A DNA stretch of 64,000 bases, taken from positions 124,001 to 188,000 of IMG/VR virus record IMGVR_UViG_3300049043_000112. One strand, 5' to 3'. The notes beneath the pieces are model-generated. The model did not search any database and had not been told where the DNA came from. It saw only the letters and a list, made by a program, of their open reading frames with translations. The position numbers were made by a program, and so were the translations under genes. This document shows, piece after piece, positions 1 to 64,000 of the stretch. Within the stretch, counting starts at the first letter, position 1, and the number at the start of each line of letters is the position of its first letter.

Positions 1-1743
1 GATTGTATGAGGCAATATTGAAGATTCGGAGATAATTCAAAGGTTTTTTCTGGAATAACATAACTTGTATCACCACTAATATCTCCACCAGTCAGTGCAG
101 TATATCTTAATTCAAGATATGATAAACTTGTATTTGTAAACTTTGGCATTGCACCAGTTAATGGTGATGCATAGAAATACAAAGTACTTAGTGAACTGCA
201 ACCATTAAACTTATAAACATTACTGCCAGTAAAAATACTTCCAATATTTCTACAATAATAACCATAAAATGTAGTTAGAGATGTTCTAGTACTTAAATCG
301 GGGCATGGTAATCCAGTGCTGTGAATGCTAACATATTGAATTTTAGTGTTAGATGAAGAGATACTAAAAGTTGGATCAGTCAGATAATAATTTCCACCTA
401 AATCTAAAGAAACTAGATTTGTAAGGTCTTTTAAATTATAATTACTGCCACTTGTTGTTCCGAATGCTCTAAAATCATTTCCATAAACATTATAAGTTTC
501 GCAGGTATTTGGAACATTTGGCAATGTACAATTAGCATCTGCATTATCTGGATGGAAATATGGTCCACTACTTCTAGATAAATTTAATGTGGTTAATGTT
601 GTAAATCGGTTGCTAATTAGATTTTCTGGAATTGAACCATAAAAAGTTCCACCAAGAGTTAAATTCTTAAGTCCTGTAGGTATTTTTGTAACAATGTTTG
701 AATTTAAACTTCTTTCAGTTGCAGTTTCACTTAAGTATAATGGATTTTGATTTAAAAATAAGTTTTGTATACTAGGAGCAACGAAAGTAAAATCTGGAAA
801 ATTAACAAGACTATTACTTGCAAGATTAAAACTAGTTAAATTCTGAAACTTAACTGCAGGTATACTTGAAATATTTGCAGAATTAATTGTTACAGATGAA
901 ATATTATCAGGATTATAATAATACTGAATATATCTTTCTTTTGAAACTGCAGAACGATAACGAATTGTTGTACCTTGATTTGGAAATCTTGTAAATGAAT
1001 TTGCGTTATCAGTATCTACAATTTTCCAACTTGCTGGAGTATTATTAATTAAAGAAGTAAGTTGAATATTTGCATCTAGGTTTCTAAAGAATCCTGTAAA
1101 TACGACAGGAATTCCTTTCATTGCATAAAGAGATATTGTTCTTCCATCAATATTACACATTATTTTATGTGTAGGAAATTCTGAAGCAAACTCTTTTGCT
1201 TGTGGTGTAAGTGTTGTTTGTAGTCTTGGACCACTTACACTTGGAGATTGTGTTCCAAACTGCAATAGTCCACCAGTAATAATTCCAACTCTTGCACCAT
1301 AAGAAATTGGTGAAGTGTCTAATACTGGAGAGGCACTTGAACTCCAAGCACTGACTCTTGATGTTGAAATGTCTGCGATTTTAACTGTAGCAGAAGGTCC
1401 AGTTCCATCAAGATAACGATAACGAATTGCATTACCACTTAATGCACCGTTTAAAGTTATGTTTCCAAATAAAGTTCTATTGGTTCCTGATTTTGAGTCT
1501 AAAATTGAAGAATATAACTGCGAGTCATAATAATAACAATCTAAAGTCTTATAAAGAGGATTTGATAATCTAGACAGACTAATCCAGTCACCTCTTGTTG
1601 CACCAGCATTTTGCGATCCTCTGATGATATCAAGAATCAAGTGGTGGAAGATTTAATGAATAAAGAGATGTTGTTCTATCTTGAACATCAGAAAGAAAAC
1701 TAGTAACGTTTAAACCAAATAACTTCGGATTGGAAAGTGCCAT
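1..1743 (-). CDS. Leucine-rich-repeat-containing putative virion protein (3' end outside window; one indel near 1635)
   Basis: ATG at 1743 (MALSNPKLFGLNV...). After one frameshift near 1635 the frame reads open to the window edge, with LRR-like units (LTSFNLASNSLVNFPDF, IQKLFLNQNPL, LTTLNLSRSS, LVSLDLGGNYYL). Absent from the ORF track because its stop codon lies outside the window. Confidence 0.7.
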
Positions 1744-1744
1744 A

Positions 1745-2257
1745 CTAGATGGTCCTCATAATAAATGCAAGCGCATAGTATGGTGGACGGTTCTCGTGGT
1801 AATCATCTGCACCTGCTGAATTTGTAGAGTCTGGACCAATATCATTAGTTGTTGCAAGTGCATAACGACCACTTTGACTATTAACGTTATTGTTACCAGA
1901 ATATCTTGAAAGTTGGTGCGTGTGTGATGGCATCTCAGCAGTTGTTAGTTGGTGTGCAGTCTCGCCACCAGTGTTTCCAGGTGCATATGCTCCACTTACA
2001 GCACCAGTATCGGCATTAAATGTGACTCCAGTTCCAGCATCACTACCAGCACCAACGATAAAACGACTTCTTAAGTCTGGTGTTCCACTAGAACCATTAC
2101 AAAGTGCCCATCCTGTTGGAATAGTTGCAATGGTACCAGACCACATAATAATACCACCAATAGGAATTGTTCCATTCCCTACTAATCCGTCAGAATCAGT
2201 TAATTCCTGTATCTGATTCGCAGCAGCATTAACAATTAGAGGTCTACGAGTTGCCAT
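1745..2257 (-). CDS. Phage tail collar domain protein (short fibre / baseplate connector-like)
   Basis: PIGGIIMWSG...IPTGWALCNG...TPDLRSRFIVGAG, GGETAHQLTTAEMPSHTH and ENRPPYYALAFIM are typical tail-collar motifs. Confidence 0.85.
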   Translation of the reverse strand: MATRRPLIVNAAANQIQELTDSDGLVGNGTIPIGGIIMWSGTIATIPTGWALCNGSSGTPDLRSRFIVGAGSDAGTGVTFNADTGAVSGAYAPGNTGGETAHQLTTAEMPSHTHQLSRYSGNNNVNSQSGRYALATTNDIGPDSTNSAGADDYHENRPPYYALAFIMRTI

Positions 2258-2281
2258 TATAATTTCTTTTTTCTTTATTTA

Positions 2282-5200
2282 TTATTGTTCTTTGAAGTTA
2301 AGGCTAACTTCAACAGTTCCACTTCCACCAGCATCAAGTTTTTTAGCAGTAATAAAGGTTGCTTCAAGATTGTTATTGTCTGGTGTAATAACTCGTTTCT
2401 CTGGTCCAAATATTTTTTTCATATCAATAGTTTCAGTAGAATTTGCACCAATATAAAGAGTGTCTCTTTCTGTATAGGTTCTTAAACTTTGTTCATTCTG
2501 AACATCAATCAAAGCAGATGATAATCTAGAAATTTCTTCAAAGTTAGTTGGTGGAACGCCAGTTGTGTCTGCATTTCCACTCGCGTTTGTAATTTCTATT
2601 GCATCGCCAAGAATATACCACTTAGGACTTACAGTTCTTTGGAAATCACCAATTGTTTCTTTAACACTAATATTATTAATTTGTGAATAATCTCTTAGTT
2701 TTGCAACTAAGTAAAGTGGATATGGATTGTAATTATAAAGTTTGGTTGAATTGATCGAACCTTCCGCTGTAATATTAATAGGTCTAATTAGAATTGTGAA
2801 GTTAGACCCTGCGCTTAAAGTTTGATCAATCTCGATATAAGAATATGTATCTCCACCAGAACTATAACTACTTGTAACACCAACAAATCTTGAATTTGTT
2901 ATGTTGACAGTTCCACCCGTTTGCAGAATTGCAATCTGCCCGCCATTGTAATCAATTGCTGGAAATGTTCCTTGAATTTGAACATAAAGATTTCCATCTG
3001 GAAGACCTGTTTTTGGATTTACATTATATTCATTTACATTTGGAATTTGCAATGGATCTTGAACATTAATAGTTGCTTTTGAACACACACCACCTGCAGG
3101 ATTTGCAAGTGTTGGAATACGATAATCAATACCCATACGAATAGATGGTTGTAGTGGAGCCCATCCTTCGGCACGTTCTACACCTTCTTCATTGGAAACG
3201 GTATAACTATGAGTGTGTTCACCATAAAGAATATCACTATTTGGTAACACTGTTGTTGTGCCAACTCCAGGAATAACAAATCCATTTAAAGTATTTGGAA
3301 GACTTGTATCTGGTTGCTTATCAGTGATTCCAATTAGAAAATCTGCAAAGTGACTATAACTATCACCAGCACCAGGATTTACAAACTGCAATTCAATTCT
3401 AGAACCAGTAAATCCAAAATCTGATGCTGCATAACAATCATAATTACTTAATCTAATCTGGTGTGGATATGTAACACCAATTCCAATTGTTGTTGTAATT
3501 CCAAGAACTTGGTCATAAACTAAATTATCAGAAGATGCAATATTACGGTTCGTTAAAGAAAAACTAGACAATCCTCCGAATCCTTTAATAGTTGCAGTTT
3601 GTGTATTCACATTGACGCTTGTAATATAAGCGTTATAAATCGATGGTGCGATAATCTTAGCACCAACATCATCAGCAGTAAAAGAACTTACACCAACAGT
3701 TGTGATTGTATTTGCATCACTAAACTGAATATCAAGATATCTTCCACTTTCTGTTTTTGCAATTCCAGGAGTATAAACGTGACCAAATCCAGGGCAGGCA
3801 GTACAAGTTACAACTTTAACTTCTGTTAATGAATCTGAAGATATATTTAATTCTGTAGGAATAATCAGTTTTTTGTTTTGAATTGGAACTCCATCACGAT
3901 TTAAGATAAAATCTTTTGGTGTAATTCCAAGAAGTGATTTAATTTTTGAAGAACTAATTGTTCTTTGCTTAGAACTTGCCGAATAAATTTGTGACGTTCC
4001 TTCATCACCACCATCAATATAATATGAAGCACCATACTTATAGATGTATTGTGGTGTTCTAACGTCTCCAGTATTTGCAATGTTCAGCGCATACTTAAAT
4101 CTAAAGTAAGAGTCTTGTAAACAAGGAGACCCTAAGGAGTTTTCAATCACTAAAGTATGAATAACTACCCATCGAGCATCGCCATTATCGGTTGGAATAT
4201 AGGCATAGAATCTTGCACCGATTGCACCATACCAACCAAATTCAATCTTATACATTGTAACTTTTTCTGGATTCAACAGATATCCAGAAGGTCCATTTGA
4301 ATTTAATGGATCTCCATTGAACTTATCTCTTGGAATTTGAATTGTCCAATACAATTCATCATCGAAAGGATCACCACTTTCAATACGTGTTTGATCTGCA
4401 AGAGTTAATCCACTTCTTTCTAAAGCACTTCGTTCTAAAGGAATTGTACTTCTACGAACAATATAAAATTGTCCAGCATCAATTCTAAACACATATTGAT
4501 CTGTTGGATTTGAAATACCCCATTCTAAAGTAATACCAGTTACAGGTTCAGTAGATGATCTTAAACCAAATGTAAATCCACTTATTCTACCAGGTTGATA
4601 TCTAAAAACTCTTCTTGATTGTAAGTAAGCATATCTTTGGTCTGAATCAGAATATCCTGGTCGTGTTGTTGTAGAATCTACATAATAATTTAAAAGTAAA
4701 ATAATTTTAGTGAATGTAAATGGATTTCCAGTTACAGGATCAATTAAAATACTATCTTTAATGTCTCTCCAAGTATCAGTCCAGGTATCAATTTGTCTAA
4801 ATGCAGCCGTAATTCCTGCAACATAATTGATATCACCAGATTCGACATAAGCAAAGCTAGGAGATAAGAATTTATCTTTCCAATCAGAAGGATAAGAAGT
4901 TCCTCCAGGACCATTAAAATAATTATACAAATTGTTTCCTAGTTGAATAAAGTTAACATACTGACTAAAAAGTGTGTTATTATAAAGCCCTAGTCTTTCA
5001 AACTTTGGTCCAAATGGAAATGAATATGGAGTAGGAAACGCAGTAATTTTAATTGCAGATTCTTGTGTCTCTTCCGTTCTTGTTGCATCATAACGATTTC
5101 CATAAACTTCATTTCCTCTATTATCCCAGGATCCAAAACTAGTTCCTTCACTAAAAGAATAAAATTCAAATTCATCAGGATCTAGTCCATATGATGAAAC

Positions 5201-5939
5201 ATTAGAAAATAATGCTAGTTGAACTTCAGCACGATTAACACCAAGTAATGTTGTACTAACTTCACTAGATTCTTTAAATTGTTCTTCAATTTTCCAAACA
5301 ACATCTGACTTTCTTGTTGTCTCTACTGCTCTTTTAATTAAAACTTGAGAAGATTGGACACTTGCCGATGAAATATTATTTGATAAGAATGCTTCATAGG
5401 TATTACCGAGACCAACAATTCTAGAAATGAATGTTCCATCAGGAATATCTGGACCATCAACTTGGTCTCCTACTTGTATACCCAAGTTTGATATTGAACT
5501 ATCAAAATAAATTTTATTTCCCTGTAAGCTAACTTTATCAACAACTCTAACTTCCAAATATGGATATTGTGCAAGTGTGACGGCAACACCAACTACATCC
5601 GCAACTGTGGTCCCAAACCCTACTGTACCGCCGCCAGTTGTACCAACACCTGTAGAAACATCAACATCCAAATCACCATATACTGCAGTTACAATACCAA
5701 TTTGTTGAAACTGAAGTCGATTATAAGCAGCATCACGATCATTAAAAACAATAGAAGTCGAATCTCTTTTTACTTGCGTCTAAAGTATAAAAAGTATCAA
5801 CTTCCGTAATGAGAGGGTTGCCAAATTCGTCAGTTAAAAGTTCTCCATTTGAAATATTATATAAATTTTGTTCACTAGCGGGGACAATTGAAACCCGACG
5901 TTTATCATCCCCAAACTTTATATCTTTCCCCCCTGCCAT
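2282..5939 (-). CDS. Large virion structural protein (indel near 5760 joins ORFs 5742-5939 and 2282-5671); paralog of 5943-9131
   Basis: Shares FRYQPGRIS.FTFG, KVTMYKIEF.WYGA.GA and KYGASYYIDGGD.GT blocks with the neighbouring gene; frame is continuous if one base is removed near 5760. Confidence 0.75.
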
Positions 5940-5942
5940 AAA

Positions 5943-8900
5943 TCACTGCTCCTCCCAGGTAATACTTGCAGAAATATCCGCTGCTGATGCTCCGCTATTG
6001 TATGTTGTTTGTGATGAAGCACATAGATATAAACTATCTACTTTATTTGTGAGAGGGAAAGAAAGATACTCTTTGTTGTAATCAAAGTATGGTGATAAAT
6101 CATACTGTGCTCCAGATGCAGGTATGAAAATACTTGCCACAACAGTACCAGTTCCAGGAATTGGACTTCTTACTTGAGGATTAACTTTAATTGAAGATAA
6201 TGCTGCAAGAGTAAATTCGGTTGTAATGCCAGAAACTCCATTTCCAGTTGGATCACTATTTTCTTCTTTCAGGAAACTATTTGTGGTCGTCAGAACAATA
6301 TTATCAGATGTTGAATTCAGGGCATAGAAATAATAACCACTAACTGTTCCTCTATTTTCAAGGTAACCTAAAACTGAAATTGGTTTTTGAGTTACATCAT
6401 TCTGATAATATCCTCTAAAGTATCCATAAACTCCAGTATTATCTGAGAGATAAGATGAATTACTTACACCAACCTGTGTTGGATTTCCAGTCTTTCCAAT
6501 ATTTGCACTTGCAGAAAGAGAAAGAGTTCCTGTTGTTGAAGCAGTTGTTTGGAAAATAGGAGTTTTTAGGAGATTTAATTTAACAACTCCAGTAGATCCA
6601 GAAGAAAGACGAGTTGGATAAACTTGAGTTCTATTTCTTACATTTCTTCCAGTGCTGCTTTGAATAAAATCTCTACACTTCAGACCAATCAATGGAGTAA
6701 GTCTATCTGGAATTACTGTAATTGTAGATAATGATGTTGTATTCAATGGAGCATTCAGATAAAGTCTTCTATTCGTTGTATCTACAAAATTAACTTGAAT
6801 ATTTTGGTCTAAGGGATTTGAAGTAACAACTTTGGCACCAACATAGAAAGATGTTGAAAGTCCTGCAGATGTTCCAGCAGTGATATATGGATCTGATGTG
6901 GAAACTCCTGCATTTGTAAGTACAACTTCTGTTCCACCAGCACCGACAGTGTATAGTCTCTTTGAACCATAAACACTTAGAGTTGATGGAGTTGAATAAC
7001 TAAAGAGTTTTACAGTTCCTCTATCTCCACCATCAATATAGTATGAAGCACCATACTTAACAATATGTTCAGAGGATGAACCATAAGAGAACGTAGATGC
7101 AAGTCTCTTATTGTTCGCATATCCAAAACGATTTGCTCCACCACCACCATAAACAAGATAAGTAATTGGAAGAGTAGCATTTCCAAGAGATGAAACTTTC
7201 AGTTGATTAGATGCTCTAAGGTGATGAACTCTTACCCATCTTGCTTCACCATTGCTTACAGGAACATAAGCAAGGAATAGAGCACCAACAGCACCATACC
7301 AGGAGAATTCAATCTTATACATTGTAACCTTGGTTAGGTCAATGTCCCAGATGCTGGTATCAGTTAATATTTCTCCTGTATCAGGATCAACTACAGGTTC
7401 CCCTGCCCTCTTATCACTTACAACATCACTATAAAGTAGGTCTTCAGTCTCTCCATCAAGACAATCACCACTAAATCTAAATCTTGGAATACGATATTCA
7501 TAAACGTTCCAGTATTCTTTCTTTACGTTTTGATTAACCCACTTATCATAATAAGTATTAACTGCATCAATTTGATCTTTAAGAGTTGATGTATCAGAAA
7601 CTCCGAGAGAAGTGTCAACATATCCTTCATTGTTTCCATCACCATCTTCATACAGATATGGAAACATTCCAGTTGGTTTAACTGTAGTATATTTCGTTCT
7701 CGATGCATTAATCAGAGCACCACTCGTTGGTTGTACAAAAGGAACTGGAGTAATTAAAACGTGTGATGAAATTCCAGTAACATTTGTAATTCCAGTTAAG
7801 GAACTTCCATCTAAATTATTCAGTGTCAGTGTTCCTCTACCAGTCGAACTATTGACAGAAACAGATGCGAGTCTATAAATCTTAGTATCTGTAAATCCAG
7901 TAATGACTCCAACATTTGTCCCTTTGGAGTATGATACGTATTGCCCAGTGGAAAGACCAACTGCCATTCCACCAGATTGATAATAAGTAGGAACCGTCGA
8001 AATACCAATATTAACGGTAAATGAAGTGCTTGAATTAACTTGTAGAACATTATATCCAAAAGTTCTATTTGGATAATATTTTGGAGTAACTGGATCAAGA
8101 TAACAAGTCATCCCAATGCCACTTAGAGTTACATACTTACCAGCATCAAAACCGTGAGCAGCAGAGGTCGTAATGACCATTAAACCTGTGCTTATATCAT
8201 ACGTTGCATTTGTAATGGTTTTACCAAGACCAGCAACTGAAATCGTATTTCCACCAGTAACTGATGTAATTCCAACTTGTGATTCACTTTGAAGTAGTGA
8301 TGGATCATAAACTGCTGCATGAGTCATCAGCAGATTATCTCTTAAAATTACAAGGTCACCAAACTTTTTAGGTGTTGCTACTGGATTTTGAAGCGCAGTT
8401 GAATTACTTTGTGACTCTGAACCTCTTGCCGACAGGGGATTTAAAGGATTCGTTCTTCCATAGTCTTGAGTTTGCTGACCTGCGCCAGTTCCAAATGTAA
8501 GAGGGTTTTCATAAATGATGGATTGTGTTCTTCTTACAACACTAAAGTTATCTCCTGTTCCATCATTTCTAGATTCCCAATAATATCCATCATAGTTATC
8601 AAAAATACCATACTTACGAACCGCAGGGTTTTGGACTGATGCACCATCATCATTGATTAGAGATGTTTTAACACCAAAAGTCGCTGCTGATACACGTCCT
8701 GGTTGGTATCTAAAGAATCTCTTTGATGTTAGGATGGCAGTTCTATCTGCTGGACCTTCAATCAGTGCTCCAGACTCTTCAGGGACGTGAGTTAGACCCC
8801 ATCCCATCGTTTGACCCACACCAGAATAAACACCAGTTCCAGCGACTGTGGAGTATTGTTCAGGAGATGGTGACCATTCTGTAGGGTTTACATCATAAGT

Positions 8901-9131
8901 GTTTACGTCAGCAAAGATACCAAGAGCAACTTCGGAACGAGGAATACCAAGAAGAGAGAGTGCAACTTCGGATTGAACCTTATTTTGTTCAGCAACTGGA
9001 ATTGTTGTTTGGTCACTTGCAATAACAACAGGAATAGACTTTTCAGACGTTTGCTGACCAGGAGGTACAGGAGCAGTTCTACCTACAACAACAACTGCTG
9101 CGTTATTATTGACGTTAGTATTATCTGGCAT
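5943..9131 (-). CDS. Large virion structural protein
   Basis: 1062-aa ORF, Gly/Thr/Ser-rich, paralogous blocks with 2282-5939. Confidence 0.8.
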   Translation of the reverse strand: MPDNTNVNNNAAVVVVGRTAPVPPGQQTSEKSIPVVIASDQTTIPVAEQNKVQSEVALSLLGIPRSEVALGIFADVNTYDVNPTEWSPSPEQYSTVAGTGVYSGVGQTMGWGLTHVPEESGALIEGPADRTAILTSKRFFRYQPGRVSAATFGVKTSLINDDGASVQNPAVRKYGIFDNYDGYYWESRNDGTGDNFSVVRRTQSIIYENPLTFGTGAGQQTQDYGRTNPLNPLSARGSESQSNSTALQNPVATPKKFGDLVILRDNLLMTHAAVYDPSLLQSESQVGITSVTGGNTISVAGLGKTITNATYDISTGLMVITTSAAHGFDAGKYVTLSGIGMTCYLDPVTPKYYPNRTFGYNVLQVNSSTSFTVNIGISTVPTYYQSGGMAVGLSTGQYVSYSKGTNVGVITGFTDTKIYRLASVSVNSSTGRGTLTLNNLDGSSLTGITNVTGISSHVLITPVPFVQPTSGALINASRTKYTTVKPTGMFPYLYEDGDGNNEGYVDTSLGVSDTSTLKDQIDAVNTYYDKWVNQNVKKEYWNVYEYRIPRFRFSGDCLDGETEDLLYSDVVSDKRAGEPVVDPDTGEILTDTSIWDIDLTKVTMYKIEFSWYGAVGALFLAYVPVSNGEARWVRVHHLRASNQLKVSSLGNATLPITYLVYGGGGANRFGYANNKRLASTFSYGSSSEHIVKYGASYYIDGGDRGTVKLFSYSTPSTLSVYGSKRLYTVGAGGTEVVLTNAGVSTSDPYITAGTSAGLSTSFYVGAKVVTSNPLDQNIQVNFVDTTNRRLYLNAPLNTTSLSTITVIPDRLTPLIGLKCRDFIQSSTGRNVRNRTQVYPTRLSSGSTGVVKLNLLKTPIFQTTASTTGTLSLSASANIGKTGNPTQVGVSNSSYLSDNTGVYGYFRGYYQNDVTQKPISVLGYLENRGTVSGYYFYALNSTSDNIVLTTTNSFLKEENSDPTGNGVSGITTEFTLAALSSIKVNPQVRSPIPGTGTVVASIFIPASGAQYDLSPYFDYNKEYLSFPLTNKVDSLYLCASSQTTYNSGASAADISASITWEEQ

Positions 9132-9132
9132 T

Positions 9133-12100
9133 TTAAATAACTCCTACTCTTCCTTTAGCGATTGTAAAGATATTCCTTATAGATATATATCCAGTCTGCG
9201 CTCCGTTAGTTACTGAAGTTGTTGTAATTCCAGTGAGTCGGAGTCTCTTTGTTGTGGCACTAACATCAATCTTTTGAGCAACTGTAAATTCAACTGTGGA
9301 TAAGTCAGGTGATACTGAGTGATTTACTAGTTTTACAATGTCTCCTGTTGAGATTCCACTGAATTGAGTGTAATCATCAAGAGTTACTGTGTATTGTGTT
9401 GCACCAGCACCGATTGTATTCCACGTGCCAGTACCAATACCAATATATGTAGTAAATCCTGCTGGTTGAGTCAGAAACTCTTTGGCAATAATATCATAAC
9501 CAAGTGATGAAGTCAGTCCAAGAGTATTGGTTTGTGTTGATGTTAGACTGAGTTGAATGTATCCATTTTGTCTTCCAAAAGTTCCCGAATCAGGAGTTGT
9601 AATGTTAAAGTTTAGGAATCTTGTACCAAGAGTTTCATTTGTAGTTCCTTGACCAACAACTGTACCAATACCAGCAGAAGTAATTGATACTTTAGTGCTA
9701 CTAATGTCCTTAGCATCTCCATCTTCAACATAAAGAAGAACAGGACTATTAAATGTAACTCCTCTTTGAATTGTGAAGTTGACAGAATTATAATCACTAT
9801 CATAAATGTCTGGTGATGGAATCCATTCATCAGATGGTCCCAGAATAATATTATTTGTGGTTGTAATCTTACCAGAAGCATAAGTTCTAAGACCAGTTCC
9901 ACAGTTGCGAATAATGTTACCTCCAGTTGAAACAACTGAAGTTACAGACAGATCAACAGGTCCTGGATAATTTTCAAATAAACAATCATTAATTCTTAGT
10001 GTTTGTGATTGTTGAGCATTTAATGGTTGGAATGAAAATCTATCCGTAATACAACCGTCAACAAAAGATGAATCTTCGATTGAAAGTCTTCTAGAATCAT
10101 AAACATATAGTCCGTGACCAGAAGAATTACGGATTTCAATTCCTTTAATTAATGAAGAATTGATTTCTGGAAGATACATCAAGTAATTATCAAGATCTGA
10201 ATCGTATAGAATATTGTTTCCAGAGTTTCCATCAATTGTTAAATTAGAAATTGTAATATCAGATATACTTGTTGTTGCAATGCCAACTAGATTGCCATTG
10301 AAAGACATAGAGTTTCCACCACCGTCTGTCAGATCATTTGCAAAATATTGCATCTTAATTACAGTGTTCTTACCATTACCTCTTAACGTAAATCCAGATG
10401 GAATTGTAACGTTATTTGTTAGATAAGTTCCACTTGGAAGATCAAGATAATTTCCACCAGCAGCAGCAACAGATGCAACTGCCTGAGACAATGCATAAGT
10501 GTTATCATGAGCAACTTTGACTGCATTATCAGGGTTAATTCTATATTGACCATTCAGAGTGATAAAGCTTGCTCCTGACTCCAACAATTCTATCAATTGC
10601 CCATCCTCTTCTGCTTGTCGTTACACCAACGTTCGGGAAGTGAATTTGATTAGTTGTGTATTCGTTTGAAGTTCCTTTTGTTGACCACTCTGGTTGTTCA
10701 TAAACTCCATAATCTATCCAAGTAATTCCTGAAGTAGAAGAACTAAGTTCTTTTGGACCAAGAATTCCTACAAGTTTTGCATTGCTAATATTTGCAGTTC
10801 CACTTGTTCCAACACTATCCTGACGATAAACCAATATACCGTAGTTTGTATTGGTTCTAGCAAGTGTTAGTGTAATATTATTTAAATCGTTCCAATCTCC
10901 AATTGCAACCTGACCAATTCCTGCAAGTGGTGTAATTTGTGCTGCAGGACCTACTTTACCGTTTCTAAAGTGATACTGTGCAACCCAGTAGAAATAAGTA
11001 TAAGCAGTTGCTCCTGTTCCAACTTTTACAGCGTTACAAGATGCTGTAACAGGACTTTCAATTAAAGTGGTGTCACTAAAATCAGTTGCACCAAAAACTT
11101 TAACTCTTTGGTTAACTGCAAACTTAGCAGTAGAAATTCCACTAATCTGTAAACGATTGCTTACTGTAGAACCAATACCAGCATAAACTGTAGGATCATT
11201 GCTGACACCAAAGCTTCTAAGTTTATAAAGTTCTAATTCATGACTATCAGTTAATTCATAACCAGTTGCAGCATCATTAACTCTTAGAACACGATCTTGA
11301 GCAAAAGTTGGTTCATCTGTTGTAGGAAGATCACTGAGTTTAAAATTCTCGTAAGTTTTTGCACGAATTGATTCAGCAACATCAATGTTCTTTGCTCTGA
11401 CTTGCTTGTTAAAGGAGACTGGACCATCAAATTGTGATAAGACAGTTCCAGATGGTCCACCTTCTACCCAAAGTCTATTTCTAATCGTAACGTTATCAAA
11501 GATAACATTTACTGCTTCAGGATCTTCTCCAGTTTCAGTTGGTCTTGGAATATCAAATTTAGTCTTGCCGCTGAAGATTTCTCCAGCGTTATTCATACCA
11601 CTATAAACTACAATACCTGCAGAACGTTTTTGACCTTGTGCTAAGAGATTTTCATCTTCGTTAAGTGTCTTAAGTTGAACCTGAGGAAGACCTGTTGAGT
11701 AGTTACCAGGACCATATCCAAGATATTCAAATGTATGTCCAGAAGCACGAAGAATTGATGGTCTACGAAGTTCAATTGCTAATGGTTCAATCTTACGAAT
11801 TAGAGAGTTTGCATCATGACTTTCTTGACGAGTTCCAAGAGATCCACGAATTACAGTTGCAGTAGAATTATTGTTACTACTGATAACTCGCATAACTTCA
11901 TTATCAATTTGGATATAAGATCCAAGTGGAAGTCTTGCTGCAGTTCCAATTCCAGTGCTCTGAATACTAATTGACGTTCCAGTTGTAATTGCAGAACTTA
12001 AAGTAAACTTATCATTTCCATAGAAAGATACATGCCTAATTCCATAATTTTCTTGTGAACTATCTGACACACCTTCATTTGCAGATAATCCATGCTTCAT

Positions 12101-15100
12101 AACAAATCCATTGGTGATGGATAATTGTTTGTTTGTTGTGACTGTAAATTGATTGTAATCTAGTTTTTCTTTTACAACATATTCACCAACTTTATTGTAA
12201 GAAGAATCTAGAATTTGGAATTTATTTCCTGACAACAATCCATGTGCAGCAGTTGTTCTAACTGTTGTAATTCCAGATGTATTATCATAATAAGTCAATA
12301 GAACACGTGAAGATGGTCCAACAACAAACGCATATTGTGTTGGTAAAATATCAGGATCACCTGCAGTCTTTGCAACTGCAACTTGAGTTGAAGAAGGTAT
12401 TGAGGTAATTAAATAGTGATTACTTGCGGTTGTTCCTATACCAGTCATTTGAACAACATCGCCAACATTTGTTGAAATTCCTGTTGTGGCGATTGTATAT
12501 CTTGCAGCACCGTTTCCTGCACCGATTACAGTCTGATCAAAATACAATCCTGCTGCACTGTAACCAGATCCTGGTGCAATAATATCAACTGTTGTAACTG
12601 CACCACCAGAAATAACAACTTTTGCTGTTGCACCATTCCAAGTTCCAGTTTGAGAACTGTTCAGAAGTTTTACATTGTAATAAGTTCCGTTGTTATATCC
12701 ACTACCACCAGTAACTGTTCCTGTTGCAATTCCGGAAAGACCATGGAATCTAGGGAAAGTGATTGTTGCTGTGCCACCACCAGTCGAAACAGAAGAAATC
12801 GTAAGACCAAGACCAACGGATTTTAGAAGAAGATCTGCACTTTCTCTAGTAATGCTATTCTTCAGATCGTTTGTAACGATTGCACCGATTGGAGAACGCT
12901 TTGCAAATGTTTTTGCTGCTGGTGGATTTGAGTTAACATTATCTCTATCTAATTCAGGATAAAGATTTGTTGCTAACTGACTGAATTCAAGATTTGTGAA
13001 TTCAGCATTCATTGCATTGCTTGCATTTAACACATAAACGTGATAAATGCCATCTTGCTGATTGTAAATGTATGGAGAAATTGTATCATAATCATAGATA
13101 TACAGATTGCTTTGGAAATCATTTCTTTCAAATCTTGGCAGATTTGTACTTCTAATTCCAACATTGTTTGCAAAGGTTCCTACAAGATGTGAAGTTCCAT
13201 TAATATCAGTCTGCCCATACTGGAATGAATAAGAGTTTGGAATTCCCGTAACCACGAATGAACCATTATATCCACTGTTTCCAGCCCCAGTTGCATTTGT
13301 ACTGGATTGAACATTCTTAATGTTAATGATATCACCAACTTGAACATTGTGAGGAAGTTCTGTCAATACTGTGATTGTTCCAGAACTTGATGAACACGTT
13401 GCAATAAATCTTGGATTTTTATTGTATTCATAATCTGTACTTGCAATGCTAGTTCTGGTAAAATCAAAGTTATTTCTTGCACCAGTTGTACTGGATTCTT
13501 GAATTACAAAACCTATTTCAGGGTTTCTAGCATTTTCTTGCTCTTTTGGAATAACAACACGAACCTTATAAAGTCTTTCGTCCAAACTTCTTTGGTCAAT
13601 AACTCTCTTAAGATATCCAAGTTCTCTGGTTGAAGAGTATGAAGGAATTGAATCATTTACAAATGCATTATAAATTTCATTGCTTGCATTAACGTGAACA
13701 AACCAATTTCTATTCAGAGCATCATATTGAATTGGAGAACCAAGATCACCAGAATCTTTATCAGATACTCGACTTAAAATATGAAGTTTTGTTCCACCAT
13801 ATAAAGTAATTGCTTGTCCTTGAGTTGCGTTTGTAAATGAAGATGCTAGTTTAACAGTGTTATTGTCACCATTATTGATGGCATAATATGTTACGTGTTC
13901 GTTGATGTTTTCAGGAAGATCGCCATCGTCACTGATGATTTTAACTTTTTCACCAGTTAATAGATTGTTCGCGCCAATTGTGAATGAATTTGATGATGGA
14001 GCAGAGGTAACATCATAAATTTTTACTGCGCTTGTAGTTCCAATTGCTGTTGTAATTCCACTAGTGCTGATTGCGTTATCGCACATGTGAATGGATGCTG
14101 AATATGTTGATCCAGCAGATACTAAGTATAAGGTGTCATTTGTCTTTGCACCAACTCTACATCCTTGTGCTTGAGATGGTGGTGGAACATCTACTGAATT
14201 AAATCCAAAGAGATAAAGATGACTTGAAATTCCAACAGACTTGGTTAATGCATCATCAAATGATAACCACTGAACTTCTGTCTCTGTTTCCGAAACTGCT
14301 CTTGGAGGTAAAACTGAAGTAATAAAAGCTTTATTATCTTTTCCAAATGCTTCTCTTTTAAAACCAGTTGCAGTCAATGAAATCTGACCGAAGTTGGAGT
14401 TAGAGTTTGTAATTGATCCATCACCACCAGATGTTGCATCAAAGTGACGATTAAATCCAATTGCAAAAACAGAAACGATTTGAATGAAACTATCGTTTGA
14501 AATCTTGATATGACTGGTTTCCCATCCACTGCGATAAACAGCATCAGGATCTAAGTGATAAACTTTCGTAGAATCTGTTTGTGATGCACCATCTGGTAAT
14601 GATGATCCATAAACAGTGGTATAATTTACACCTTGATATGTTCTAGAAGATTTGTCATATTTTACAAAAGCACGATCATCTTTTTGAAGAGAAATTGCCG
14701 TGAATTGTGCAACAACTGTACTTCTAAATCCAGCAGACTTATTACCATCGGCATGAAGTCCATTCATACCCCATACTGAACGTAAGGAGCAGTTGAAGAT
14801 ATATGGAGATGCTCCAGAAACAGTGTCAGTTTCAACAGTAACAGTTGCCGAAGCAGCACTGGGACTTGGATTGATATTTGGATATGAGGAAAGTGATGGT
14901 AAAAGGTAAGTAAAAGTTGTGGCATCTACAACGTTCTGAACGATTGTAGAAATATTGTATGGAGCAACCACACCAGAACCACTAACTCCTTTAATCTTAA
15001 TTGGAGTGCCTTGGTTAAGATTATGAGGAACAGCAGTAGTGACAGTTACAACACTGGTTGGTGTTGCACCGTTTCCAGAAATAATTGATGAAATACTGAT

Positions 15101-15971
15101 TGGATTCTGAAGCAAACGCACCAACAATTTGCCATTCTGGATTTCTTTTATTAAATCCACGTGGAGAACTTGGAAACTTTTGATCAATATCACGATATGA
15201 ATTATAAGCATTGGATACTTTACTATAATACATATCAAGGTCTGTCAGACCAGTTGTAGCACCATTTGATAATGTAATTTGATTTACACCATCACAGAAT
15301 TCAAAACACGTTAGTTTATGGTGAGAAAAGTTTGGTGTTGAACGATAATTTGACGCAAAGTTATCAGGATTTGTATAAACTACATCTGTTGAATCGGCAT
15401 CAAAGAATGAAAACTGCCAGAAATAACAAGCACCAGTAATTCTAAAAATTGCAGAGTTTTCTACTGTTGCATCAGTAGGATTTGGAACATATTTTGGACG
15501 AAGTTTTGTTTTACGGAGATTTAATCCAACAATCGAAGTTCCTCTTGGAACTACAACACCACCATAAATACTATTAAACTTATAGAGAATATTATCTTCT
15601 TGAGTTAAATCAAAATTTGAATCAAGACCTAAAGAAAGAACAGAAGCTGCAATGGATCCTACACCACCAGATCTTGGAACTGCATATGCCGTTCCACTAT
15701 TATCATAAACAGCATATCCAGGTCTGTTATCAACAATATATTCTCCAGGGAAAAGGAGAATTGTTGTTTTTTCAACTAAATCGTTATTATCTCCCTTTAC
15801 ATATGAAAATCTTGCTGCTTCTAATAAAGCACGTTGAATTGTTTTAAATGGTTGAGCAAGAGAATTTCCCTGATTTGTGATCGCATCAGTTGCATCAAGG
15901 TCATTTGGATTGACGTAGAGAATGCGACCTTCAGTGTTCTTGATAAAATTGTCTAATTTATTCAAGGGCAC
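9133..15971 (-). CDS. Giant virion/tail protein with pectin-lyase-like beta-helix regions (about 2280 aa; indels near 15100 and 10570)
   Basis: GTG start MPLNKLDNFIKNTEGRILYVNPNDLDATD...PFKTIQRAL; SGASPYIFNCSLRSVWGM; RASGHTFEYLGYGPGNYSTG; C-terminal LPSGTY...LRGNGKNTVIK beta-helix. Three overlapping ORFs (15021-15971, 10541-15238, 9133-10596) join through single indels. Confidence 0.75.
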
Positions 15972-16013
15972 GGTAATATTACTCCCTAAATTTCTTCTTA
16001 TATCCTTTATTTA

Positions 16014-16316
16014 TTAAGTCAAATCTTCCCTATCATATTCAAATTCAAGATCATCAGGAAGGTCTTCAGGGTTTTCTAACTCTACAGGAAAAAAGCAAGG
16101 ATAAGCTTCTTCATCTATCAAATAAAACGAATTTCGGTATAAGTCTTCGGGTTCATATGTACGATTCTTATCTGCTTCTCTACAAAGGTCTTGGTCGTAT
16201 AAGTGCCCTTCTGGAAGTTCATCAAAAGTGAAAGGAACGTGATTGATAAAGTACATCTTCACGATCATACTGCCATCAAGATACCAGCAGTATGCGGTGT
16301 CGATACGATAAGACAT
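16014..16316 (-). CDS. Acidic hypothetical protein of cyanophage type
   Basis: 100-aa ORF; ATAAATA late-promoter-like motif upstream (about 16338-16344). Confidence 0.7.
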   Translation of the reverse strand: MSYRIDTAYCWYLDGSMIVKMYFINHVPFTFDELPEGHLYDQDLCREADKNRTYEPEDLYRNSFYLIDEEAYPCFFPVELENPEDLPDDLEFEYDREDLT

Positions 16317-16349
16317 AGGGGTGTGCCCGATATCTTATATTTATTTTTA

Positions 16350-16433
16350 TGCGAGTAGGGAGACTTGAACTCCCACGGGCATACGCCCAACAGATTTTAA
16401 GTCTGGTGTGTCTACCGATTCCACCATACTCGC
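16350..16433 (-). tRNA. tRNA-Leu(UAA)
   Basis: GCGAGTA/TACTCGC acceptor stem, TGGTGGAATCGGTAGACAC D region, anticodon loop CTTAAAA, long variable arm, GTTCAAGTC T loop; CCA not encoded. Confidence 0.93.
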
Positions 16434-16443
16434 TTGTGGGACC

Positions 16444-16472
16444 ATTATAACTCTTAGAGTCTTAATGGTCAA
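16444..16472 (-). promoter_or_regulatory. Sigma70-type promoter for tRNA-Leu, overlapping an inverted repeat
   Basis: TTGACC-N17-TATAAT on the minus strand; GACCATTA...TAATGGTC inverted repeat spans it. Confidence 0.8.
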
Positions 16473-16473
16473 G

Positions 16474-16546
16474 TGCTGGTTGCGAGGATCGAACTCGCCT
16501 CCCATCGATTATGAGTCGATTGCATTCGCCAGATTGCTAAACCAGC
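16474..16546 (-). tRNA. tRNA with CAU anticodon (non-initiator; probably Ile2/lysidine type, alternatively elongator Met)
   Basis: GCTGGTT/AACCAGC acceptor with paired G1-C72; anticodon arm ATCGA-CTCATAA-TCGAT with C29:G41 as in tRNA-Ile2; GTTCGATC T loop. Confidence 0.88.
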
Positions 16547-16575
16547 ATTCGCTATTCGCAAATAGAGAATAGCAA

Positions 16576-16667
16576 TAGGGACACCTGGATTCGAACCAGG
16601 ACCTCGCGGTAATCTGCCGCTAATACAAGGTATAAGCTTGCTGTTCTAACCGTTGAACTATGCCCCC
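16576..16667 (-). tRNA. tRNA with Ile(UAU) anticodon and a 24-nt variable region (92 nt)
   Basis: GGGGGCA/TGTCCCT acceptor, GTTC/GAAC D stem, GCAAG-CTTATAC-CTTGT anticodon arm, variable region ATTAGCGGCAGATTACCGCGAGGT, CCTGG-TTCGAAT-CCAGG T arm. Confidence 0.88.
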
Positions 16668-16673
16668 GTACTA

Positions 16674-16844
16674 TTATGATGCTTCGTCGTGGTCTGTGTA
16701 TATTCGTAAGAGCTCTTCTTCATCATACTTTACGAGAACTACATTGCCACTTTTGTTCTCGATAAGGTAAGACTCTCCTTGTTCTACCTTATCAAGATAC
16801 TCTTCAAAATTGTTCTCTAGTTCTTCAATCGTGAGTCGTTTCAT
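16674..16844 (-). CDS. Phd/YefM-like antitoxin-domain protein (orphan)
   Basis: MKRLTIEELENNFEEYLDKVEQGESYLIENKSGNVVLV matches the Phd pattern (t.tel+.nf..ll+.v..Ge.v.I......vvl); ATG at 16844 preferred. Confidence 0.7.
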   Translation of the reverse strand: MKRLTIEELENNFEEYLDKVEQGESYLIENKSGNVVLVKYDEEELLRIYTDHDEAS

Positions 16845-17028
16845 AGATTGCAAGATCGGCGTACTCGATTTGGTCTGGTTCAAGATTGCTGGTTACAACT
16901 TCCAGCACATTCATAAATTCTTCGGTGGTGTCACACTGAACGTGCTTTTCGTTACCTTGGTCACTGATAAGCAGAAAGGACTTGGTGCATACATCAATAA
17001 CAATGCCCAGGACGCATTCAGTATTCAT
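16825..17028 (-). CDS. Small hypothetical protein
   Basis: 67-aa ORF immediately downstream of a consensus promoter. Confidence 0.7.
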   Translation of the reverse strand: MNTECVLGIVIDVCTKSFLLISDQGNEKHVQCDTTEEFMNVLEVVTSNLEPDQIEYADLAIYETTHD

Positions 17029-17054
17029 AATGTGGTTTGTTTGATTACCCCCAT

Positions 17055-17083
17055 ATTATAGGGCAGGTTAGAGCGGGTGTCAA
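17055..17083 (-). promoter_or_regulatory. Perfect-consensus sigma70 (early) promoter
   Basis: TTGACA-N17-TATAAT on the minus strand. Confidence 0.9.
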
Positions 17084-17088
17084 GGGTT

Positions 17089-17776
17089 TTAAGAATTACT
17101 TTGGATTGAGGTAATTGCCAGAGAAATTCTTGTATTTTCTTCACCCAAAATGCGAATGCTATAATTTTCACCATATCTTTGAATTTCATAATCAACTCGT
17201 TCACCTTTAATTTTATTTGATGATGAAACTAAATCAGTTAATTGTGTTCTGAGTGTTGTAATTTCAGTTTGTTTTGCAGTAATTGACGCTGCAAAACCAG
17301 CACAAACTCCACTATTACATCCAGAAGCAGGTCTAAAACACGTATTTATTGTCCCAAAAAGACTTCCAATACCAGACTGAGATGTATCATTCTGAGTATA
17401 CACCAATAAAGTTCCAATTCCAGCGTTGGAAAGACTTAAAGTACTTATAGTCACATCATAAGGACTATTTCCATCATAAGAGGAAGTACAAAGATTATAA
17501 CGGTGATTTTTAACAGTGTCTGGAAAAATATTTGTTACTCCTCCAGTCGTTCCACATCCAACAGCAAAAGCACTGGTCGATAAAGTTACAACTTCATTTT
17601 GAAGTGTTACAATGCTAGCAGCGAATCGAAACAATTCTCGTATCAATGTTTGAAGTAATACCAGAAAAAAGTCCAATATTGTTTTGAGTTTCTGGTTGCC
17701 TATCTTTTATTGATTGAATAGCATCACTATTACCAGATATTTTCTTTGAAAGAAGATCAGTTAATTCAACATTCAT
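17089..17776 (-). CDS. Hypothetical coiled-coil structural protein (indel near 17625)
   Basis: ATG at 17776 (MNVELTDLLSKKISG...) joins ORF 17089-17676 through one frameshift. Confidence 0.6.
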
Positions 17777-18425
17777 TTATTTTCTCCCATTTTTCTTTCA
17801 GTTCATCAATTTGTTTTTGTTGTTCTTTAATTGCTTCAATCAGTAGTCCAACAAGATTTCCATATTGAACACCTTTATAACCATCTGGATTTTCTCCAAC
17901 AACTTCTGGTATGACTTGTTCGACTTCTTGAGCAATGACTCCGATTTGTTTCTTTTTATCTTTGGTAAAATCAAAAGACACTCCACGAAGAGAACAAACT
18001 TTTGAAATTGGATCTGTAATGGTATGTATATTCTCTTTTAGGCGTTCGTCTGATGAAGGAAGTGCTTTTGCTTGAATAATTTCTGCTGCAACATCTCCAC
18101 ATCCTGCAAGAATAATTCTTCCGTTTACAATTAGGTTTCGATTCATCGTCACCATATTGTTAAACAAAGAAATGTTGGTAACTGTTAAATTTCTTCCTAA
18201 GAAAGTATTACCAGAAACAAAAAGATTTGGTGGTTTTGGATTTTTTTCAAGTGCATTCAGAGCAAGAGTAACATCTCCACAGATAATTGTTTCACCTAGA
18301 ATAAAAGACCCACCATAGGTAATACTATCTCCACATACGGTTAGGTTCTTATTAAAAGTAGAACTATCGTGATAATATTTCTGTTTACCAATTTCAGGTG
18401 TTAAGAAGTCAAAACTAAATGCCAT
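17766..18425 (-). CDS. Short fibre/spike protein with C-terminal peptidase S74 intramolecular chaperone
   Basis: SSDERLKENI...LRGVSF...GVIAQEVEQVIPEVV...GVQYGNLVGLLIEAIKEQQ. Confidence 0.88.
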   Translation of the reverse strand: MAFSFDFLTPEIGKQKYYHDSSTFNKNLTVCGDSITYGGSFILGETIICGDVTLALNALEKNPKPPNLFVSGNTFLGRNLTVTNISLFNNMVTMNRNLIVNGRIILAGCGDVAAEIIQAKALPSSDERLKENIHTITDPISKVCSLRGVSFDFTKDKKKQIGVIAQEVEQVIPEVVGENPDGYKGVQYGNLVGLLIEAIKEQQKQIDELKEKWEKINEC

Positions 18426-18970
18426 TATGCGATACCTATATTCACACCAACGTTACCAACATATACATCTCTAATATATTCTGCACCAATTGGAACCTTA
18501 GAAAAGCAACGGACACCAAATGTATTTTCAATTGCATTTCCAGTTAATGCTTTTTGGTCTATCTTATTTGCTTTCATTAATATTCTTCCCGAACCACACG
18601 ATGCTGTGATATTTCTTCCTGCTTTCAAATCCAAATCTTCAACTGCTTCAATCATTACACTCTTCCCTTTGATACGAATTGCACCATTTCCTTGAGCAGT
18701 GATTGTAACGTCACCATTTCTACCAACGATTACAATATCTACACTCTTACCTGAATTTTTTTCTCCAGCAGAAATTTCAATTGTTCGGTCATTGATAATT
18801 CTAAATGTACCAGATTCACTAAATGACATTAAATTAACGTCATTATTATCATTATAAGAGTAATAAGTATAAACTTGCTTTCCATCAGCACCAACTTGAA
18901 AGTCGTTGGTTGTAATTCTAAACTTTGGTCCTAGACTAAAAATATCTCTCAGCTTCGTAATTTGTTGCCA
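18425..18970 (-). CDS. gp5 C-terminal-like baseplate spike beta-helix protein (indel near the N-terminus)
   Basis: Repeated beta-strand pattern (GDVTITAQGNGAIRIKGKSVMIEAVEDLDLKAGRNI) directly downstream of gp5; probable ATG at 18970. Confidence 0.6.
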   Translation of the reverse strand, partial: WQQITKLRDIFSLGPKFRITTNDFQVGADGKQVYTYYSYNDNNDVNLMSFSESGTFRIINDRTIEISAGEKNSGKSVDIVIVGRNGDVTITAQGNGAIRIKGKSVMIEAVEDLDLKAGRNITASCGSGRILMKANKIDQKALTGNAIENTFGVRCFSKVPIGAEYIRDVYVGNVGVNIGIA

Positions 18971-18972
18971 TA

Positions 18973-21027
18973 TTATGTGATACAATCTATTTGTGTTTTA
19001 AGTTCTTTATTTGGAATGCTTAAGGAAAGACCAAGAATTGGTTTTAGAATTGCACCAGTGCCAGTTGCAGAATTGATTTCAATTGTAACGTCTTCTGCCA
19101 CTTCAATTTTATTTATTGGTGTAGCAGAAATCACAGCGCCATCATCAATCGTTAATGCATACTGGTTTCCAAGATTATCTGTTGCGGTATCTCCATTTGA
19201 ATAACCATATCCAGGAGACTGAACATAGACATCAGTGACTGCATAAGAATCAGTGTCACCAACTGGATAATTCTCTCCAGAAGAAACCATATAAACTGAA
19301 GTAACTTGCCCTTGGTCGTTGATTAATGCTCTTCCAACAGCACCATATCCCAACCCACAACTATCAACAAACTCTACAAATGGTGGTACAGTGTAACCAG
19401 AACCACCATCGGTAACAATTGTACCAATAATACTTGCAGTTCGATTAACATTATTAATTAATTCATTCGGAACGATTGAACCAAAGAGAGGAACCGCAGA
19501 AGCACCTGTTCCACCACCACCAAAAATATTTACAACTGGTGGTCCACAGGTAAATGGAATTCCTGCATAACATCCTTCTAGTCCAGATAATGCATTGTTC
19601 AAAGCAGTTTCTGGATTAAAGATATCTAAAGTCTGAGTGATATTTTCAAAACTTCCAATGTATCCTTGAGCCTGACCAGCAAGGTCTCCTGCCTGAGCAA
19701 CCATATTGTTTAGATTATTGTAGATATTTTCAAATGTAGAAATTGCATTAACACTTTGTTTTGGTCCCTGTCCAATTACATATTCCTTGGTAAGACCAGA
19801 ACACTTATTTTGATTTTGGTTACAATCAAAAAGACCACCGATTGACTTAATCAAATCACTTGTACTACGTAGGAAGTCAGCAACATCTAACGCTGTTCCC
19901 AGAATACTTGCAACACCATCTAGTGCAGTTGTTAATCCCGTTGCAATTGCATCAACAACAGCATTTAAAAGAGCACCAACAAATTGCTCTGCAGCGCAGG
20001 ATACAAAGTTTTTAACATTATCAATCAAAGATTGAAGCAGAGCTTTAACAAGTGCTTTAAGTCCATTAATGACTTGTGCAGCAACACAGGAGATTGCTTC
20101 TTCTAAAGTCTTAACAGCAGGAACAAAAGGTTCGAGTGCTGCAACACCAGCTTGTTGTGCAACTCCTGGATTTCCAGTTGCCGCTAATGTCGCACCAAAT
20201 ACAGTCTTGTATAACTTATCTAATCCTTCTGTGATTAATCCTGGTTTAGGTGGTGTTGCAGTTTCATCTCCACATAATAAAGTGAATAGACCATCAAACA
20301 TCTGACCAACTTGCCATTCAATACACGATACAATAATATCTACAACTGCATCTGCCTTTTGCTTATAATCACTTACTTTATTTTTTGCATCTTGAATATC
20401 TTTTAGAAGATTATTAATTTCATTCTTAATCGTTTTAATTGATGTATCTTCACACGTGTCTGCAAATACAACTTCCTTTCCAATACTTGTGGATGCAGAA
20501 ACCTTATTTGCTGGAGTCTTATCTGGAGGTAATAATACAGGAGATGGATTTGATTTAACGTTAGACTCACTTGTTTGGTCTGGTATTAATCGTCCATTTG
20601 GTTTTTTAATATTATCGGTATATCCAGTAAATGGAACAAATGGAGTTGTGAATTGACTATTCAGAGTTGCAATCTGTGATGTGTTGCCCAAAGCTCCCAT
20701 AATGACCGGAACTTGAGCATTATCACCATCTAGGAAAAATCCAATTACAACATCACCTGGACTTACTTTTGGATTAACTGCATAATTTGCTGCACCAGTT
20801 CCTGCCGTTGTAGGCAGCATAACCTGTGCCCAAGGTAAGTCATCATTTGGAAGATCTTCTAGACTATAAGGATGATAACCAATAATTCTAACCTTATATC
20901 TGTGACCCCAACCCTGCCCCTCAGAAACTTGCCCCTTCATAGTAGATATTGGAGCAATCTGCCCTATCCACCAACGGAAACCATCTCTTCCTATAAAATT
21001 ACTTTGGAGTAGTGATTGATTTAACAT
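18973..21027 (-). CDS. gp5: Baseplate hub subunit, gp5-like (N-terminal OB fold)
   Basis: FIGRDGFRWWIGQ...RYKVRIIGYH...DLPWAQVMLP...GDVVIGFFLDGDNAQVPVIMG. Confidence 0.88.
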   Translation of the reverse strand: MLNQSLLQSNFIGRDGFRWWIGQIAPISTMKGQVSEGQGWGHRYKVRIIGYHPYSLEDLPNDDLPWAQVMLPTTAGTGAANYAVNPKVSPGDVVIGFFLDGDNAQVPVIMGALGNTSQIATLNSQFTTPFVPFTGYTDNIKKPNGRLIPDQTSESNVKSNPSPVLLPPDKTPANKVSASTSIGKEVVFADTCEDTSIKTIKNEINNLLKDIQDAKNKVSDYKQKADAVVDIIVSCIEWQVGQMFDGLFTLLCGDETATPPKPGLITEGLDKLYKTVFGATLAATGNPGVAQQAGVAALEPFVPAVKTLEEAISCVAAQVINGLKALVKALLQSLIDNVKNFVSCAAEQFVGALLNAVVDAIATGLTTALDGVASILGTALDVADFLRSTSDLIKSIGGLFDCNQNQNKCSGLTKEYVIGQGPKQSVNAISTFENIYNNLNNMVAQAGDLAGQAQGYIGSFENITQTLDIFNPETALNNALSGLEGCYAGIPFTCGPPVVNIFGGGGTGASAVPLFGSIVPNELINNVNRTASIIGTIVTDGGSGYTVPPFVEFVDSCGLGYGAVGRALINDQGQVTSVYMVSSGENYPVGDTDSYAVTDVYVQSPGYGYSNGDTATDNLGNQYALTIDDGAVISATPINKIEVAEDVTIEINSATGTGAILKPILGLSLSIPNKELKTQIDCIT

Positions 21028-22376
21028 TTATTTTTTAATTCCAAATGTATCTCTAATTAATTTAAGTGATGTATATGAATTCCTAGTATCAAAATGATGA
21101 CACACTTCTTTAATCATATATAGACCACCTTTTTGAGTGTCATCATATTCTCTTGCATCACCTCTTGTAATTTTTGGAAACTGGCATTCAATCAAATCAC
21201 CTGCTCTTAAATTTGTATTTGAAGGAATCATTACACTTAATGATTGAGTGAATAAAGTATTATATCTCATTAATGCTTGAGATTGATATTTTGATTGGTC
21301 GGAATTAATTGCTGTCGAAACTCCTGGATCTAGTGTCCCAATATCATAAACAGCAGTGATAATTCTAGAAGGAACATCTGCTAATGTCTTATCTGACCCT
21401 TTTGTAACAGGAGGTAAGTCTATTTTTTCAGTTCCTAATCTTGTTGCCTTTCCCTTGTAATTATTTTGATCATAAATTGGATTAGAAAATGTATGACGTA
21501 ATGGATCAAAGAACATTCGATTACTTGAATATGTTCCTAATCTTAGTTTTTCAATTAGGTTTTGATTTTTTTCTGTTCTATAGCTTAAAATTTTAAAATC
21601 ATTATCTACTTTATTTAAATCTGTATCATAAGATTGTGTTGCTTCACTGTAAATAAGAACAATTGGATTACCATTTATATCCTTTCTTGGTTTTTGCTGA
21701 TTTAAATTATCAATACCACGAAACTGAAATCCATCTACAGTTTGATAAAAGAAAAATCCAGCAGTAGCATCACCAGTTTCAGGAATGTATGGAACAGATT
21801 TGGATGCTAACCAGGTTAAAACTGTAAATGGTTTTCTTAAATTGCCAATAAAAGAATATTTGTTTGAAGTCTGATCAATTTTACCAATTGTATTTGCCTT
21901 TAAGACATCGGTAAGAATTTTATTGACTGACTCATTAATTGGTAAATTTGAATACTTTTTAGAAACTCTAGATGTTTCATTTGTAATTGCTTCTCGTGAA
22001 ACTAGATTTAAAGTAAAACTTTCTCGATTGTTTTCAGAAATTACATCAGTAATGCTTGAAACATACAAATATTTTTTGAATTTGTGGAAAAATCTAGTCC
22101 TGGATTTTTATTTGAATTTGGAGCAATTTTAATCGAAACTCTTTCCCCACCTCTTAAAGGAAGTCCTTCATAAAGAGATTGTTTCTGTGCTGTTTTGCTG
22201 TCTGCACCAACAATCGTACTACCAGTATTAATAACTCTTATCTTTGCAGTAATCGTAGGAGAAAATACATCTTCATAATAATCAATCATTGCAGATCCAG
22301 AGGTAATATCTACTGTCCTCTGACCATCTGTTGACTCGATTAGTATTTCTTCAAATATTGACTGCTTAATTGACAT
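21028..22376 (-). CDS. Baseplate hub protein, gp27-like (indel near 22070)
   Basis: IDYYEDVFSPTITA, LPLRGGERV, FFFYQTVDGFQFR, NLRAGDLIEC, GLYMIKEVCHHF...LKLIRD; located just upstream of gp5. Confidence 0.75.
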
Positions 22377-24344
22377 TATACGTAGCTTAAGTCTAAGAGG
22401 AATCTATTCTTGATAAGACTATTTAATATAGAAGATTCATCTACTGATATATCACTAATTATACTATTATCACTGGAAGGAATCATCATTGTACTAGAAG
22501 GTTGTCTATCATCAACAACAACTACTTTTCTACCTTCTCTTTCTTAAGATAACCCTCCAAGTAAAACTTGCAGTGCAATAGTAGATTCCATATTAACTTC
22601 GGGTGCTTGTTGAGTAGAAATTGATGGTGCTCCAGGAACTAATGGTGTTGTTCCAGAGAATGCTTTACCAACTGCAGTGCTTGTAAGATATAATAGTCTT
22701 ACATATGCCTCTGGATTTCCAGCACCACCTCCAGTCATTCTTCCTTTTTTGTATCATATTCAAAGTGAATATGTGGACCAGTTGCATTTCCTGTTGCACC
22801 AACTCTAGCAAAAGAAGTTCCTGCTGGTATTTTTCCAGTTTTAATTAGAACAGCACTTAGGTGTGCCATTCTTAACTGAACTCCATATGCAGGAACCCAA
22901 ACATCCATTACCAATCCATAATCTCCATAAGTTCCTTGTCCTACAACTTCACAGTCTGCTCTTAAGGAAATATAAGTTCCACTTGGTATTAGAATATCAA
23001 TTCCACCGTGCTTTCCACCTCTAGAACCATATAAATCACCAATTTGAATATAATCAACATTTTTTCCTAAAGATTTTGTAAAAATATCACCTTTTTGAAG
23101 GCGTCTTTGTCCTGTTGGAGTTACTGATGGAGTTTGTCCTGTGGGTGATGGTGTTACTTTTGCTGTTGATGGCGTTGATTTTACTTTTTTAAAATTGGTT
23201 TTAATTTATCGAATCCAATACTTCCTGTATTTCCAGGTAAAACATATCCACTGGCACTCCTAAAAGCTCCCCATTTTCCGGCAAGATACTCACTAAATTC
23301 CTCATCCGTAATTTTTCCACTCAACCAATATTTACCTTTCCTTTTACCTTCAATAATATTAATTGCCATTCTATCTTGATTTTCTGGACTAAATGTGTCT
23401 TTATCTGGATTTAATCCAGCAGCCTTTGCCTGTGCTTTAACTGTTGTAAATTGATATCTACCAACAGCATAATTTCTACCATCTCCAGGATCTCCAGCAT
23501 ATCTACTTGCCTGACTGATTGTCATTTTGGAGACTGGTTTACCTTCCTTTTTAGTGTTTCTGCCAGGATACATTGCATCATAACCACCAGAGGAACTAGA
23601 CTCTCCACTAGCAATCAAATCTAATAATGGTTTCCATTTTCCACCACTACCTCCACTAGGAGGTGGTTCTGGTCCATCAAATCCTGGTAAAATTGAAGGT
23701 AATTTATCATAAGCGTCAGGAATTTTTTCAATTGCACTAAAAGGTTGAATTAAAACCTGAAATGCTTGACTAATACCATCACCTAAACTATCAATTGAAA
23801 GTTTTAATTCATTCAATGAACTTCTAACAAGATATGAACTATCAGAAAAATCAAATCTAGATAAGTTTTGTACAACGGATGAAAAAACATCACCAACGTC
23901 AGTAATTACTTTTAACAATTCATCACCATAATTACCTAAAATAGATGTTGCAATTGTAATTCTAGTTACAAATTGTTCGCCTAATCCAATCCAAGTAGGT
24001 AAATTTGATAACGCCCATCCAGCAGTTAAATATCCAACAAATCCAAGAAGACGATTTACAACACTTGTACCAGAATCAGAAGCAGATAATATTCTTGGAC
24101 CCGTTGGTTTAATTGCAATCAAAGGTGCAGACATTCTATCAATTAAAATATTTCTTTTTTCTCTTTGAATTCTTCTGCTTTTTAAAGACTTAATATCAGA
24201 AGATATATTTCTTTTATCACTTATATTTTTATTTAAAAGTTTAGAAATTCTAATTGTTGTTTTACCAGTCTCTGCTGCCACAGATTTTGTCTTTGAAACT
24301 GAATCTGATATTCTTTTAAATGAAATTCCAGATGATATTGCCAT
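22376..24344 (-). CDS. Tail-associated peptidoglycan hydrolase with lysozyme-like and peptidase M23 domains (several indels)
   Basis: LLDLIASGES...YDAM...AVGRYQF lysozyme-like domain. In the shifted frame (about 22750-23045): KHGGIDI...YG...RMAHLS...VGATGNATGPHIHFEY, the M23 HxxxD/HxH motifs. Ends LLDLSYV* overlapping the next ATG. Confidence 0.75.
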
Positions 24345-24345
24345 A

Positions 24346-25593
24346 CTATGTCACCACACTATAACTGACCTGAGCATATAATGCATAGAAATTATCAGGA
24401 TTTGATGATGGAATTAAAGGAACGTCCGTAAGAGTTTCTACTCCACCAGACACAACTGCATTATTATTTTGTTGACTATTTTGTAAATAAACAACATCAG
24501 GTGATGGTTCTGGAAGTGCTCCAATTTTTGGTGGTTGTTTAACTGGTTGATATGGAACTGTATCTAATTTAATTGGTGTCGGAGTTGTTTTTGGAGTTTC
24601 TACTTTACCTTGAACTTCTTTTGCAGGTGCGTCAAGATTTGTTTCTCCAGACCCAAAAAGATTTTTTCCCAGTTCGGAAAAATTAATATTCATTGGGTTT
24701 AATTGATTAATATTAAAATTATATTTTTGCATTGCACCTTTACCCTGAGATAACATTTTTCCAATATCAACTCCACCACCAGTAAAAGTTTCATATGCAA
24801 GACTTCCCAATGCTGCTGGAAATTGTACAGGTGATGGAATTGTTGCTACACCACTTAAAGCAGCTCCAGCAATATCACCTTCTTTGATATTCTGTGCTGT
24901 TGCAACTGCACCTACAACACTTGTGCCTGCTTTGCCAATAGTTTGAAGAATTTTTAATAGACCAGATTCTGATGCAGTTGCAGCAGCTCCAGCCGCTGCG
25001 GCGCCAGACTTTCCACCCAAGTTAAATAAGTTCTTAAAAATGTCAGAAATTGCTTTAAATGGAGACGATGCTAATTTAATTGCACTTTTTGCAATTTTTG
25101 ATGTAATTGACTGAACTCCACTAATCAGTGAAGAAAAACCATTTTTCAACAAAGAAAATCCTGATCCAATAAATCCAAAAGCATTTCTAACAATGCTTCC
25201 GATTGAACTTATTGCTTGAACACTTTTGGTGGTACCTGCTTTTAAAATACCTAATATATTCTTTCCTAAAAATCCAACAAATAAGAATTTTAGAGCATTT
25301 GTAATTCTTTCAAATAATGGAGTAATCTTATTTTCAAGTTTAACTACAGGTTGAACTAGAGATGCAGAAACTCTTTGTTGTAACTGTTCTTCCTGTCCAA
25401 GTCTTATTTCTCTTTCGTTTAATATTCTTTGCTGCTCTCTCTCATCACGAAGTTTCTGTTGATCAAGAAAACTATCAGTCTGAATTAACCCCGCTATGTT
25501 CTGAAGTCCAGAATTAATCGTAAAGACTTCCGAACGTACAGTATTTAATTGATCTTGGAGACCTACAAGTGCTGCGGTGTTTCCGTTAGCCAT
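24346..25593 (-). CDS. Tail/baseplate hub protein, tape-measure-like (gp29 position)
   Basis: N-terminal coiled coil, Ala/Gly-rich amphipathic middle, position downstream of gp26/gp51-like genes. Confidence 0.55.
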   Translation of the reverse strand: MANGNTAALVGLQDQLNTVRSEVFTINSGLQNIAGLIQTDSFLDQQKLRDEREQQRILNEREIRLGQEEQLQQRVSASLVQPVVKLENKITPLFERITNALKFLFVGFLGKNILGILKAGTTKSVQAISSIGSIVRNAFGFIGSGFSLLKNGFSSLISGVQSITSKIAKSAIKLASSPFKAISDIFKNLFNLGGKSGAAAAGAAATASESGLLKILQTIGKAGTSVVGAVATAQNIKEGDIAGAALSGVATIPSPVQFPAALGSLAYETFTGGGVDIGKMLSQGKGAMQKYNFNINQLNPMNINFSELGKNLFGSGETNLDAPAKEVQGKVETPKTTPTPIKLDTVPYQPVKQPPKIGALPEPSPDVVYLQNSQQNNNAVVSGGVETLTDVPLIPSSNPDNFYALYAQVSYSVVT

Positions 25594-26479
25594 TAGATGA
25601 ATTCTTTAAGTTTTCTTCTTCAATATATTGATGAAGTAATCCAATATAAATTTCCCTTTCCCAAGGGATCATATTTTCCAGTTCATTCAAAGAATATTTA
25701 TGGTGCTGAATCAACGCAAAATTAGTTTTATAGTATGACGCAAGATCAACGTGCGCCATTCCTAACCAAAAAGATGTTAGTCCCTCCAAGAGAATTTCAT
25801 TTTCAACACCAGTATTTGGATTTGTTACAGTCACAGTGTGTGAAAGTTTAGGCATTGTTTCAAAGAATTTTTCAATCTGCTTAAACTGTTTTGAACTAAG
25901 TTGTTCTAAAAATTCATTCAGTTCTTTTTTAGTTACATCAGAAGATGTCCAAGACTCTTCTTCGCTGTAAATTTGCTCAACGCAAGAAGAAATCATACTA
26001 AAAGTATCATCAACAGTCATATCACCTTCATTTGAAAAATTACTCTTAACAAATTCTTGCATTGAAGGATATTTCATTCTTAATGTAAGTTCATCATCAA
26101 GTTTAATATCTCTCTTATGTTCTGGTTTTACTTGAACTGTAATTTCATCTAAATTGATTGCTATTGGAACCTGTGTTACTCCATCATCGGGGCAGGTGAT
26201 AATTACTTCTACTTCTTCTCCTACAGACTTTCCACGAATGTTTAGGAAAAGATATTCGATATCAAATGTAGATAATTGTTCAATCTTAATTCCCCTAGTT
26301 AAAATACAGTTTCCAATTACTGTTTTAACTGCTTCTGCAATTTGCTTTGGATCCTCACTCTCCATTGCAATAATCAGAATTTTTTCTTCTTTAACTAGAA
26401 AGGGGCGATATTTGATTACTTTTTTTAATGAAGGAATTTCCAACTCATAAGTTGGTGTAACGATTTTTGGTAAAGGCAT
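25586..26479 (-). CDS. gp26: Baseplate hub assembly protein gp26, read in frame with the downstream gp51-like ORF (MAHVDL..., ATG at 25759)
   Basis: MPLPKIVTPTYELEIPS...KYRPFLVKEEKIL...FDIEYLFLNIRGKSVGE; the C-terminal 57 aa (NFALIQHHKYSLNELENMIPWEREIY) is usually a separate gene. Confidence 0.85.
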   Translation of the reverse strand: MPLPKIVTPTYELEIPSLKKVIKYRPFLVKEEKILIIAMESEDPKQIAEAVKTVIGNCILTRGIKIEQLSTFDIEYLFLNIRGKSVGEEVEVIITCPDDGVTQVPIAINLDEITVQVKPEHKRDIKLDDELTLRMKYPSMQEFVKSNFSNEGDMTVDDTFSMISSCVEQIYSEEESWTSSDVTKKELNEFLEQLSSKQFKQIEKFFETMPKLSHTVTVTNPNTGVENEILLEGLTSFWLGMAHVDLASYYKTNFALIQHHKYSLNELENMIPWEREIYIGLLHQYIEEENLKNSSNG

Positions 26480-26507
26480 AATAACTTATTCAGATAAAAA
26501 TATTTAT

Positions 26508-27338
26508 CTAGTATCCGTTAATGATTGTACGTCCTTGTGAGTCAGTAAAACTATTTGAAACTGTTGCTTCAGCCTGTGTTTGAGTGCTGGATCTAAAAAC
26601 AACTCCACTATTTCCGCGAACAGGAGTTAATGATTGCTGTTCAACATTTGCAGGTTGTGTTGGTGGTGCAGATGGATCAATATTATTAAAATCACCATTA
26701 AGTGTATTAACACTTAAAGCACGTCCAGCAATATAACGATCATACTGAAATGATGCTGACACTTTTAATACATCAGATTGAACATATGAAACTGTTGGAG
26801 CACTCATAGATACTGGCCATAATCCAATAAAAGTATATTCAATCTCTGCCTGATAATTTCGGTCAAATTTAATAATCTTAGTAGAATTACACTTATAATT
26901 TTCAGGATATTGCATTCTCATAAAATAATTTGCGTTTCCCTGACTTACAAATCCAGCAGAGGGATTATCAATTGGATTATGAGATCCACTTGCAATAAAC
27001 TCCATCCAGTGCTCTAAGAATTTTAAATTATAATAGTTATTATCAACATAAAAATCTAAACCAATTTCACTGTATAATCTTGCAACCGCAAACTTCTCCT
27101 GAATTCCTGTAAAGTTGCCATCAACAGTTTTAGTGTTATAAGATGTTGTAGGTAAAGACGCAGAGTAGCAAAGAAGTCCTGCATTTTCAGCAATAAAAAA
27201 CGAATTAACCCCTCTACGACTTAAATAAGATATTAAAGCCGTAGGTAACCCACCAAATATTACTTGGTAATGAGAGGTCTGAGCAAGATTTGTAAATAGT
27301 GGCTTGATATCAGATATTCTACGTGGTGTAGCGGTCAC
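26508..27338 (-). CDS. Tail tube / baseplate-tube initiator (gp54/gp19-like)
   Basis: LAQTSHYQV, LLCYSASLP, LDFYVD...FLEHWMEFI, YTFIGLWP, LKVSASFQYDRY. Confidence 0.75.
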   Translation of the reverse strand: MTATPRRISDIKPLFTNLAQTSHYQVIFGGLPTALISYLSRRGVNSFFIAENAGLLCYSASLPTTSYNTKTVDGNFTGIQEKFAVARLYSEIGLDFYVDNNYYNLKFLEHWMEFIASGSHNPIDNPSAGFVSQGNANYFMRMQYPENYKCNSTKIIKFDRNYQAEIEYTFIGLWPVSMSAPTVSYVQSDVLKVSASFQYDRYIAGRALSVNTLNGDFNNIDPSAPPTQPANVEQQSLTPVRGNSGVVFRSSTQTQAEATVSNSFTDSQGRTIINGY

Positions 27339-27339
27339 T

Positions 27340-27378
27340 CTAAATACCTTATATGATTTGAATAGTATAAGTATTTAG
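27340..27378. promoter_or_regulatory. Pair of oppositely oriented late promoters in the divergent intergenic gap
   Basis: CTAAATA at 27340-27346 (+, towards gp4) and CTAAATA at 27378-27372 (-, towards the tube gene). Confidence 0.65.
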
Positions 27379-27810
27379 ATGTCGTATAAGGGAAAATACA
27401 AACCATCGTTTCCAGAAAAATACTCTGGAGACCCAACCAATATCATTTATCGTTCTTTATGGGAACGTAAGTTCTGTGTTTATTGCGATTTAAACGAAAA
27501 CATTTTATCTTGGTCCTCAGAAGAAAAAGCAATCGCGTATCGTTCACCAATAGATGGTAAAGTACATCGGTATTTTCCAGACTTTCTTATTAAAGTAAAA
27601 GAATCTAACGGGTCTATTAAGAAGTATGTGATTGAAATAAAACCAAAAAAACAAACGGTTCCTCCAACAAAACCCCAAAGGCAAACTAAAAAATATATTA
27701 GTGAGGTTTATGAATACGCTAAAAATCAAGCAAAATGGGAAGCAGCAAAAGAGTGGTGTGCAGACCGTGGTTATGAGTTTAAAGTTATTACAGAAAAAGA
27801 ACTTTTTTAA
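27379..27810 (+). CDS. gp4: Head completion nuclease gp4 (TnsA-like PD-(D/E)XK)
   Basis: YKGKYKP..PEKY.GDPTNIIYRSLWE, HRYFPDF, IEIKP, NQAKWEAA. Confidence 0.93.
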   Translation: MSYKGKYKPSFPEKYSGDPTNIIYRSLWERKFCVYCDLNENILSWSSEEKAIAYRSPIDGKVHRYFPDFLIKVKESNGSIKKYVIEIKPKKQTVPPTKPQRQTKKYISEVYEYAKNQAKWEAAKEWCADRGYEFKVITEKELF

Positions 27811-27813
27811 ATA

Positions 27814-28191
27814 ATGCCTAGAAAAACAATTCAACAGAGAGGAAAAATAAATCGTATTGCTCCATTAGTTAAGAGACTAATTGGAACAGAAAGTTCTGAT
27901 GATTTAATGATTGAACTAATGAATATTTTACCAGAAACTAGAACTCGTCCTGTTGCTGGTAAGTTTTATATCTTTGTTTACAATGCTAAAACAGCAGGAA
28001 TTCAATACGATCAAAATCCATTAGTTGCTGTGACTGATGTTTATACCTGGGGATTTAAAGGTGTTAATTTCCACTGGGGAGAAACTAGACAGTATACTTG
28101 GGATGAAGTTGCAGGAGGACTGTATGAAGTTTATCAACAAGAACTTCAAGACTTAAGAAGACTGCCTTTTAGCAATATTCGTTCTAAATAA
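27814..28191 (+). CDS. gp2: DNA end protector gp2-like (short cyanophage form)
   Basis: GKFYIFVYNAKT...YDQNPLV...GFKGVNFHW; position after gp4. Confidence 0.75.
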   Translation: MPRKTIQQRGKINRIAPLVKRLIGTESSDDLMIELMNILPETRTRPVAGKFYIFVYNAKTAGIQYDQNPLVAVTDVYTWGFKGVNFHWGETRQYTWDEVAGGLYEVYQQELQDLRRLPFSNIRSK

Positions 28192-28205
28192 TTAGAAAAG
28201 GATAA

Positions 28206-29117
28206 ATGGCAGAGTTTAACTACAGATATCCATTAACAAAACTTACATCATCTGACGATTATTTGAAAATTGATATTGTTGAATATATTCCTCCAGGATT
28301 TATTCCCGAAGAAGGGACTTTTGCACTTCCTTCTTCAGATGATGTTGGTTATATTGATAAACTCAGTGGAGACACTGCTAATATAGTAGGAACAATTATT
28401 CTTCCAATACCTGACGACGTAAAAGATAATAATAATGTTCAATGGGGCACTAGTTCTCTTAATCCACTACAAGCAGGAGTAGCATCTGCCATTGAGGGTT
28501 TGTACAAAACTAAATCGGGAGACGATTTTAAAAATAAAATTAGCACTACTTTGCAAAAATTTTCAGGAACTGCAAAATCCGGAACAACACAAAAAGCAAT
28601 TCAAGCAATATCAATTGAACTTGCACAAAACTTAATTCTTGGAAAAAGTGATTCCAACAATATTCTTCCAAGATTTGCAGGTGTTGTAGCAAACTCTAAT
28701 ATAGAACTAGTTTTTACTGGTGTTAATCTTAGAGATGGATTTTCTTTTGGATTTGATATGACTCCTCGTTCACAGAAAGAAGCAGAAGTCATCAAACAAA
28801 TTATTAGAAAATTTAAAATTCATAGTGCTGGTAAAAAAGGAAAAACAGGTAAAGGGTCTGCAGGGTTGTTTCTACAAGCGCCCGAAGTTTTTAGAATTCA
28901 ATATATGAGTGGGTCTAAACCACATCCATATCTGAATAAATTTAAAATTTGTGCTCTTAAGGGAATGTCAGTTAGTTACACTCCTGGTGGAACTTATGCA
29001 ACATATACCGATGGAGCACCAGTTAATATTCAATTAGCATTAGGATTTCAAGAACTCACACCAATTTACGCTGAAGATTATAATACTACAGTTGGTTCAG
29101 AAGGAGTTGGATACTAA
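28206..29117 (+). CDS. gp48: Baseplate tail-tube cap gp48
   Basis: IILPIP..VKDNN.V.W, N.ELVFTGV.LR.FSF.F.MTPRS..EA..IKQIIR.FK, APEVF.I.Y, L.FQELTPI. Confidence 0.9.
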   Translation: MAEFNYRYPLTKLTSSDDYLKIDIVEYIPPGFIPEEGTFALPSSDDVGYIDKLSGDTANIVGTIILPIPDDVKDNNNVQWGTSSLNPLQAGVASAIEGLYKTKSGDDFKNKISTTLQKFSGTAKSGTTQKAIQAISIELAQNLILGKSDSNNILPRFAGVVANSNIELVFTGVNLRDGFSFGFDMTPRSQKEAEVIKQIIRKFKIHSAGKKGKTGKGSAGLFLQAPEVFRIQYMSGSKPHPYLNKFKICALKGMSVSYTPGGTYATYTDGAPVNIQLALGFQELTPIYAEDYNTTVGSEGVGY

Positions 29118-29763
29118 TGTCTTACTTTAGAGAATTACCAAATCTAGAATACCAATCATTTTTATCAGACAGTAGATCATCTGATGATTACTTGTTGGTA
29201 AAAAACGTATTTCGTCGCGTTAAACTTCGTGATGATTTACAAAATGTCTTCACTATTTTTGATAAGTATCAGATTGTTGATGGTGCGCGTCCAGAAACAG
29301 TTGCACAAGAACTTTATGGAAGTGTTCAGTATGATTGGATTGTTTTAGTCTGTGCTGGAATTACAAGAGTTAGAGATCAATGGCCCCTTTCAGATAAGCA
29401 AATTTATGATTATGCCTATGAAATTTATGGAAACGATTTAAACTCTGTACATCATTATGAAACAACAGAAGTTAAAGATTCTCAGGACCGTTTAATTCTT
29501 CCTGCTGGGAAAATTGTTGATTCTAATTTTACAATTCCAAATCCAAGTTCTCCAACTGCAACATTAAATCCTGTAGTTGGTATTAGCAATTATGAATACG
29601 AAATTAGAAAAAATAATGATAAAAGGGGAATTTACGTTCTTAAACCAAGGTATCTTCAACAAGTACTTTTAGACACAAGAAAGAGATGAATTATGATAAG
29701 TCATCTCAGTATGTTAATGAAAGATTAATTAAAACTGAAAATACTAAAGCATCAAACCCATAA
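29117..29763 (+). CDS. gp53: Baseplate wedge subunit gp53 (indel near 29680; true stop probably 29761-29763)
   Basis: MSYFRELPNLEY, RPETVA.ELYG...YDWIVL, QWPLS, VHHYET, SNYEYE..ND.KR.I.VLKP.Y. Confidence 0.9.
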
Positions 29764-30342
29764 GAGTTCTAGACTCTTATCAAACATCATTACATATCGG
29801 TGTTTGCGGGAGCGGTCTTTCCATTCTCCTTCAGCACCTTTAATTTTGCCTCTAGAGTGCTTAGTTCCGTCTGCATAGTAGAAATCTTTCTTTGGGTCTG
29901 TGAGTCCGCAATATTTAAAATTACAAGCGCGATAGATTGTGCCAGTATGAAAATCGTTATCAGCGTAAGAGATGATTGCTTTGACTTCAGTATCCTTTCG
30001 TAACTGTTTAATCGCTCTTGAAACGAACCAAGAAGTGATATTATATTCTCGTTGTTGGGTTTCAGGGTGTATGCAAAGTCGTGAAAGTTCAAATAATCCT
30101 TCTTGTTCATTCCTCTCTAAACCAAATGCTCCTTGTGCGACTTCAGGAACAGGGAGTCCAGTGAAAACACAGACTCCCTGAATACCTCCAATATTCAATG
30201 GGCAAAAGTCATTATTCTTATAAAGACCATAATTATACCCAGATTTAAAACTTTTAGAAAAGTCCTTAAGATAATGAAACCGCAGAAGTAACTCTGCGGC
30301 TTCGGACTTGCTTACACGATCAATGGTGTAATCAGACTTCAC
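29752..30342 (-). CDS. Mom-like (GNAT-fold) DNA modification protein
   Basis: HYL, GVCVF, FELSRLC, SWFVSRAIKQLRK, IISYAD..HTGTIYRACNF.YCG, KHRYV: the motif order of the Mu Mom family. Confidence 0.75.
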   Translation of the reverse strand: MKSDYTIDRVSKSEAAELLLRFHYLKDFSKSFKSGYNYGLYKNNDFCPLNIGGIQGVCVFTGLPVPEVAQGAFGLERNEQEGLFELSRLCIHPETQQREYNITSWFVSRAIKQLRKDTEVKAIISYADNDFHTGTIYRACNFKYCGLTDPKKDFYYADGTKHSRGKIKGAEGEWKDRSRKHRYVMMFDKSLELLWV

Positions 30343-31259
30343 TCTTCGGCAAGACGGGCAAAGTAGGACAGGGCATCATCATCCTCATCTTCTACAGGTG
30401 CGGCAGCACGACGAGTAGGTTGAAGGTTGCTGAGTTCAGAACGAAGGTCTTCAGTCAGTTCACGAGTAGAACCACGGGTATCATCTTCATCCTCAACTTC
30501 AGGGTCAACACGACGGGAACCTTTAGAACCAAGCACATAGTCAAGACGCTTCTTCAGTTCATCATAAGATTTAAACTGGTCAGCAGCGGTAAGTTCGGCA
30601 AGCGAATACTGCTTCTTCCAGATTGCTTCCATCGCATCATCATCGTCCAGAAGTGCCTCAGAACGGGCAAACTCACTAGAGTCATAGTTACGATAACCAG
30701 CAACATTCTTTGCCTTCAGTTTGAAGTTGGCACCTTGCCAGAAGTCAAACGGATCGATTGCTTCCTCATCTTCAAACTCAGGTTGCATCGCAGCAGTCAG
30801 TTTGTCAAAGATCTTCTTACCATACTTGAACAGGAAGACTTTGCCTTCGTTGGCGGGGTTGGCAGGATCCTTCACCACGTAGATATTAGACACATAAGTC
30901 AGTTTGCGCTTCTGCTTACGTGCCACTTCTTTGCCAGCATCAGTACCGTTATTCCACAGTTCGGAATTCAGTTCGGACACAGGATCCTTCTGACCCAGAG
31001 TGGTAAGCGAATTTTCGATGAACCAACCACCAGGACCTTGGAATGCGTGACTGTAGAGTTTCACGAACGGCAGGTCTTCACCGTTGGGAGCAGGAAGGAA
31101 ACGGATAACGGCATAACCATTGCCGCTCTTATCTACATCCAGTTTCCATACGCGGTCATCACTAGAACCGCTACTCGTATTCATTTTTTCAACTTCTTTG
31201 ACCAGTTTAGCGGTCAGATTACCAAGTTTAGATTGTTTTTTAAGGTCGGAAAACGACAT
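30339..31259 (-). CDS. gp32: Single-stranded DNA-binding protein gp32
   Basis: DKSGNGYAVIRFLP, HAFQGPGGWFIENSLTT, RKQKRKL, FKYGKKIFDK, YRNYDSSEF, acidic C-terminal tail. Confidence 0.97.
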   Translation of the reverse strand: MSFSDLKKQSKLGNLTAKLVKEVEKMNTSSGSSDDRVWKLDVDKSGNGYAVIRFLPAPNGEDLPFVKLYSHAFQGPGGWFIENSLTTLGQKDPVSELNSELWNNGTDAGKEVARKQKRKLTYVSNIYVVKDPANPANEGKVFLFKYGKKIFDKLTAAMQPEFEDEEAIDPFDFWQGANFKLKAKNVAGYRNYDSSEFARSEALLDDDDAMEAIWKKQYSLAELTAADQFKSYDELKKRLDYVLGSKGSRRVDPEVEDEDDTRGSTRELTEDLRSELSNLQPTRRAAAPVEDEDDDALSYFARLAEE

Positions 31260-31301
31260 TAGATTACCTCGGATTAATTGGATTCGGGGGATTACTCGGA
31301 T

Positions 31302-31330
31302 ATTATAGCAGGGATAACCTTAACGGTCAA
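31302..31330 (-). promoter_or_regulatory. Sigma70-type promoter for gp32
   Basis: TTGACC-N17-TATAAT with extended -10 TG. Confidence 0.85.
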
Positions 31331-31652
31331 CGTACTGCTTTAAAGATTCGATTGTTTTGTCCATACTGCTGAACAGAATGCTCATATCAGTCTCTGGTGG
31401 GAAACCCATCAGAGCAACTGACTTACGAAGATTCTCTTTCATCTCAACCGCTTCAGGGTCATCAGAAAGAGACAGACGTGTGTACATTACACGCTGCTTT
31501 TCAAGGAGCACTTGTAGTTTTTCAATGTGTTTCAGTTTTGTTTCACGGTCCATTGCACCAAAAGTAAGAATACTTCCGTAAATCTCCTCTTGCAACTTAT
31601 TGATTTCTTTCAGTTCTTCTTGAATAATATCGGAGTCAAAAAAGCTACTCAT
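31320..31652 (-). CDS. DUF1825-like cyanobacterial/cyanophage protein
   Basis: FFDSDIIQEE...LLEKQRVMYTRLSLSDDPEA. Confidence 0.8.
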   Translation of the reverse strand: MSSFFDSDIIQEELKEINKLQEEIYGSILTFGAMDRETKLKHIEKLQVLLEKQRVMYTRLSLSDDPEAVEMKENLRKSVALMGFPPETDMSILFSSMDKTIESLKQYVDR

Positions 31653-32235
31653 TTACAATTTCCCGTAAAATTTTCTTGTAAGAAAACACATCAATATTTA
31701 GAAACGGATTATACTTCTTAATTTTCAAACTGACGGTTTCCCACACTGGGTCCAAAAGTTTCTTATCAAAATCCTTTGAAAAAGAAAAGATTTTGTCGTA
31801 GATTACGAATGTTTCTGGAGATAATCTCCCGCTTAGAAACCTTTTTAGGACTGGTGGATGACCTCTGGAACAACTCAGCGCATCCTCTAATTTTGTCTCC
31901 GAGAACAATTCGTTGCTTTGCTCCTTGAACAAGTAAGTCAAACTCTGTTGTCTCCGCATCCAATCTGCGTATGTTCTTTCTCCAGAATTGATAATTTCTC
32001 CAATCCATAAGTTACTCGGTGAATCTACTGCTACAAAATTTGCTAATAGAAAATCTACTACTTCTTTATCTGAATATTTGCGACTGGTTTTCTCGAACCA
32101 GTATTTGTCCTTGCGTTTATTAAACGAAGTGACTGTTGCTCTAGACTTACCTCCATACTTAAAAAAGTCATATTTACTATTCGTAAAATGACTTTTCATC
32201 GAAAGATAAGTTTGATATGTCTCAAATGGACTCAT
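31645..32235 (-). CDS. gp59: Helicase loader gp59
   Basis: YLSMKSHFT..KYDFFKYGGK...FNKRKDKYWFEK...ANF. Confidence 0.92.
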   Translation of the reverse strand: MSPFETYQTYLSMKSHFTNSKYDFFKYGGKSRATVTSFNKRKDKYWFEKTSRKYSDKEVVDFLLANFVAVDSPSNLWIGEIINSGERTYADWMRRQQSLTYLFKEQSNELFSETKLEDALSCSRGHPPVLKRFLSGRLSPETFVIYDKIFSFSKDFDKKLLDPVWETVSLKIKKYNPFLNIDVFSYKKILREIVNE

Positions 32236-32492
32236 AACGGAAGTTTTGCTTTCGAAGTTCGTTTCATAAAGTTAAGACGGGTTGCGTCCCACTTTAATCG
32301 CTCTTTTAAAGGTTTTGAAATTAACTTTGTTACTGATTCTACTTCAAGACTATTAATTTCGCAATAGTGGACAATTGCGTCGATATAGTTGAAGTTTTCT
32401 TCTGCAACAATCTTTTCGATTTCCAGAGCAAACTTGGAAGGCGTTAGAAACTTATTCTCAATGACTTGTTCTAGTTCTTTATTTGGTTCCAT
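32232..32492 (-). CDS. gp33: Late transcription co-activator gp33
   Basis: KFALEIEKIV...NYIDAIVHYCE...KLISKPLKERL..DA..LNF; ATG at 32492. Confidence 0.92.
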   Translation of the reverse strand: MEPNKELEQVIENKFLTPSKFALEIEKIVAEENFNYIDAIVHYCEINSLEVESVTKLISKPLKERLKWDATRLNFMKRTSKAKLPL

Positions 32493-33159
32493 AGAGCTCC
32501 AGTTTATCTCCAACAAACTTTCTAATGTATTTGCCGAGTAGTTTGATGTACTTTGATTTGTCTCTTTCTTCATAAACGACGCATTCTCCATTTTCACAAG
32601 CCATAATGATTACAAGTTTTTTGACTGAAATACCAGTCAACTCGTATAGCATACAACCGTAGGCCATACATTGAACAAAATAATGTTCAATCCACTCACG
32701 TGGTTTTGGTTTTTTAGAAGTTTTAAAGTCGATTATTGATAACTCGCCATCATATTCAGCGATACAGTCAACAGTCCCAGCAATACCTAGTTGCTTACTA
32801 TATAGGGACCCTTCAAGGGCGTAAATATTATTTATACGATTTAATTCTGTTTTTGAGATTTTAAACAGAAAATCTGAAAGAGGTTGAACAGGAGGAAGGT
32901 CACGATTATAAAGATAGTTCTCTACAAGCGTGTGCATATCAGTTCCACGACTTGTTGCCTGTCGTGTAATCTTTTCTGCTTCTTCCTCTCCGACTTTTTT
33001 ACGCCAGTTAATAAAGATTTCTTTATTAAAGTGACTGGTAATTGAAGTGATTGAAACTAATTTAATTAGTTCTTCTTCATCTGGTACAGAGTAATAACGG
33101 ACACCATCAATGGTTTCACGCTCCAACTGAGGGAGTTCAATATCAATATGATTAAACAT
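32479..33159 (-). CDS. PD-(D/E)XK exonuclease
   Basis: SITS, WRKKVGEEEA, RGT.MH, IAGTVDCIAEYDG.LSIIDFKTS, YFVQ..AY. Confidence 0.9.
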   Translation of the reverse strand: MFNHIDIELPQLERETIDGVRYYSVPDEEELIKLVSITSITSHFNKEIFINWRKKVGEEEAEKITRQATSRGTDMHTLVENYLYNRDLPPVQPLSDFLFKISKTELNRINNIYALEGSLYSKQLGIAGTVDCIAEYDGELSIIDFKTSKKPKPREWIEHYFVQCMAYGCMLYELTGISVKKLVIIMACENGECVVYEERDKSKYIKLLGKYIRKFVGDKLELYGTK

Positions 33160-33914
33160 TAAAAACCAGATTCTATTTTTGCAAGGATGTATTCTTTAAC
33201 AAGTCCAGAACGAACAATATCTTCTACACCAAACTCAATTATATCAAAAGAAGGCATTTTACGCAATACCGTCATAAAATCTACAATACCATTGCGCTCA
33301 TTTGTTTTCTGTAAGTCCGACTGTGATGCATCACCACAGAAGACAATTCTGGTATTTTCACCAACACGAGTAATAATAGAATCTAATTCGTGGAAGTTAA
33401 GGTTTTGAAATTCGTCTACGATAATAATTGAGTTGTCAAGAGTCGTTCCACGAAGGAAAGAAGTGCTCCAGAACTTGATTGTCTCTTGTGACTTTAAGTT
33501 ACCATAGAGCATCTCAAAGTCTGCATCAGAAGGCATCTGGAACATATACTTTACCATATTCTTATAAGGAATCTGGTAGATATCTGCCTTATCATCGTGT
33601 GTACCAGGTAAGAAACCAATCTCTCTTGTAGCAACTAATGAACGAACAAGATAGATTCTTTCATAAGGAGTTCTTTCATCAAGAACATCTTTTAGAGCAT
33701 TATAAAGAGTAATAAACGTTTTACCAGTTCCAGCGCATCCATAAGCAACTAAATGCTTTTGGTCGGCATAAGATTCAAAAAGTTTTTTCTGATTTTCTGT
33801 AAGAGGATCAATATCAACTAGATAATCAGAACTTAATGGTTTTTTACGCTTCATTTGACGAGTAGTAAGACCAACCCCGATAGGTTGTTCTGCTCTTCTG
33901 TTTCTTCTAGCCAT
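33159..33914 (-). CDS. phoH: PhoH-family ATPase
   Basis: GCAGTGKT Walker A, IGFLPG, FLRGTT, IVDEFQN, RVGEN..I.FCGD..QSDL, DIVRSGLVK. Confidence 0.95.
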   Translation of the reverse strand: MARRNRRAEQPIGVGLTTRQMKRKKPLSSDYLVDIDPLTENQKKLFESYADQKHLVAYGCAGTGKTFITLYNALKDVLDERTPYERIYLVRSLVATREIGFLPGTHDDKADIYQIPYKNMVKYMFQMPSDADFEMLYGNLKSQETIKFWSTSFLRGTTLDNSIIIVDEFQNLNFHELDSIITRVGENTRIVFCGDASQSDLQKTNERNGIVDFMTVLRKMPSFDIIEFGVEDIVRSGLVKEYILAKIESGF

Positions 33915-33915
33915 A

Positions 33916-34164
33916 TTAGAGTTTTTTAACGGTTGAACCTGGTGCCTTACTGAGCTTTTCTAGTACATCATTCCACCCTGGATTACGATTAATCAGTTTG
34001 TTTCTCCACTCACCAACTTCTCCAGGAGATGGGCAAGTTGAAGGATCAGACCAATCACGAATCCAGTCTTCGTTATCTTTTTTCCACTGGTCCCAGTCGT
34101 GGATACTCATTTCCACTTCTTTCTGTTCACCAGTTTTTGTATTCACTACGGGGTACGTTGGCAT
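33916..34164 (-). CDS. Conserved cyanophage-type hypothetical protein
   Basis: MPTYPVVNTKTGEQKEV...GWNDVL.K..KAPGS; lies between thyX and phoH. Confidence 0.8.
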   Translation of the reverse strand: MPTYPVVNTKTGEQKEVEMSIHDWDQWKKDNEDWIRDWSDPSTCPSPGEVGEWRNKLINRNPGWNDVLEKLSKAPGSTVKKL

Positions 34165-34188
34165 TGTTAAAAATTCAAGATAATTTAT

Positions 34189-34825
34189 TTAGACCCACTC
34201 CAGAGCTTCGGCAACTGTTGGAAACTGTTCGGTAAACACCTTCTTACATTCCAGAGCAATGTCCATATGCTCTTTCTGAGTACCGTTTGCGGAACGAAGA
34301 TTGATGTAATGAATCCAGGAACGGCAAGAATCCTGTCATGTAAATGCGCGTAGGGGTCGCCAGAGGCAGTACAAACCTTGCACACTCCTTAGCAACTCCG
34401 TGGTCTAGAAGTTCCTTGTAGAGGCGCATAGAGTGTGCAAAATGCTCTTGAATCTTGCTCTGGAGACCCAGTTTCTCATACTCACCAATATCGTCAATCG
34501 AGTTCTGACGATTCTTAGTGTCCTGACGGCGAAGGTCAGGCACAGGAATATATTCACTCAACAGGGAAGAATCAGCATAACGCTGTGAAAACTCTTGGAA
34601 CGTGAAACTACGATGGCGCAGAATCTGTGCTGCAATACCACGGTTCGTTTCAATCTCAAGACTCATAGACGACTGCTCAAAAACAGACCAATGATTGTGC
34701 TTAATACAATAACGTAGCAGACCTGCATAGTTTTCAGAATCTTGATTTGCTGGATTAGAAACCCTAGCAATATACGCCATTGTTTGTTCTGCATCGGGAG
34801 TTACACTGATAAGTTTTACAGTCAT
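34189..34825 (-). CDS. thyX: Flavin-dependent thymidylate synthase ThyX (indel near 34330)
   Basis: [38 protein letters not shown]; the shifted frame continues [17 protein letters not shown]...EALEWV*. Confidence 0.93.
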
Positions 34826-34986
34826 TTACCAAATCCTTTTGATGTTTTCTTTTCTAGTTCTGCGAGTTCTTGTTTTACAACTCGCAGTTGTTTTTTCATT
34901 TCAATCAATTTTTCAGGAGGATAAAGGTGCTCCTGCTTTGCCATTCTTTCTAAAAGTTTTACTAATTCTCTTGCCCTATTAGTCAT
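34822..34986 (-). CDS. Small coiled-coil hypothetical protein (54 aa)
   Basis: MTNRARELVKLLERM...KTSKGFGK*; ATGA overlap with thyX. Confidence 0.7.
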   Translation of the reverse strand: MTNRARELVKLLERMAKQEHLYPPEKLIEMKKQLRVVKQELAELEKKTSKGFGK

Positions 34987-35152
34987 CTAAATCGGAATCC
35001 TCGAAAATTTCATCGTAATCTAAAATTGGTCTTTTTCTAACTTCTGGATTAGTATAAGAATAAACAGAAACATCAGAATAGACTTCTGCTTTCAATGAGT
35101 CAACCAAGAGTTCAAGATTACGAACAAGAAGTTTTAGTTTGTCTTTGTCCAT
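34979..35152 (-). CDS. Small hypothetical protein (57 aa)
   Basis: MDKDKLKLLVRNLELLVDSLKAEVYSD...DYDEIFEDSDLDD*. Confidence 0.75.
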   Translation of the reverse strand: MDKDKLKLLVRNLELLVDSLKAEVYSDVSVYSYTNPEVRKRPILDYDEIFEDSDLDD

Positions 35153-35183
35153 AAAATACTTTTCTCTTTTAGTATCTTAGCAT

Positions 35184-35210
35184 AAAAAAAGGGGGGAATC
35201 AACCCCCCGA
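35184..35210 (-). terminator. Intrinsic terminator closing the riboswitch/DUF4278 unit
   Basis: GGGGGG-TTGATT-CCCCCC followed by T7 on the minus strand. Confidence 0.85.
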
Positions 35211-35212
35211 CT

Positions 35213-35296
35213 TTAATTGAATAAAAACTGAATATAAAGCGATAATAGCATAATTGCAACTGCACAACCTGCGGTAATTTGTAATATCGCAAACAT
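35213..35296 (-). CDS. 27-aa hydrophobic micropeptide
   Basis: MFAILQITAGCAVAIMLLSLYIQFLFN*; start overlaps the upstream stop (TGATG). Confidence 0.55.
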   Translation of the reverse strand: MFAILQITAGCAVAIMLLSLYIQFLFN

Positions 35297-35556
35297 CACT
35301 TTGCACCAACTAGTTGTGCTAATTGTGCTTGATGACGACGCTCTTCTTTTTGTTTTTGTTCTTTAATTAATTGAAGGAAGTTAAGTTTCTTCATTTCCCA
35401 CCTCCCTTGGATTTTTCCATTAGAGAGTTTGTTTCCATTTTCATCCACCCAGAACATTGCTCCGCGATAGATTTCTACGTGTGGTTGAATCTTGAACGTT
35501 TGATTTGGACGTTCAGTAGTGTCATATTCGACACCACGATATACGACTTTAGACAT
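35296..35556 (-). CDS. DUF4278-like small protein, possibly plus a separate basic peptide (MKKLNFLQ..., ATG at 35394)
   Basis: Two YRG(V/A) motifs (VVYRGVEY, EIYRGAMF); strong RBS AAGGAG. A second RBS-like GGAGGTGG before ATG 35394 suggests two genes joined by an indel. Confidence 0.7.
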   Translation of the reverse strand: MSKVVYRGVEYDTTERPNQTFKIQPHVEIYRGAMFWVDENGNKLSNGKIQGRWEMKKLNFLQLIKEQKQKEERRHQAQLAQLVGAK

Positions 35557-35588
35557 TAGGTTTTCTCCTTAATTTTGAGGCTAAAGAG

Positions 35589-35772
35589 CGTTCCTTCAGT
35601 CGGCTTTTGCGTCTAATGGAAAGTTATCCCACCTACAAGTTTTTGGCGAAACATCTTTGATTTGTTGTACGAGTTCTTTTTTAACTTCCAAAGGAAGATT
35701 TTAAGAACCAATATTTGAAATCAAGACATTTGCTTGAAAACAAGTTAATAGCAGAGTTTCCATAGATGAACG
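35589..35772 (-). promoter_or_regulatory. Glutamine-riboswitch-like aptamer 2 (glnA / Downstream-peptide family) with expanded P2
   Basis: CGTTCA-TCTATGGAAA ... TTTCCATTAGA-CGCAAAAGCCGACTGAAG-GAACG; P1 CGTTC/GAACG; directly upstream of the DUF4278-like RBS. Confidence 0.75.
35596..35763 (-). CDS. Small two-Cys ORF nested in aptamer 2 (56 codons; in-frame TAA at codon 21)
   Basis: METLLLTCFQANVLISNIGS*NLPLEVKKELVQQIKDVSPKTCRWDNFPLDAKAD*. Confidence 0.6.
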
Positions 35773-35776
35773 ATTC

Positions 35777-36033
35777 CGTTCCGAGTCGGCTTACTTCCGT
35801 CCTATTGAATTGTTCAGCACTTAAGTCTCACAACATCCTTTCGGAGTTCTAATAGCAATCGGTCTTCTCTTCTTTGGTCTACTACATCGTCGTTTTTAAC
35901 GATGTCCATTAGTTCCCAAGCTGCACCACAACTTATCGTCACTTGAGTATCAGATTTGGTAAGTTGTGGAGTAGAGATAGAAAGAAGTGGAACCCATGCT
36001 AAAAGCAAAAGTGCTTTAGTCATAGGATGAACG
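35777..36033 (-). promoter_or_regulatory. Glutamine-riboswitch-like aptamer 1 with expanded P2
   Basis: CGTTCA-TCCTAT ... ATAGGA-CGGAAGTAAG-CCGACTCG-GAACG; GGAAGTAA is the E-loop-like segment of glnA-type aptamers. Confidence 0.75.
35814..36023 (-). CDS. 69-aa ORF nested in aptamer 1 (signal-peptide-like N-terminus, two Cys)
   Basis: MTKALLLLAWVPLLSIS...SCGAAWELMDIV...LELRKDVVRLKC*. Confidence 0.7.
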   Translation of the reverse strand: MTKALLLLAWVPLLSISTPQLTKSDTQVTISCGAAWELMDIVKNDDVVDQRREDRLLLELRKDVVRLKC

Positions 36034-36043
36034 TTAGAGGGAT

Positions 36044-36097
36044 ATTATACCTCTATTCATTGATATTTAGGGAGTTTTGTGTGTATTTCCTGATACA
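36044..36097 (-). promoter_or_regulatory. Composite promoter: NtcA box, late CTAAATA and -10 TATAAT
   Basis: TGTA-N8-TACA at 36082-36097; CTAAATA at 36070-36064; TATAAT at 36049-36044, 10 nt upstream of aptamer 1. Confidence 0.7.
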
Positions 36098-36156
36098 ATT
36101 TTAAAAACCTTCACACAGGAAAATTTTGCCGGGAAATTTTCCGCCGATTATGGAAA

Positions 36157-36495
36157 TTACTTCCGCTTTTTCCTTTCAGGTGCTTTGTATCCCCAGGTCT
36201 TTGGATTATAACGCCCATATCCAAAGTCGATACTCTTCAAATTTTCACGAAACTTATCCCAATACATATCAAACAATTTAATTCTAGAGCCTCTAGTTAA
36301 ATCGAAACAAAGTTTTTCATCAACCATATACTTGACAATATAAGCATCATTAGGTGCTTCTTTGGTACAGACATCAGCATACGAACCATTCTCAATCATA
36401 ATTTCACAACCGTAACGTGACTTACAGGTTTCTTTTTCTGCTGATGTCCAATAATCCATATCTGTTTCCTTTACTTCATCAACAACTGAACTCAC
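36157..36495 (-). CDS. Hypothetical protein
   Basis: ORF with a GTG start overlapping the upstream stop (GTGA); FDMYWDKF...GYGRYNPKTWGY. Confidence 0.75.
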   Translation of the reverse strand: MSSVVDEVKETDMDYWTSAEKETCKSRYGCEIMIENGSYADVCTKEAPNDAYIVKYMVDEKLCFDLTRGSRIKLFDMYWDKFRENLKSIDFGYGRYNPKTWGYKAPERKKRK

Positions 36496-37115
36496 GAACG
36501 CCCACCCCAATGAATATCAGGATATGCTTCTGCAACAATTTCTTTGGTGATTTTATACTTTTCTCCAAGTTTCTTATCCTTAACTAGAATTAAAATCTCC
36601 GCTTCAAAAGGATGCAAACCTTGTAAAATATTAATGAACATTGTTTCTCTGCGAAGAGAACTTAGTCCATCATTACCACCTTTTACAAAATTATAAAACT
36701 TAGAATATTCTTTGCGAATGGAAGAACGCCCTTGGTCTTGTGACCCTAGAGAATTACTTTGAATTTCTCCCATTTTAGAAACTGCATCATTAATCTTGCC
36801 TGAAAGAGTTCCACTAAATGAGGTTTGTTCATTTGTAGCGGCATAAGGAACATCTCCAGGAGGGAGCATAGAAACTATAGTCTCATCAAAGTTCCAAATG
36901 AAAAGTGCTTTCAGAGAAGGATGATTAAATTTTTGAAGTACTTCAACTTTTTTAGCACTAGACCTTTGTTTTGAAGCAAGTTGAAGAACTTCAAAAGCAA
37001 ATGGATTTCCAGGAAGGTCTGGAATTGGTTGGTCTACTGGTTTTGCTTTTACTGCTTTTGGAGCAGTAGTTTTTGTACTAGTCTTCTGCGCTGTCGTCTT
37101 CTTCGTCGTAGTCAT
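36492..37115 (-). CDS. Conserved T4-like cyanophage hypothetical protein
   Basis: KKVEVLQ...LFIWNFD...LPPGDVPY...YNFVKGGN.....RRETMFI..L.GLHP.EAE; ATG at 37115. Confidence 0.8.
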   Translation of the reverse strand: MTTTKKTTAQKTSTKTTAPKAVKAKPVDQPIPDLPGNPFAFEVLQLASKQRSSAKKVEVLQKFNHPSLKALFIWNFDETIVSMLPPGDVPYAATNEQTSFSGTLSGKINDAVSKMGEIQSNSLGSQDQGRSSIRKEYSKFYNFVKGGNDGLSSLRRETMFINILQGLHPFEAEILILVKDKKLGEKYKITKEIVAEAYPDIHWGGRS

Positions 37116-37308
37116 GATAGTTTTCAAAGTTAAATGCAATTACTTCGTCAGGTATAAGATTACCTTGTTGGTCAAACATTTCGGGATAAGGTCTTGGAAT
37201 TTCCCGATAATTCATCATATATTCTCTCGCAACCCAACCTGCCATTACTCCCACTATAAGAAATAATACTGTTAGAAAGGAACCAAATACTAAGCTAACT
37301 GCTAACAT
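37078..37308 (-). CDS. Small single-pass membrane protein
   Basis: Hydrophobic N-terminal helix, PEMFD..GN, acidic tail. Confidence 0.75.
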   Translation of the reverse strand: MLAVSLVFGSFLTVLFLIVGVMAGWVAREYMMNYREIPRPYPEMFDQQGNLIPDEVIAFNFENYHDYDEEDDSAED

Positions 37309-37499
37309 TTCTTTTTCTCCGGGAAACTACTCTTTTCTTTCTTGAGTGAAAGGAAAATTCAAAGTAGATGGTTACTTCCCGATTTAGAAAGCAAATCATC
37401 TTCTCAAAAATGATGTGGAACGGTTAAGTTTGCTTTCTTTTACCTCCATTAAGAATAAATTCAACACCACGGTTTCGGTGGTCTTCTTTTTTATTTAGG

Positions 37500-37742
37500 T
37501 CAGGATTTGATGATTTGGTGTTCTTTGAGGAATTTGATTGTGTCAACAGAACCTCCTAACTTTTTATCATTACATATAACTTGTGGAAACGTAGCACCCT
37601 GACCAAATTCAGAATAGAATTCTTCTCTATTAAAGTGCTCTCCCAAATTATAAACCACAAAGTTACTTCCTGTCAACTCCAATACTTGTTTGACTTTATA
37701 GCAATATGGACAGTCCTCTTTGCTGTATACAGTGAAATTCAT
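37500..37742 (-). CDS. nrdC: Glutaredoxin
   Basis: CPYC active site, TFPQV, GG motif. Confidence 0.93.
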   Translation of the reverse strand: MNFTVYSKEDCPYCYKVKQVLELTGSNFVVYNLGEHFNREEFYSEFGQGATFPQVICNDKKLGGSVDTIKFLKEHQIIKS

Positions 37743-37775
37743 AAGGTTTATAAGATTTATATTAATTTATATAAG

Positions 37776-37877
37776 AAAAAGGAGGGTATAAAACCCCCCT
37801 TAGTAACCACCAACTCACCTCTTCACACCACTGAAGAGGGTCTTCATTCCCAAAGATACAAGGATGTTGAAGACCTT
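37776..37877 (-). ncRNA. Stand-alone structured small RNA, wcaG-motif-like
   Basis: Own promoter; hairpins GGTCTTCA/TGAAGACC and CTCTTCA/TGAAGAG; two TGGTG motifs; ends in a GGGGGT-TTTAT-ACCCTCC-T5 terminator. Confidence 0.7.
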
Positions 37878-37880
37878 GAT

Positions 37881-37909
37881 ATTATAAGGGATTTTTTGAA
37901 AGGTGTCAA
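37881..37909 (-). promoter_or_regulatory. Perfect-consensus sigma70 promoter driving the sRNA
   Basis: TTGACA-N17-TATAAT; the -35 box overlaps the TGA stop of ORF 37906-38118. Confidence 0.9.
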
Positions 37910-38118
37910 GCAGGTACTTCAGTCTCTTCTACAGGTTCTTCAGTTACTTCTGGTTCTGGAAGAGTTACTCCAGTTTGCTGTAGATATTCAATAATACCCT
38001 GAAGCTTAACTGCCATCTCTCTCTTTTCAACGACTTTAGTATTCAACTCTTGAATTTCTTGAATTAAGTCGCTTTGTTGTTGAATTGCAGACTGTAGGTG
38101 TAGTTGTTGTTCGTTCAT
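37906..38118 (-). CDS. Small acidic coiled-coil protein
   Basis: 70-aa ORF with heptad pattern. Confidence 0.7.
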   Translation of the reverse strand: MNEQQLHLQSAIQQQSDLIQEIQELNTKVVEKREMAVKLQGIIEYLQQTGVTLPEPEVTEEPVEETEVPA

Positions 38119-38170
38119 TGTTCTGTTTAAATTCTTATAGAATAACTTAAAAAATTAATTAAGTCAAGTC

Positions 38171-38199
38171 TTGACAGAATGCCAAAACTTGACTAGACT
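38171..38199 (+). promoter_or_regulatory. Sigma70-type promoter in antisense orientation
   Basis: TTGACA-N17-TAGACT on the plus strand, with no plus-strand gene downstream. Confidence 0.65.
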
Positions 38200-38226
38200 A
38201 GGTTTGTCGCCTTTGAAGATATAACT

Positions 38227-38485
38227 TTAGCTATTTTCTGCAACAAAAGCTTTACCAGCTTCAATTGCTGCTTCAACATCAGAAAGGTCATCATCTGAAC
38301 CAGTGATATGCTCACTGGTCATTTGAAGTTCTAAGTGTGCAACATTTCTGCCAACAGCATCAACAACTTCTTTGGTGACTTCTTCTTTTTCCATCTCACT
38401 CGGTAATTACCCAGACACTATCTCTCATTGCGGAAATTGCACCAGCAATTTCTTCAGCAGTAGGAACTCTATTTTCTTCAGGCAT
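38227..38485 (-). CDS. Small acidic protein, possible fibre-assembly helper (indel near 38400)
   Basis: RBS AAGGAG; MPEENRVPTAEEIAGAISAMRDSVWVIT / EMEKEEV...GRNVAHLELQM...AIEAGKAFVAENS*. Confidence 0.6.
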
Positions 38486-38513
38486 TGTTTAACTCCTTTT
38501 TGATATTTAGTAA

Positions 38514-39464
38514 TTAACCACCAATTAGGTCAGTGGTGTCATCCGAACTTTCATCAACTGCAGTGACTTCTTCGGTTTCAGTTTCCTCTTGACTTGTTTC
38601 ACCAAGAACTCTCCAGAACTCAGTGTTCTTGCACTTCTCTAGAATTTCTTCGGAAAGAATTTCTTCAGGAGCAGGTGCAGTAGACTTTACAACTGGACGA
38701 ACTTCATGCATATCAGCAAAGCCATAGACCTTACCATCATTTTCACGGTTCTCGTTTTTCAGATTATCAAACGTATGTTCAAAAGGTTCTTCACCTAAGA
38801 ACTCATACAGTTTCTGCATTGTCTCTGCAGGATTGTTTACTAGGTCTTGATACTCTACAAAGTGTAGGGACTGGTCATAACCCTCCATCAGCGCCTTCTG
38901 GAGACCCTCTACGGACTGTCCAAGGATACCTGCGGGGCTTGCTAGCAGTTCGCAGCGATTGTCGTCTGTCAGGGGGATATTGTTCTTAATCAACATCTCA
39001 TCAACAAAGTTGATTTTTCCATCCACCTGATAAGGATTGCGACGAAGCATCGAAATAAACGAAGTCAGGATTTCTGCAGTGTCTCTGACAGGGCAGATAA
39101 CCTTTGGTGCAATATCAAAGTACCCAGGAATATATTCCATACGAACAGTCCAAGAACGGTTCTTATCGAAGATGACAGGTTCTGAACGGTCACCATAATA
39201 CTGTGGCAGAACTGATGCAATGATTTCTTTTGCCTGTTGTGGTTTTGGATAACCAAGGAACAGTTCGTCATTTGCCAGACTATTCTCCAGTGCAATCATT
39301 GTAGGAACGACTGGTGAACTAGGACCAGAATAGAACCTAGGGTTTTGGTTCAGAATAGATGACAGCAGCGTGCTTCCCGAACGTGGAAGTCCTGCCATAA
39401 AGTAGAATGTTTTGTTCAATCTGCTCATCTCTTCACGGATAATTTCTTTAATCATTTCTTTCAT
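38514..39464 (-). CDS. PAPS-dependent sulfotransferase
   Basis: 5'-PSB loop GLPRSGSTLL; DKNR.W; 3'-PB motif VRD..EIL.S; V.YQDLV.NP...M..LYEFLG. Confidence 0.9.
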   Translation of the reverse strand: MKEMIKEIIREEMSRLNKTFYFMAGLPRSGSTLLSSILNQNPRFYSGPSSPVVPTMIALENSLANDELFLGYPKPQQAKEIIASVLPQYYGDRSEPVIFDKNRSWTVRMEYIPGYFDIAPKVICPVRDTAEILTSFISMLRRNPYQVDGKINFVDEMLIKNNIPLTDDNRCELLASPAGILGQSVEGLQKALMEGYDQSLHFVEYQDLVNNPAETMQKLYEFLGEEPFEHTFDNLKNENRENDGKVYGFADMHEVRPVVKSTAPAPEEILSEEILEKCKNTEFWRVLGETSQEETETEEVTAVDESSDDTTDLIGG

Positions 39465-39479
39465 TGGTTTTTAATCCTC

Positions 39480-40391
39480 CTATTGTTTGTCGATGGATGC
39501 AATGATTTTGTCAAAATCATAAAGTTCTTCTTGTTCTCCAAATGGATACTCTACTTCACTTCCGTTGAAATCAAAATCAAAGAAGTAACTACCTGGAAGT
39601 TTAAAGTCATATGGAATTTCAGTGCAGATATTATCGTGCATTGCATAACCAAAAACTTTCGGACTTGTGCCGTTCCAAAGAACTGTAGATGGCAGTCTTA
39701 ATGCTGCAGCTGCGTGTTGTACGCAACTGTCAATTAAAACTCTCTTCTTACTATGTAGTAGAATACTGAACAACTCCATCAGCGATAATGAACTTTCTGG
39801 AGTTGCAAAAATTGGATATGTATCTTCCAGTTTTGGAGAGTTCAGTTTTGTGATTTGGTAAATATGGTATTTGTCTTTATAATGGTCTACAATACGCTGT
39901 GCAAGGTCTTCAGGCATATCCCGTGTCCAGGAATATGGTTTTGCATCAGTCGTCATCATACCGCCATTGGTATGAAGAACCATTATAGGTTTCTTACCTT
40001 TTGCCCATACTTCTCTAGAAATATTCTTCTGGAGATTGTTGAACTTTAATTCTGGTTTTTCGTTATTAAATTTTAAATTGTATAACTTGCACCAATTTTC
40101 AATTAGGGGCAGTTTCTTATGAATGTGTTCTGTGGTATAATATGGTTCGTGATAAAAGATTAAACTATCCTTGTCCCGAACATAGTTCTGATAAAAATAA
40201 CTCGTGTTTCCAAGTTGATATACTCTATCAACAAAAGAAACATTAATGTAAACTTCCGTGTAAACACAGACAACAATTAGTTTTCTATCAGGATAATTAT
40301 TCTTGATACACTTTGCAACAGCAATTGAAGCAATGTGTTTTCCAATTCCACCTTGGACGTGGAATATACAATACTTTGATTTTGAACTCAT
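39480..40391 (-). CDS. GT-B glycosyltransferase, GT9/heptosyltransferase-like
   Basis: N-terminal GGIGKHIA...IK.NYPD; C-terminal LIDSCVQHAAAALRLPSTVLW, matching the GT9 DS..xH.AAA..P.V.L motif. Confidence 0.72.
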   Translation of the reverse strand: MSSKSKYCIFHVQGGIGKHIASIAVAKCIKNNYPDRKLIVVCVYTEVYINVSFVDRVYQLGNTSYFYQNYVRDKDSLIFYHEPYYTTEHIHKKLPLIENWCKLYNLKFNNEKPELKFNNLQKNISREVWAKGKKPIMVLHTNGGMMTTDAKPYSWTRDMPEDLAQRIVDHYKDKYHIYQITKLNSPKLEDTYPIFATPESSLSLMELFSILLHSKKRVLIDSCVQHAAAALRLPSTVLWNGTSPKVFGYAMHDNICTEIPYDFKLPGSYFFDFDFNGSEVEYPFGEQEELYDFDKIIASIDKQ

Positions 40392-40437
40392 AAAAGATAT
40401 CAACTCATTATCTATTATATATCATTTTTACAAAAAG

Positions 40438-41020
40438 TTAAAGCTGGAAAGTAGTCTTGATTTCATCAATCAATTCTTGGTCTTTTGATGCAACACCAAG
40501 ACCATGCGAGCAGGTAAAGTTTGTCTTCGGCAAATCTTAATTCAGCAAAAAACTTATTTACTTCATAACCTGGACGTTCTACAATCGTATCGTGAAATAA
40601 AATCACACCATCATCTTTAACAAACTTATTCCAGGTATCATAATCATTCTTGACTGCCTGATAAGTGTGAAAACCATCAATATGTAGAATATCAATCGGG
40701 TGCTTCCATTGTTTTGCAACCAGTCCAAAATATCCTTTGATAAACTGAATATTGTTCAGTTGTAGTTCTTGTTTCTTTTGCTTGACGTATTCATAGGTAT
40801 TCTTCACACCTGCCATTGCATCACCAGCAAAACTATCAACACCATAAACAGTACCGATTTGTGGAAGTGCAAAACAGAATGTAGAGTAACCATAATCTAC
40901 ACCTAAGTCTACAACGACTTTTGGTTGTTTTCTATTCACTATCCACTGTGCAAATGTAATGTGGTCAGTCCAACCCGTTGGAATTGTTTTAAGTAATTCC
41001 AGTTTATCGTTTAATTCCAT
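40438..41020 (-). CDS. Class I SAM methyltransferase, Methyltransf_24-like (indel near 40535)
   Basis: VVDLGVDYGYST, YGVDSF, IDILHIDGFHTYQAV..DY..W...V...GVILFHD. Confidence 0.88.
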
Positions 41021-41540
41021 AAAAATATAAGTCCTTAATTTTTGTATTGACAGAAAACTTGTACTTGCTAAAGTGTGAAGAGAAATCTACCTTCTCTGTG
41101 AAGTCTTGTTCAGTCAGGTTTTGGTAATAGTCCCATCCCAAATCAATGGTCAGTGGACTATCTTGCACTGATGTTCGTCGTGTTCCGTGCTCTTGTCTTC
41201 CCGTTGTTGCACAGGTGAAGAATACAAGACCGTCTTTCTTGCATAGACGTATCATATTCATAAAGGTTTCATACCAATAAGGGTTATGTTCAAAACATTC
41301 TAAGGAACAAACCACATCATAACTTTCATCAGGTGCGTCATAGTCCTGCCCTTCACAGACGATATCAACATTTTCACCGTATCCAACATCAATTCCAGTG
41401 TAATCACAGTTCTTAAAGTGCTTCTTGACTGAACCATTGATGTCTAAACTTCCAATATCCAATACTTTTTGATTTGCAAAGTAATATTGGTGTTTATTCT
41501 TTAGGTCCATTACAAAGAAGTCTTGTTCAGGATGTGCCAT
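41004..41540 (-). CDS. Class I SAM methyltransferase, Methyltransf_11-like
   Basis: KVLDIGSLDING, YTGIDV..G.NVD, YDVVCSLECFEH; ATG of MAHPEQ at 41540. Confidence 0.88.
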   Translation of the reverse strand: MAHPEQDFFVMDLKNKHQYYFANQKVLDIGSLDINGSVKKHFKNCDYTGIDVGYGENVDIVCEGQDYDAPDESYDVVCSLECFEHNPYWYETFMNMIRLCKKDGLVFFTCATTGRQEHGTRRTSVQDSPLTIDLGWDYYQNLTEQDFTEKVDFSSHFSKYKFSVNTKIKDLYFYGIKR

Positions 41541-41541
41541 A

Positions 41542-42282
41542 TTAATATCCAAAAATGTTTGTTTTAGGTTTTAAAGTGTGCTTAATGATGTCCCATTGCT
41601 TTGCACCTTTAAAATGATTGTATTGATAAGCATTATGAGTATCCAAATCAATTCGTTTTTGTATTGGACCCTTTTTGTTTCCAAGAGTTTTTGAAATTTC
41701 TCCTGTGATTTTATTGGTCTTCAGAGCGTAGATATGTTCACAGTTTTGAATTAAATAATCATCTCCATACCAGACTTTATAAAGACTTGGAATTGGTTTG
41801 TAGACGGAGCGTTTGATGAACATACAGACACCAAACGCATAACTCTGACTACCAATTGGTCTGTTTTTTAGGATGTTCAGTTTGATTAATTCATCCCCTT
41901 CAATTGATTGATGTGCAATATGAAAATTATCAATACTTCCTTTTAAGTATGAACCAATAATATCAATATTTGACATATCTAATGTGGAGATATAATTGAA
42001 AATATCTTCTTCTACAAAAACATCATCATTCAGAATACCAAGTACGTCTGCATTGGAACGATAATATCCTTCGTTCCAAGCAGGATTAACATAAATGTTC
42101 TTATTATAACACACCAATTTAATTTTAGGATGATTTAGAATATCATCCTGTGGTCTATTGGACTTCTGATTATCTACAAGAATAATTGAATTGATTGAAG
42201 AATAATCGCAGTATTGTTTTAAGTATTGAATGAAATTATCAACACACCACATCGTTGGTATGACTATATCAATGCTGTTCAT
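41542..42282 (-). CDS. GT-A (GT2-like) glycosyltransferase
   Basis: IDIVIPT, IILVDN, N.YVNPAWN.G, ILNDD, WYGDD. Confidence 0.85.
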   Translation of the reverse strand: MNSIDIVIPTMWCVDNFIQYLKQYCDYSSINSIILVDNQKSNRPQDDILNHPKIKLVCYNKNIYVNPAWNEGYYRSNADVLGILNDDVFVEEDIFNYISTLDMSNIDIIGSYLKGSIDNFHIAHQSIEGDELIKLNILKNRPIGSQSYAFGVCMFIKRSVYKPIPSLYKVWYGDDYLIQNCEHIYALKTNKITGEISKTLGNKKGPIQKRIDLDTHNAYQYNHFKGAKQWDIIKHTLKPKTNIFGY

Positions 42283-42917
42283 AGGTTATACGACTTCTGA
42301 AAATCTCCTTTAAATTTCTTTGTTCCCATATGTGTCACAGTATGAACTGGATTTAACCAAATCTGATAACCAAGTTCTTTAATCTTTTCACATAAAACAA
42401 TATCTTCTCCGTGGAAGCTGTCGTTAATCACCGTGTACTCGCAGATATACTTTAACTGTCTGCCTCTGAATTCACACACAGGGTTGCTTTCCCATAGGTC
42501 TTTAATCACCTTTTGTGATAACTTTAGAAAACCAGTACCACACCGACCAATCTTTAAGTACCCGTCTGTGTCTGGTTCTTTCTGAACATCATAGACATTA
42601 TACTGGATTTTTTTATCACCTTTATTCACCACTGGAACTGCAACAACGTCTTTGGAAGAGTTGACGATGTTAAGTAATACTGTAGGGTCCCATTCTTCAT
42701 CATCATCAATAAAGACCATTGCATCATAACGTTCCCGATATGCTAGATTAAGCAGTTCATTTCTTGCCATCGGGAGGATGCTTTCATTTGCAAGAAACAC
42801 TGGTTGGAACATTACATTGTTCGCAAGACCAAGTTTTGTGCTTTCATATAATGAATTGACGAACCAAGCATCAACCTTGCCGTCTAAGCACGGGGTTGCA
42901 ATTAATACTCTTTTCAT
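42279..42917 (-). CDS. GT-A fold glycosyltransferase
   Basis: RVLIATP, ES.LPMARN, VFIDDD, GTGFL, GEDI.LC, GY.IWL.P...H.G. Confidence 0.82.
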   Translation of the reverse strand: MKRVLIATPCLDGKVDAWFVNSLYESTKLGLANNVMFQPVFLANESILPMARNELLNLAYRERYDAMVFIDDDEEWDPTVLLNIVNSSKDVVAVPVVNKGDKKIQYNVYDVQKEPDTDGYLKIGRCGTGFLKLSQKVIKDLWESNPVCEFRGRQLKYICEYTVINDSFHGEDIVLCEKIKELGYQIWLNPVHTVTHMGTKKFKGDFQKSYNL

Positions 42918-42935
42918 TTGGACTAATGATGTATT

Positions 42936-45846
42936 TTAAGTATTTAGTTTGTTCTCCAATGCCTCTATTCTTGCCTTAAGGTCTTGGTTTTCTTGGTCTA
43001 GTTCTTTAATCGCATTAACGAGTACTGGTATCATATAGTCGTGAGTGATACCAAGATTATCAGGGTCAGAATTATTAACAATGATTGGTTCATCACCTTC
43101 TAGAGACATTACCTCCTGAGCACTAAATCCATATCTCTTTCTAGGGTCTTTGACTTCACCAGTTTCTTTATCTTTAAAGGAATACTTAATCGGATTGACG
43201 CCTCTTAAGAAGTCACGTCCATAAGGAACTGCACCATAAACACACTTGTATCTAATGTCTGATGCAACACCCCACGCAATTTGGATACAGACCGTGGTAT
43301 GGTTTGCATTACCCATAACAATGCAGTTGGAACCAGTGATGGCGATAAGTCCACTAGGACTTCCACCTGACCCTGCATTAAATCCTATAGCAATATTATT
43401 ACTTCCAGTAACATTAGAAAGACCTGCATTTGTACCTAAGAAAAGATTACAGGCTCCACTGGTAATACACCAACCAGTTGCTTCCCCCATTAATATATTA
43501 TAATTAGCAGTACTATTTCTTCCTGTTTGGTTTCCAATCATAATATTGGAAAGTCCTATGATATTGGAACATCCAGTACCAGGTCCTATGAAAACGTTGT
43601 TGGACCCTGTTGTATTATTAAGTCCTGAATCTCCACCCAAAGAAGTTATTATAAGAACCAGTAGTATTATTGACACCTGTATAATAACCAAACATAACAT
43701 TATGATTTCCTGTGGTGTTGCTACATCCAGTACGATATCCACCAAAGAAGTTATCAGTTCCAATGGTATTAGAACATCCTGCACGACGACCAATGAACGT
43801 ATTAGAACATCCAGTGGTGTTACAACGTCCAGCAAGAGGACCAAAGAAGTTATTATTTACTCCTGTGGTGTTGGATTGTCCTGCAAATCTTCCAAAAAAG
43901 TTGTTGTAATTTCCAGATGTATTGGCACATCCAGCATAACGACCAAAGAAGTTATTATCAATTCCAAAAGTATTAGAATATCCAGCACATTGCCCTATGA
44001 AGTTGTTGTTGTTTCCTGTAGTGTTGCAATAACCAACACGTTTACCAAAAAAGTTGTTATTAGTTCCAGTTGTATTAGAATACCCAGTAAGACGACCTAA
44101 AAAGTTATTGTATTCACCAGTTGTATTTGAATATCCAGAAAGACGACCAAAGAAGTTATTGTATGCACCAAAAGTATTATTATACCCAGCGCATCTTCCT
44201 ATAAAACTATTATTACCTCCTGTGGTGTTGCAGTATCCTGTTTCTGTTCCAAAGAAGTTATTATTACTTCCTGTGGTATTATAACGTCCAGCAAAACATC
44301 CAAAGAAATTATTAGAACTTCCAGTCGTTGTGGAACTACCAGCACCAACACCAGCAAAGAAGTTATTGGTACCACTGGTAATACTTGCACCAGTTGTGGT
44401 ATCACCAATCTTGATATTCGTATCACTAAAACCAATTACACCACCAGAACCAATTCTAACAGTGCTATCAGTAATTCTAAGTCTTTCATTCGCTGCTAAT
44501 GTACCACCAGTGAAGAATGAAAGGGTCTTACCAATTCCAGCAACACCAATACTTAAACTACCATCACTGGTGTATAAGTAAGCATCATTTGCTCCATTGA
44601 TTGTCCAAGTAGACGTTGAAAATCCACTGTTGTTAATTCCTAAGTCTACAAAGTTCGTTGTATCACTACCATTATCTGCAGTTATAACAAGGTCAGCAGA
44701 AGCAGTGTTACCAGTGTTTGCGTTACGAATATTAACTTGAGTATAATTATTCGCAAATGCTGTGAAGTCTGCAACACAGGAAGTCAGTCCAGATAATGCA
44801 GGAGTTCCAGTTGGTGAAACTGTTAGATTATACGTTGGATTTGTAATTCCTATTCCAAAATTACCAGAAACATAAGAACCACCAACGACTTGTAGTGTTT
44901 GATTTGCAGTTCCAGAAGACGTTGCAGTACCGACTAGAAGAGTACCAACATTAACAACATCATTGGTTGTCAGTCCAACGTTACCAGTTCTTCCATAGAA
45001 CCCAGTAACTGCACTGGACGTAGCACCAGCAAAACCAATGTGTCTTACTTGAATTAAACTACCATTTCCAGGTGCTTCAACAAACGTTAGAATGTTTCCA
45101 GTAACACTATATGCTCTAACGTTCGTTGCGTCATTTGGATACTGAACAACACCGTTGATTGTAACTAATACGTTCTGATTGTTTGGTGGTGTTTTGGATA
45201 ATGCAAAGTTTGTTGTGGACCCATCACCAGTGAAACTATCAACGGTGTTGTCACTGGTATCAAACGTTGGATAATTATTTGCAATGACATTACCCCAGAA
45301 GACATCTGTGTTAACTGGAGGTGTTGAAAATACAATGGTGCTGTCTGCATCAATTCCAAAACCATCTGAAGGTGAAGAGGTATCACTTGGTTGTTGGAGA
45401 ACACCATTAATCGAAATCGTTAACTGCGCTGCTCTGGTGACTTGTGCTTTGGTGCCGTTGTTATAAGTCGCTTTGAACTTGGTGTTAATCCCATCAAAAG
45501 CAACGTTGATTGTATGAGTTGCTCCAGTTCCTAATGCTGTAAGAGTAATATATGTACTACTATTTGCGTTTGAAAGAGATGTTGCAAGTTGAATTGTATT
45601 TTGGTCTTGCTTGATAATATAATAATATGTACCCGACGTTAAACCACCAATTGCAGTTCCAGTGGTTGAATAAAGAACTCTCTGACCGGTAATAAAACGG
45701 TGACCAGTTAGAGAAATCGTTGAACCACTTGTAGACACAGAGGCAGAAGAAGACCCATCAAACGTCTGTGTGAACGTTGATATTTGGTCTAAAATCCGGA
45801 AACTGTTGTCTCCTGTTACAGGTTGGTTGCCGATATAGGAAGCCAT
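42936..45846 (-). CDS. Fibre protein A: 14-aa Asn/Gly/Cys repeats plus peptidase S74 chaperone (about 970 aa; indel near 43635)
   Basis: ORFs 43618-45846 and 42936-43844 join; repeats G.NNNFFG..AG..NTT; C-terminal ASDIRYK...YGFSAQEV...PVLVNAIKEL. Confidence 0.85.
42941..42947 (-). promoter_or_regulatory. Late-promoter-like motif upstream of the glycan-modification cluster
   Basis: CTAAATA 23 nt upstream of ATG 42917. Confidence 0.55.
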
Positions 45847-45861
45847 ATATGGTTTTTTAGG

Positions 45862-45869
45862 TATTTATA
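45862..45869 (-). promoter_or_regulatory. T4-type late promoter
   Basis: TATAAATA 15 nt upstream of fibre A. Confidence 0.8.
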
Positions 45870-48800
45870 GACCCGCAGCATCTAAACGAGCACGGATTTC
45901 TTGATTTTCATTTTGAAGAGTTTGTACAGTTTCTTTGAGTTCTGTGTTCTCTTGGTCTAATTCTTTAATCGCATTAACAAGAACTGGTATCATATAATCG
46001 TGAGTGATACCAAGATTATCAGGGTCAGAGTTATTGACGATAATTGGTTCATCACTTTCCAGCGCAAGAACTTCTTGAGCACTGAAACCATATCTCTTTC
46101 TAGGGTCTTTGATTTCTCCAGTTTCCTTGTCCTTAAAGGAGTACTTAATTGGATTTACATTTTTCAGGAAATCTCTGCCGTGTGGTACAGTTCCATAGAC
46201 GCACTTGTATCTGATGTCTGATGCAACACCCCAAGCAATTTGGATGCAAGCTGTTGTGTGGTTTGCATTACCCATAACAATTTGGTTACCAGTGGTGGTG
46301 AAATTGATAAGACCACTTGGAGTTCCACCTGTTGTTCCTGCACGATGTCCAATTGCAATATTGTTGACTGCTGTTGTGTTATTAACTCCCGAAAGACCGC
46401 CGATAAAAACATTACAAGTTCCTGTAGTGTTATTAGAACCAGCACTATCTCCAAAAAATGAATTATAGCATCCAGTTGTAGTTTTGCAACCTGCATCGGC
46501 ACCAAAGAAGTTGTTATTAGTTGCTGTGGTGTTACAACGTCCAGCATTATTACCAAAGAAGTTGTTATTAACACCAATAGTATTTGCAAGTCCTGCATAT
46601 TTTCCAATAAAATTATTAAAGCATCCTGTCGTATTACTAGACCCTGCATAAACTCCAATAAAAACATTGCAAGAAGCAGTGGTATTGCAACGTCCAGCAG
46701 CTTGACCAACAAAAATATTTCTAGTTCCAGTAGTATTTGCACATCCTGCAAGATATCCAAAGAAGTTATTATAACATCCAGTGGTATTGCAAAATCCTGC
46801 AAGATTACCAAAGAAATTATTAAGTCTACCAGTAGTATTAGAATATCCAGCACATTGCCCTATGAAGTTATTGTTGTCTCCTGTGGTGTTTGAGTATCCT
46901 GCATAACGACCGAAGAAATTATTATTGGACCCTGTGGTATTTTTCCACCCAGAACGATATGCAAGAAAAAGATTATTATTTCCAAAAGTGTTACAAAATC
47001 CTGCTTGATATCCTATAAAAGTGTTGCAAGTTCCAGTAGTACTACTATATCCAGCACTATCACCTATAATAATATTTCCGCTTCCTGTAGTATTAGATTT
47101 ACCTGCTTCACGACCAATAAAAGTATTATAACCACCAAAAGTATTAGAACATCCCGCGATGTTACCTATGAAGGTGTTGTTGTTTCCTGTGGTGTTTGAT
47201 TGTCCTGCTTGCAATCCAAAGAAGTTATTATGAGTTCCTGTAGTGTTGCTTCTACCTGCATAATAACCAAAGAAGTTATTATGAGTTCCAGTGGTATTAC
47301 ACCATCCAGATTGAGCACCAAAGAAGTTATTATAACATCCTGTTGTATTAGCGCATCCTGCACCATACCCAATAAAGTTATTATATCTACCAAACGTATT
47401 AACACGTCCCGATATTTGACCTATAAAATTATTATTGTTTCCTGTGGTATTACAACAACCTGCAAGAGAACCAAAGAAGTTATTGTTTGACCCAGTGGTG
47501 TTATTTTGCCCTGCACGTAATCCAATAAAGTTATTATATCCACCAAAAGTATTAGAACATCCAGCACGATTACCTATGAAATTGTTATTATTTCCTGTGG
47601 TGTTTGAGTATCCTGCAGCATATCCGCCAAAGAAATTAAAAATACCAAAAGTATTGGAATATCCAGCACATTGCCCTATGAAGTTGTTGTTGGACCCTGT
47701 GGTGTTTTGATTACCTGCACTTAATCCAATAAAGTTATTATGATTTCCTGTAGTATTAACACATCCAGCACCAAGTCCAAAGAAGTTATTATGGCATCCA
47801 GTAGTATTATTACGCCCCGCATTAGCACCAAAGAAGTTATTATAACATCCAGTAGTGTTATATTTTCCTGCTCCAGTTCCAGAGAAATTATTAAAGTTTC
47901 CAAAAGTATTAGAATATCCAGCACATCTTCCTATGAAGTTGTTGTTGTTTCCTGTGGTATTCGAGTACCCTGCTTGATATCCACCAAAGAAGTTATTAGA
48001 CCCTGTGGTGTTGCTTCTGCCTGCAGCATAACCACCAAAGAAATTATGACTTCCTGTAGTATTAAAACGTCCTGCATAAAAACCAAAGAAATTATTACAA
48101 CTTCCCGTGGTATTTTCTTGTCCAGCACGACCACCAATAAAGTTATTAAAACCTCCTGTAGTATTACAACATCCAGCATTAACACCAAAGAAATTATTAT
48201 AGCAACCAGTAGTGTTAAACCTTCCTGCACTAAGACCAAAGAAGTTATTAAAAAATCCAGTAGTATTACACCATCCAGCACCACATCCAAAGAAATTATT
48301 ATGACATCCAAAAGTATTAGAATATCCAGCACATTGCCCTATGAAGTTGTTGTTGGAACCGGTGGTGTTATAATATCCCGTAAGTTCTCCAAAAAAGTTA
48401 TTGTCTGTACCAATAGTATTAAAATATCCAGCACATTTTCCTATAAAGTTGTTATCGTTTCCTGTGGTGTTGCAACGACCTGCATTAAATCCTAAGAAGT
48501 TGTTAAAAGACCCTGTAGTATTTTCACGTCCTGCAGTATTTCCTAAAAAGTTATTATGACATCCTCCAGTATTGCACTGTCCAGCATTTAAACCAATAAA
48601 ATTATTTCTAGAACCAGAAACATTATTTTGTCCAGCATAAGCACCAATAAAGTTATTAAATATTCCTATTGTATTGCAACGTCCAGCATAAGCACCAATA
48701 AAGTTATTAAAACAACCAGTTGTAACATTTGCACCGGTGAAACTATTACCAATGCTGATATTCGTGTCATTAAACCCAATGGTTCCACCGACTTGTAACT

Positions 48801-49161
48801 TAACCAGTGGATTTGTGGTTCCTATACCGACAGAACCAGAAACATAAGCACCACCAACAACCTGTAAGTCTTGATTGGCAGTATTAGTACTTGAACCCGT
48901 ACCAATCAATACAGGTCCATTCACGAATGTACCTACACCAGTAACTTGTAGGTCTGCAAAAGTATTAGGACCAACTGATATAACACTCTCTATGGTCGCT
49001 GCAGTAACGGCATCAAGAGAAGCAATGTTTTGAAGTTCTCTGGCACCTGAAACAACTTGTGTCGAACCAACACTTAACGCAGAGATTGTGGTAACACCTG
49101 ATAAAGAAATACCAGTTGCTATACCAAGACTTGTAATCTGAGTGAGACCTTCAAGTGCCAT
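45865..49161 (-). CDS. Fibre protein B: roughly 55-60 14-aa repeats plus peptidase S74 chaperone
   Basis: Intact 1098-aa ORF; S74 domain nearly identical to that of fibre A. Confidence 0.9.
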   Translation of the reverse strand: MALEGLTQITSLGIATGISLSGVTTISALSVGSTQVVSGARELQNIASLDAVTAATIESVISVGPNTFADLQVTGVGTFVNGPVLIGTGSSTNTANQDLQVVGGAYVSGSVGIGTTNPLVKLQVGGTIGFNDTNISIGNSFTGANVTTGCFNNFIGAYAGRCNTIGIFNNFIGAYAGQNNVSGSRNNFIGLNAGQCNTGGCHNNFLGNTAGRENTTGSFNNFLGFNAGRCNTTGNDNNFIGKCAGYFNTIGTDNNFFGELTGYYNTTGSNNNFIGQCAGYSNTFGCHNNFFGCGAGWCNTTGFFNNFFGLSAGRFNTTGCYNNFFGVNAGCCNTTGGFNNFIGGRAGQENTTGSCNNFFGFYAGRFNTTGSHNFFGGYAAGRSNTTGSNNFFGGYQAGYSNTTGNNNNFIGRCAGYSNTFGNFNNFSGTGAGKYNTTGCYNNFFGANAGRNNTTGCHNNFFGLGAGCVNTTGNHNNFIGLSAGNQNTTGSNNNFIGQCAGYSNTFGIFNFFGGYAAGYSNTTGNNNNFIGNRAGCSNTFGGYNNFIGLRAGQNNTTGSNNNFFGSLAGCCNTTGNNNNFIGQISGRVNTFGRYNNFIGYGAGCANTTGCYNNFFGAQSGWCNTTGTHNNFFGYYAGRSNTTGTHNNFFGLQAGQSNTTGNNNTFIGNIAGCSNTFGGYNTFIGREAGKSNTTGSGNIIIGDSAGYSSTTGTCNTFIGYQAGFCNTFGNNNLFLAYRSGWKNTTGSNNNFFGRYAGYSNTTGDNNNFIGQCAGYSNTTGRLNNFFGNLAGFCNTTGCYNNFFGYLAGCANTTGTRNIFVGQAAGRCNTTASCNVFIGVYAGSSNTTGCFNNFIGKYAGLANTIGVNNNFFGNNAGRCNTTATNNNFFGADAGCKTTTGCYNSFFGDSAGSNNTTGTCNVFIGGLSGVNNTTAVNNIAIGHRAGTTGGTPSGLINFTTTGNQIVMGNANHTTACIQIAWGVASDIRYKCVYGTVPHGRDFLKNVNPIKYSFKDKETGEIKDPRKRYGFSAQEVLALESDEPIIVNNSDPDNLGITHDYMIPVLVNAIKELDQENTELKETVQTLQNENQEIRARLDAAGL

Positions 49162-49175
49162 TTTTGTTTTTTAAG

Positions 49176-49183
49176 TATTTATA
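49176..49183 (-). promoter_or_regulatory. T4-type late promoter
   Basis: TATAAATA 14 nt upstream of fibre B. Confidence 0.8.
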
Positions 49184-49194
49184 GACGTGTTCTT

Positions 49195-52100
49195 TCAGTT
49201 TATTTTATTTTCTAAAGCTTCAATTCTGCTTCTTAAGTCTTGGTTTTCTTGTTTGACTTCTGTGAGTTCAGTGTCGAGTTCTTTGATTGCATTAATCAAG
49301 TACCAAGTTAGATTAGAAGTATCAACACTATAAACACCAGTGCTTTCTTGCTTAACAATTTCTGGTAATACTTCTAGTGCCTCTTGAGCGATTAGACCAA
49401 TTTGTACTCCTTCTTTGTTGATTGCAGTGTGCTCTGGAAGTTCAGTAATTTCTTCTGGTTTTCTATATTCGAAATTACGAACTCGGAATGCATTAATGAT
49501 TTCTAAACCAACAGTGTTATCTACAATGTTCTTTTTAATTCTTTCATCTGATGTAGTAGACCAAGTGGAACTATTATTACCTTGATAAATTCCACCACCA
49601 CCAGCATTGATAAAACCGGTTTGTGATCCCTTGCCCACTATCCAAGCGCCATTATGAGCAGCGATAACCATTTCACAATTCACACCTGTACCCGAAGCAC
49701 AAGATGCATAACCTATAAAAGTATTACCCTGTCCTGTTGAGGCAACCTGACCTGCTTGAAATCCTAAGAAAGTATTTTGAGCTCCAGTGGTAAGGTTTTG
49801 ACCCGCTTGAGCACCTAAAAAGACATTATTACTTCCAGCGGTAAGGGAATATCCAGCATTACATCCTAAAGCTGTATTGCAAGTTCCAACTGTATTGTAA
49901 CGTCCCGCATTACATCCTAAAAAGACATTATGAGATCCACATGTGTTTGTAACTCCTGCTTCTCTACCAATAAAAACGTTATGAGTTCCAACAGTATTGC
50001 TAAATCCTGCAGCATAACCAATAAAGACATTGCAAGTACCTGTAGTATTTCTTTCTCCAGCAGAAGTTCCAAAAAATATATTATAAGATCCAGTGGTATT
50101 ACAACGTCCAGCATTCTGTCCCATAAAGGCGTTGTTAGATCCTGTGGTGTTGTTAAGTCCAGCAAGAAAACCGAAGAAAGTGTTGTGGTTTCCTGTGGTA
50201 TTTGCACATCCTGCACGACATCCAAAGAAGTTATTGCTGTTTCCAGTGGTGTTGCAAAGCCCTGCAAGATATCCAAAGAAATTGTTGTAACATCCAGTGG
50301 TATTATAACGTCCTGCCTGAGAACCCATAAAGACATTATAGGAACCATAACTATTGCATTGACCTGCTCTTCTTCCTATAAAAGTATTATGACTTCCAGT
50401 GGAATTAAAGCATCCTGCATAGAAACCAAAGAAGTTGTTGTTGCCTCCTGTAGTGTTAGATTGTCCTGCACTCTGTCCAATAAAGTTATTATTTGCACCA
50501 AAAGTATTAGCGTATCCAGCACATTGCCCTATGAAGTTGTTGTTGTTTCCTGTGGTGTTTGAGTATCCAGTATAACGACCGAAGAAATTATTATTAGACC
50601 CTGTGGTATTTAATTGTCCTGCACGTACTCCAAAGAAGTTATTGCAACCTCCTGTGGTCGTGAAATATCCAGCATATTTTCCAAAGTAATTATTATAAGC
50701 ACCAGTGGTGTTAGCAAGACCAGCAGCTCTACCTAAGAAGTTATTATATGCACCAAAGGTATTGCATCTACCTGCACTACTTCCAATAAAGTTATTAAAT
50801 GAACCAGTCGTATTACACCATCCTGTAAGAGGACCAATGAAATTATTATTATCACCAAAAGTATTAGCAAATCCAGAACATTGCCCTATGAAGGTGTTGT
50901 TGGACCCTGTGGTGTTTGAGTATCCAGTATTAAATCCAAAGAAGTTATTATTACTACCAAAAGTATTAGCGTATCCAGCAAAAACACCAATAAAATTATT
51001 ACTATTTCCAGTAGTATTGAGCCAACCTGTACCACGACCAAAGAAGGTATTATAAGAACCAGTGGTGTTACAGTATCCGGCAAAACATCCAAAAAAGTTA
51101 TTAGCAATTCCAGTCAGATTATAACGACCTGCAGCATAACCTATAAATTGATTATATCTACCAAAACTATTTGTTGTTCCTGTTAAAGCTCCGATAAAAG
51201 TATTAAAACCTCCTGTAGTATTAGAACGTCCAGCAGCCCATCCTAAGAAAGTATTATAGTTTCCAAAAGTATTATTACATCCTGCCCTATCACCAATAAA
51301 AATATTTCCATTTCCAGTTGTATTTTTATACCCACCTAAACAACCAGCAAAGAAATTACACCCACCAAAAGTATTAAACTGACCGGCAGCGTATCCAATA
51401 AAAGTATTATGATTTCCAGTGGTGTTGCAATATCCACTAGTGTACCCAAAGAAGTTGTTATGACATCCTGTAGTATTATTAATTCCAGCAAGAGGACCAA
51501 AGAAGTTATTGCAATTTCCAGTAGTATTACATCTACCTGCGGAAGAACCAAAGAAATTATTGGAAGTCCCTGTAGTGTTACAATACCCAGCAAGAGGACC
51601 AAAGAAGTTATTGTTTCCACCAAAAGTATTAGAAAATCCAGCACATTGCCCTATAAAAATATTATCGCTTCCTGTTGTGTTTGAATATCCAGCATTAACA
51701 CCAAAAAAGTTGTTAGTATATCCAGTAGTATTGCTATAACCTGCTTGATATCCAAAGAAGTTATTATTACTTCCCGATGTATTTGCAATTCCAGAAAAAC
51801 GACCTAAGAAGTTATTATAAGCACCAAAAGTATTAGAATATCCAGCACATTGCCCTATGAAGTTGTTGTTGTTTCCTGTGGTGTTACTTGCACCTGCTTG
51901 ATATCCACCGAAGAAATTAAAACTTCCAGTAGTATTACATACACCTGCAACACGACCAAAGAAGTTGTTATGACATCCAAAAGTATTAGCAAATCCAGCA
52001 GAAGAACCAATAAAATTATTACAACCTCCAGTGGTGTTATTACATCCTGAACGTTCACCAATAAAAATATTGCAACAACCAAAAGTATTACAAAATCCAG

Positions 52101-54878
52101 AACATCTTCCTATAAAGACATTATCGTTTCCTGTAGTATTACTTCTACCAGAACTTATACCAAAGAAGTTATTATTTGACCCTGTAGTATTATAACGTCC
52201 TGCAGCAAGACCAAAGAAGTTATTATAATTTCCAGTGGTATTACAACGACCTGCAAAACGACCAATGAAGTTATTATAACCACCAAAAGTATTAGCAAAT
52301 CCCGCACAGGTACCTATAAATGTGTTGTAGTTTCCTGTAGTATTACAACGTCCTGCCTGGTTTCCAAAGAAATTATTGTTACAACCAGTTGTATTTTCTC
52401 TTCCAGCATTAACTCCTAAGAAATTATTAGAACTACCAGTAGTAGTTTTATAACCACCATAACGTCCAAAGAAGTTATTATAACACCCAGTGGTGCTAAA
52501 ATACCCAGCAAATTGCCCTAAGAAATTATTACAAGAACCAAAAGTATTGCAATAACCAGCCCAGAACCAATAAAATTATTATTACTTCCTGTGGTATTAT
52601 AACGTCCTGCACCAGAACCAAAGAAGTTATTGTATCCTCCAAAAGTATTGCATAGTCCTGCAGATACTCCTATAAAGTTATTACGAACGCCTGTTGTATT
52701 GCAGAAACCAGCACGTAATCCTAAGAAATTATTATATTGTCCAAAAGTATTAGAAAATCCAGCACATTGCCCTATGAAGTTGTTGTTGTTTCCTGTGGTG
52801 TTGTTTCTACCAGCAGAAGAACCAAAGAAGTTATTGTTGCTTCCAGTGGTATTACAAAGTCCAGAATTAAGACCAAAGAAATTATTATATGAACCTGTAG
52901 TATTATACCTACCTGCACTACGACCCATCAAATTATTAAAACATCCTGTAGTATTACGATATCCAGCAGAGCATCCTATAAAATTGTTACTACTACCAAA
53001 AGTGTTGATACATCCAGCACATTGCCCTATAAAAGTGTTGTAGTTTCCTGTGGTGTTGCAGAAACCTGCAAAGTATCCAAAGAAATTATTAGATTGTCCA
53101 AAAGTATTAAAATACCCAGCACATTGCCCTATGAAGGTGTTGTTGGACCCTGTGGTGTTTGAGTAACCACCAGCAAATCCAATAAAGTTATTATAATTAC
53201 CAAAAGTATTTCTGTATCCTGCAGATACACCTATAAAGTTATTAGCATTTCCAGTTGTATTTAATTGCCCTGCAAACGCTCCAAAGAAGTTGTTGTATTT
53301 TCCTGTCGTATTAGAATATCCAGCACATTGCCCTATAAAAATATTATTGGTTCCTGTAGTATTTTGATTTCCTGCAGCACTTCCGATGAAATTATTATTA
53401 CAACCAATAGTATTAAAACGTCCAGCACCTCTTCCTATAAAGTTGTTATTAGACCCTGTGGTGTTGTTTCTACCTGCATAGAAACCAAAGAAGTTATTAT
53501 AGCAACCAGTAGTATTAGAACATCCAGCAAATATACCAAAGAAGTTGTTATAAGTACCAAAGGTATTAGAAAATCCAGCACATTGCCCTATGAAGGTGTT
53601 GTGGTTTCCTGTGGTGTTGCAAAATCCAGCACGTGATCCAAAGAAATTATTGCAACTTCCATAAACATTAGAAAAACCTGCATAACGACCTATAAAATTA
53701 TTATCATTTCCAGTAGTATTTTGACATCCAGCACCACGCCCAAAGAAATTATTACCAAATCCAGTGGTATTAAGAACTCCTGTAGCAACACCAAAGAAGT
53801 TATTAAAACAACCTGTAGTATTACATAATCCTGAACTTTGTCCAAAAAAGTTATTATAAGAACCAAAAGTATTATTTGCTCCAGCATTGGAACCTATAAA
53901 GGTGTTGTGGTTTCCTGTGGTGTTACAACGACCTGCATTAAACCCGAAGAAGTTATTATTTCCACCAAAAGTATTAGAATATCCAGCACATCTTCCTATG
54001 AAGTTGTTGTTGTTTCCTGTGGTATTAAATCTTCCACTGTAAGCACCAAAGAAGTTATTATAAGAACCACTAATATTACATAAACCAGCAGTTGTACTTA
54101 AAAAGATATTTCCATTTCCAATGGAATTATTTTTCCCTGCGTTTAAACCTATAAAAATATTTCTAATTCCAATTGTATTATAATATCCAGCACAGGTTCC
54201 TATGAAGGTGTTATCAGTTCCTGTGGTGTTACAAAATCCTGCACTAAATCCAAAGAAGTTATTAAAACAACCAGAAGTATTAAAAGCACCAGCACTATTT
54301 CCTACAAAGAAATTACTACATCCAAATGTATTACAAACTCCAGCGGTACGACCAATAAAAGTATTATTAGACCCAGTAGTATTTGCTTGTCCAGCACCAC
54401 TTCCTATAAAGACATTACGGGTTCCAGTGGTATTACATTGTCCAGCATTTTGTCCAATAAAAGTATTATAAACTCCAATTGTATTAGAATATCCAGCACA
54501 TTGTCCTATAAAAATATTATGATTACCAGTCGTTGTGGAACTACCAGCACCAACACCAGCAAAGAAGTTATTTTGCCCACCACTTAAACTACTTCCAGTT
54601 GTGGTATCACCAATTCTTATATTCGCTGTAGAACCAAAAGATACCTGAGTAAACGTAGAAACACCAGTGATATTCAGGTCTGCAAACGTGTTAGGACCAG
54701 TTGATATAGCACTTTCAATTGTTGCCGCTGTTGTAGCGTCTAGCGACGTAATGTTTTGAAGTTGTCTTGCAGAACTGATAACTTGTGTTGAACCAATGGA
54801 TAAGGTTCTTACGCTTGTAATACCAACACTAAAATTATCGTCTTGTACGTTATCTCCGCTAATTCTAGTTAGTGGCAT
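49195..54878 (-). CDS. Fibre protein C: more than 100 14-aa repeats plus peptidase S74 chaperone (about 1890 aa; indel near 52561)
   Basis: ORF 52518-54878 shifts near 52561 into the same frame as ORF 49195-50328; C-terminal STTSDERIKKNI...GLIAQE...YLINAIKEL. Confidence 0.85.
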
Positions 54879-54879
54879 A

Positions 54880-55206
54880 TCAGGTCATCTCCAGAATTGA
54901 TAAACTTGCGTCTAAACTTGAATTTGTATCACTAATTGCAGTAATGCTATCATTCGCTTCCATAATAATTTTGTTCCCCTGCATTACTTCTAATGAGGAA
55001 CCTTGTGGAATTGGAACATTCTTAACTAAACTTACACTATCAGAACTCGTTCTTGAAATTCCAACCGTGACATTAATACTTCCACCAGAAATATTTGCTA
55101 ATGTCAGACCAATCACTGTGGTCATAGTAGCAGATGGAACTGTATAAATTCCAACGGTCGTAACACCGATGTTTGTTTTTGTGCGTAGCTTGAAAACGTT
55201 CGCCAT
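54880..55206 (-). CDS. Small beta-rich virion protein
   Basis: MANVFK...IYTVPSA.TTVIGLTLAN...LVKNVPIP.GSSL...KIIME..D...SILEMT; resembles 63045-63386. Confidence 0.8.
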   Translation of the reverse strand: MANVFKLRTKTNIGVTTVGIYTVPSATMTTVIGLTLANISGGSINVTVGISRTSSDSVSLVKNVPIPQGSSLEVMQGNKIIMEANDSITAISDTNSSLDASLSILEMT

Positions 55207-55213
55207 TTATAGT

Positions 55214-58200
55214 TTATCCAAATGCTATTGAGAGACGTAGTGCTTCATCAAGAATATTAACTCCACCCACTTTAAGCGCGGTTGAACTATTTATATCACC
55301 CACCACATCCAGTTTATAATTTGGTACTGAGGTTCCTATACCGACGCTGCGAGTTTGAGTATCAAATACAAACGGGTCAGTGGATGTTGAAATACCGATA
55401 ATGGAGGTTGTAGCACTTCCAACAAACGCAATACTCTGATAACGTGGATTGGTGACTGTGGAGATACTTAAGGCACCAGCGGCAGCAGAGAGTTGTGTGA
55501 AATCAACAACAACTGTGCTTCCGTATCCAGCGATTGTAATTCCACTTCCAACAATATTAATGTCAGTGAACCCAACACCAATTCTGCGGTTGATAACACC
55601 AGATTGTGGATTAACACTTGTGGAACCAATACCAATTCCAGAAGTGAATAACTGACCACTTTGATACAATGCACCACTGAAGTTAATGTTTCCACCAACG
55701 TCTAAGGTGTATCCAGGAGCAGTGGAATTAATACCAACTCTTGGTCCGTTGGTTGTGGTAAGAATTGTTCCACCAACACCAACGTTTAGAAGTCCCGTTG
55801 TTGTAGCAGCACTGACACTGAGATTGGTTGCGTTCAGTGCTGCAATTGTTCCAACACCAGTGTAGTTAAGATAAGTTCCAGAAATATATGGAAGTGATGC
55901 AGTTCCACTGACTGTTAGATTATTCAGTGTTCCAACAGAAGTCAGTGAAGAGTTTGTTACACCAGTCCCAAGTGATGTTGAAGATAAGACATCTATACCA
56001 TTAATCTTATAAGTCTTACCTGTCGGAATATTTAAATTTTCACTAGATTTTAGTGAATTATTAACATAATCATAAGTGAAAGTCTTACGAATATTCGTAG
56101 AACCAATTCCAATTCCAGCACCATCAAGAAGAACATTGCTTGCAACACTTGTAGCAATACCAACAATAAAGTCCCCAAGAGCAATGGCAGTTGAATTAAC
56201 TACAACCTGACTACCATCAACATAAAGGTCACCCTTAATTCGAACTGCTCCACTATTGTCTCCAATGGCAGCAGGGTCGATAACAATACTTGAAGGTCCA
56301 GTGATTGTATCAGTGGTAATATTAATTCCAGTACCAATTGCACCCGTTGAAAGGCGAGTTGCAGTTACAATTCCCGTTAAGTTTAGATTTGTAATTGAAG
56401 CTGCAGTGCTATTGAAGTTGGTGATTGTACCAACTCCAGTGTAGTTCAGATTAGTACCACTGATTGTTGTAACGACACCAGTTACAAGATTGCCTCTATT
56501 TGCGTTAAGAGTAGAAGCATCTATGTTCGTATAATTTGCAGTTGTACCAGTGATTGAAGTTACAACACCAGAAGTAATATAAGCATTATCAAAGTCTGCA
56601 AATGTATAAGTAAGATTTGTACCGCTTAAAGTATCAACCGTACCAATACCAGTGTAATTTAAGAAAATACCTGTTGCACTGGTTATAATACCAGTAACGA
56701 TATTTGCACGATTAAAGTTACCAGTTGCATATGTTAAATTAGTTCCACTGAGAGTTGTAATTGAACCAGTAGTGCTATTCAGTGTTGCAATTGTACCAAC
56801 ACCAGTATAGTTAAGGTTTGTACCAGTTAAGTTGGTTGCGACACCAGTAACAATGTTTGCAGTTCCAAAGTTTCCAGTACCATACGTTAAGTTAGTACCA
56901 CTAAGAGTTGCAATTGTACCGATACCAGTGTAATTCAGTGTTGTACCAGTGATTGAAGTTACAACACCAGTGACTACATTTGCGGTCCCAAAATTACCAG
57001 TGGTATAGGTTGCACTTGTACCACTAATCGTTGAGATACTTCCAGTGGTACTATTAAGTGTTGTAATCGTACCAACACCAGTGTAGTTAAGATTTGTACC
57101 ACTAATGGTCGTAACTACACCAGCAACAACGTTTGCTGTACCAAAATTACCAGTGGTGTATGTGGCATTAGTACCAGAAATCGTGGTAACAACACCAGTT
57201 ACAATATTGCCAGTTGTAAGATTGCCAGTACCATAAGTCAGATTAGTACCACTAAGTGTCGTAACAACACCTGTTACAATATTACCAGTTCCTAAGTTAC
57301 CTGTGGTATAAGTTAAGTTGGTTCCACTGAGAGTTGTAATTGAACCCGTAGTACTGTTAAGCGTTGTAATTGTACCAACACCAGTATAATTTAAATTACT
57401 ACCTGAAATCGTGGTAACAACGCCAGTAACGATATTACCAGTTGTAATGTTTGCAGTTCCAAGATTACCTGTGGTATAAGTAAGATTAGTACCACTAATT
57501 GTTGTGACGACACCAGTAACGATATTACCAGTTGTAAGATTACCAGTACCATAAGTCAGATTAGTACCACTAAGTGTCGTAACAACACCTGTAACTACAT
57601 TAGCAGTGCCTAAGTTACCTGTAGTATAGGTAAGATTAGTACCACTTAAAGTTACGATACTACCTGTAGTGCTATTCAGTGTTGCAATCGTACCAATACC
57701 ACTATAAGTTAAGTTAGTACCACTAAGTGTCGTAACTACACCAGTAACAATATTACCAGTAGTAATATTTGCAGTTCCTAAGTTACCAGTCGTATAAGTT
57801 AAGTCAGTACCTGAAATCGTGGTAACAACACCAGTAACGATATTTCCAGTTGTGAAGTTACCGTTACCATACGTTAAGTTAGTGCCACTAAGAGTAGTAA
57901 CAACACCAGTTACAATATTTCCTGTAGCAGCATTGAGTGTTGTAAGAGTTCCTGTTGTACCAGTTAGATTGGTAATTGTACCAACACCAGTGTAATTCAG
58001 ATAAGTACCACTGATATTGGTAACAATACCAGTTACAACATTTGCATTTGTAATGTTTGCAGTTGTAATAATAGCAGTTGGTGCCGTGATAATACCAGAA
58101 GCATTGATATTTCTAACAACTGCTAAATCTCTTTCAGTGAATTGAACACTTCCAGCAGCAAGTCTTGTACCAACTGGAAACTGAGTTGAACCAATACCAA

Positions 58201-60223
58201 CAGCATAGTTTGTTAACCAAGCATCAGTTCCTAAACCAGAGAAGGAACCTGCCTTAAACCACATAATTTTCTTATATGTGGCAGGAGTGGTTTCAATTCC
58301 AGCAATGAATAGTTGAGTTAATGGTGTTCCTTCTGTCGATGCAACTGCAATACCACCATGATTTGCTGTTGTATCTGTAGAAACATCATTATTATAAGCA
58401 TCTGTAGTGAAACCAAGAACAATATCTGCGTCTTTAACTCTAAAGTCTTGTGCAACAATATAAGCACTTGTACCACCAATCGTGATATTGCCAGTTACAT
58501 TCAGATTGTTATTAACCTGTAAGTCATTTGCAATCGTGACATTTCCAGGTAACGTTGGATTGTTTGCAATTGCAACAACTGGTGTTGAGCTCTCTCCAGT
58601 TCCACCAGTAATTGTAATTTGATTTGTAGTTCCAGAAATATTCTGAACATAATCACCAGTTGTATCAGAACCAAGTGCAACAGAGTTAGGTTGAATTGTT
58701 GCAGCAAGAGAAACATTACCCGTTCCATCAAAGAAGATTGGTGAAGCAACAACATCACCAGTAATTTCAAATGTTCTTCTAGTTACAAGTTGAGTTGCAG
58801 ATGCTGCAATACCTGTAAGAGCACCTACAAATCCACCAGTTGAAGTTGTAACACCAGATATTAATAGATTGCTTCCACTGATATTTCCTGCAACTGTTAG
58901 ATTTCCAGTACCACCAAGTCGCATAACTTGAGTGGTGTTTCCATACCATTTAAATCCAACAGCATCAATATTATCATCAACTCCAAACCAAACATTATTT
59001 CCTTCAACACCAATTGCATAATTGGTTTTGGTGTTATTAGTAAAGTCATATAAACGAAGTCTTTCACCACTATAGTTACCAGCAGTTGGTGCTAAGAGTG
59101 ATGTACTGGTCGAAATAAAAGCGTTCCGAGTTGTTACAAACCCAAGAGCATTTAAATTATTTTGAACTGTAACTGTTGGAGTTGTGCTTCCAGTAAATTC
59201 AAGTGCCTTATATCCCCCAGCACTATTAATCTGCCCAACACCAATCGTTCCTTGGAAAGCAACGTTTCCAGTACCGCTATAAATGTAGAATGAATTAGTT
59301 CCGTCTGCTGCTTGAATATATCCTGTGCTTGGACGGAATGTGGAACCAGTTACAATACCTGATGAATTAATACTCTGAGCAGTCAGGTGTGTTACAGAAG
59401 TAACTCCAAGAGTGCTAATTCCAGTATAATTTAAATATGTACCAGTTAAATTAGTTGCGATACCAGTTACAATGTTCGCAGTACCAAAATTACCAGTTGT
59501 GTAAGTTAAGTTACTACCAGAAATCGTGGTAACGACACCTGTTACAGCGTTAGCGGTCGTGAAGTTACCATTACCATACGTCAGGTTAGTACCAGAAATC
59601 GTGGTAACAACTCCAGTAACGACATTTGCTGTTCCTAAGTTACCAGTAGTATAAGTGAGATTAGTACCACTTAGAGTTGCAATAGTACCAATGCCACTGT
59701 AATTCAGAGTGGTACCAGAAATCGTGGTGACGATACCTGCGACTACATTAGCAGTACCTAAGTTACCCGTAGTATAAGTGAGATTAGTACCACTTAATGT
59801 GTTAATCGTACCAATGCCACTATAATTTAAAGTAGTACCAGAAATTGTGGTTACAATACCACTAACAATGTTCGCGTTTGTATAATTAACTGTTGTACCA
59901 TTGAGTGTTGCAATTGTACCAACACCAGTATAATTTAAGTTGGTACCTGAGATTGTGGTAACAACACCAGTTACAATATTCCCTGTTCCTAAATTACCAG
60001 TTGTATAGGTTAAATTGGTACCACTTAATGTTGCAACGGTACCAATGCCTGTGACATTTAAATTTGTGCCGGTAATATTTGTAAGAGTTGCAATACCAGC
60101 ATTAATATTTCCGTTAAAAGTAGTGGCTGTAACTACACCAGTAACTAATACATCTCCAATTACGTGTAGAGCAGAAGTTGGATTTGTTGTCCCTATTCCA
60201 GTATTAGTCTTAAGTAGAGCCAT
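55214..60223 (-). CDS. Long Thr/Gly/Asn-repeat tail fibre-like protein (1669 aa)
   Basis: GIGTTNPTSALHV.G fibre motif; repeats of GNIVTGVVTTISGTNLTYTTGNLG and NLNYTGVGTI; ATAAATA upstream (about 60244-60250). Confidence 0.85.
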   Translation of the reverse strand: MALLKTNTGIGTTNPTSALHVIGDVLVTGVVTATTFNGNINAGIATLTNITGTNLNVTGIGTVATLSGTNLTYTTGNLGTGNIVTGVVTTISGTNLNYTGVGTIATLNGTTVNYTNANIVSGIVTTISGTTLNYSGIGTINTLSGTNLTYTTGNLGTANVVAGIVTTISGTTLNYSGIGTIATLSGTNLTYTTGNLGTANVVTGVVTTISGTNLTYGNGNFTTANAVTGVVTTISGSNLTYTTGNFGTANIVTGIATNLTGTYLNYTGISTLGVTSVTHLTAQSINSSGIVTGSTFRPSTGYIQAADGTNSFYIYSGTGNVAFQGTIGVGQINSAGGYKALEFTGSTTPTVTVQNNLNALGFVTTRNAFISTSTSLLAPTAGNYSGERLRLYDFTNNTKTNYAIGVEGNNVWFGVDDNIDAVGFKWYGNTTQVMRLGGTGNLTVAGNISGSNLLISGVTTSTGGFVGALTGIAASATQLVTRRTFEITGDVVASPIFFDGTGNVSLAATIQPNSVALGSDTTGDYVQNISGTTNQITITGGTGESSTPVVAIANNPTLPGNVTIANDLQVNNNLNVTGNITIGGTSAYIVAQDFRVKDADIVLGFTTDAYNNDVSTDTTANHGGIAVASTEGTPLTQLFIAGIETTPATYKKIMWFKAGSFSGLGTDAWLTNYAVGIGSTQFPVGTRLAAGSVQFTERDLAVVRNINASGIITAPTAIITTANITNANVVTGIVTNISGTYLNYTGVGTITNLTGTTGTLTTLNAATGNIVTGVVTTLSGTNLTYGNGNFTTGNIVTGVVTTISGTDLTYTTGNLGTANITTGNIVTGVVTTLSGTNLTYSGIGTIATLNSTTGSIVTLSGTNLTYTTGNLGTANVVTGVVTTLSGTNLTYGTGNLTTGNIVTGVVTTISGTNLTYTTGNLGTANITTGNIVTGVVTTISGSNLNYTGVGTITTLNSTTGSITTLSGTNLTYTTGNLGTGNIVTGVVTTLSGTNLTYGTGNLTTGNIVTGVVTTISGTNATYTTGNFGTANVVAGVVTTISGTNLNYTGVGTITTLNSTTGSISTISGTSATYTTGNFGTANVVTGVVTSITGTTLNYTGIGTIATLSGTNLTYGTGNFGTANIVTGVATNLTGTNLNYTGVGTIATLNSTTGSITTLSGTNLTYATGNFNRANIVTGIITSATGIFLNYTGIGTVDTLSGTNLTYTFADFDNAYITSGVVTSITGTTANYTNIDASTLNANRGNLVTGVVTTISGTNLNYTGVGTITNFNSTAASITNLNLTGIVTATRLSTGAIGTGINITTDTITGPSSIVIDPAAIGDNSGAVRIKGDLYVDGSQVVVNSTAIALGDFIVGIATSVASNVLLDGAGIGIGSTNIRKTFTYDYVNNSLKSSENLNIPTGKTYKINGIDVLSSTSLGTGVTNSSLTSVGTLNNLTVSGTASLPYISGTYLNYTGVGTIAALNATNLSVSAATTTGLLNVGVGGTILTTTNGPRVGINSTAPGYTLDVGGNINFSGALYQSGQLFTSGIGIGSTSVNPQSGVINRRIGVGFTDINIVGSGITIAGYGSTVVVDFTQLSAAAGALSISTVTNPRYQSIAFVGSATTSIIGISTSTDPFVFDTQTRSVGIGTSVPNYKLDVVGDINSSTALKVGGVNILDEALRLSIAFG

Positions 60224-62700
60224 CTTCTTCCTTTATATAAGGTTATTTATTTCCTAGTAATTAACATTATATCCAGTATAAATCGTCCAACTCGTACCAT
60301 CACTATTTCCTTCAAAAACATAACTTTGATTTTGCGATAATGTATAAGTTGCATATTGTGTTGTAGCACTTGCAACCATTCTTGCACCAGTAATCCTAGA
60401 ATGATTACCAACTAATAATTCCAAGACATTTTTTCCACCCATAATGCTTGGATTGAATAATGTAATCTCCAGAACAATGTTAGGAGACCCAACAGTTCCT
60501 GAAGTCGCTGCAGTTCCTTCATAACGAATTCTCTGATAATTCGTTCCACTTGCAAATCTAGAAACTCTTTGGTATGAGTTATCAGCAGAACCAAAATGGA
60601 ACTTAGGAACTGGTGGACGAGTTGCACCCAGTGCTCCAAGATTTCCATATTCACTTGCACCTGCACTAAAAGTTAGATACGTATTAGAACCCATATAGGT
60701 TGTTGTATATCCACTTCCAGCAATATAGAATGTAAATGGAAGAGTAATCGTTAAGAAACTATCATCGACAGAAGCATTTTGAATACTTGTCCACCCAGAA
60801 GGTGGATGTGGAGATGCCGCTCCAGCACCATAAGTAGGTGCTTTTGTTCCTGATACAATCGAATAAGAACCAGCAGGTGGTGGAGGTGTTACATCACTTA
60901 CACCAGTCAATTCATCAAAATAATTATAAACTCTTAAGTCCTTATTACTTACAATTCGCATTGGAACACTGCTGGTTAAGTCAGAAAACGTTCCTTCTTG
61001 CATTGTATTGGAGTAAAAAACTCCATACTGGTCTACACTTACATTTCTACTTGGTGCAGAAAATTCATCAAACAAGTTTGTAAATAAAACTCCATCTGAA
61101 CGTAATCTTGCTACAGTATTCATTAGATAAAGATAAAGTCTAAGGAATTTAATGTAGAATTATGTTGAATTTCAAAACGATTTGTTGAACCACTTGCCTG
61201 AACACCAACAGTACCAATCACGTCCAAGGTTTCTCTTGGTACTGCTGTTCCAATTCCAACTTCACCACTTACGTAAGCACCACCAGTAACTTGCAATCTT
61301 TGACTTGCAGTTCCAGTGCTTGTACCACTACCAATGAGTACTGGTCCATTGGTGAATGTCGAAACACCAGTAACACGAAGTTGTGTAAGTGTTCCAACAG
61401 AAGTCAGTGAAGAGTTAACAACTCCAGCACCTAAAGTTGTTGCAGATAATACATCAGTACCATTAATCTTATAGGTCTTTCCGGAAGGAAGATTGAAGTT
61501 TTCACTAGACTTCAGAGCATCATTTGTGAAATCATAAGTGAAGGTCTTACGAATATTCGTAGAACCAATTCCAATTCCAGCACCATCAAGAAGAGTATTT
61601 GATGCAACTGTGGTCGCAATACCAACATTGAAGTCAGCAAGTTCAATTGTTGATGAATTAACAATAAACTGAGTACCGTCTACATAAAGGTCTCCCTTAA
61701 TTCTAACTGCCCCAGTATTATCACCAACTCCAGCAGGGTCGATGGTAATCGTTGATGGTCCAGTAATTGAACCACTTGTAATATTAATTCCAGTACCAGA
61801 AGCGCCAGTTGAAAACTGAGTTGCAGTAATAATTCCTGATGAATTAATATAAGTAGCATTCAGATTGGTAATCGTACCGACACCAGTATAATTTAAGTTG
61901 GTACCACTGATTGTCGTAACAACACCAGTAACAATATTACCAGTTGTAAAATTGCCTGTTGTGTATGATACATTTACACCATTGAGAGTAGTGATACTTC
62001 CAAGAGTGCTATTCAGTGTTGCAATTGTACCAACACCAGTATAGTTTAAGTTAGTACCACTGATTGTGGTAACAACACCAGTGACGACATTTGCAGTTCC
62101 TAAGTTACCAGTCGTGTATGTTAAGTTAGTACCACTTAATGTGGCAATCGTACCAATACCACTGTAGTTCAGAGTGGTACCAGAAATTGTGGTAACAATA
62201 CCAGTAACAATATTTGCAGTTCCTAAGTTACCAGTTGTATAAGTGAGATTGGTACCACTTAAAGTTGCGACAGTACCAATGCCACTATAACTAATATCAG
62301 TTCCTCTTAAGGTGGTAACAACACCAACTACAACGTTTGCTGTTCCTAAGTTGCCAGTTGTATACGTTAAGTTAGTACCACTTAATGTAGCAATCGTACC
62401 AATGCCACTATAATTTAAAGTAGTACCAGTAATACTTGTTACTAGACCACTAACAATATTAGCAGTGCCCAAGTTACCAGTGGTGTATGTTAAGTTAGTA
62501 CCACCTACCGTAGCAATCGTACCAATACCACTGTAGTTTAGATTAGTACCAGTAATACTTGTAACAACACCAGTTACAATATTTCCAGTTGTAAAATTAC
62601 CATTGTTAAAGGTAAGATTTGTACCACTGGCAGTAATCAGTACACTATTAACACTATTGAAGTTGGTAATACTACCAGTTCCAGTGTAGTTTAAATTAAC
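56430..62700 (-). repeat. Degenerate Thr-rich coding repeats built from 5-aa multiples (about 56430-58060, 59400-60060, 61850-62700)
   Basis: Recurrent plus-strand TTAGTACCAC, AACACCAGT and CCTAAGTTACC in two paralogous genes. Confidence 0.88.
60254..61123 (-). CDS. Hypothetical virion-associated protein
   Basis: 289-aa ORF translationally coupled (TAATG) to the upstream fibre gene; Pro linker then a beta-rich domain (DDSF..ITLPFTF...Y...YMGSN.YLTF). Confidence 0.7.
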   Translation of the reverse strand: MNTVARLRSDGVLFTNLFDEFSAPSRNVSVDQYGVFYSNTMQEGTFSDLTSSVPMRIVSNKDLRVYNYFDELTGVSDVTPPPPAGSYSIVSGTKAPTYGAGAASPHPPSGWTSIQNASVDDSFLTITLPFTFYIAGSGYTTTYMGSNTYLTFSAGASEYGNLGALGATRPPVPKFHFGSADNSYQRVSRFASGTNYQRIRYEGTAATSGTVGSPNIVLEITLFNPSIMGGKNVLELLVGNHSRITGARMVASATTQYATYTLSQNQSYVFEGNSDGTSWTIYTGYNVNY

Positions 62701-63042
62701 ACCTCTTACGGTGTCAATCGTACCATCAGCATAAAAGAGTTCTGAACCATATAGAATTGCAATCGTACCAACACCAGAACTGACCTGTCCACTGAATGTT
62801 CTAGCAGTTACAACTCCAGTAAAAAGTCCATCACCAACAACAGACAATTTTGAAGTTGGAATTGTTGTACCAATTCCAAGATTGCGATCAATATAAACGT
62901 CACCAAAAACATCTAAAGAAGTGCTTGCATTTGTTGTTGCAATACCAACTCTTCCAGTTACATCAAGTACTGTCTGATTTTCGGTATAAGAACTAATACC
63001 AACTTTAATTTTTTGTTGTCTGCCGCTGGTATATTTTGCCAT
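61123..63042 (-). CDS. Thr/Gly/Asn-repeat fibre-like protein, paralog of 55214-60223
   Basis: Same repeats; shared IDPA..GDN.GAVRIKGDLYVDG and LLDGAGIGIGSTNIRKTFTYD blocks. Confidence 0.85.
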   Translation of the reverse strand: MAKYTSGRQQKIKVGISSYTENQTVLDVTGRVGIATTNASTSLDVFGDVYIDRNLGIGTTIPTSKLSVVGDGLFTGVVTARTFSGQVSSGVGTIAILYGSELFYADGTIDTVRGVNLNYTGTGSITNFNSVNSVLITASGTNLTFNNGNFTTGNIVTGVVTSITGTNLNYSGIGTIATVGGTNLTYTTGNLGTANIVSGLVTSITGTTLNYSGIGTIATLSGTNLTYTTGNLGTANVVVGVVTTLRGTDISYSGIGTVATLSGTNLTYTTGNLGTANIVTGIVTTISGTTLNYSGIGTIATLSGTNLTYTTGNLGTANVVTGVVTTISGTNLNYTGVGTIATLNSTLGSITTLNGVNVSYTTGNFTTGNIVTGVVTTISGTNLNYTGVGTITNLNATYINSSGIITATQFSTGASGTGINITSGSITGPSTITIDPAGVGDNTGAVRIKGDLYVDGTQFIVNSSTIELADFNVGIATTVASNTLLDGAGIGIGSTNIRKTFTYDFTNDALKSSENFNLPSGKTYKINGTDVLSATTLGAGVVNSSLTSVGTLTQLRVTGVSTFTNGPVLIGSGTSTGTASQRLQVTGGAYVSGEVGIGTAVPRETLDVIGTVGVQASGSTNRFEIQHNSTLNSLDFIFI

Positions 63043-63044
63043 TG

Positions 63045-63386
63045 TTAGTTAAGAGTTTCTAGAATACTTCCTAAGAACTTAATGTCTGTTGCGTTACTTG
63101 CAGAAAGAACAAGCACGTCACCGGATTCAAGAACAAGTTTTCCTGCAAGAAGATTTGCAGTGTCACTTGAAGAAATTGGAAAGTTCTTTAAGATTTCTGT
63201 TGTAACTGCAATTCCAGAGGTTGTTCTCTTATGAGAAAATGAAATTGTTTGAGTATTGCTTCCAATGTTTGCTGCTTGTGCTAAAAGAACAACACCCGTG
63301 TATCCAACGGGTGCTGTATAAATTCCTACTGCACTTGTTGTTGCAACTTTTGTAACCGTCTTAAATACATTTAATGGTAATGCCAT
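63045..63386 (-). CDS. Small beta-rich virion protein
   Basis: MALPLNVFKT...IYTAPVGYTGVVLLAQ...GKLVLESGD...SILETLN. Confidence 0.8.
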   Translation of the reverse strand: MALPLNVFKTVTKVATTSAVGIYTAPVGYTGVVLLAQAANIGSNTQTISFSHKRTTSGIAVTTEILKNFPISSSDTANLLAGKLVLESGDVLVLSASNATDIKFLGSILETLN

Positions 63387-63390
63387 TCTA

Positions 63391-64000
63391 TTAATCTCCT
63401 CCTAATGCTAGAATGAATGGTGTCATTGTGGCGAACAAACTCTTCGAATAGAATGTTCCAGATATGGTTCCAGTGTTTTGATTAACTATGACACCATCAC
63501 CAATTCTAAAGTTACCAGACTGGTCAGTACTTGTGAAAACAACAAGACCACCATTACGAGCATCAGTTTCATTATCTTGAATTGGAACTCCACCTTGAGC
63601 AGGAAGAGCAGAACCAATGTTTGTTCCAGAACCAATGTATTCAAACGAATGCCCAGAAGCTAAAACTCTACTTTGCTTATAAAATGGAACTGTCGAACCA
63701 ACACCAACTGCATAAGGTACATTTTCAGAAACTGTAATTGTAGAAATTCCAGCAGAAATTGGAGTTGCTTGAGTGATTGAATAATATGTTGGAAGTAATT
63801 CTAAAGTCGCTGTTGCTGTATTTATTCCAACATCAGGACCAGCGATTGTGATTGTTGGAGTTGTTGTATATCCTCTTCCACTTGAAACAATATCAATTGC
63901 AATCACACTTCCATTTCTAATTTCTGCGACTGCGGTTGCTTGAACACCCCAATCAGTACTTGGTGCTGAAGATTGTAACAGTTGGAGTTGAAGTATATCC
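63391..64000 (-). CDS. C-terminal part of a large virion/fibre protein (5' end outside window)
   Basis: GRGYTTTPTITI; LASGHSFEYIGSG; GG.VVFTSTDQ.GNFRIG; related to the RASGHTFEY block of 9133-15971. Confidence 0.8.
   Translation of the reverse strand, partial: DILQLQLLQSSAPSTDWGVQATAVAEIRNGSVIAIDIVSSGRGYTTTPTITIAGPDVGINTATATLELLPTYYSITQATPISAGISTITVSENVPYAVGVGSTVPFYKQSRVLASGHSFEYIGSGTNIGSALPAQGGVPIQDNETDARNGGLVVFTSTDQSGNFRIGDGVIVNQNTGTISGTFYSKSLFATMTPFILALGGD

Follow-up and report, generated by a model that had tools for sequence, protein, structure and literature searches.

What is encoded by a tRNA that carries the rare anticodon UAU together with a long, hairpin-containing variable region, and what purpose might the extra hairpin serve? 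The gene lies at positions 16576-16667 on the minus strand of the window, the 64,000-nucleotide stretch of DNA analysed here, which covers bases 124001-188000 of the complete 236,016-bp viral record IMGVR_UViG_3300049043_000112. The genome has about 36% G+C, its nearest cultured relative is the freshwater Synechococcus myovirus S-SRM01 (Kyanoviridae), and it holds 23 tRNAs, including an Ile(GAU) and two CAU tRNAs. The initial annotation described a class-II-like arm and offered three options: a TilS-independent AUA decoder, a tRNA charged with Leu or another amino acid so that AUA is recoded, or a nuclease-resistant or decoy tRNA.

ARAGORN calls the gene as tRNA-Ile(tat), and Rfam RF00005 scores it at 59.5 bits against a gathering score of 29, with a full-length model match (1-71) and the extra 21 nt treated as an insertion in the variable region. 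The 92-nt molecule has a five-arm structure with no encoded CCA. A 7-bp acceptor stem (1-7/66-72) contains G1·U72 and G5·U68 wobble pairs, and its 3' strand, UGUCCCU, is followed by the discriminator A73 (16576-16583, with A73 at 16576). The D arm is normal (GUUC/GAAC, a 4-bp stem with an 8-nt loop), and the decoding anticodon arm (16625-16641, tRNA positions 27-43) has the stem GCAAG/CUUGU and the loop CUUAUAC, with the anticodon UAU at 16632-16634 and canonical U33 and A37. The 24-nt variable region (16624-16601) comprises a 5' linker AUUA (16621-16624), the extra hairpin (16606-16620, positions 48-62) with a 4-bp stem GCGG/CCGC and a 7-nt loop CAGAUUA (16610-16616, with G-A-U at 16612-16614), and a 3' linker GAGGU (16601-16605) equivalent to an ordinary class-I variable loop of 5 nt. 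The T arm (16584-16600) has a 5-bp stem CCUGG/CCAGG and the loop UUCGAAU, giving a 7/5 acceptor/T branch. The observation in the initial annotation is therefore confirmed, down to its coordinates. Two independent DNA metagenomes from different studies reproduce the gene with zero differences, so the insert is not a read or assembly artefact. We also considered an intron or spliced insert, but no read joint skips the hairpin and one contig from an RNA library spans the spacer and the hairpin without deletion; this is weak evidence, because DNA carry-over cannot be excluded.

The tRNA had been treated as a singular oddity, whereas it belongs to a very large family in phages and bacteria. BLAST of the 106-nt gene against cultured phages found almost nothing, because the family is too diverged, and structure-anchored patterns were needed to recover it. 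SynMITS9220M01 (annotated as a 95-nt tRNA-Ile) and S-SRM01 (unannotated) carry diverged UAU tRNAs whose extra stems are GCAC/GUGC and CCGC/GCGG, respectively, but whose loop is the same CAGAUUA. A structure-anchored pattern returned at least 120 hits in IMG/VR and at least 120 in a collection of 185,579 species genomes. The bacterial carriers include Acidobacteriota (often inside arrays of 10-31 tRNAs), Rhodobacteraceae, Bacteroidota and Bacillota, and the cultured Lactobacillus phages LpeD (loop CAGAUUA) and ENFP1 (loop CAGAUGG) also carry the gene. In all we collected 259 distinct sequences, 192 viral and 67 bacterial. The acceptor, D and anticodon stems differ widely among them, which indicates an old origin and/or frequent transfer, although one Pyrinomonadaceae copy (locus L223) has almost the same architecture as the window gene. 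The family keeps YUUAUAN as the decoding loop and has A73 in 252 of 259 members. Among 3,184 tRNAs in the fetched loci, long tRNAs other than Leu, Ser and Tyr are almost all Ile(UAU), with 244 examples against 1-3 for any other anticodon.

The extra element is always a 4-bp stem with a 7-nt loop, preceded by a linker of 1-6 nt and followed by one of 5-6 nt in 258 of 259 members. It is thus an added fifth arm, inserted between the anticodon stem and an ordinary variable loop, and the term class-II-like is misleading. On 114 distinct hairpin segments the stem is 96.9% paired, against 59.2% in shuffles (0 of 500 reach the observed value) and 26-50% in slid controls, with 131 double-sided changes against 30 expected, so its recurrence is far beyond chance. 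As the collected set had required GAU and at least 3 of 4 stem pairs, conservation of these features was judged on three samples free of that bias. A scan anchored only on the D arm of one sub-family returned about 98 real tRNAs, all with UAU and all with the loop CAGAUUA except for two CCGAUUA and one CAGAUCA. A scan requiring only a UAU loop at a long distance from a T loop gave 120 candidates, of which about 97 have the hairpin, with loops CAGAUUA, UAGAUUU, UAGAUAG, UAGAUCA/G, CUGAUUA, CUGAUUU, CAGAUAA and CAGAUGG, so that only G-A-U at loop positions 3-5 is constant (consensus Y-W-G-A-U-N-N). The same scan also gave a 92-nt UAU tRNA at about 7870-7960 of viral locus L343 with the loop UGGACGA, in which GAC (the Val anticodon) replaces GAU; if the arm sets identity this tRNA would put Val at AUA, but it may also be a decayed copy. 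Finally, a scan anchored on the hairpin loop and T arm, with the anticodon left free, found only UAU tRNAs among the real genes. The window tRNA has all the elements that define this hairpin-type family: a UAU loop on a 5-bp arm, a 1-6-nt linker, a 4-bp hairpin with loop Y-W-G-A-U-N-N, a 5-6-nt linker, the T arm and A73.

A feature that the initial annotation did not notice is that the hairpin resembles the anticodon arm of tRNA-Ile(GAU). G-A-U occupies the anticodon positions of its 7-nt loop, and GAU is the anticodon of the major tRNA-Ile. The genuine loop in these loci is mostly CUGAUAA, from which CUGAUUA and CAGAUAA each differ by one base; about 9 of 58 distinct genuine Ile(GAU) loops from the viral loci have C instead of the near-universal U33 (UCGAUAA, CCGAUAA). 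When the hairpin is numbered as an anticodon arm, A occurs at '38' in 84% of distinct arms and C-G at '29-41' in 68%, compared with 87% and 55% in genuine Ile(GAU) arms, and with 46-54% and 24-32% in UAU decoding arms; C29-G41 is found in only 10% of all other tRNAs. In E. coli the isoleucine identity elements include the anticodon, A73 and C29-G41 (PMC9976931). Measured against that identity set, the window tRNA has A73, and A35 and U36 in its decoding loop, but U34 in place of G34 or lysidine-34, with G-A-U present only in the extra loop. Of the minor determinants, U12-A23 is present, whereas the acceptor stem has G4-C69 rather than C4-G69 and the decoding arm has A29-U41; the extra hairpin has C-G at the position equivalent to 29-41. 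Two other structural explanations for the loop sequence were rejected: internal A2-U6 pairing, since the loop variants do not covary at those positions, and pairing with the anticodon loop or T loop of the same tRNA, since inspection showed no consistent complementarity across the family.

To test whether AUA is recoded, as one option in the initial annotation would require, we examined the 733 ATA codons of the phage (11 per 1000; 15.8% of Ile codons). Against S-SRM01 orthologues, ATA aligns to Ile in 51% of 82 positions, to Leu in 15% and to Val in 10%. ATT and ATC align to Ile in 60% and 64%, with the same Ile/Val/Leu spectrum, while the Leu codons TTA and CTT align to Leu in 62-63%. The phage also carries psbA and psbD (193391-194467 and 191591-192649 of the phage record, outside the window). 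psbA could not serve as a codon test, as it avoids ATA entirely (0 of 22 Ile codons), but psbD has 2 ATA among 17 Ile codons, at residues 205 and 326, and both align to conserved Ile in solved D2 structures (GVAG-I-LGG and NEG-I-R). Recoding is therefore not supported. The 236-kb phage encodes neither TilS nor IleRS, nor any other class-I synthetase. The interpretation in the initial annotation is thus partly supported: a TilS-independent AUA decoder fits all the evidence, charging with another amino acid is not supported, and for a nuclease-resistant or decoy tRNA there was no evidence for or against.

Our preferred explanation is that the gene encodes a functional elongator tRNA that would let an AT-rich cyanophage translate its many AUA codons as isoleucine without relying on TilS or on the host's scarce lysidine-modified tRNA-Ile2. 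Ordinary bacterial IleRS reads G34 or lysidine-34 with a conserved Trp. E. coli IleRS charges UAU poorly; the Trp that stacks on the wobble base (W905) is conserved in tilS-bearing bacteria, and Mycoplasma mobile solved the problem by changing the enzyme to Arg (PMC3575796). A phage cannot change its host's enzyme, but a surrogate GAU arm on the tRNA would make it chargeable by such enzymes in any host. We propose that the UAU loop does the decoding, while IleRS recognises the shorter second arm, as a surrogate of the GAU anticodon arm, together with A73, so that amino-acid identity and codon reading are carried by two different arms. Our analysis establishes the structure, its conservation and covariation, its exclusive link to UAU among the real genes of the anticodon-free scan, the alignment of ATA with Ile, the absence of phage TilS and IleRS, and the presence of Trp-type IleRS in bacterial carriers. 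It is by inference only that we suggest expression (at which only the RNA-library contig hints), charging with isoleucine (for which the ATA alignments are indirect evidence), the binding of IleRS to the extra arm, and the way a five-way junction would present it. Each hairpin has one canonical connection, the UAU arm to the D stem through position 26 and the GAU arm to the T stem through a normal variable loop, so that the junction might place the arms side by side or might toggle which one stacks under the D stem. The decoder role is well supported, but we hold the surrogate-arm mechanism to be only about as likely as not.

Several results weigh against the mechanism or test it only weakly. 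Five bacteria with chromosomal hairpin-type genes all keep the Trp, their IleRS ending in CxRCW in four and CARSW in one, but Trp-type IleRS is the bacterial default. Ordinary short tRNA-Ile(UAU) genes without the hairpin are also abundant in viral contigs (106 real genes in a sample of 120 hits), so the hairpin is not obligatory and other solutions exist. The extra loop usually has A at '33' and U at '37', whereas t6A37 is a strong determinant for bacterial IleRS and cannot form on U; that deviation might instead keep the arm from acting on the ribosome. The stem is 4 bp rather than 5, and it is difficult to see geometrically how the anticodon-binding domain of IleRS, about 70 Å from the active site, would reach an arm that leaves the tRNA core. 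We had predicted that the decoding arms of hairpin-type tRNAs would be more relaxed than those of short UAU tRNAs, but this was not found (A38, p=0.31; C29-G41, p=0.33). Thermodynamic folding was not decisive: the MFE fold of the window tRNA (-29.4 kcal/mol) pairs the anticodon loop and stem with the linker and the 5' strand of the extra hairpin (16606-16641, minus strand), the five-arm fold being only 0.6 kcal/mol higher, whereas the five-arm fold is the MFE in S-SRM01 and is poorly predicted in SynMITS9220M01.

It remains possible, though we consider it less likely, that the tRNA is an Ile-charged AUA decoder whose hairpin serves another partner, as a determinant or anti-determinant for a wobble-U34 enzyme that keeps U34 from reading AUG, as an anti-determinant against MetRS, or as a shield or handle against host tRNA-targeting nucleases, with GAU a protein- or RNA-contact motif that merely coincides with the Ile anticodon. 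A fidelity device would be useful, as UAU tRNAs read AUG as well as AUA on E. coli ribosomes (PMC3575796), and the deviations at '33' and '37' and the existence of short UAU tRNAs are consistent with this view. G1·U72 hints at additional identity or anti-identity features: it occurs in 54% of hairpin-type and 33% of short UAU tRNAs (in the window gene, positions 16667 and 16577), against 3-14% of other tRNAs from the same loci, while G1-C72 drops to about 10%, against 55% elsewhere, so that a weak first pair seems to be a trait of UAU tRNAs. This reading does not, however, explain why the triplet is exactly GAU in exactly the anticodon positions of a 7-nt loop, or why the stem and position '38' share Ile(GAU)-specific features, and no candidate partner gene is linked to the tRNA and no TilS-like enzyme is encoded in the phage.

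More doubtful is a regulatory or decoy RNA that titrates IleRS or interacts with toxin-antitoxin or defence systems, as was suggested for acidobacterial allo-tRNA-UAU. Mukai et al. found allo-tRNA-UAU near toxin-antitoxin genes and saw no activity for six anticodon-swapped variants (PMC5389517). In the window an orphan Phd/YefM-like antitoxin ORF of 69 aa (16674-16883, minus strand) ends 7 nt upstream of the tRNA, matching PHROG 375 at E 7.8e-10 and Pfam PF02604 at 26.8 bits, just under the cut-off, with no toxin partner evident; the nearly isoenergetic alternative fold, moreover, hides the anticodon. Against this, the hallmarks needed for translation are conserved across the 259 sequences (the 7/5 branch, the T loop, U33 and A37 in the UAU loop, A73 and often an encoded CCA), the gene sits in phage tRNA clusters that match phage codon needs, the reporter used by Mukai et al. 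was Ser/Ala-specific and could not detect Ile insertion, and the alternative fold is not conserved in S-SRM01. Recoding through a class-II identity is very unlikely. A73 plus an extra arm does resemble bacterial Leu identity, and nematode nev-tRNA-Ile(UAU), which is charged with Leu, sets a eukaryotic precedent (PMC3333845, PMC4300185), but besides the codon evidence above the arm differs in architecture from those of the phage's own Leu, Ser and Tyr tRNAs, and the G73 that SerRS needs is absent.

Comparison with known systems shows where this tRNA departs from each. The tRNA-Ile2(UAU) of M. mobile and some lactic acid bacteria likewise combines a UAU anticodon, A73 and Ile reading of AUA, and bypasses lysidine, but is an ordinary class-I tRNA made chargeable by Arg or Lys in place of Trp905 of the enzyme (PMC3575796); here the enzyme in carrier bacteria keeps Trp and the tRNA itself carries an added arm. 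[quoted passage not shown] (PMC5389517), comprises metagenomic, phage and acidobacterial tRNAs with a UAU anticodon, an extra arm and 'possible five-stem-junction structures'; the six inactive variants had the anticodon changed to CUA, and Ser-like or non-translational roles were presumed. Acidobacterial members of our family (e.g. loci L123 and L124), with the long D stem typical of allo-tRNAs and the same CAGAUUA loop, probably overlap that group. The window tRNA lacks the defining 8/4 or 9/3 acceptor/T branch and the long D stem with a tetraloop. Class-II tRNAs also have a stem-loop between the anticodon and T arms, which the ribosome tolerates, but their long arm replaces the short variable loop and has a small (3-5 nt) loop, whereas here a fixed 4-bp stem and a 7-nt anticodon-like loop precede a complete variable loop, and sequence is conserved rather than only length and orientation. 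Nematode nev-tRNA-Ile(UAU) combines UAU with an extra arm, but this is a Leu-type class-II arm charged by LeuRS, without a GAU loop and with no shared ancestry with this family (PMC3333845). Anticodon mimics in viral tRNA-like structures and in mRNAs bound by aaRS follow the principle we propose, an anticodon-like stem-loop outside a normal anticodon arm being read by a synthetase (such work is cited in PMC7590224), but lie in mRNAs or viral genomes and not inside a decoding tRNA with a different, working anticodon. Our literature searches found no description of a GAU-mimicking arm or of its link to IleRS, although an earlier mention in the supplements of Mukai et al. 2017, or in the work of Tomikawa 2018 and Uesugi 2022 on lactobacillus tRNA-Ile(UAU), cannot be excluded.

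AUA is the one sense codon that bacteria can normally read only after an essential enzyme, TilS, rewrites the anticodon of a tRNA, and in the textbook view UAU tRNAs are excluded because IleRS rejects them and because they misread AUG. The family described here, large and previously uncharacterised, appears to solve the charging problem on the tRNA side by adding a copy of the accepted anticodon arm. In its boldest form, which we rate as slightly less likely than not, this would be a natural tRNA class in which identity and codon reading are physically separated onto two arms, allowing phages and mobile tRNA arrays to bring a TilS-independent AUA decoder into almost any bacterium without changing the host synthetase. 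If confirmed, it would be a new principle of tRNA identity, would explain the puzzling allo-tRNA-UAU group, and would offer synthetic biology a natural design for decoupling anticodon from identity in anticodon-reading synthetases and a ready-made scaffold for reassigning codons. It would also matter for annotation, as such tRNAs are easily mis-typed.

The genomic surroundings of the gene were also examined. A CAU tRNA is the commonest immediate neighbour of hairpin-type UAU genes, in 45 of 141 cases downstream and 29 of 156 upstream, against an 8.7% background. The adjacent CAU tRNA of the window (16473-16546, minus strand) is annotated as Met, but its arm UCGA-CUCAUAA-UCGA has C29-G41 and resembles the phage's own Ile(GAU) arm, so that it may be tRNA-Ile2(CAU); alternatively, a Met tRNA may be co-supplied to outcompete AUG misreading. 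A tRNA-Leu(UAA) (16350-16433, minus strand) is the third member of the local cluster, which is syntenic with S-SRM01. The RefSeq record of S-SRM01 (NC_070963.1, about 32.9-33.7 kb; positions 1540-2273 of the fetched locus L002) annotates none of its Leu(UAA), CAU and Ile(UAU) tRNAs, and an HNH endonuclease gene that is absent from the window lies between its CAU and UAU tRNAs. Locus L461 holds the 3' half of a hairpin-type tRNA (hairpin, T arm, acceptor 3' strand and CCA) with no recognisable 5' half, and may be an integration-site remnant. Finally, a second unusual UAU tRNA-like gene type sits in viral tRNA clusters, at L365:2-79 (+), L352:5395-5472 (+), L363 about 1715-1800 (+) and about 14 further viral loci. 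It is about 78 nt long, with an acceptor stem, a T arm and a UAU arm, but has only UAUCCCC where the D arm should be and a 21-nt region, AGAAAGGGUAACUGGUUACAU, after the anticodon arm, and neither ARAGORN nor the Rfam tRNA model at gathering score calls it.

What the first reader, a model, noticed from the sequence alone, without database searches (positions are those of the whole stretch)
35589..36033. Tandem glutamine-riboswitch-like aptamers, each with a protein-coding ORF nested in its P2 arm
Seen in sequence (minus strand): two aptamer-like units 4 nt apart. Unit 1 is CGTTCA-TCCTAT[...]ATAGGA-CGGAAGTAAGCCGACTCG-GAACG (36033-35777). Unit 2 is CGTTCA-TCTATGGAAA[...]TTTCCATTAGA-CGCAAAAGCCGACTGAAG-GAACG (35772-35589). 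Where a short P2 hairpin is expected, each carries about 140-215 nt holding an ORF whose ATG (36023 and 35763) lies at or in the 5' strand of P2. ORF1 stops 8 nt before the 3' strand. ORF2 reads through the 3' aptamer core (GAC GCA AAA GCC GAC TGA = DAKAD*). Neither ORF has a visible Shine-Dalgarno. Established: glnA and Downstream-peptide glutamine riboswitches have a CGUU(C/G)...(G/C)AACG P1, occur in cyanobacteria and their phages, can be tandem and precede DUF4278-type genes. Inference: glutamine-stabilised folding would bury the nested start codons, and translation of the nested ORFs would unwind the aptamers. That would give a switch between nested peptides and the downstream DUF4278 unit, a 'gene inside the riboswitch' architecture that standard covariance models would probably miss because of the huge loops. 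I do not know it as a described mechanism.
Basis: partly seen in the sequence, partly recalled or inferred. Interest (0 to 1): 0.9.

Follow-up and report, generated by a model that had tools for sequence, protein, structure and literature searches.

The report
Small genes nested inside glutamine riboswitches
A cyanophage leader carries two glutamine-sensing RNA switches in tandem, and the side hairpin of each has been enlarged to hold a small protein gene that starts inside the switch's stem and ends at or in its ligand-binding core; this layout recurs in many related phages and I found no published description of it.

Summary
On the minus strand, 36033-35589 holds two type-1 (glnA, RF01739) glutamine aptamers 4 nt apart, upstream of a DUF4278/IF17-like gene. 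In each, the 10-28 nt P2 hairpin of compact relatives is replaced by 155-228 nt.

Rfam misses both units. A covariance model built from the two loop-deleted units hits Rfam-validated compact relatives at 35-52 bits.

Among 124 related phage loci, P2 length is bimodal, and all four compact/expanded combinations occur. Every expanded unit has an ATG 9-13 nt after the start of CGTTCA and no Shine-Dalgarno. All but one carry an intact 49-69 aa ORF.

The ORFs code for protein: dN/dS is about 0.2 and two Cys are invariant. Long-range P2 covaries, and the ORF ends pair far better than controls.

Glutamine-gated, mutually exclusive translation and folding is plausible but untested. I found no prior description. 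I rate it a new variant of a known riboswitch class, of high interest.

The parts
36036..36070 (-). Promoter-like region: CTAAATA motif (36070-36064) and a palindrome AGAGG/CCTCT (36054-36050 / 36040-36036) enclosing TATAAT (36049-36044). It ends 2 nt before P1.
   Evidence: The same layout (TTGACT-like -35, 17-18 nt spacer, -10-like hexamer inside a covarying palindrome) is seen upstream of unit 1 in most related loci. No transcription start site data were available.
36028..36033 (-). Unit 1, P1 5' strand CGTTC plus the junction A.
   Evidence: Matches the RF01739 consensus AUCGUUCA. Present in all 33 expanded unit 1 copies although it was not part of the search pattern.
36022..36027 (-). Unit 1, P2 5' strand TCCTAT. 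It contains A and T of the ORF1 start codon.
35814..36023 (-). Nested ORF1: 69 aa, N-terminal hydrophobic segment, invariant Cys32 and Cys69, no SD.
   Evidence: dN/dS is 0.19 over interior codons in 15 independent pairs. AF2 gives a helical hairpin between the two Cys. No Pfam or PHROG hit. Homologous to the unit-2 family (hhalign 84%, E 7e-6).
36009..36015 (-). Extension of unit 1 P2: AGCACTT (ORF1 codons 3-5) pairs with AAGTGCT at 35822-35816 (the last codons and first base of the stop).
   Evidence: Read. Part of the -14.3 kcal/mol long-range duplex and of the MFE fold.
35800..35805 (-). Unit 1, P2 3' strand ATAGGA.
35777..35799 (-). Unit 1 aptamer core CGGAAGTAAGCCGACTCG and P1 3' strand GAACG (35781-35777).
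   Evidence: Matches RF01739 consensus CGGAAGUA...GGAACG. 94% identical across many cyanomyoviruses.
35773..35776 (-). 4-nt linker GAAT between the units.
35757..35772 (-). Unit 2, P1 5' strand CGTTC(A) and P2 5' strand TCTATGGAAA, which contains the ORF2 ATG (35763-35761).
35701..35763 (-). Nested ORF2, first piece: 20 codons, then an in-frame TAA (35703-35701).
   Evidence: Relatives have intact 49-67 aa ORFs (62 of 63).
35596..35700 (-). Nested ORF2, second piece, same frame. It carries the second conserved Cys and the tail DAKAD, and ends at a TGA (35598-35596) inside the aptamer core.
35612..35622 (-). Unit 2, P2 3' strand TTTCCATTAGA. It pairs with TCT-ATGGAAA with one bulged base.
35589..35611 (-). 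Unit 2 aptamer core CGCAAAAGCCGACTGAAG and P1 3' strand GAACG (35593-35589).
   Evidence: A compact orthologue in S-CREM1 is annotated as a glnA riboswitch and scores 33.5 bits to RF01739. Others score 35-40 bits.
35565..35588 (-). Expression platform: CTCTTTAG (35588-35581), directly after P1, pairs with TTAAGGAG (35572-35565), which holds the Shine-Dalgarno of the downstream gene.
   Evidence: 8-bp hairpin, -9.0 kcal/mol, z -1.4. The same platform occurs in compact and expanded loci. It parallels the anti-RBS model for gifB (PMC6212724).
35296..35556 (-). Regulated gene: DUF4278/IF17-like N-terminal part (MSKVVYRGVEYDT...) fused in frame to a phrog_545-like part. 86 aa.
   Evidence: PF14105, E 0.004, below cut-off; phrog_5049 1.3e-7; phrog_545 5.9e-8.
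35185..35299 (-). 28-aa hydrophobic ORF (35299-35213) and an intrinsic terminator (stem 35208-35191 plus T run), the likely end of the transcription unit.

Best explanation
This is the leader of a cyanomyovirus operon for an IF17-like (DUF4278) protein. It contains two type-1 glutamine aptamers in tandem.

In each aptamer the terminal loop of helix P2 has been replaced by a small gene. That gene encodes a 50-70 aa protein with a hydrophobic N-terminus and a helical hairpin between two invariant cysteines. The aptamer is therefore split: its 5' strands (P1, P2) and its 3' strands plus ligand-binding core lie 160-230 nt apart. They are brought together by a long-range P2 helix formed by the two ends of the nested gene.

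Shown:
- the architecture;
- its conservation;
- that the nested genes code for protein;
- retention of all aptamer elements;
- P2 covariation.

Inferred mechanism:
- The SD-less start codon sits in the P2 5' strand, just after the P1 5' strand, and the stop codon sits at or in the core. Aptamer folding and translation of the nested gene should therefore exclude each other.
- A ribosome can load while the 3' half is still untranscribed, and each ribosome that reaches the end reopens the helix.
- Glutamine binding stabilises P1 and the core. It locks the closed form, shuts off the nested gene, and frees the Shine-Dalgarno of the IF17-like gene from the anti-SD that abuts P1, as in compact relatives and in gifB.

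In this window the unit-2 gene carries a premature stop, so ribosomes would not reach aptamer 2.
For: Identity as glutamine type-1 aptamers:
- Both halves match the RF01739 consensus.
- Compact orthologues at the same position upstream of the same gene reach the Rfam gathering score (35.3-40.3 bits).
- Loop-deleted window units score 48.3 and 37.4 bits against an HMM built only from compact units; shuffles reach at most 5.9.
- A CM built from the two loop-deleted window units finds those Rfam-validated aptamers at 35-52 bits, E 1e-7 to 1e-11.
- The nucleotides that contact glutamine in the solved structures (C1-G59, G2-C58, G22; PMC6698751) are present.

Architecture:
- P2 length is bimodal: 10-28 versus 190-228 nt in unit 1, and 12-22 versus 138-199 nt in unit 2.
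- All four compact/expanded combinations occur.

Nested genes:
- The ATG lies 9-13 nt after the start of CGTTCA in all 96 expanded units, and 95 ORFs are intact.
- dN/dS is 0.19 and 0.22, with third-position changes dominant.
- Two Cys are invariant and the two families are homologous.
- 751 database clusters were found; 113 of the top 120 end in the core-encoded DA[KNQ]xD tail.

Structure kept:
- P2 pairs 3-5 covary: C-G, U-A, A-U and U-G, with almost no mismatches.
- Duplex energy of the ORF ends is -14.9/-13.4 kcal/mol, against -10.2/-8.5 when swapped between loci and -6.9/-7.4 when shuffled. Up to 20 contiguous pairs occur.
- The MFE fold of the window RNA forms both long-range P2 helices (z -3.2).

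Start-site logic:
- The AUG is at least partly paired in 31/31 and 58/59 unique units.
- An SD-like motif occurs in 0/31 and 1/59 nested starts, against 106/107 for the downstream gene.

Platform: the anti-SD:SD hairpin abuts P1, as proposed for the ON-switch gifB riboswitch.
Against: - There are no ligand-binding, structure-probing, transcript or ribosome data for any split aptamer.
- Rfam finds nothing in the window, even at E<=10.
- The P3 hairpin of the consensus is reduced to about 8 nt in this phage clade.
- Closing P1/P2 across 160-230 nt of translated RNA may be slow.
- The MFE fold prefers an inter-unit GAACG-loop-CGUUC hairpin to the native P1 helices.
- In the solved type-1 structure, ligand binding is reported mainly to stabilise P1. 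P2, and hence AUG occlusion, may form with or without glutamine.
- Compact relatives show the nested genes are dispensable for the riboswitch. This fits a passenger model equally well.
Confidence: 0.55

Rival explanations
1. Passenger genes. The aptamers work normally for the downstream IF17-like gene. The P2 loop is simply a tolerant place where small genes have lodged and gained a promoter. Their translation is not meaningfully controlled by glutamine. The long-range P2 helix is kept only so that the aptamer can still fold.
For: - Compact and expanded versions share the same promoter region, platform and downstream gene.
- All four combinations occur, so the inserts are optional.
- P2 loops vary in length and sequence even among compact units.
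- The window keeps a good unit-2 P2 helix although its ORF2 is broken.
Against: - The start codon is fixed within P2 in 96 of 96 units, 9-13 nt after the start of CGTTCA.
- SD motifs are systematically absent.
- Stop codons are placed at or in the core.
This is tighter than mere tolerance requires. The protein family is found almost only in this context.
Confidence: 0.3
2. Relic aptamers. Insertion of the genes destroyed aptamer function. The conserved half-sites persist because they now serve as coding sequence (GRK*, DAKAD*), as translation-initiation or coupling signals, or as recombination sites.
For: - Part of each core is coding in many loci.
- No Rfam hit in the window.
- The AF2 model shows the DAKAD tail as disordered, so that tail is not dictated by protein structure.
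Against: - Non-coding parts are equally conserved: the P1 5' strand upstream of the ATG, and GAAGGAACG after the stop.
- P2 covaries and is extended to 10-20 bp in many loci.
- Loop-deleted units score like compact ones.
- In the freshwater unit-1 type the whole core is non-coding yet intact.
Confidence: 0.08
3. Permuted central aptamer. The conserved 49-nt block (3' half of unit 1, linker, 5' half of unit 2) folds on its own. GAACG-loop-CGUUC acts as a closed P1 and P2 is open. The distal half-sites are then irrelevant.
For: - The block is the most conserved stretch (94% identity across phages).
- The inter-unit hairpin appears in the MFE fold.
Against: - Cross-unit P2 pairing reaches at least 4 contiguous pairs in only 28% of loci, against 95-98% for own-unit pairing.
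- The block alone folds no better than shuffles (z 0.33).
- The same block exists in ordinary compact tandems.
Confidence: 0.02

Closest known systems
Type-1 glutamine riboswitch (glnA RNA, RF01739), including tandem arrangements, upstream of gifB/DUF4278 genes
   Same: - P1 CGUUC/GAACG, junction A, P2, and the core ACG(G/C)AAGUA...GGAACG.
- Tandem units.
- A DUF4278/IF17-like gene downstream.
- An anti-SD next to P1.
   Different: - P2 carries 155-228 nt holding a conserved protein gene, instead of a 4-10 nt loop.
- The start codon is inside P2, and the stop is at or in the core.
- P3 is reduced.
- The CM does not detect the units.
Type-2 glutamine riboswitch (Downstream-peptide motif, RF01704)
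   Same: The same ligand-binding core logic, CGUUC...GGAACG and an ACGCA variant of the core, and association with short DUF4278 proteins in marine picocyanobacteria.
   Different: Type 2 uses a pseudoknot and a 3' P2 helix. The phage units have the nested P1 of type 1. No RF01704 match was found.
Homing-endonuclease ORFs in peripheral loops of group I introns (own knowledge)
   Same: A protein gene lodged in a terminal loop of a functional folded RNA, sometimes overlapping core sequence. Translation and RNA folding compete.
   Different: The host RNA here is a metabolite sensor, not a ribozyme. The inserts are not known to be mobile or to encode nucleases. Start and stop positions are locked to aptamer helices.
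Leader-peptide attenuators and long-range start-codon occlusion in RNA phage MS2 (own knowledge)
   Same: Ribosome position on an upstream or embedded ORF decides which RNA structure forms. A start site is hidden by pairing with a distant segment that translation opens.
   Different: The embedded ORFs here encode conserved, folded proteins (dN/dS about 0.2), not sensors of tRNA charging. The competing structure is a ligand-binding aptamer.
Dual-function RNAs (SgrS/SgrT, RNAIII/hld, tmRNA; own knowledge)
   Same: One RNA acts both as a structured regulator and as an mRNA.
   Different: Those are trans-acting sRNAs, or tmRNA. Here the coding part lies inside a cis-acting riboswitch aptamer.

Membership tests
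Glutamine riboswitch type 1 (glnA RNA, RF01739) | Covariance-model score at or above the gathering score (35 bits). | tested here: not met
   No hit in the window at gathering or at E<=10. This is expected, given the 155-228 nt lodged in P2. Compact orthologues score 35.3-40.3 bits.
Glutamine riboswitch type 1 (glnA RNA, RF01739) | Match after in-silico removal of the P2 insert. | tested here: met
   Rfam's own CM could not be run on edited sequence. Substitutes: an HMM from compact units gives 48.3 and 37.4 bits, with shuffles at most 5.9. CM R1, built from the loop-deleted window units, hits Rfam-validated aptamers at 35-52 bits.
Glutamine riboswitch type 1 (glnA RNA, RF01739) | P1 helix CGUUC/GAACG and the nucleotides that contact glutamine (C1-G59, G2-C58, G22). 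| tested here: met
   Present in both units. Contacts taken from PMC6698751.
Glutamine riboswitch type 1 (glnA RNA, RF01739) | P2 helix supported by covariation. | tested here: met
   Pairs 3-5 show three or four pair types with 0-2 mismatches in unit 2; unit 1 has mismatches at pair 4 in bulged helices. Own versus swapped or shuffled duplex energies. Own-unit versus cross-unit pairing.
Glutamine riboswitch type 1 (glnA RNA, RF01739) | P3 hairpin of the three-way junction. | tested here: not met
   Only about 8-10 nt (AGCCGAC...) lie between the core and P1, where the consensus has a 3-bp stem and a 4-nt loop. Rfam aligns this part as a local end in compact relatives.
Glutamine riboswitch type 1 (glnA RNA, RF01739) | Selective binding of L-glutamine with a structural change. 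| not testable with these tools
   Needs in-line probing or ITC.
Glutamine riboswitch type 1 (glnA RNA, RF01739) | Position in the 5' leader of a DUF4278/IF17-type gene, with an anti-SD platform. | tested here: met
   compare with PMC6212724.
Glutamine riboswitch type 2 (Downstream-peptide, RF01704) | Pseudoknot architecture and a CM match. | tested here: not met
   No RF01704 match in the window or in 20 related loci. The units have a nested P1.
DUF4278 (PF14105) / IF17-like | Pfam score at or above 25.3 bits. | tested here: inconclusive
   Window protein: 17.9 bits, E 0.004. It hits phrog_5049 at 1.3e-7. It shares the N-terminal M-x-x-V-x-YRG-x-x-YD motif with about 100 orthologues. The P-SSM4 orthologue scores 24.7 bits.
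PHROG 504 / PHROG 6471 (nested small proteins) | HMM match. | tested here: inconclusive
   Window ORF1 has no PHROG hit. It aligns with phrog_6471-type unit-1 proteins through the two invariant Cys. The unit-1 profile matches the unit-2 profile (phrog_504 type) at 84% probability. Window ORF2 is broken and was not searched read-through.

The most novel reading that the evidence does not exclude
A riboswitch that hosts genes: the aptamer and the gene inside it form a glutamine-gated toggle.
- At low glutamine the open RNA is translated into small cysteine-hairpin proteins, and each passing ribosome keeps the aptamer unfolded.
- At high glutamine the aptamer closes over the SD-less start codons, silences the nested genes and switches on the IF17-like gene.
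- Units with or without a gene behave as exchangeable cassettes that recombine through the conserved half-sites.
Probability: 0.4. Interest if true: 0.9.

Novelty: new variant of a known kind. Interest (0 to 1): 0.82.

Why it matters
Riboswitch aptamers are treated as compact non-coding domains, and search models assume so. Here a validated aptamer class tolerates a conserved protein gene inside a helix, and probably makes use of it. The start codon is in the stem and the stop codon is at or in the ligand-binding core.

If the coupling is real:
- One ligand would give opposite control of two gene sets from one RNA, using translation itself as part of the switch.
- Covariance-model surveys would be shown to under-count riboswitches with large inserts.
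- About 750 clusters of hypothetical phage proteins would be assigned to a regulatory context linked to host nitrogen status during cyanophage infection.

Tried and rejected
- Rfam scans of the window, at gathering score and at E<=10, gave no glutamine hit. The only results were weak chance-level matches, including freshwater-2 at 17 bits over the SD region.
- The permuted central aptamer was rejected.
- Pairwise dN/dS over all pairs gave about 1 for unit 2. This was an artefact of saturated, poorly aligned distant pairs. Independent nearest pairs give 0.22.
- A DNA core pattern found only 5 hits in 185,579 species genomes. All five are the same phage module, on MAG contigs or in a Prochlorococcus single-cell assembly.
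- Pfam gave nothing for the nested proteins.
- A Foldseek search of PDB with the unit-1 model gave nothing below E 3.
- Literature: no paper among those searched or read mentions ORFs inside the aptamer. Ames & Breaker 2011 and Ren et al. 2015 could not be read.

Full report
**1. What is in the sequence**

Read on the minus strand, 36033-35589 contains two units 4 nt apart.

Unit 1:
- CGTTCA (36033-36028).
- TCCTAT (36027-36022).
- 216 nt of insert.
- ATAGGA (35805-35800).
- CGGAAGTAAGCCGACTCG (35799-35782).
- GAACG (35781-35777).

Unit 2:
- CGTTCA (35772-35767).
- TCTATGGAAA (35766-35757).
- 134 nt of insert.
- TTTCCATTAGA (35622-35612).
- CGCAAAAGCCGACTGAAG (35611-35594).
- GAACG (35593-35589).

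ORF2 is not. The ATG at 35763 is followed by an in-frame TAA at 35703-35701. The same frame then runs on to DAKAD-TGA at 35598-35596.

No terminator lies inside the region. One follows the operon at 35208-35185.

**2. Are these glutamine aptamers?**

Rfam finds nothing here, at gathering score or at E<=10. Other evidence says they are.

- Both halves of each unit match the RF01739 consensus, AUCGUUCAuCc...gGaCGGAAGUA...GAAGGAACG, which was displayed.
- BLAST against phage genomes shows that the block joining the two units is about 94% identical in many cyanomyoviruses. These include P-HM1, P-SSM4, P-SSM3, P-RSM3, MED4-213 and P-SSM2.
- In S-CREM1 the same position, upstream of the same gene, holds two compact aptamers annotated as a glnA riboswitch.
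- In S-SRM01, unit 1 is compact and unit 2 holds an intact 55-aa ORF.
- In P-HM1 and P-SSM4 both units hold annotated small genes.
- Compact orthologues in 16 metagenomic phage loci gave nine RF01739 matches of 35.3-40.3 bits, against a gathering score of 35.
- After removing the P2 insert in silico, the window units score 48.3 and 37.4 bits against an HMM built only from compact units. That is within or just below the range of the compact units themselves, and shuffles reach at most 5.9 bits.
- A covariance model built from the two loop-deleted window units recovers those Rfam-validated aptamers at 35-52 bits. In the window itself it sees only the 3' halves.
- The nucleotides that contact glutamine in the solved structures are present.

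The units have the nested P1 of type 1. No type-2 (RF01704) match was found. The P3 hairpin is reduced in this phage clade.

**3. How general is the architecture?**

With the GenBank loci and the window this gives 125 loci.

| | Compact P2 region | Expanded P2 region |
|---|---|---|
| Unit 1 | 10-28 nt (n=90) | 190-228 nt (n=33) |
| Unit 2 | 12-22 nt (n=45) | 138-199 nt (n=63) |

No length falls between the compact and expanded ranges. The combinations are compact/expanded 44, compact/compact 32, expanded/expanded 17 and expanded/compact 13.

The distal half-sites were not part of the search pattern, yet they are present at the expected place wherever the contig extends that far. The promoter-like region and the platform plus DUF4278-type gene are the same in compact and expanded loci.

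A scan of 185,579 species genomes found only five hits. All five are the same phage module.

**4. The nested ORFs are genes**

- All 96 expanded units have an ATG 9-13 nt after the start of CGTTCA, that is, inside the P2 5' strand.
- 95 of them have an intact 49-69 aa ORF. The exception is unit 2 of this window.
- Unit-2 ORFs stop at a fixed point in the core (GAC GCA AAA GCC GAC TGA, DAKAD*).
- Marine unit-1 ORFs stop in the core (GGA CGC AAG TAA, GRK*). The others stop 5-17 nt before it.
- Over interior codons of phylogenetically independent pairs, dN/dS is 0.19 for unit 1 and 0.22 for unit 2. Third-position changes dominate.
- Each family has two invariant cysteines about 35 residues apart.
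- The two profiles match each other (hhalign 84%, E 7e-6).
- AF2 gives a helical hairpin between the cysteines (pLDDT 85-90) and a disordered DAKAD tail.
- The families correspond to PHROG 504 and PHROG 6471, both of unknown function. The window's ORF1 type has no PHROG.
- A profile search found 751 clusters. 113 of the top 120 end in the core-encoded tail, so the protein family is essentially confined to this context.

**5. The split aptamer is still under selection as RNA**

- P2 pairs 3-5 covary, with almost no mismatches.
- Many loci extend P2 to 10-20 contiguous pairs between the first and last codons of the ORF.
- Duplex energies of the two ORF ends are -14.9 and -13.4 kcal/mol. Swapped between loci they are -10.2 and -8.5, and shuffled they are -6.9 and -7.4.
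- Own-unit pairing beats cross-unit pairing: 95-98% of loci against 23-28%. This rejects a permuted central aptamer.
- The MFE fold of the window RNA forms both long-range P2 helices (z -3.2). It replaces the native P1 helices with an inter-unit GAACG-GAAU-CGUUC hairpin. That hairpin may be a real competing structure.

**6. Mechanism (inference)**

- The nested starts lack SD motifs (0/31 and 1/59 unique units). The downstream gene has one in 106 of 107 loci.
- The AUG is at least partly paired in the best long-range duplex in 89 of 90 unique units.
- The stop codon lies within a ribosome footprint of the P1 3' strand.
- In the window, the anti-SD (35588-35581) abuts P1 and pairs with the SD (35572-35565). 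This matches the model proposed for the glutamine ON-switch of gifB (PMC6212724).

The most economical reading is mutual exclusion. Translation of the nested gene keeps the aptamer open. Glutamine-stabilised closure hides the nested start and releases the SD of the IF17-like gene. A passenger model remains a serious rival: the aptamer works and the nested genes are merely tolerated.

**7. Prior knowledge**

None of the following mention ORFs inside the aptamer:
- Weinberg et al. 2010.
- Klähn et al. 2018.
- Huang et al. 2019.
- The S-CREM1 paper.
- The Melnitz phage paper.
- The titles of the 40 top-ranked of 90 papers naming the glutamine riboswitch.

Two key papers were not available: Ames & Breaker 2011 could not be fetched and Ren et al. 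2015 was not read.

**8. Verdict**

The identity and architecture are strongly supported by comparative evidence. The regulatory toggle is plausible and testable but unproven. It is a new variant of a known riboswitch class, of high interest.

One caveat on sequence quality. thyX in the same window carries a frameshift. The single in-frame stop in ORF2 could therefore be an assembly error.

Noticed in passing
window 34189-34825 (minus strand): thyX is frameshifted. The Pfam Thy1 match stops at profile position 153 of 191. The conserved C-terminal part continues in another frame, from about 34325 to 34189. This is either a real pseudogene or an assembly error.
   Followed up: partly
proteins P0057, P0070, P0098, P0107: In four database clusters, the UGA after DAK[AV]D is replaced by a Trp codon. 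The nested unit-2 ORF then runs in frame into the DUF4278 ORF, giving 107-114 aa fusion proteins.
   Followed up: no
window 36036-36070; the 60 nt upstream of unit 1 in L005-L124: A conserved promoter-like layout: a TTGACT-like hexamer, 17-18 nt, then a -10-like hexamer in the loop of a palindrome whose arms covary. It ends 2-3 nt before P1. A CTAAATA/CTATATA motif overlaps it. It could be an operator, a 5' RNA hairpin, or stacked early and late promoters.
   Followed up: partly
window 35296-35556: The DUF4278-like ORF is fused in frame to a phrog_545-like segment. In S-SRM01 that segment is a separate ORF overlapping by ATGA (L004 1603-1740 and 1737-1838).
   Followed up: partly
window 35185-35299: A 28-aa hydrophobic ORF directly follows the DUF4278 gene, then a strong intrinsic terminator. 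Similar short hydrophobic ORFs follow the gene in P-HM1 and P-SSM4.
   Followed up: no
L081 about 6500-6900: A three-unit array: a compact unit, an expanded unit carrying a unit-1-type ORF (GRK* end), then another compact unit before the DUF4278 gene. This suggests cassette-like reshuffling of units.
   Followed up: partly
L003 719-904; L056 586-780; L018 1640-1839: A manA RNA (161-189 bits) lies close to the glutamine-riboswitch module in several phages. PhotoRC-II RNAs occur in L067 and L010.
   Followed up: no
window 16350-16667 (minus strand): Three tRNA genes in a row. Two of them have long variable arms.
   Followed up: no
window 35554-35636: A weak match to Rfam freshwater-2 RNA (17.1 bits, E 4.9). 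It is carried mostly by the AAGGAGAAAAC..AUG ribosome-binding region, which hints that this motif's 3' end is the same kind of leader.
   Followed up: no

What the first reader, a model, noticed from the sequence alone, without database searches (positions are those of the whole stretch)
35596..36023. The two nested peptides look like divergent paralogs of a Cys-clamped helical hairpin
ORF1 (SCGAAWELMDIV...REDRLLLELRK.....KC) and ORF2 (TCFQANVLISNI...VKKELVQQIKD...TC) share C-x2-A-x2-L-[MI]-x2-[VI], then an amphipathic L-x3-[LI]-[RK] helix and a terminal Cys. ORF1 has a signal-peptide-like N-terminus. This suggests the aptamer plus ORF duplicated as one cassette and one copy may be exported. 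ORF2 has an in-frame TAA at 35703-35701 with the frame intact on both sides, so it is either a base-call error or a recent nonsense change.
Basis: partly seen in the sequence, partly recalled or inferred. Interest (0 to 1): 0.6.

Follow-up and report, generated by a model that had tools for sequence, protein, structure and literature searches.

The report
Small protein genes inside riboswitch hairpins
In this freshwater cyanophage, two small two-cysteine protein genes (one intact, one recently broken by a real stop codon) each sit inside a hairpin of a tandem glutamine-sensing riboswitch, a layout common in cyanophages that I did not find described.

Summary
ORF1 (36023..35814, 69 aa) and ORF2 (35763..35596, TAA at 35703-35701) lie on the minus strand as described.

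Both ORFs are nested in the variable hairpin of the two aptamers of a tandem glnA-type glutamine riboswitch. This riboswitch leads a DUF4278/IF17-like gene (35556..35296). A covariance model built only from other phages finds exactly these two split aptamers in the window (55 and 37 bits, next best 13). Rfam finds none of them.

Both ORFs evolve as coding sequence. ORF1 is intact in every relative examined. ORF2 belongs to a broad cyanophage family (303 representative clusters, distantly phrog_504) that is open in nearly all relatives.

The TAA is real: an identical contig from a second sample carries it. The sister lineage has CAA there plus its own separate stop, so this is recent decay.

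Paralogy is partly supported:
- The insertion site, start-codon offset, Cys-to-Cys spacing and helix-turn-helix prediction all match.
- Profile similarity is weak for ORF1 versus the ORF2 family (P 0.002-0.007) and clearer for the marine position-1 family versus the ORF2 family (P 4e-5).

Export of ORF1 is plausible but untested.

The proposed mechanism is inferred, not shown: aptamer folding and initiation at the nested start codons exclude each other.

The parts
36046..36051 (-). TATAAT, candidate -10 box of the leader transcript (inferred)
   Evidence: Read directly. Contigs from two metatranscriptome runs cover 35300-36047 but give about zero depth at 36048-36217, while a DNA run covers both stretches. 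The consensus scan did not call it because there is no -35 match.
35775..36035 (-). Aptamer 1 of the tandem glnA-type glutamine riboswitch, split by a 209-nt insert. P1 strands are CGUUC 36033-36029 and GAACG 35781-35777. The hairpin-closing stem is UCCUAU 36027-36022 with AUAGGA 35805-35800. The core GGACGGAAGUA lies at 35802-35792.
   Evidence: Model R1, built without the window, scores 36.7 bits, E 2.3e-7, and 41.3 bits in the genome search. The MFE of 35776-36040 forms P1 and the closing stem, z -2.1. Compact homologous aptamers occur in S-CREM1 and S-SRM01.
35814..36023 (-). ORF1, 69 aa, intact. It has a hydrophobic N-terminus (residues 4-17), a variable linker, then Cys32-helix-turn-helix-Cys69. 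The AUG lies 5 nt after the CGUUC P1 strand (3 nt after CGUUCAUC).
   Evidence: 246 tblastn relatives in IMG/VR and 248 protein clusters, all open in the loci examined, with no Pfam or PHROG match. Codon-position differences are 0.069/0.055/0.139. 26 invariant columns. AF2 gives pLDDT 60.5 with helices 5-17, 32-44 and 50-66.
35586..35774 (-). Aptamer 2, split by a 137-nt insert. P1 strands are CGUUC 35772-35768 and GAACG 35593-35589. The closing stem is UCUAUGGAAA 35766-35757 with UUUCCAUUAGA 35622-35612, which covers the ORF2 AUG.
   Evidence: R1 scores 55.2 bits, E 3.8e-12. The MFE keeps P1 and the 10-bp closing stem, z -2.7. About 20 close relatives carry a compact 25-35 nt hairpin at this position.
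35596..35763 (-). ORF2, a member of a widespread cyanophage two-Cys small-protein family, interrupted here at codon 21. Its stop UGA (35598-35596) lies inside the conserved aptamer core GACUGAAGGAACG, and its DAKAD tail is encoded by the aptamer's 3' half.
   Evidence: Homologues are open (49-65 aa) in 28 of the 30 distinct versions seen in the first 80 loci; the exceptions are the window and L071. They are also open in nearly all census loci. Codon-position differences are 0.29/0.17/0.40. The profile search finds 303 representative clusters. AF2 of an intact relative gives pLDDT 86 with helices 8-20 and 25-37.
35701..35703 (-). TAA nonsense codon (codon 21 of ORF2)
   Evidence: An identical sequence, TAA included, occurs in a 236,046-bp contig from a second sample. 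The nearest relative L071 has CAA here and its own TGA at codon 26. All 4 covering contigs of DNA run X2 read G at 35703, which gives CAA.
35768..35781 (-). Junction hairpin GAACG-GAAU-CGUUC, which can pair the 3' strand of aptamer 1 with the 5' strand of aptamer 2 (a candidate anti-aptamer fold)
   Evidence: It forms in the MFE of the whole leader, z -3.2. A 2-5 nt linker is present in every tandem locus retrieved.
35565..35588 (-). Expression platform: CUCUUUAG (35588-35581) pairs with the Shine-Dalgarno region UUAAGGAG (35572-35565) of the downstream gene
   Evidence: Full-leader MFE. The GGAACGCUCU sequence is conserved in most relatives.
35296..35556 (-). Regulated gene: an 86-aa DUF4278 / IF17-like protein
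   Evidence: Pfam DUF4278 E 0.004, below the cut-off. PHROG hits phrog_545 and phrog_5049. The same gene follows the aptamers in S-CREM1, S-SRM01, P-SSM4, P-HM1 and DSL-LC02. The association of glnA aptamers with DUF4278 genes is described in PMC6212724.
35191..35208 (-). Intrinsic terminator that closes the unit
   Evidence: A 6-bp G/C stem followed by a U run.

Best explanation
The minus strand from 36051 to 35191 is one small transcription unit of a freshwater T4-like cyanophage. It runs promoter, tandem glnA-type (glutamine-I) riboswitch, DUF4278/IF17-like gene, terminator. In each aptamer the peripheral variable stem-loop, which follows the CGUUCA strand, has been expanded by a small protein-coding gene. 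ORF1 is an intact member of a tight freshwater family and probably has a cleavable signal peptide. ORF2 belongs to a large cyanophage family. In this phage population it carries a genuine recent nonsense mutation, and the sister lineage carries a different one. The two peptides belong to one architectural class: a hydrophobic N-terminus, Cys, helix, turn, helix, Cys. They are probably ancient paralogues that spread with the modular aptamer units, though sequence evidence for ORF1 versus ORF2 is weak. Inferred mechanism: each nested AUG sits 2-5 nt after the CGUUCAU strand of the ligand-binding helix and inside the hairpin-closing stem. The ORF2-type stop codon lies in the conserved 3' core. 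A ribosome on the nested ORF and a folded, glutamine-stabilised aptamer therefore exclude each other. High glutamine would favour the folded aptamers and the IF17-like gene (as shown for gifB by Klahn 2018). Low glutamine would favour the nested peptides.
For: Anatomy:
- The custom covariance model finds exactly two split aptamers.
- Compact alleles at the same positions in relatives match Rfam RF01739.
- The hairpin-closing stem covaries among alleles: CGG/CCG, CCUC/GAGG, UCGCUAUU/AAUAGCGA, UCUAU/AUAGA.
- MFE folds keep P1 and the closing stems.

Coding:
- The codon-position pattern follows 3rd>1st>2nd, and indels come in whole codons.
- Frames are open in over 100 diverse loci.
- No conserved RNA structure lies inside the insert.
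- AF2 gives pLDDT 86 for the ORF2 type.

Spread:
- Among 80 tandem loci retrieved by a junction pattern, 22 of 78 scorable carry an insert in aptamer 1 and 56 of 76 carry one in aptamer 2, in all four combinations.
- The cultured phages P-SSM4 and P-HM1 carry both inserts.

TAA.

Kinship:
- hhalign of the ORF1 family against the ORF2 superfamily scores 18.8, against 9.7+-2.0 for column shuffles (0 of 150 reach it).
- The marine position-1 family against the ORF2 superfamily scores 25.9, P 4e-5.
- The natural chimera P0289 joins a position-1 N-terminus to a position-2 body at the first Cys.
- Secondary-structure layout matches.

Mechanism: AUG positions and closing stems are read. The gifB switch is described in PMC6212724.
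Against: - No experiment or ribosome data show that either ORF is translated or that the split aptamers bind glutamine.
- Rfam itself gives no hit in the window.
- ORF1 against the ORF2 family reaches only 6-14% hhalign probability. ORF1 against the marine position-1 family is not significant (P 0.048; 9 of 150 shuffles reach it).
- The ORF1 AF2 model has low confidence (pLDDT 60.5).
- In the ligand-free MFE of the whole leader both P1 helices are replaced by the junction hairpin, so which fold dominates in vivo is unknown.
- ORF2 is broken in this phage and absent from many relatives, so it is dispensable.
Confidence: 0.6

Rival explanations
1. ORF1 and ORF2 are unrelated small genes that entered the same permissive hairpin loop independently. 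The shared Cys spacing and motif reflect convergence, or the constraints of the site: the 5' and 3' ends must pair with each other and with the aptamer.
For: The window pair alone is not significant. hhalign probability is 6-14%. PHROGs places the marine position-1 and position-2 proteins in different families, and ORF1 in none. Compact alleles exist at both positions.
Against: The start offset, the Cys...Cys distance (34-37 residues) and the helix-turn-helix layout are the same. The profile score exceeds all 150 column shuffles for two of the three family pairs. The chimera P0289 is joined exactly at the first Cys.
Confidence: 0.3
2. The nested ORFs act mainly as regulatory leader ORFs. What matters is their translation, which unwinds or blocks the aptamers and ends about 40 nt before the DUF4278 start, rather than the peptides themselves.
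For: The start codons lie in the closing stems and the stop codon lies in the aptamer core. ORF2 can be lost or broken without loss of the unit.
Against: Amino-acid conservation is strong: 26 invariant columns in ORF1 and both Cys invariant across 34 diverse ORF2-type sequences. The coding substitution pattern and a confidently predicted fold also argue against it. This rival can coexist with a peptide function.
Confidence: 0.2
3. The inserts are non-coding expansion segments of the aptamer hairpins, and the open frames arise by chance.
For: The inserts fold into long hairpins that bring the aptamer halves together.
Against: Variation is dominated by third positions. Indels come in whole codons. 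Frames are open in over 100 divergent loci. RNAalifold finds no conserved pairing inside the insert.
Confidence: 0.03
4. The TAA is an assembly or base-call error, or it is read through or recoded.
For: The frame is intact on both sides. Every other population sampled has CAA.
Against: Two assemblies from different samples are identical over the 551 nt compared, TAA included. The sister lineage has its own stop five codons later. No suppressor tRNA is among the three tRNAs in the window, and nothing in the genome suggests another code.
Confidence: 0.03

Closest known systems
glnA RNA / glutamine-I riboswitch (Rfam RF01739), including tandem arrangements (Weinberg 2010, PMC2864571; Klahn 2018, PMC6212724)
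   Same: It has the CGUUC/GGAACG ligand-binding helix, the GGACGGAAGUA core and the tandem layout. It sits in the leader of a DUF4278/IF17-like gene. Compact alleles in sister phages match RF01739.
   Different: Each aptamer's peripheral hairpin carries a 137- or 209-nt protein-coding insert whose start and stop codons overlap aptamer elements. Rfam does not detect the aptamers. Aptamer 2 has the variant core GACGCAAAA.
Downstream-peptide / glutamine-II riboswitch (RF01704)
   Same: It is a glutamine aptamer tied to short conserved ORFs of 17-100 codons in picocyanobacteria. The same CGUUC strand lies at the 5' end (PMC6698751).
   Different: In RF01704 the ORF lies downstream of a pseudoknotted aptamer and usually encodes DUF4278. 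Here the ORF lies inside a three-way-junction-type aptamer and encodes a different two-Cys protein. RF01704 gives no hit.
phrog_504 and phrog_6471 (cyanophage proteins of unknown function; T4-GC 429/430/541 in P-SSM4 and P-HM1)
   Same: The marine ORFs at aptamer position 2 match phrog_504 (E 1e-9 to 6e-16) and those at position 1 match phrog_6471 (E 1e-29 or lower). A freshwater ORF2 relative aligns over its whole length with them.
   Different: The freshwater ORF2 type reaches only E 0.089 against phrog_504, and ORF1 matches no PHROG. I found no description of these families as lying inside riboswitch aptamers.
Leader-peptide attenuators and upstream ORFs that couple translation to mRNA folding
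   Same: A short ORF in a structured leader, whose translation must remodel a regulatory fold.
   Different: Here the fold is a metabolite-binding aptamer and the ORF encodes a conserved, foldable protein rather than a codon-sensing leader.

Membership tests
glnA RNA / glutamine-I riboswitch (RF01739) | Long-range helix CGUUC / GGAACG closing the junction, plus a stem-loop directly after CGUUCA | tested here: met
   The R1 model (P1 plus hairpin base, built from other phages) scores 55.2 and 36.7 bits, with no other hit above 13.3 bits in 64 kb. The MFE folds form both helices.
glnA RNA / glutamine-I riboswitch (RF01739) | Conserved core GGACGGAAGUA ... GAAGGAACGC | tested here: met
   Aptamer 1 has the exact GGACGGAAGUA (35802-35792). 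Aptamer 2 has GACGCAAAA ... GACUGAAGGAACGC, the same variant as aptamer 2 of S-CREM1, which Rfam aligns to RF01739.
glnA RNA / glutamine-I riboswitch (RF01739) | Score at or above Rfam's gathering threshold (35 bits) | tested here: not met
   No RF01739 hit in the window even at E<=10. The inserts separate the two halves by 137-209 nt. Compact relatives score 33.5 and 28.9 bits.
glnA RNA / glutamine-I riboswitch (RF01739) | Selective binding of L-glutamine and control of the downstream gene | not testable with these tools
   Needs in-line probing or ITC, and reporter assays.
glnA RNA / glutamine-I riboswitch (RF01739) | Location in the 5' leader of a DUF4278 (IF17-like) or nitrogen-metabolism gene | tested here: inconclusive
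   The downstream 86-aa protein hits DUF4278 at E 0.004, 17.9 bits, below the 25.3-bit cut-off. Orthologous genes follow the aptamers in five cultured phages.
Downstream-peptide / glutamine-II riboswitch (RF01704) | Pseudoknot architecture detected by the Rfam model | tested here: not met
   No RF01704 hit at E<=10. The topology here is the three-way-junction type.
phrog_504 (ORF2 family) | Significant match to the family profile | tested here: inconclusive
   The intact freshwater relative L094 scores E 0.089 over residues 6-48. Marine members score 2e-9 to 6e-16. All align with both Cys invariant, and one profile recovers 303 clusters.
Sec-type signal peptide (ORF1) | Basic n-region, hydrophobic h-region of 10-15 residues, small residues at -3/-1 | not tested
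   By eye: MTK, then a 13-residue hydrophobic run, then S-x-S/A before T-P. The variable linker comes after it. AF2 predicts a helix at 5-17 followed by disorder. No predictor was available.
One superfamily for ORF1 and ORF2 (paralogy) | Profile-profile similarity beyond chance | tested here: inconclusive
   hhalign gives P 0.0019 (19 columns) and 0.0067 (23 columns), with probability 14% and 6%. The score exceeds all 150 column shuffles. The marine position-1 family against the ORF2 superfamily gives P 4e-5, probability 69%.

The most novel reading that the evidence does not exclude
Cyanophages have turned the glutamine riboswitch into a two-output device. Protein-coding genes embedded inside the aptamer hairpins would be translated only while the aptamer is unfolded (low glutamine). 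The IF17-like gene downstream would be translated when the aptamer is folded (high glutamine). One RNA would then choose reciprocally between two sets of small proteins according to the host's nitrogen state. The aptamer-plus-ORF units would shuffle among phages by recombination at the conserved aptamer halves.
Probability: 0.3. Interest if true: 0.85.

Novelty: new variant of a known kind. Interest (0 to 1): 0.7.

Why it matters
Riboswitch aptamers are treated as non-coding. Here a conserved protein gene lies inside the aptamer, with its start codon in an aptamer stem and, for the ORF2 type, its stop codon in the ligand-binding core.

If both layers work, this is a new regulatory logic: translation competes with the ligand-bound fold. 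It would also be a new class of phage small proteins tied to host nitrogen status.

There is a practical consequence as well. Standard Rfam scans miss these split aptamers, so glutamine riboswitches are under-counted in phage genomes. One survey, for example, reported them as rare in phages (PMC9004378). The layout is present in the cultured phages P-SSM4 and P-HM1, so it can be tested directly.

Tried and rejected
- **Rfam.** Gathering and E<=10 scans of the window, and RF01739 over the whole 236-kb genome, gave no riboswitch. This is explained by the inserts.
- **Pattern matches.** Hits to GGACGGAAGTA elsewhere in the genome are chance sites inside coding sequence.
- **tblastn of ORF1 against cultured phages:** nothing.
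- **Family and structure searches.** Pfam, PHROGs (for ORF1), PDB sequence search, Foldseek against PDB and the ESM Atlas feature search gave nothing beyond noise. The weak STb_secrete hit (E 0.09) is chance level.
- **Cellular genomes.** The exact aptamer-2 3' half occurs in only 2 of about 185,000 species genomes. One is a 3.8-kb contig binned into an Acetobacteraceae MAG. The other is a 189-kb contig in a Prochlorococcus single-cell assembly, equal in length to an IMG/VR viral record. I take both to be phage DNA.
- **Reads.** Only Logan contigs were available, and the best holder X1 does not cover 35606-35911. Raw-read support for the TAA in the source sample could therefore not be obtained. 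A second sample's assembly was used instead.
- **thyX.** A side look compared the neighbouring ORF (34244-34825) with the S-SRM01 gene annotated 'thymidylate synthase'. No significant similarity came out, and the matter was dropped.
- I redid it by reading the stored files.
- **Script machine lost.** Three steps were not done: superposing the two AF2 models, measuring the Cys-Cys distance, and a tree of aptamer-plus-ORF units.
- **Typed structure.** No typed dot-bracket structure was sent. The RNAalifold default gave the intended P1 plus hairpin base.
- **Genetic code.** No alternative code was named. The ORF2 stop was carried as X in alignments.

Full report
**1. What is at the coordinates.**

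On the minus strand, the ORF listing and the sequence give ORF1 at 36023..35814 (69 aa). A second frame starts at 35763 and runs to 35596, with a single in-frame TAA at 35703-35701. For this one pair the similarity is not beyond chance: local alignment p=0.026, and a global alignment anchored on the cysteines z=1.8, p=0.06 against shuffles.

**2. The context is a tandem glutamine riboswitch.**

The window comes from a 236-kb IMG/VR virus record, a T4-like cyanophage whose nearest cultured relative is S-SRM01.

Rfam finds no riboswitch here, either at gathering score or at E<=10. In the relatives S-CREM1 and S-SRM01, however, the homologous stretch matches RF01739, the glnA glutamine riboswitch. 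It lies in tandem and directly upstream of the same small gene.

The window shows the same two aptamers, each split. In both, the CGUUCAUC strand is followed within three bases by an AUG. The ORF comes next, and then the 3' half of the aptamer. The 3' half is GGACGGAAGUA...GGAACG for the first aptamer and GACGCAAAA...GACUGAAGGAACGC for the second.

To test this reading I built a covariance model from 16 aptamers of other phages, 11 compact and 5 with inserts, none from the window. RNAalifold gave the P1 helix plus the base of the hairpin as consensus. With filters off, the model finds exactly two full-length matches in the 64 kb:
- 35586-35774 at 55.2 bits, E 4e-12;
- 35775-36035 at 36.7 bits, E 2e-7.

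The next best hit scores 13.3 bits. The same two are the only matches in the whole genome.

The inserts, 137 and 209 nt, sit in the loop of the peripheral stem-loop. This is P2 in glutamine-I numbering (PMC6698751). Minimum-free-energy folds of each split aptamer keep P1 and a closing stem, with z -2.1 and -2.7.

Downstream lie an anti-SD/SD pairing and an 86-aa gene with a sub-threshold DUF4278 match (E 0.004). A strong terminator follows at 35208-35191. DUF4278/IF17-like genes are the known targets of glutamine riboswitches (PMC6212724).

**3. Both inserts are genes.**

*ORF1.* It has 246 tblastn relatives in IMG/VR and 248 protein clusters, 71-100% identical. It is open in all 80 fetched loci and always starts 3 nt after CGUUCAUC. 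Pairwise differences by codon position are 0.069/0.055/0.139. The aligned family has 26 invariant columns, and the variable stretch is confined to residues 16-27.

*ORF2.* In the same loci aptamer 2 is either compact (a 25-35 nt hairpin, about 20 loci) or carries a 153-182 nt insert. That insert encodes a 50-59 aa protein in 28 of the 30 distinct versions. Codon-position differences are 0.29/0.17/0.40. RNAalifold finds no conserved pairing inside the insert, only P1 and a few invariant, non-covarying pairs.

*Census.* I retrieved 80 tandem loci by a pattern across the junction between the aptamers, not by the ORFs.
- Aptamer 1 is compact in 56 loci and carries a 190-227 nt insert in 22.
- Aptamer 2 is compact in 20 and carries a 120-255 nt insert in 56.
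- All four combinations occur.

Nearly every insert is an open frame starting 2-5 nt after CGUUCAU, with two cysteines about 33-46 residues apart. ORFs at position 2 end in ...DAKAD, with the UGA stop inside GACUGAAGGAACG. Marine ORFs at position 1 end in ...GRK, with the UAA inside GGACGCAAGUAA.

*Cultured phages.* P-SSM4 and P-HM1 carry both nested ORFs, annotated as hypothetical proteins. DSL-LC02 and S-SRM01 carry only the second. S-CREM1 carries neither.

*Family breadth.* A profile of 34 diverse ORF2-type proteins recovers 303 representative clusters in 1.84 billion, almost all 44-116 aa. The marine members are phrog_504 and phrog_6471, both of unknown function. Foldseek places the model among uncharacterised proteins of many cultured cyanophages. 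The exact aptamer-2 3' half occurs in only two records of the species-genome collection, and I take both to be phage DNA.

I found no paper describing ORFs inside these aptamers.

**4. The TAA.**

A 236,046-bp contig from a different sample is identical over the 551 nt compared, TAA included. The nearest distinct relative, L071, has CAA at that codon and its own TGA five codons later. All four contigs of an unrelated DNA run that cover the site read CAA.

The TAA is therefore a real, recent nonsense allele. ORF2 appears to be decaying in this sub-lineage.

This is also the sub-lineage in which a 15-nt 3' extension lengthens the closing stem to 10 bp across the AUG. That may have silenced the ORF first; this step is inference.

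**5. Are the peptides paralogues?**

*In favour:*
- The ORFs occupy the same insertion site in equivalent aptamers, with the same start offset.
- The layout is the same: a hydrophobic N-terminus, Cys, about 35 residues, Cys.
- AF2 predicts a helix from the first Cys, a short turn and a second helix in both. For an intact ORF2 relative the helices are 8-20 and 25-37 (pLDDT 86). For ORF1 they are 32-44 and 50-66 (pLDDT 60.5, low confidence).
- With enlarged families, hhalign gives ORF1 family against ORF2 superfamily a score of 18.8, P 0.0019. Column shuffles average 9.7+-2.0 and 0 of 150 reach the observed score.
- The marine position-1 family against the ORF2 superfamily scores 25.9, P 4e-5, spanning Cys to Cys.
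- A natural protein, P0289, joins a position-1 N-terminus to a position-2 body exactly at the first Cys.
- Arrays with three aptamers exist, for example L143.

*Against:*
- hhalign probabilities for ORF1 are only 6-14%.
- ORF1 against the marine position-1 family is not significant (P 0.048; 9 of 150 shuffles reach it).
- PHROGs keeps the families apart.

I put common ancestry at roughly 0.6.

**6. How it may work (inferred).**

The nested AUG lies partly or wholly in the hairpin-closing stem:
- window aptamer 1: UCCUAU/AUAGGA;
- window aptamer 2: UCUAUGGAAA/UUUCCAUUAGA;
- P-SSM4: UCCUAUG/CAUAGGA.

It also lies only a few bases from the P1 strand. A folded aptamer should therefore hide the start codon, and an initiating or elongating ribosome should prevent P1 from forming.

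During transcription the 5' strand and the AUG emerge 140-220 nt before their pairing partners. This gives ribosomes a head start.

The published gifB riboswitch turns translation on when glutamine is bound (PMC6212724). By analogy, high glutamine would favour the IF17-like protein and low glutamine the nested peptides.

In the ligand-free MFE of the whole leader (z -3.2), a junction hairpin GAACG-GAAU-CGUUC replaces both P1 helices, and CUCUUUAG pairs with the SD. This is a plausible OFF state.

Contigs from two metatranscriptomes cover the unit up to about 36047 and not beyond. That fits a start just after the TATAAT, but contigs cannot prove a 5' end.

What the peptides do is unknown. ORF1 has the shape of a Sec signal peptide with a conserved small-x-small site. 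Export would allow a disulfide staple between its two cysteines.

**7. Verdict.**

- The paralogue and cassette reading is partly supported.
- The TAA question is resolved as a real, recent nonsense mutation.
- The larger result is that protein-coding genes nested in riboswitch aptamer hairpins are common in cyanophages, are missed by Rfam, and as far as I could find are undescribed.

**Limits.** There is no binding, translation or export data. The ORF1 model has low confidence. The script machine was lost, so the two models were not superposed and no tree of the units was built.

Noticed in passing
L143:6503-6836: A three-aptamer array: a compact aptamer, then an aptamer with a position-1-type nested ORF, then a compact aptamer. 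The SD, a DUF4278-like gene and a terminator follow.
   Followed up: partly
P0289 (68 aa): A natural chimera. The N-terminus of the marine position-1 family is joined at the first Cys to the body and DAKAD tail of the position-2 family. A deletion or recombination between the two nested ORFs of one array would produce this.
   Followed up: no
P0251 (116 aa): A gene call in which an ORF2-type protein runs on through the position of the UGA (read as W) and continues in frame into the DUF4278-like protein. This is either a stop-loss fusion or a gene call made under another code.
   Followed up: no
window 35768-35781 (-): The 3' strand of aptamer 1 and the 5' strand of aptamer 2 can form a 5-bp hairpin with a 4-nt loop. 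It wins in the full-leader MFE. A 2-5 nt linker is present in every tandem locus retrieved, so the alternative pairing may be part of the switch.
   Followed up: partly
window 35213-35299 (-): A 28-aa, very hydrophobic ORF overlaps the end of the DUF4278-like gene and ends just before the terminator. P-SSM4 and P-HM1 have similar short hydrophobic ORFs at the same place.
   Followed up: no
window 35925-35927 (-), ORF1 residue 33: The window's ORF1 has Gly directly after the first Cys. All 27 aligned relatives have Asp or Asn there.
   Followed up: no
window 16576-16667 (-): The tRNA called Ile (anticodon UAU) is 92 nt long with a 21-nt extra arm, which is unusual for an Ile tRNA. It sits in a cluster with tRNA-Met and tRNA-Leu(UAA).
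   Followed up: no
L212 and L213: The phage aptamer sequence occurs on a 3.8-kb contig binned into an Acetobacteraceae MAG from a lake. It also occurs on a 189,106-bp contig of a Prochlorococcus single-cell assembly, equal in length to an IMG/VR viral record. Both look like phage DNA filed under cellular genomes.
   Followed up: no
ORF2 family proteins: Some source annotations name these 50-aa proteins 'indole-3-glycerol phosphate synthase' or 'maleate cis-trans isomerase'. No family scan supports these names, and they look spurious.
   Followed up: no
run X1, loose end at window 35602: The best DNA holder carries a variant in which aptamer 2 has the compact hairpin instead of ORF2. Alleles with and without the insert may therefore co-occur in lake-water samples.
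   Followed up: no

What the first reader, a model, noticed from the sequence alone, without database searches (positions are those of the whole stretch)
36044..36097. Layered nitrogen sensing: an NtcA box sits in the promoter that feeds the riboswitch transcript
A perfect TGTA-N8-TACA palindrome (36082-36097) lies 33 nt upstream of a TATAAT -10 box. That is one helical turn more than the roughly 22-nt spacing of class II NtcA-activated promoters. A phage late motif CTAAATA lies between them, and the TATAAT sits in the loop of a TAGAGG/CCTCTA inverted repeat. NtcA senses 2-oxoglutarate in cyanobacteria, so the phage could read both host 2-OG (DNA level) and glutamine (RNA level) to control a terminator-bounded unit of 4-5 tiny proteins (36023 to 35213). 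The box also supports a cyanobacterial host.
Basis: partly seen in the sequence, partly recalled or inferred. Interest (0 to 1): 0.65.

Follow-up and report, generated by a model that had tools for sequence, protein, structure and literature searches.

The report
NtcA-type box heading phage glutamine-riboswitch cassette
The palindrome is a real, strongly conserved NtcA-type operator at the front edge of a mobile cyanophage cassette (promoter, glutamine riboswitches, small IF17-like protein), copying a design known from host gif genes, but it is not placed like an NtcA activator site.

Summary
TGTA-N8-TACA lies at 36082-36097, and TATAAT (36049-36044) lies 33 nt after TAC. CTAAATA sits between them, and TATAAT is in the loop of a hairpin. 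Simple counting shows no excess of such boxes in the window or the genome. Comparison shows it is functional. At the same locus in related phage contigs, GTA and TACA are nearly invariant while the N8 varies. Among IMG/VR contigs with a compact glutamine aptamer, 102 of 106 distinct upstream regions carry GTA-N8-TAC, against 1 of 103 downstream controls. These lie behind at least 27 unrelated contexts. The box's fixed partner is the TAAATA/TATATA element exactly 13 nt downstream. Spacing to TATAAT varies from 31 to 33 nt. No geometry in the window matches a class II NtcA-activated promoter (box centre -52.5 or -32.5, not -41.5). Metatranscriptome contigs cover the unit up to about 36037 and not upstream, which fits a start just after TATAAT. 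Host gif genes already combine NtcA repression with a glutamine riboswitch. The best reading is a phage version of that circuit, probably negative control by host NtcA. Binding and its sign are untested.

The parts
36082..36097 (-). NtcA-type palindrome TGTA-N8-TACA (core GTA-N8-TAC at 36083-36096), forming the 5' edge of the cassette
   Evidence: Sequence. Half-sites are near-invariant and the N8 is free in 22 distinct orthologous intergenic variants. 102 of 106 viral aptamer loci carry such a box. As RNA it folds to only -1.7 kcal/mol.
36064..36070 (-). CTAAATA (TAAATA at 36069-36064): a T4-type late-promoter-like or A/T-rich -10-like element that always lies 13 nt after TAC
   Evidence: The 13-nt spacing holds in all orthologues, in DSL-LC02 and in L061. 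NTAAATA is enriched in non-ORF space of the genome, 68 of 217 sites against a 15.5% non-ORF fraction.
36069..36074 (-). Position of the -35 hexamer seen in relatives (TTGACT, TTGCTA, TTGATA). It is degenerate here (CTCCCT) and lies 19 nt from TATAAT.
   Evidence: Alignment. The promoter scan finds no sigma-70 match here.
36044..36049 (-). TATAAT -10 box, invariant in the long form of the cassette
   Evidence: Depth of RNA-library contigs stops at about 36037, 7 nt downstream of it.
36035..36055 (-). Hairpin with TAGAGG / CCTCTA arms and TATAAT in the loop
   Evidence: 4 of 5 stem pairs show compensatory double changes across 31 sequences. Fold energy is -6.3 kcal/mol, z -2.46.
36025..36033 (-). 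5' strand (CGTTCATCC) of glutamine aptamer 1. The ATG of the nested 69-aa ORF follows at 36023-36021.
   Evidence: The homologous compact aptamers in L059 and L028 pass the Rfam RF01739 gathering score at this position.
35777..35805 (-). 3' core of aptamer 1 (ATAGG ACGGAAGTAAGCC GACTCGGAACG)
   Evidence: A 97% match to the intergenic region of P-RSM6. An RNA contig joint from 35808 to 36022 marks relatives that lack the 213-nt insert.
35814..36023 (-). 69-aa ORF nested between the two halves of aptamer 1
   Evidence: It is intact at 67-68 aa in about 17 distinct relatives.
35588..35772 (-). Aptamer 2, split into a 5' strand (35772-35764) and a 3' core (35613-35588). The nested ORF starts at 35763 and is frameshifted in this window.
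   Evidence: Relatives keep a 50-51-aa ORF that ends in the aptamer core.
35296..35556 (-). Downstream peptide gene, weakly DUF4278/IF17-like. It is followed by a 28-aa hydrophobic ORF at 35213-35299.
   Evidence: Pfam PF14105 scores 17.9-20.4 bits, below the 25.3 cut-off, in the window, S-SRM01 and DSL-LC02.
35191..35208 (-). Intrinsic terminator that closes the unit
   Evidence: GGGGGG..CCCCCC followed by a T run.
36118..36146 (-). A/T-rich hairpin plus T run after the upstream 117-aa gene. It is a clear terminator in relatives and weak here.
   Evidence: for example a CCTGGAAAAA / TTTTTCCAGG stem followed by a T run. One search gives -6.9 kcal/mol, z -0.18, in the window.

Best explanation
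The palindrome is a functional operator for a dimeric CRP-family regulator, most probably the host's 2-oxoglutarate sensor NtcA. It forms the 5' edge of a self-contained cassette that moves among cyanomyoviruses. The cassette consists of the box, then 13 nt, then a TAAATA/TATATA element. In the long form found here a covarying hairpin with TATAAT in its loop comes next. Then follow one or two glutamine aptamers, a small DUF4278/IF17-like protein gene and a terminator. Shown: the box, its conservation, its near-obligate link to phage glutamine aptamers, its fixed 13-nt partner, its uniqueness in this genome, and an RNA 5' boundary near 36037. Inferred: NtcA binds when 2-OG is high (nitrogen-poor) and lowers transcription. 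It would do this by occupying the -35 side of the TAAATA promoter (centre -32.5), and the alpha-CTD/UP region just upstream of the TATAAT promoter (centre -52.5). The riboswitch allows translation only when glutamine is high. The unit would then be made in nitrogen-rich infected cells, the same coherent logic as host gifA/gifB.
For: Sequence and spacing. Orthologous loci: 33 of 40 distinct intergenic variants have an exact GTA-N8-TAC, two more have one mismatch, and at least 12 different N8 sequences occur. In the 22-sequence alignment GTA and TACA are near-invariant while the spacer is not. Census: 102 of 106 distinct regions upstream of viral glutamine aptamers carry the box, against 1 of 103 downstream and 0 when the sequence is reversed. 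The gap to the aptamer is bimodal at 24-25 and 44-48 nt. Similarity starts at the box behind at least 27 unrelated contexts. The full module (box, N12, TAWATW) occurs twice in 236 kb against 0.03 expected, and the other copy is antisense inside a structural gene. No CRP-type HTH is encoded by the phage, and the one cNMP-domain hit is below cut-off. Host parallel: 58 genome loci, nearly all cyanobacterial, have TGTA-N8-TAC 15-45 nt before the aptamer, mostly 15-22 nt. The literature reports that NtcA represses gifA and gifB with sites centred at -30.5, -7.5 and -28.5, that gifB carries the glutamine riboswitch, and that DUF4278 marks IF17 (PMC6212724, PMC6316151). Sites of NtcA-repressed genes range from -69 to +83 with a cluster near -30, while 71% of activated sites lie at -41 to -44 (PMC5714215). 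Compact aptamers in relatives pass Rfam RF01739. RNA-library contigs cover 35190-36037 and then drop to about zero.
Against: No binding data exist. The window and genome show no excess of NtcA boxes. RNA contigs put the main 5' boundary after TATAAT, so here the box is centred at -52.5. That position does not overlap the core promoter, so simple steric repression is not assured. In this window the -35 is degenerate (CTCCCT), which would suit dependence on an activator. A 180-nt sister family has the box 21 nt before TATATA, which is activator-like at -40.5. S-SRM01 has it 14 nt before GATAAT. The geometry therefore varies between lineages. The DUF4278 assignment is below the Pfam cut-off. The marine phage P-RSM6 has the aptamers without a box.
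Confidence: 0.55

Rival explanations
1. One reading: NtcA acts as an activator from a site one helical turn upstream of the class II position (centre -52.5). It would drive the -35-less TATAAT promoter when 2-OG is high, so the unit needs both high 2-OG and high glutamine.
For: The box is NtcA-like and conserved. In this window the -35 is degenerate, so an activator could be needed. The RNA boundary fits the TATAAT start. NtcA activation from sites upstream of -41.5 has been reported (PMC5714215, PMC6316151). The 180-nt sister family has a box at -40.5 relative to TATATA. Sullivan 2010 proposed NtcA-driven cyanophage genes (PMC3037559).
Against: Box-to-TATAAT spacing drifts between 31 and 33 nt, while box-to-TAAATA spacing is fixed at 13 nt. 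Most relatives have a good -35 (TTGACT with a 17-18 nt spacer) and would not need an activator. In short-form cassettes (22 distinct sequences, plus isolate DSL-LC02) no TATAAT exists and the box is centred at -32.5. 71% of activating sites lie at -41 to -44 (PMC5714215). As I recall, E. coli CRP does not activate from about -51.5; I did not check this here. Requiring high 2-OG and high glutamine together is an incoherent demand, and host gif genes use the opposite sign.
Confidence: 0.22
2. The palindrome is the operator of another dimeric regulator, phage-encoded or host-encoded, that happens to share the TGTA-N8-TACA pattern. The control would then be unrelated to 2-OG.
For: No binding test has been done. 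Identity rests only on consensus and association. The box is unique to this cassette in the genome, as a dedicated regulator's site would be.
Against: The phage encodes no CRP-type HTH. The cassette occurs in many different cyanophage backbones, so the regulator must be common to all of them, as host NtcA is. The same motif precedes host aptamers in diverse cyanobacteria, where NtcA control has been shown experimentally (PMC6212724, PMC6316151).
Confidence: 0.15
3. The box has no specific regulatory role. It would be a chance palindrome, part of an UP-like A/T tract, or an RNA or terminator hairpin.
For: Box counts are at chance level in the window and genome. The surrounding DNA is A/T-rich. 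In S-SRM01 and the 180-nt family the GTA-N8-TAC lies in one arm of a larger inverted repeat.
Against: The association is 102 of 106 against 1 of 103. The half-sites are invariant with a free spacer and show no covariation. The RNA stem is only -1.7 kcal/mol.
Confidence: 0.04

Closest known systems
Host gifB (IF17) and gifA control in cyanobacteria: an NtcA-repressed promoter plus a type 1 glutamine riboswitch (Klahn 2018, PMC6212724; Bolay 2018, PMC6316151)
   Same: A GTA-N8-TAC box lies in the promoter, a glnA-type glutamine aptamer lies in the leader, and a small DUF4278-like ORF lies downstream. Two nitrogen signals, 2-OG and glutamine, are read at the DNA and RNA levels.
   Different: In host loci found here the box lies 15-22 nt before the aptamer, over the -10 and the start site. 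In the phage it lies 24-25 or 44-49 nt before the aptamer and upstream of the -10. The phage has tandem aptamers, ORFs nested inside them, a late-promoter-like element and a hairpin around TATAAT. The phage protein scores below the DUF4278 cut-off.
Predicted NtcA promoters in marine T4-like cyanophages (Sullivan 2010, PMC3037559)
   Same: GTA-N8-TAC boxes occur in cyanophage intergenic DNA. The same idea applies: the phage exploits host 2-OG/NtcA signalling.
   Different: Those were consensus predictions (1-16 per genome) assumed to be activating and not tied to a riboswitch. Here one box is supported by conservation and by a near-obligate link to the glutamine aptamer, and activation geometry is not met.
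Canonical class II NtcA-activated promoters (glnA, amt1, nir; box centred at -41.5)
   Same: The same palindrome, and a weak or absent -35 in this window.
   Different: The spacing is 33 nt (or 13 nt) instead of about 22 nt to the -10. Most relatives have a good -35.
Glutamine riboswitches in cyanophages (Rfam RF01739 glnA RNA; RF01704 Downstream-peptide)
   Same: The same aptamer class, in tandem, followed by a short peptide gene.
   Different: Both aptamers in the window are split by inserts of about 210 and 150 nt that hold ORFs, so Rfam does not detect them.

Membership tests
NtcA binding site | Palindrome GTA-N8-TAC, extended to TGTA-N8-TACA | tested here: met
   Exact match at 36082-36097.
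NtcA binding site | Half-sites conserved and spacer free among orthologues, the signature of a protein-recognised dyad | tested here: met
   GTA, TAC and the following A are fixed, and at least 12 N8 variants occur at the orthologous locus. In one search the rows were selected for having the box. Unselected figures are 33 of 40 and 102 of 106.
NtcA binding site | 2-OG-stimulated binding of NtcA in vitro or in vivo | not testable with these tools
   This needs EMSA, footprinting or ChIP.
Class II NtcA-activated promoter | Box centred near -41.5, that is about 22 nt (20-24) between TAC and a TAN3T -10 | tested here: not met
   33 nt to TATAAT and 13 nt to TAAATA. No TAN3T lies 18-32 nt after TAC; the first is TATAAT at 33.
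Class II NtcA-activated promoter | No functional -35 hexamer | tested here: inconclusive
   The window has CTCCCT. Most relatives have TTGACT, TTGCTA or TTGATA 16-18 nt before TATAAT.
gif-type unit (NtcA-repressed promoter + glutamine riboswitch + IF17-like ORF) | NtcA box overlapping core promoter elements (about -30 to -7) | tested here: inconclusive
   The box is centred at -32.5 if TAAATA is the -10, which is the only option in short-form cassettes. It is centred at -52.5 relative to the TATAAT start that the RNA contigs favour.
gif-type unit (NtcA-repressed promoter + glutamine riboswitch + IF17-like ORF) | Glutamine aptamer (RF01739) in the leader | tested here: inconclusive
   The window gives no Rfam hit because both aptamers are split. 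The homologous compact aptamers in L059 (42 bits) and L028 (36.5 bits) pass the cut-off of 35. The aptamer strands are recognisable in the window.
gif-type unit (NtcA-repressed promoter + glutamine riboswitch + IF17-like ORF) | Downstream ORF with DUF4278 (PF14105) | tested here: inconclusive
   Scores are 17.9-20.4 bits against a cut-off of 25.3. Inhibition of glutamine synthetase was not tested.
T4-type late promoter | TATAAATA-like motif placed before genes | tested here: met
   CTAAATA at 36070-36064. NTAAATA is enriched in non-ORF space, typically after terminators and before ATG codons.
T4-type late promoter | Transcripts starting a few nt after the motif late in infection | tested here: inconclusive
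   RNA contig depth is near zero at 36038-36074. However, contigs cannot show starts and there is no time course.

The most novel reading that the evidence does not exclude
The box and the two stacked promoter elements (TAAATA 13 nt away, TATAAT in a covarying hairpin) form a switch. Through it host NtcA would choose which 5' end the riboswitch RNA receives, or would activate from -52.5. The phage unit would then be expressed only in a metabolic state peculiar to infected cells, with 2-OG and glutamine high together. This logic would be new and not found in host gif genes.
Probability: 0.15. Interest if true: 0.75.

Novelty: new variant of a known kind. Interest (0 to 1): 0.55.

Why it matters
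Glutamine riboswitches in cyanophages and predicted NtcA boxes in cyanophages have each been noted before, but separately. No paper in the searchable library links them. Here the two prove to be one conserved, mobile unit. That gives a concrete, easily testable case of a virus reading host nitrogen status at two levels to time small IF17-like proteins that may act on glutamine synthetase. The work also corrects the mechanistic expectation: the geometry fits repressor-like or non-canonical control, not class II activation. Isolates are available for the test: DSL-LC02 carries the short form, and S-SRM01 carries a sister form.

Tried and rejected
1. Motif counting as evidence. Counts in the window and genome are at chance level, so frequency says nothing either way.
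2. Rfam on the window, at gathering and E-value thresholds. No glutamine riboswitch hit appears because the aptamers are split, so I used relatives instead.
3. A class II -10 about 22 nt after TAC. None exists in the window. In short-form cassettes TA(A)CGT(T) falls at N22, but a start there would cut off the aptamer's first strand, so I treated it as coincidental.
4. The box as a general phage promoter element. Rejected: no other late-type or early-type site in the genome has it.
5. The box as an RNA hairpin or terminator. Rejected: -1.7 kcal/mol and no covariation.
6. The repeated AAATTTCC words upstream. These are the arms of the terminator hairpin of the upstream gene, not a second operator.
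7. A phage-encoded CRP-like regulator. None was found.
8. The Syn9 transcription-start paper was not held in the library.
9. S-SRM01 as a direct orthologue of the box. Its aligned GTA..TAC has an N9 spacer. A second GTA-N8-TAC lies 14 nt before GATAAT inside a larger inverted repeat, which is a different architecture.
10. The thyX comparison with S-SRM01 was uninformative.
The large protein searches, the structure prediction tools and complex prediction were not needed and were not used.

Full report
WHAT IS THERE. The window is bases 124001-188000 of a 236-kb IMG/VR virus. Its nearest isolate is the freshwater Synechococcus myovirus S-SRM01, family Kyanoviridae. Genes in this region run on the - strand. 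Read on that strand, the 117-aa gene at 36510-36157 is followed by a weak A/T-rich hairpin with a T run. Then come TGTATCAGGAAATACA (36097-36082), 12 nt, CTAAATA (36070-36064), and the hairpin TAGAGG-TATAATATC-CCTCTA (36055-36035) with TATAAT at 36049-36044. Two nt further the sequence CGTTCATCC (36033-36025) begins.

CHANCE. GTA-N8-TAC occurs 18 times in the window against 15.8 expected, and the 16-mer pattern 4 times against 2.6. The genome has 59 sites, 10 of them in the 15.5% of sequence outside long ORFs. Counting gives no support, so the case rests on comparison.

CONSERVATION AT THE SAME LOCUS. Eighty IMG/VR loci encode the upstream 117-aa protein at 74-85% identity. Together with the window and S-SRM01 they give 40 distinct downstream intergenic sequences. 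Of these, 33 contain an exact GTA-N8-TAC and two more have a single mismatch. In the 22 distinct sequences built like the window, GTA and TACA are near-invariant. The N8 takes many forms, including TCAGGAAA, TCGCATTA, ACATTTTA, TTTTATTT, ACAAATAT and ACGAATGT. That is the signature of a dyad read by a protein dimer. As RNA the dyad folds to only -1.7 kcal/mol.

ASSOCIATION WITH THE RIBOSWITCH. Rfam finds no glutamine riboswitch in the window. The sequence shows two aptamers, each split by an insert. Their 5' strands are at 36033 and 35772, and their 3' cores are at 35805-35777 and 35613-35588. In relatives without the first insert, the aptamer at exactly this position passes the RF01739 cut-off: L059 scores 42 bits and L028 scores 36.5 bits, against a cut-off of 35.

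I then collected viral contigs carrying a compact aptamer, regardless of neighbourhood. The scan stopped at 120 loci. Of 106 distinct upstream 110-mers, 102 carry GTA-N8-TAC. The downstream control gives 1 of 103, and the reversed sequence gives 0. The distance from TAC to the aptamer has two modes. In the short form it is 24-25 nt: box, 13 nt, TAAATA/TATATA, about 5 nt, aptamer. In the long form it is 44-48 nt, which adds the hairpin with TATAAT. The window belongs to the long form, at 49 nt. The sequence upstream of the box falls into at least 27 unrelated groups. These include ends of different genes, terminators and a tRNA. The box is therefore the 5' edge of a cassette that has moved between phage backbones.

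Within this genome the full module (box, N12, TAWATW) occurs twice against 0.03 expected. The second copy is antisense inside a large structural gene. NTAAATA motifs are enriched in non-ORF space, as T4-type late promoters are, and none of the others has the box. The box is therefore not a general promoter part.

GEOMETRY. The distance from TAC to TAAATA/TATATA is 13 nt in every orthologue. The same holds in isolate DSL-LC02, where the aptamer follows directly and no TATAAT exists, and in L061. The distance from TAC to TATAAT varies from 31 to 33 nt. Most relatives have a good -35 (TTGACT, TTGCTA or TTGATA) 16-18 nt before TATAAT. In the window this hexamer is CTCCCT. If TAAATA serves as a -10, the box is centred at -32.5. 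Relative to TATAAT it is centred at -52.5. No TAN3T lies 20-24 nt after TAC, so the class II activator arrangement (-41.5) is not met. Two sister architectures differ. A 180-nt family has GTA-N8-TAC 21 nt before TATATA (-40.5). S-SRM01 has it 14 nt before GATAAT. In both, the box lies inside a longer inverted repeat.

THE HAIRPIN. Across 31 sequences, 4 of the 5 stem pairs around TATAAT show compensatory double changes. The structure, and not only the -10 hexamer, is therefore under selection. I cannot say at which level, RNA or DNA, it acts.

RNA EVIDENCE. Three aquatic metatranscriptome runs were laid as contigs at 85% likeness or more. They give summed depths of tens to thousands from about 35190 to 36037. 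Depth is 8.9, 1.1 and 0 in the 36038-36074 bin, and 0 in all three from 36075 to 36185; only one run shows trace depth (1-5) in the last two bins, 36186-36250. The boundary lies 7 nt after TATAAT and 2-4 nt before the aptamer. It fits a sigma-70-type start there and a unit ending at the terminator at 35208-35191. There are caveats. Contigs cannot show true ends. The contigs come from relatives. The upstream gene may be too divergent to be laid. The silent upstream stretch does argue against plain DNA carry-over.

WHO BINDS. The phage encodes no CRP-type HTH, and its one cNMP-domain hit is below cut-off. In cellular genomes the pattern TGTA-N8-TAC, 15-45 nt, aptamer finds 58 loci. Nearly all are cyanobacteria of many orders, mostly with the box 15-22 nt before the aptamer. 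This matches the published gifB design. NtcA represses gifA and gifB, with sites centred at -30.5 and -7.5, and at -28.5 in Anabaena. gifB also carries the glutamine riboswitch, and DUF4278 marks IF17 (PMC6212724, PMC6316151). In Synechocystis 71% of activating sites lie at -41 to -44, while repressing sites range from -69 to +83 with a cluster near -30 (PMC5714215). The phage's downstream peptide hits DUF4278 only weakly, at 17.9-20.4 bits against a cut-off of 25.3.

MECHANISM. The most likely reading is that host NtcA binds the box when 2-OG is high and lowers transcription of the cassette. The aptamers gate translation on glutamine, so the small proteins are made when the infected cell is nitrogen-rich, as for host IF17. 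Shown: the box, its conservation, its linkage to the aptamer, its spacing and the RNA boundary. Inferred: the identity of the protein and the sign of control. In this window the -35 is lost, and the RNA boundary points to TATAAT, which places the box at -52.5 rather than over the core promoter.

NOVELTY. Two-level 2-OG/glutamine control is established for host gif genes. NtcA boxes in cyanophages were predicted in 2010 (PMC3037559). Cyanophage glutamine riboswitches are listed in several genome papers (PMC9964418, PMC9602691). I found no paper joining the two in phages. The phage cassette is a variant of the host design, with the box moved upstream of the -10 and with added promoter and hairpin elements.

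Noticed in passing
window 36023-35814 and 35763-35588 (- strand); relatives L006-L085: Both glutamine aptamers are split, and each holds a conserved ORF between its halves. The first is a 68-69-aa ORF with a signal-peptide-like N-terminus. The second is 50-51 aa; its ATG lies in the aptamer's 5' strand (CGTTCATCT-ATG) and its last codons are the aptamer's 3' core (GAC GCA AAA GCC GAC TGA). Translation and aptamer folding should compete. In this window the second ORF is broken by a frameshift, leaving 20 aa plus a 31-aa frame at 35691-35596. P-RSM6 and DSL-LC02 have the same nested ORF.
   Followed up: partly
window 36035-36055: The hairpin around the TATAAT box keeps pairing through compensatory changes, 4 of 5 pairs across 31 sequences. 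RNA contigs nonetheless seem to start downstream of it. The level at which it acts (late transcripts from CTAAATA, processing, or DNA) is unexplained.
   Followed up: partly
L037-L041 (IMG/VR relatives), intergenic region after the 117-aa gene: In one lineage the box has decayed to ATATTGTATTATAT, the first aptamer is absent, and the remaining aptamer 5' strand reads CATTCATC. This may be a joint loss of operator and riboswitch.
   Followed up: no
L116 (contig labelled Bacteroidota MAG) 208-292: This contig carries the phage-type long cassette: box, N13, TATATA, then the AGGTC-TATAAT-GACCT hairpin and the aptamer. It is probably a cyanophage contig binned into a bacterial MAG.
   Followed up: no
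window 34244-34825 (- strand) and 34189-34266: The ThyX-like ORF has the RHR...SQRY motif but ends in an atypical tail after TRIYMTG. A short ORF in another frame follows. This may be a frameshift or an assembly error. The comparison with S-SRM01 thyX was uninformative.
   Followed up: partly
G000:C1:117122-117160 (outside the window): A further CGTTCATCC word is directly followed by GTATCACCTCGTAC, with no aptamer core within 400 nt. Its meaning is unknown.
   Followed up: no
window 16350-16667 (- strand): A cluster of three tRNA genes, two of them with long variable arms.
   Followed up: no
L086 (P-RSM6) 620-700: The marine Prochlorococcus phage has the tandem aptamers behind a TTGCAT-17 nt-TATCAT promoter with no GTA-N8-TAC. 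The box is therefore not universal among phage glutamine riboswitches.
   Followed up: partly
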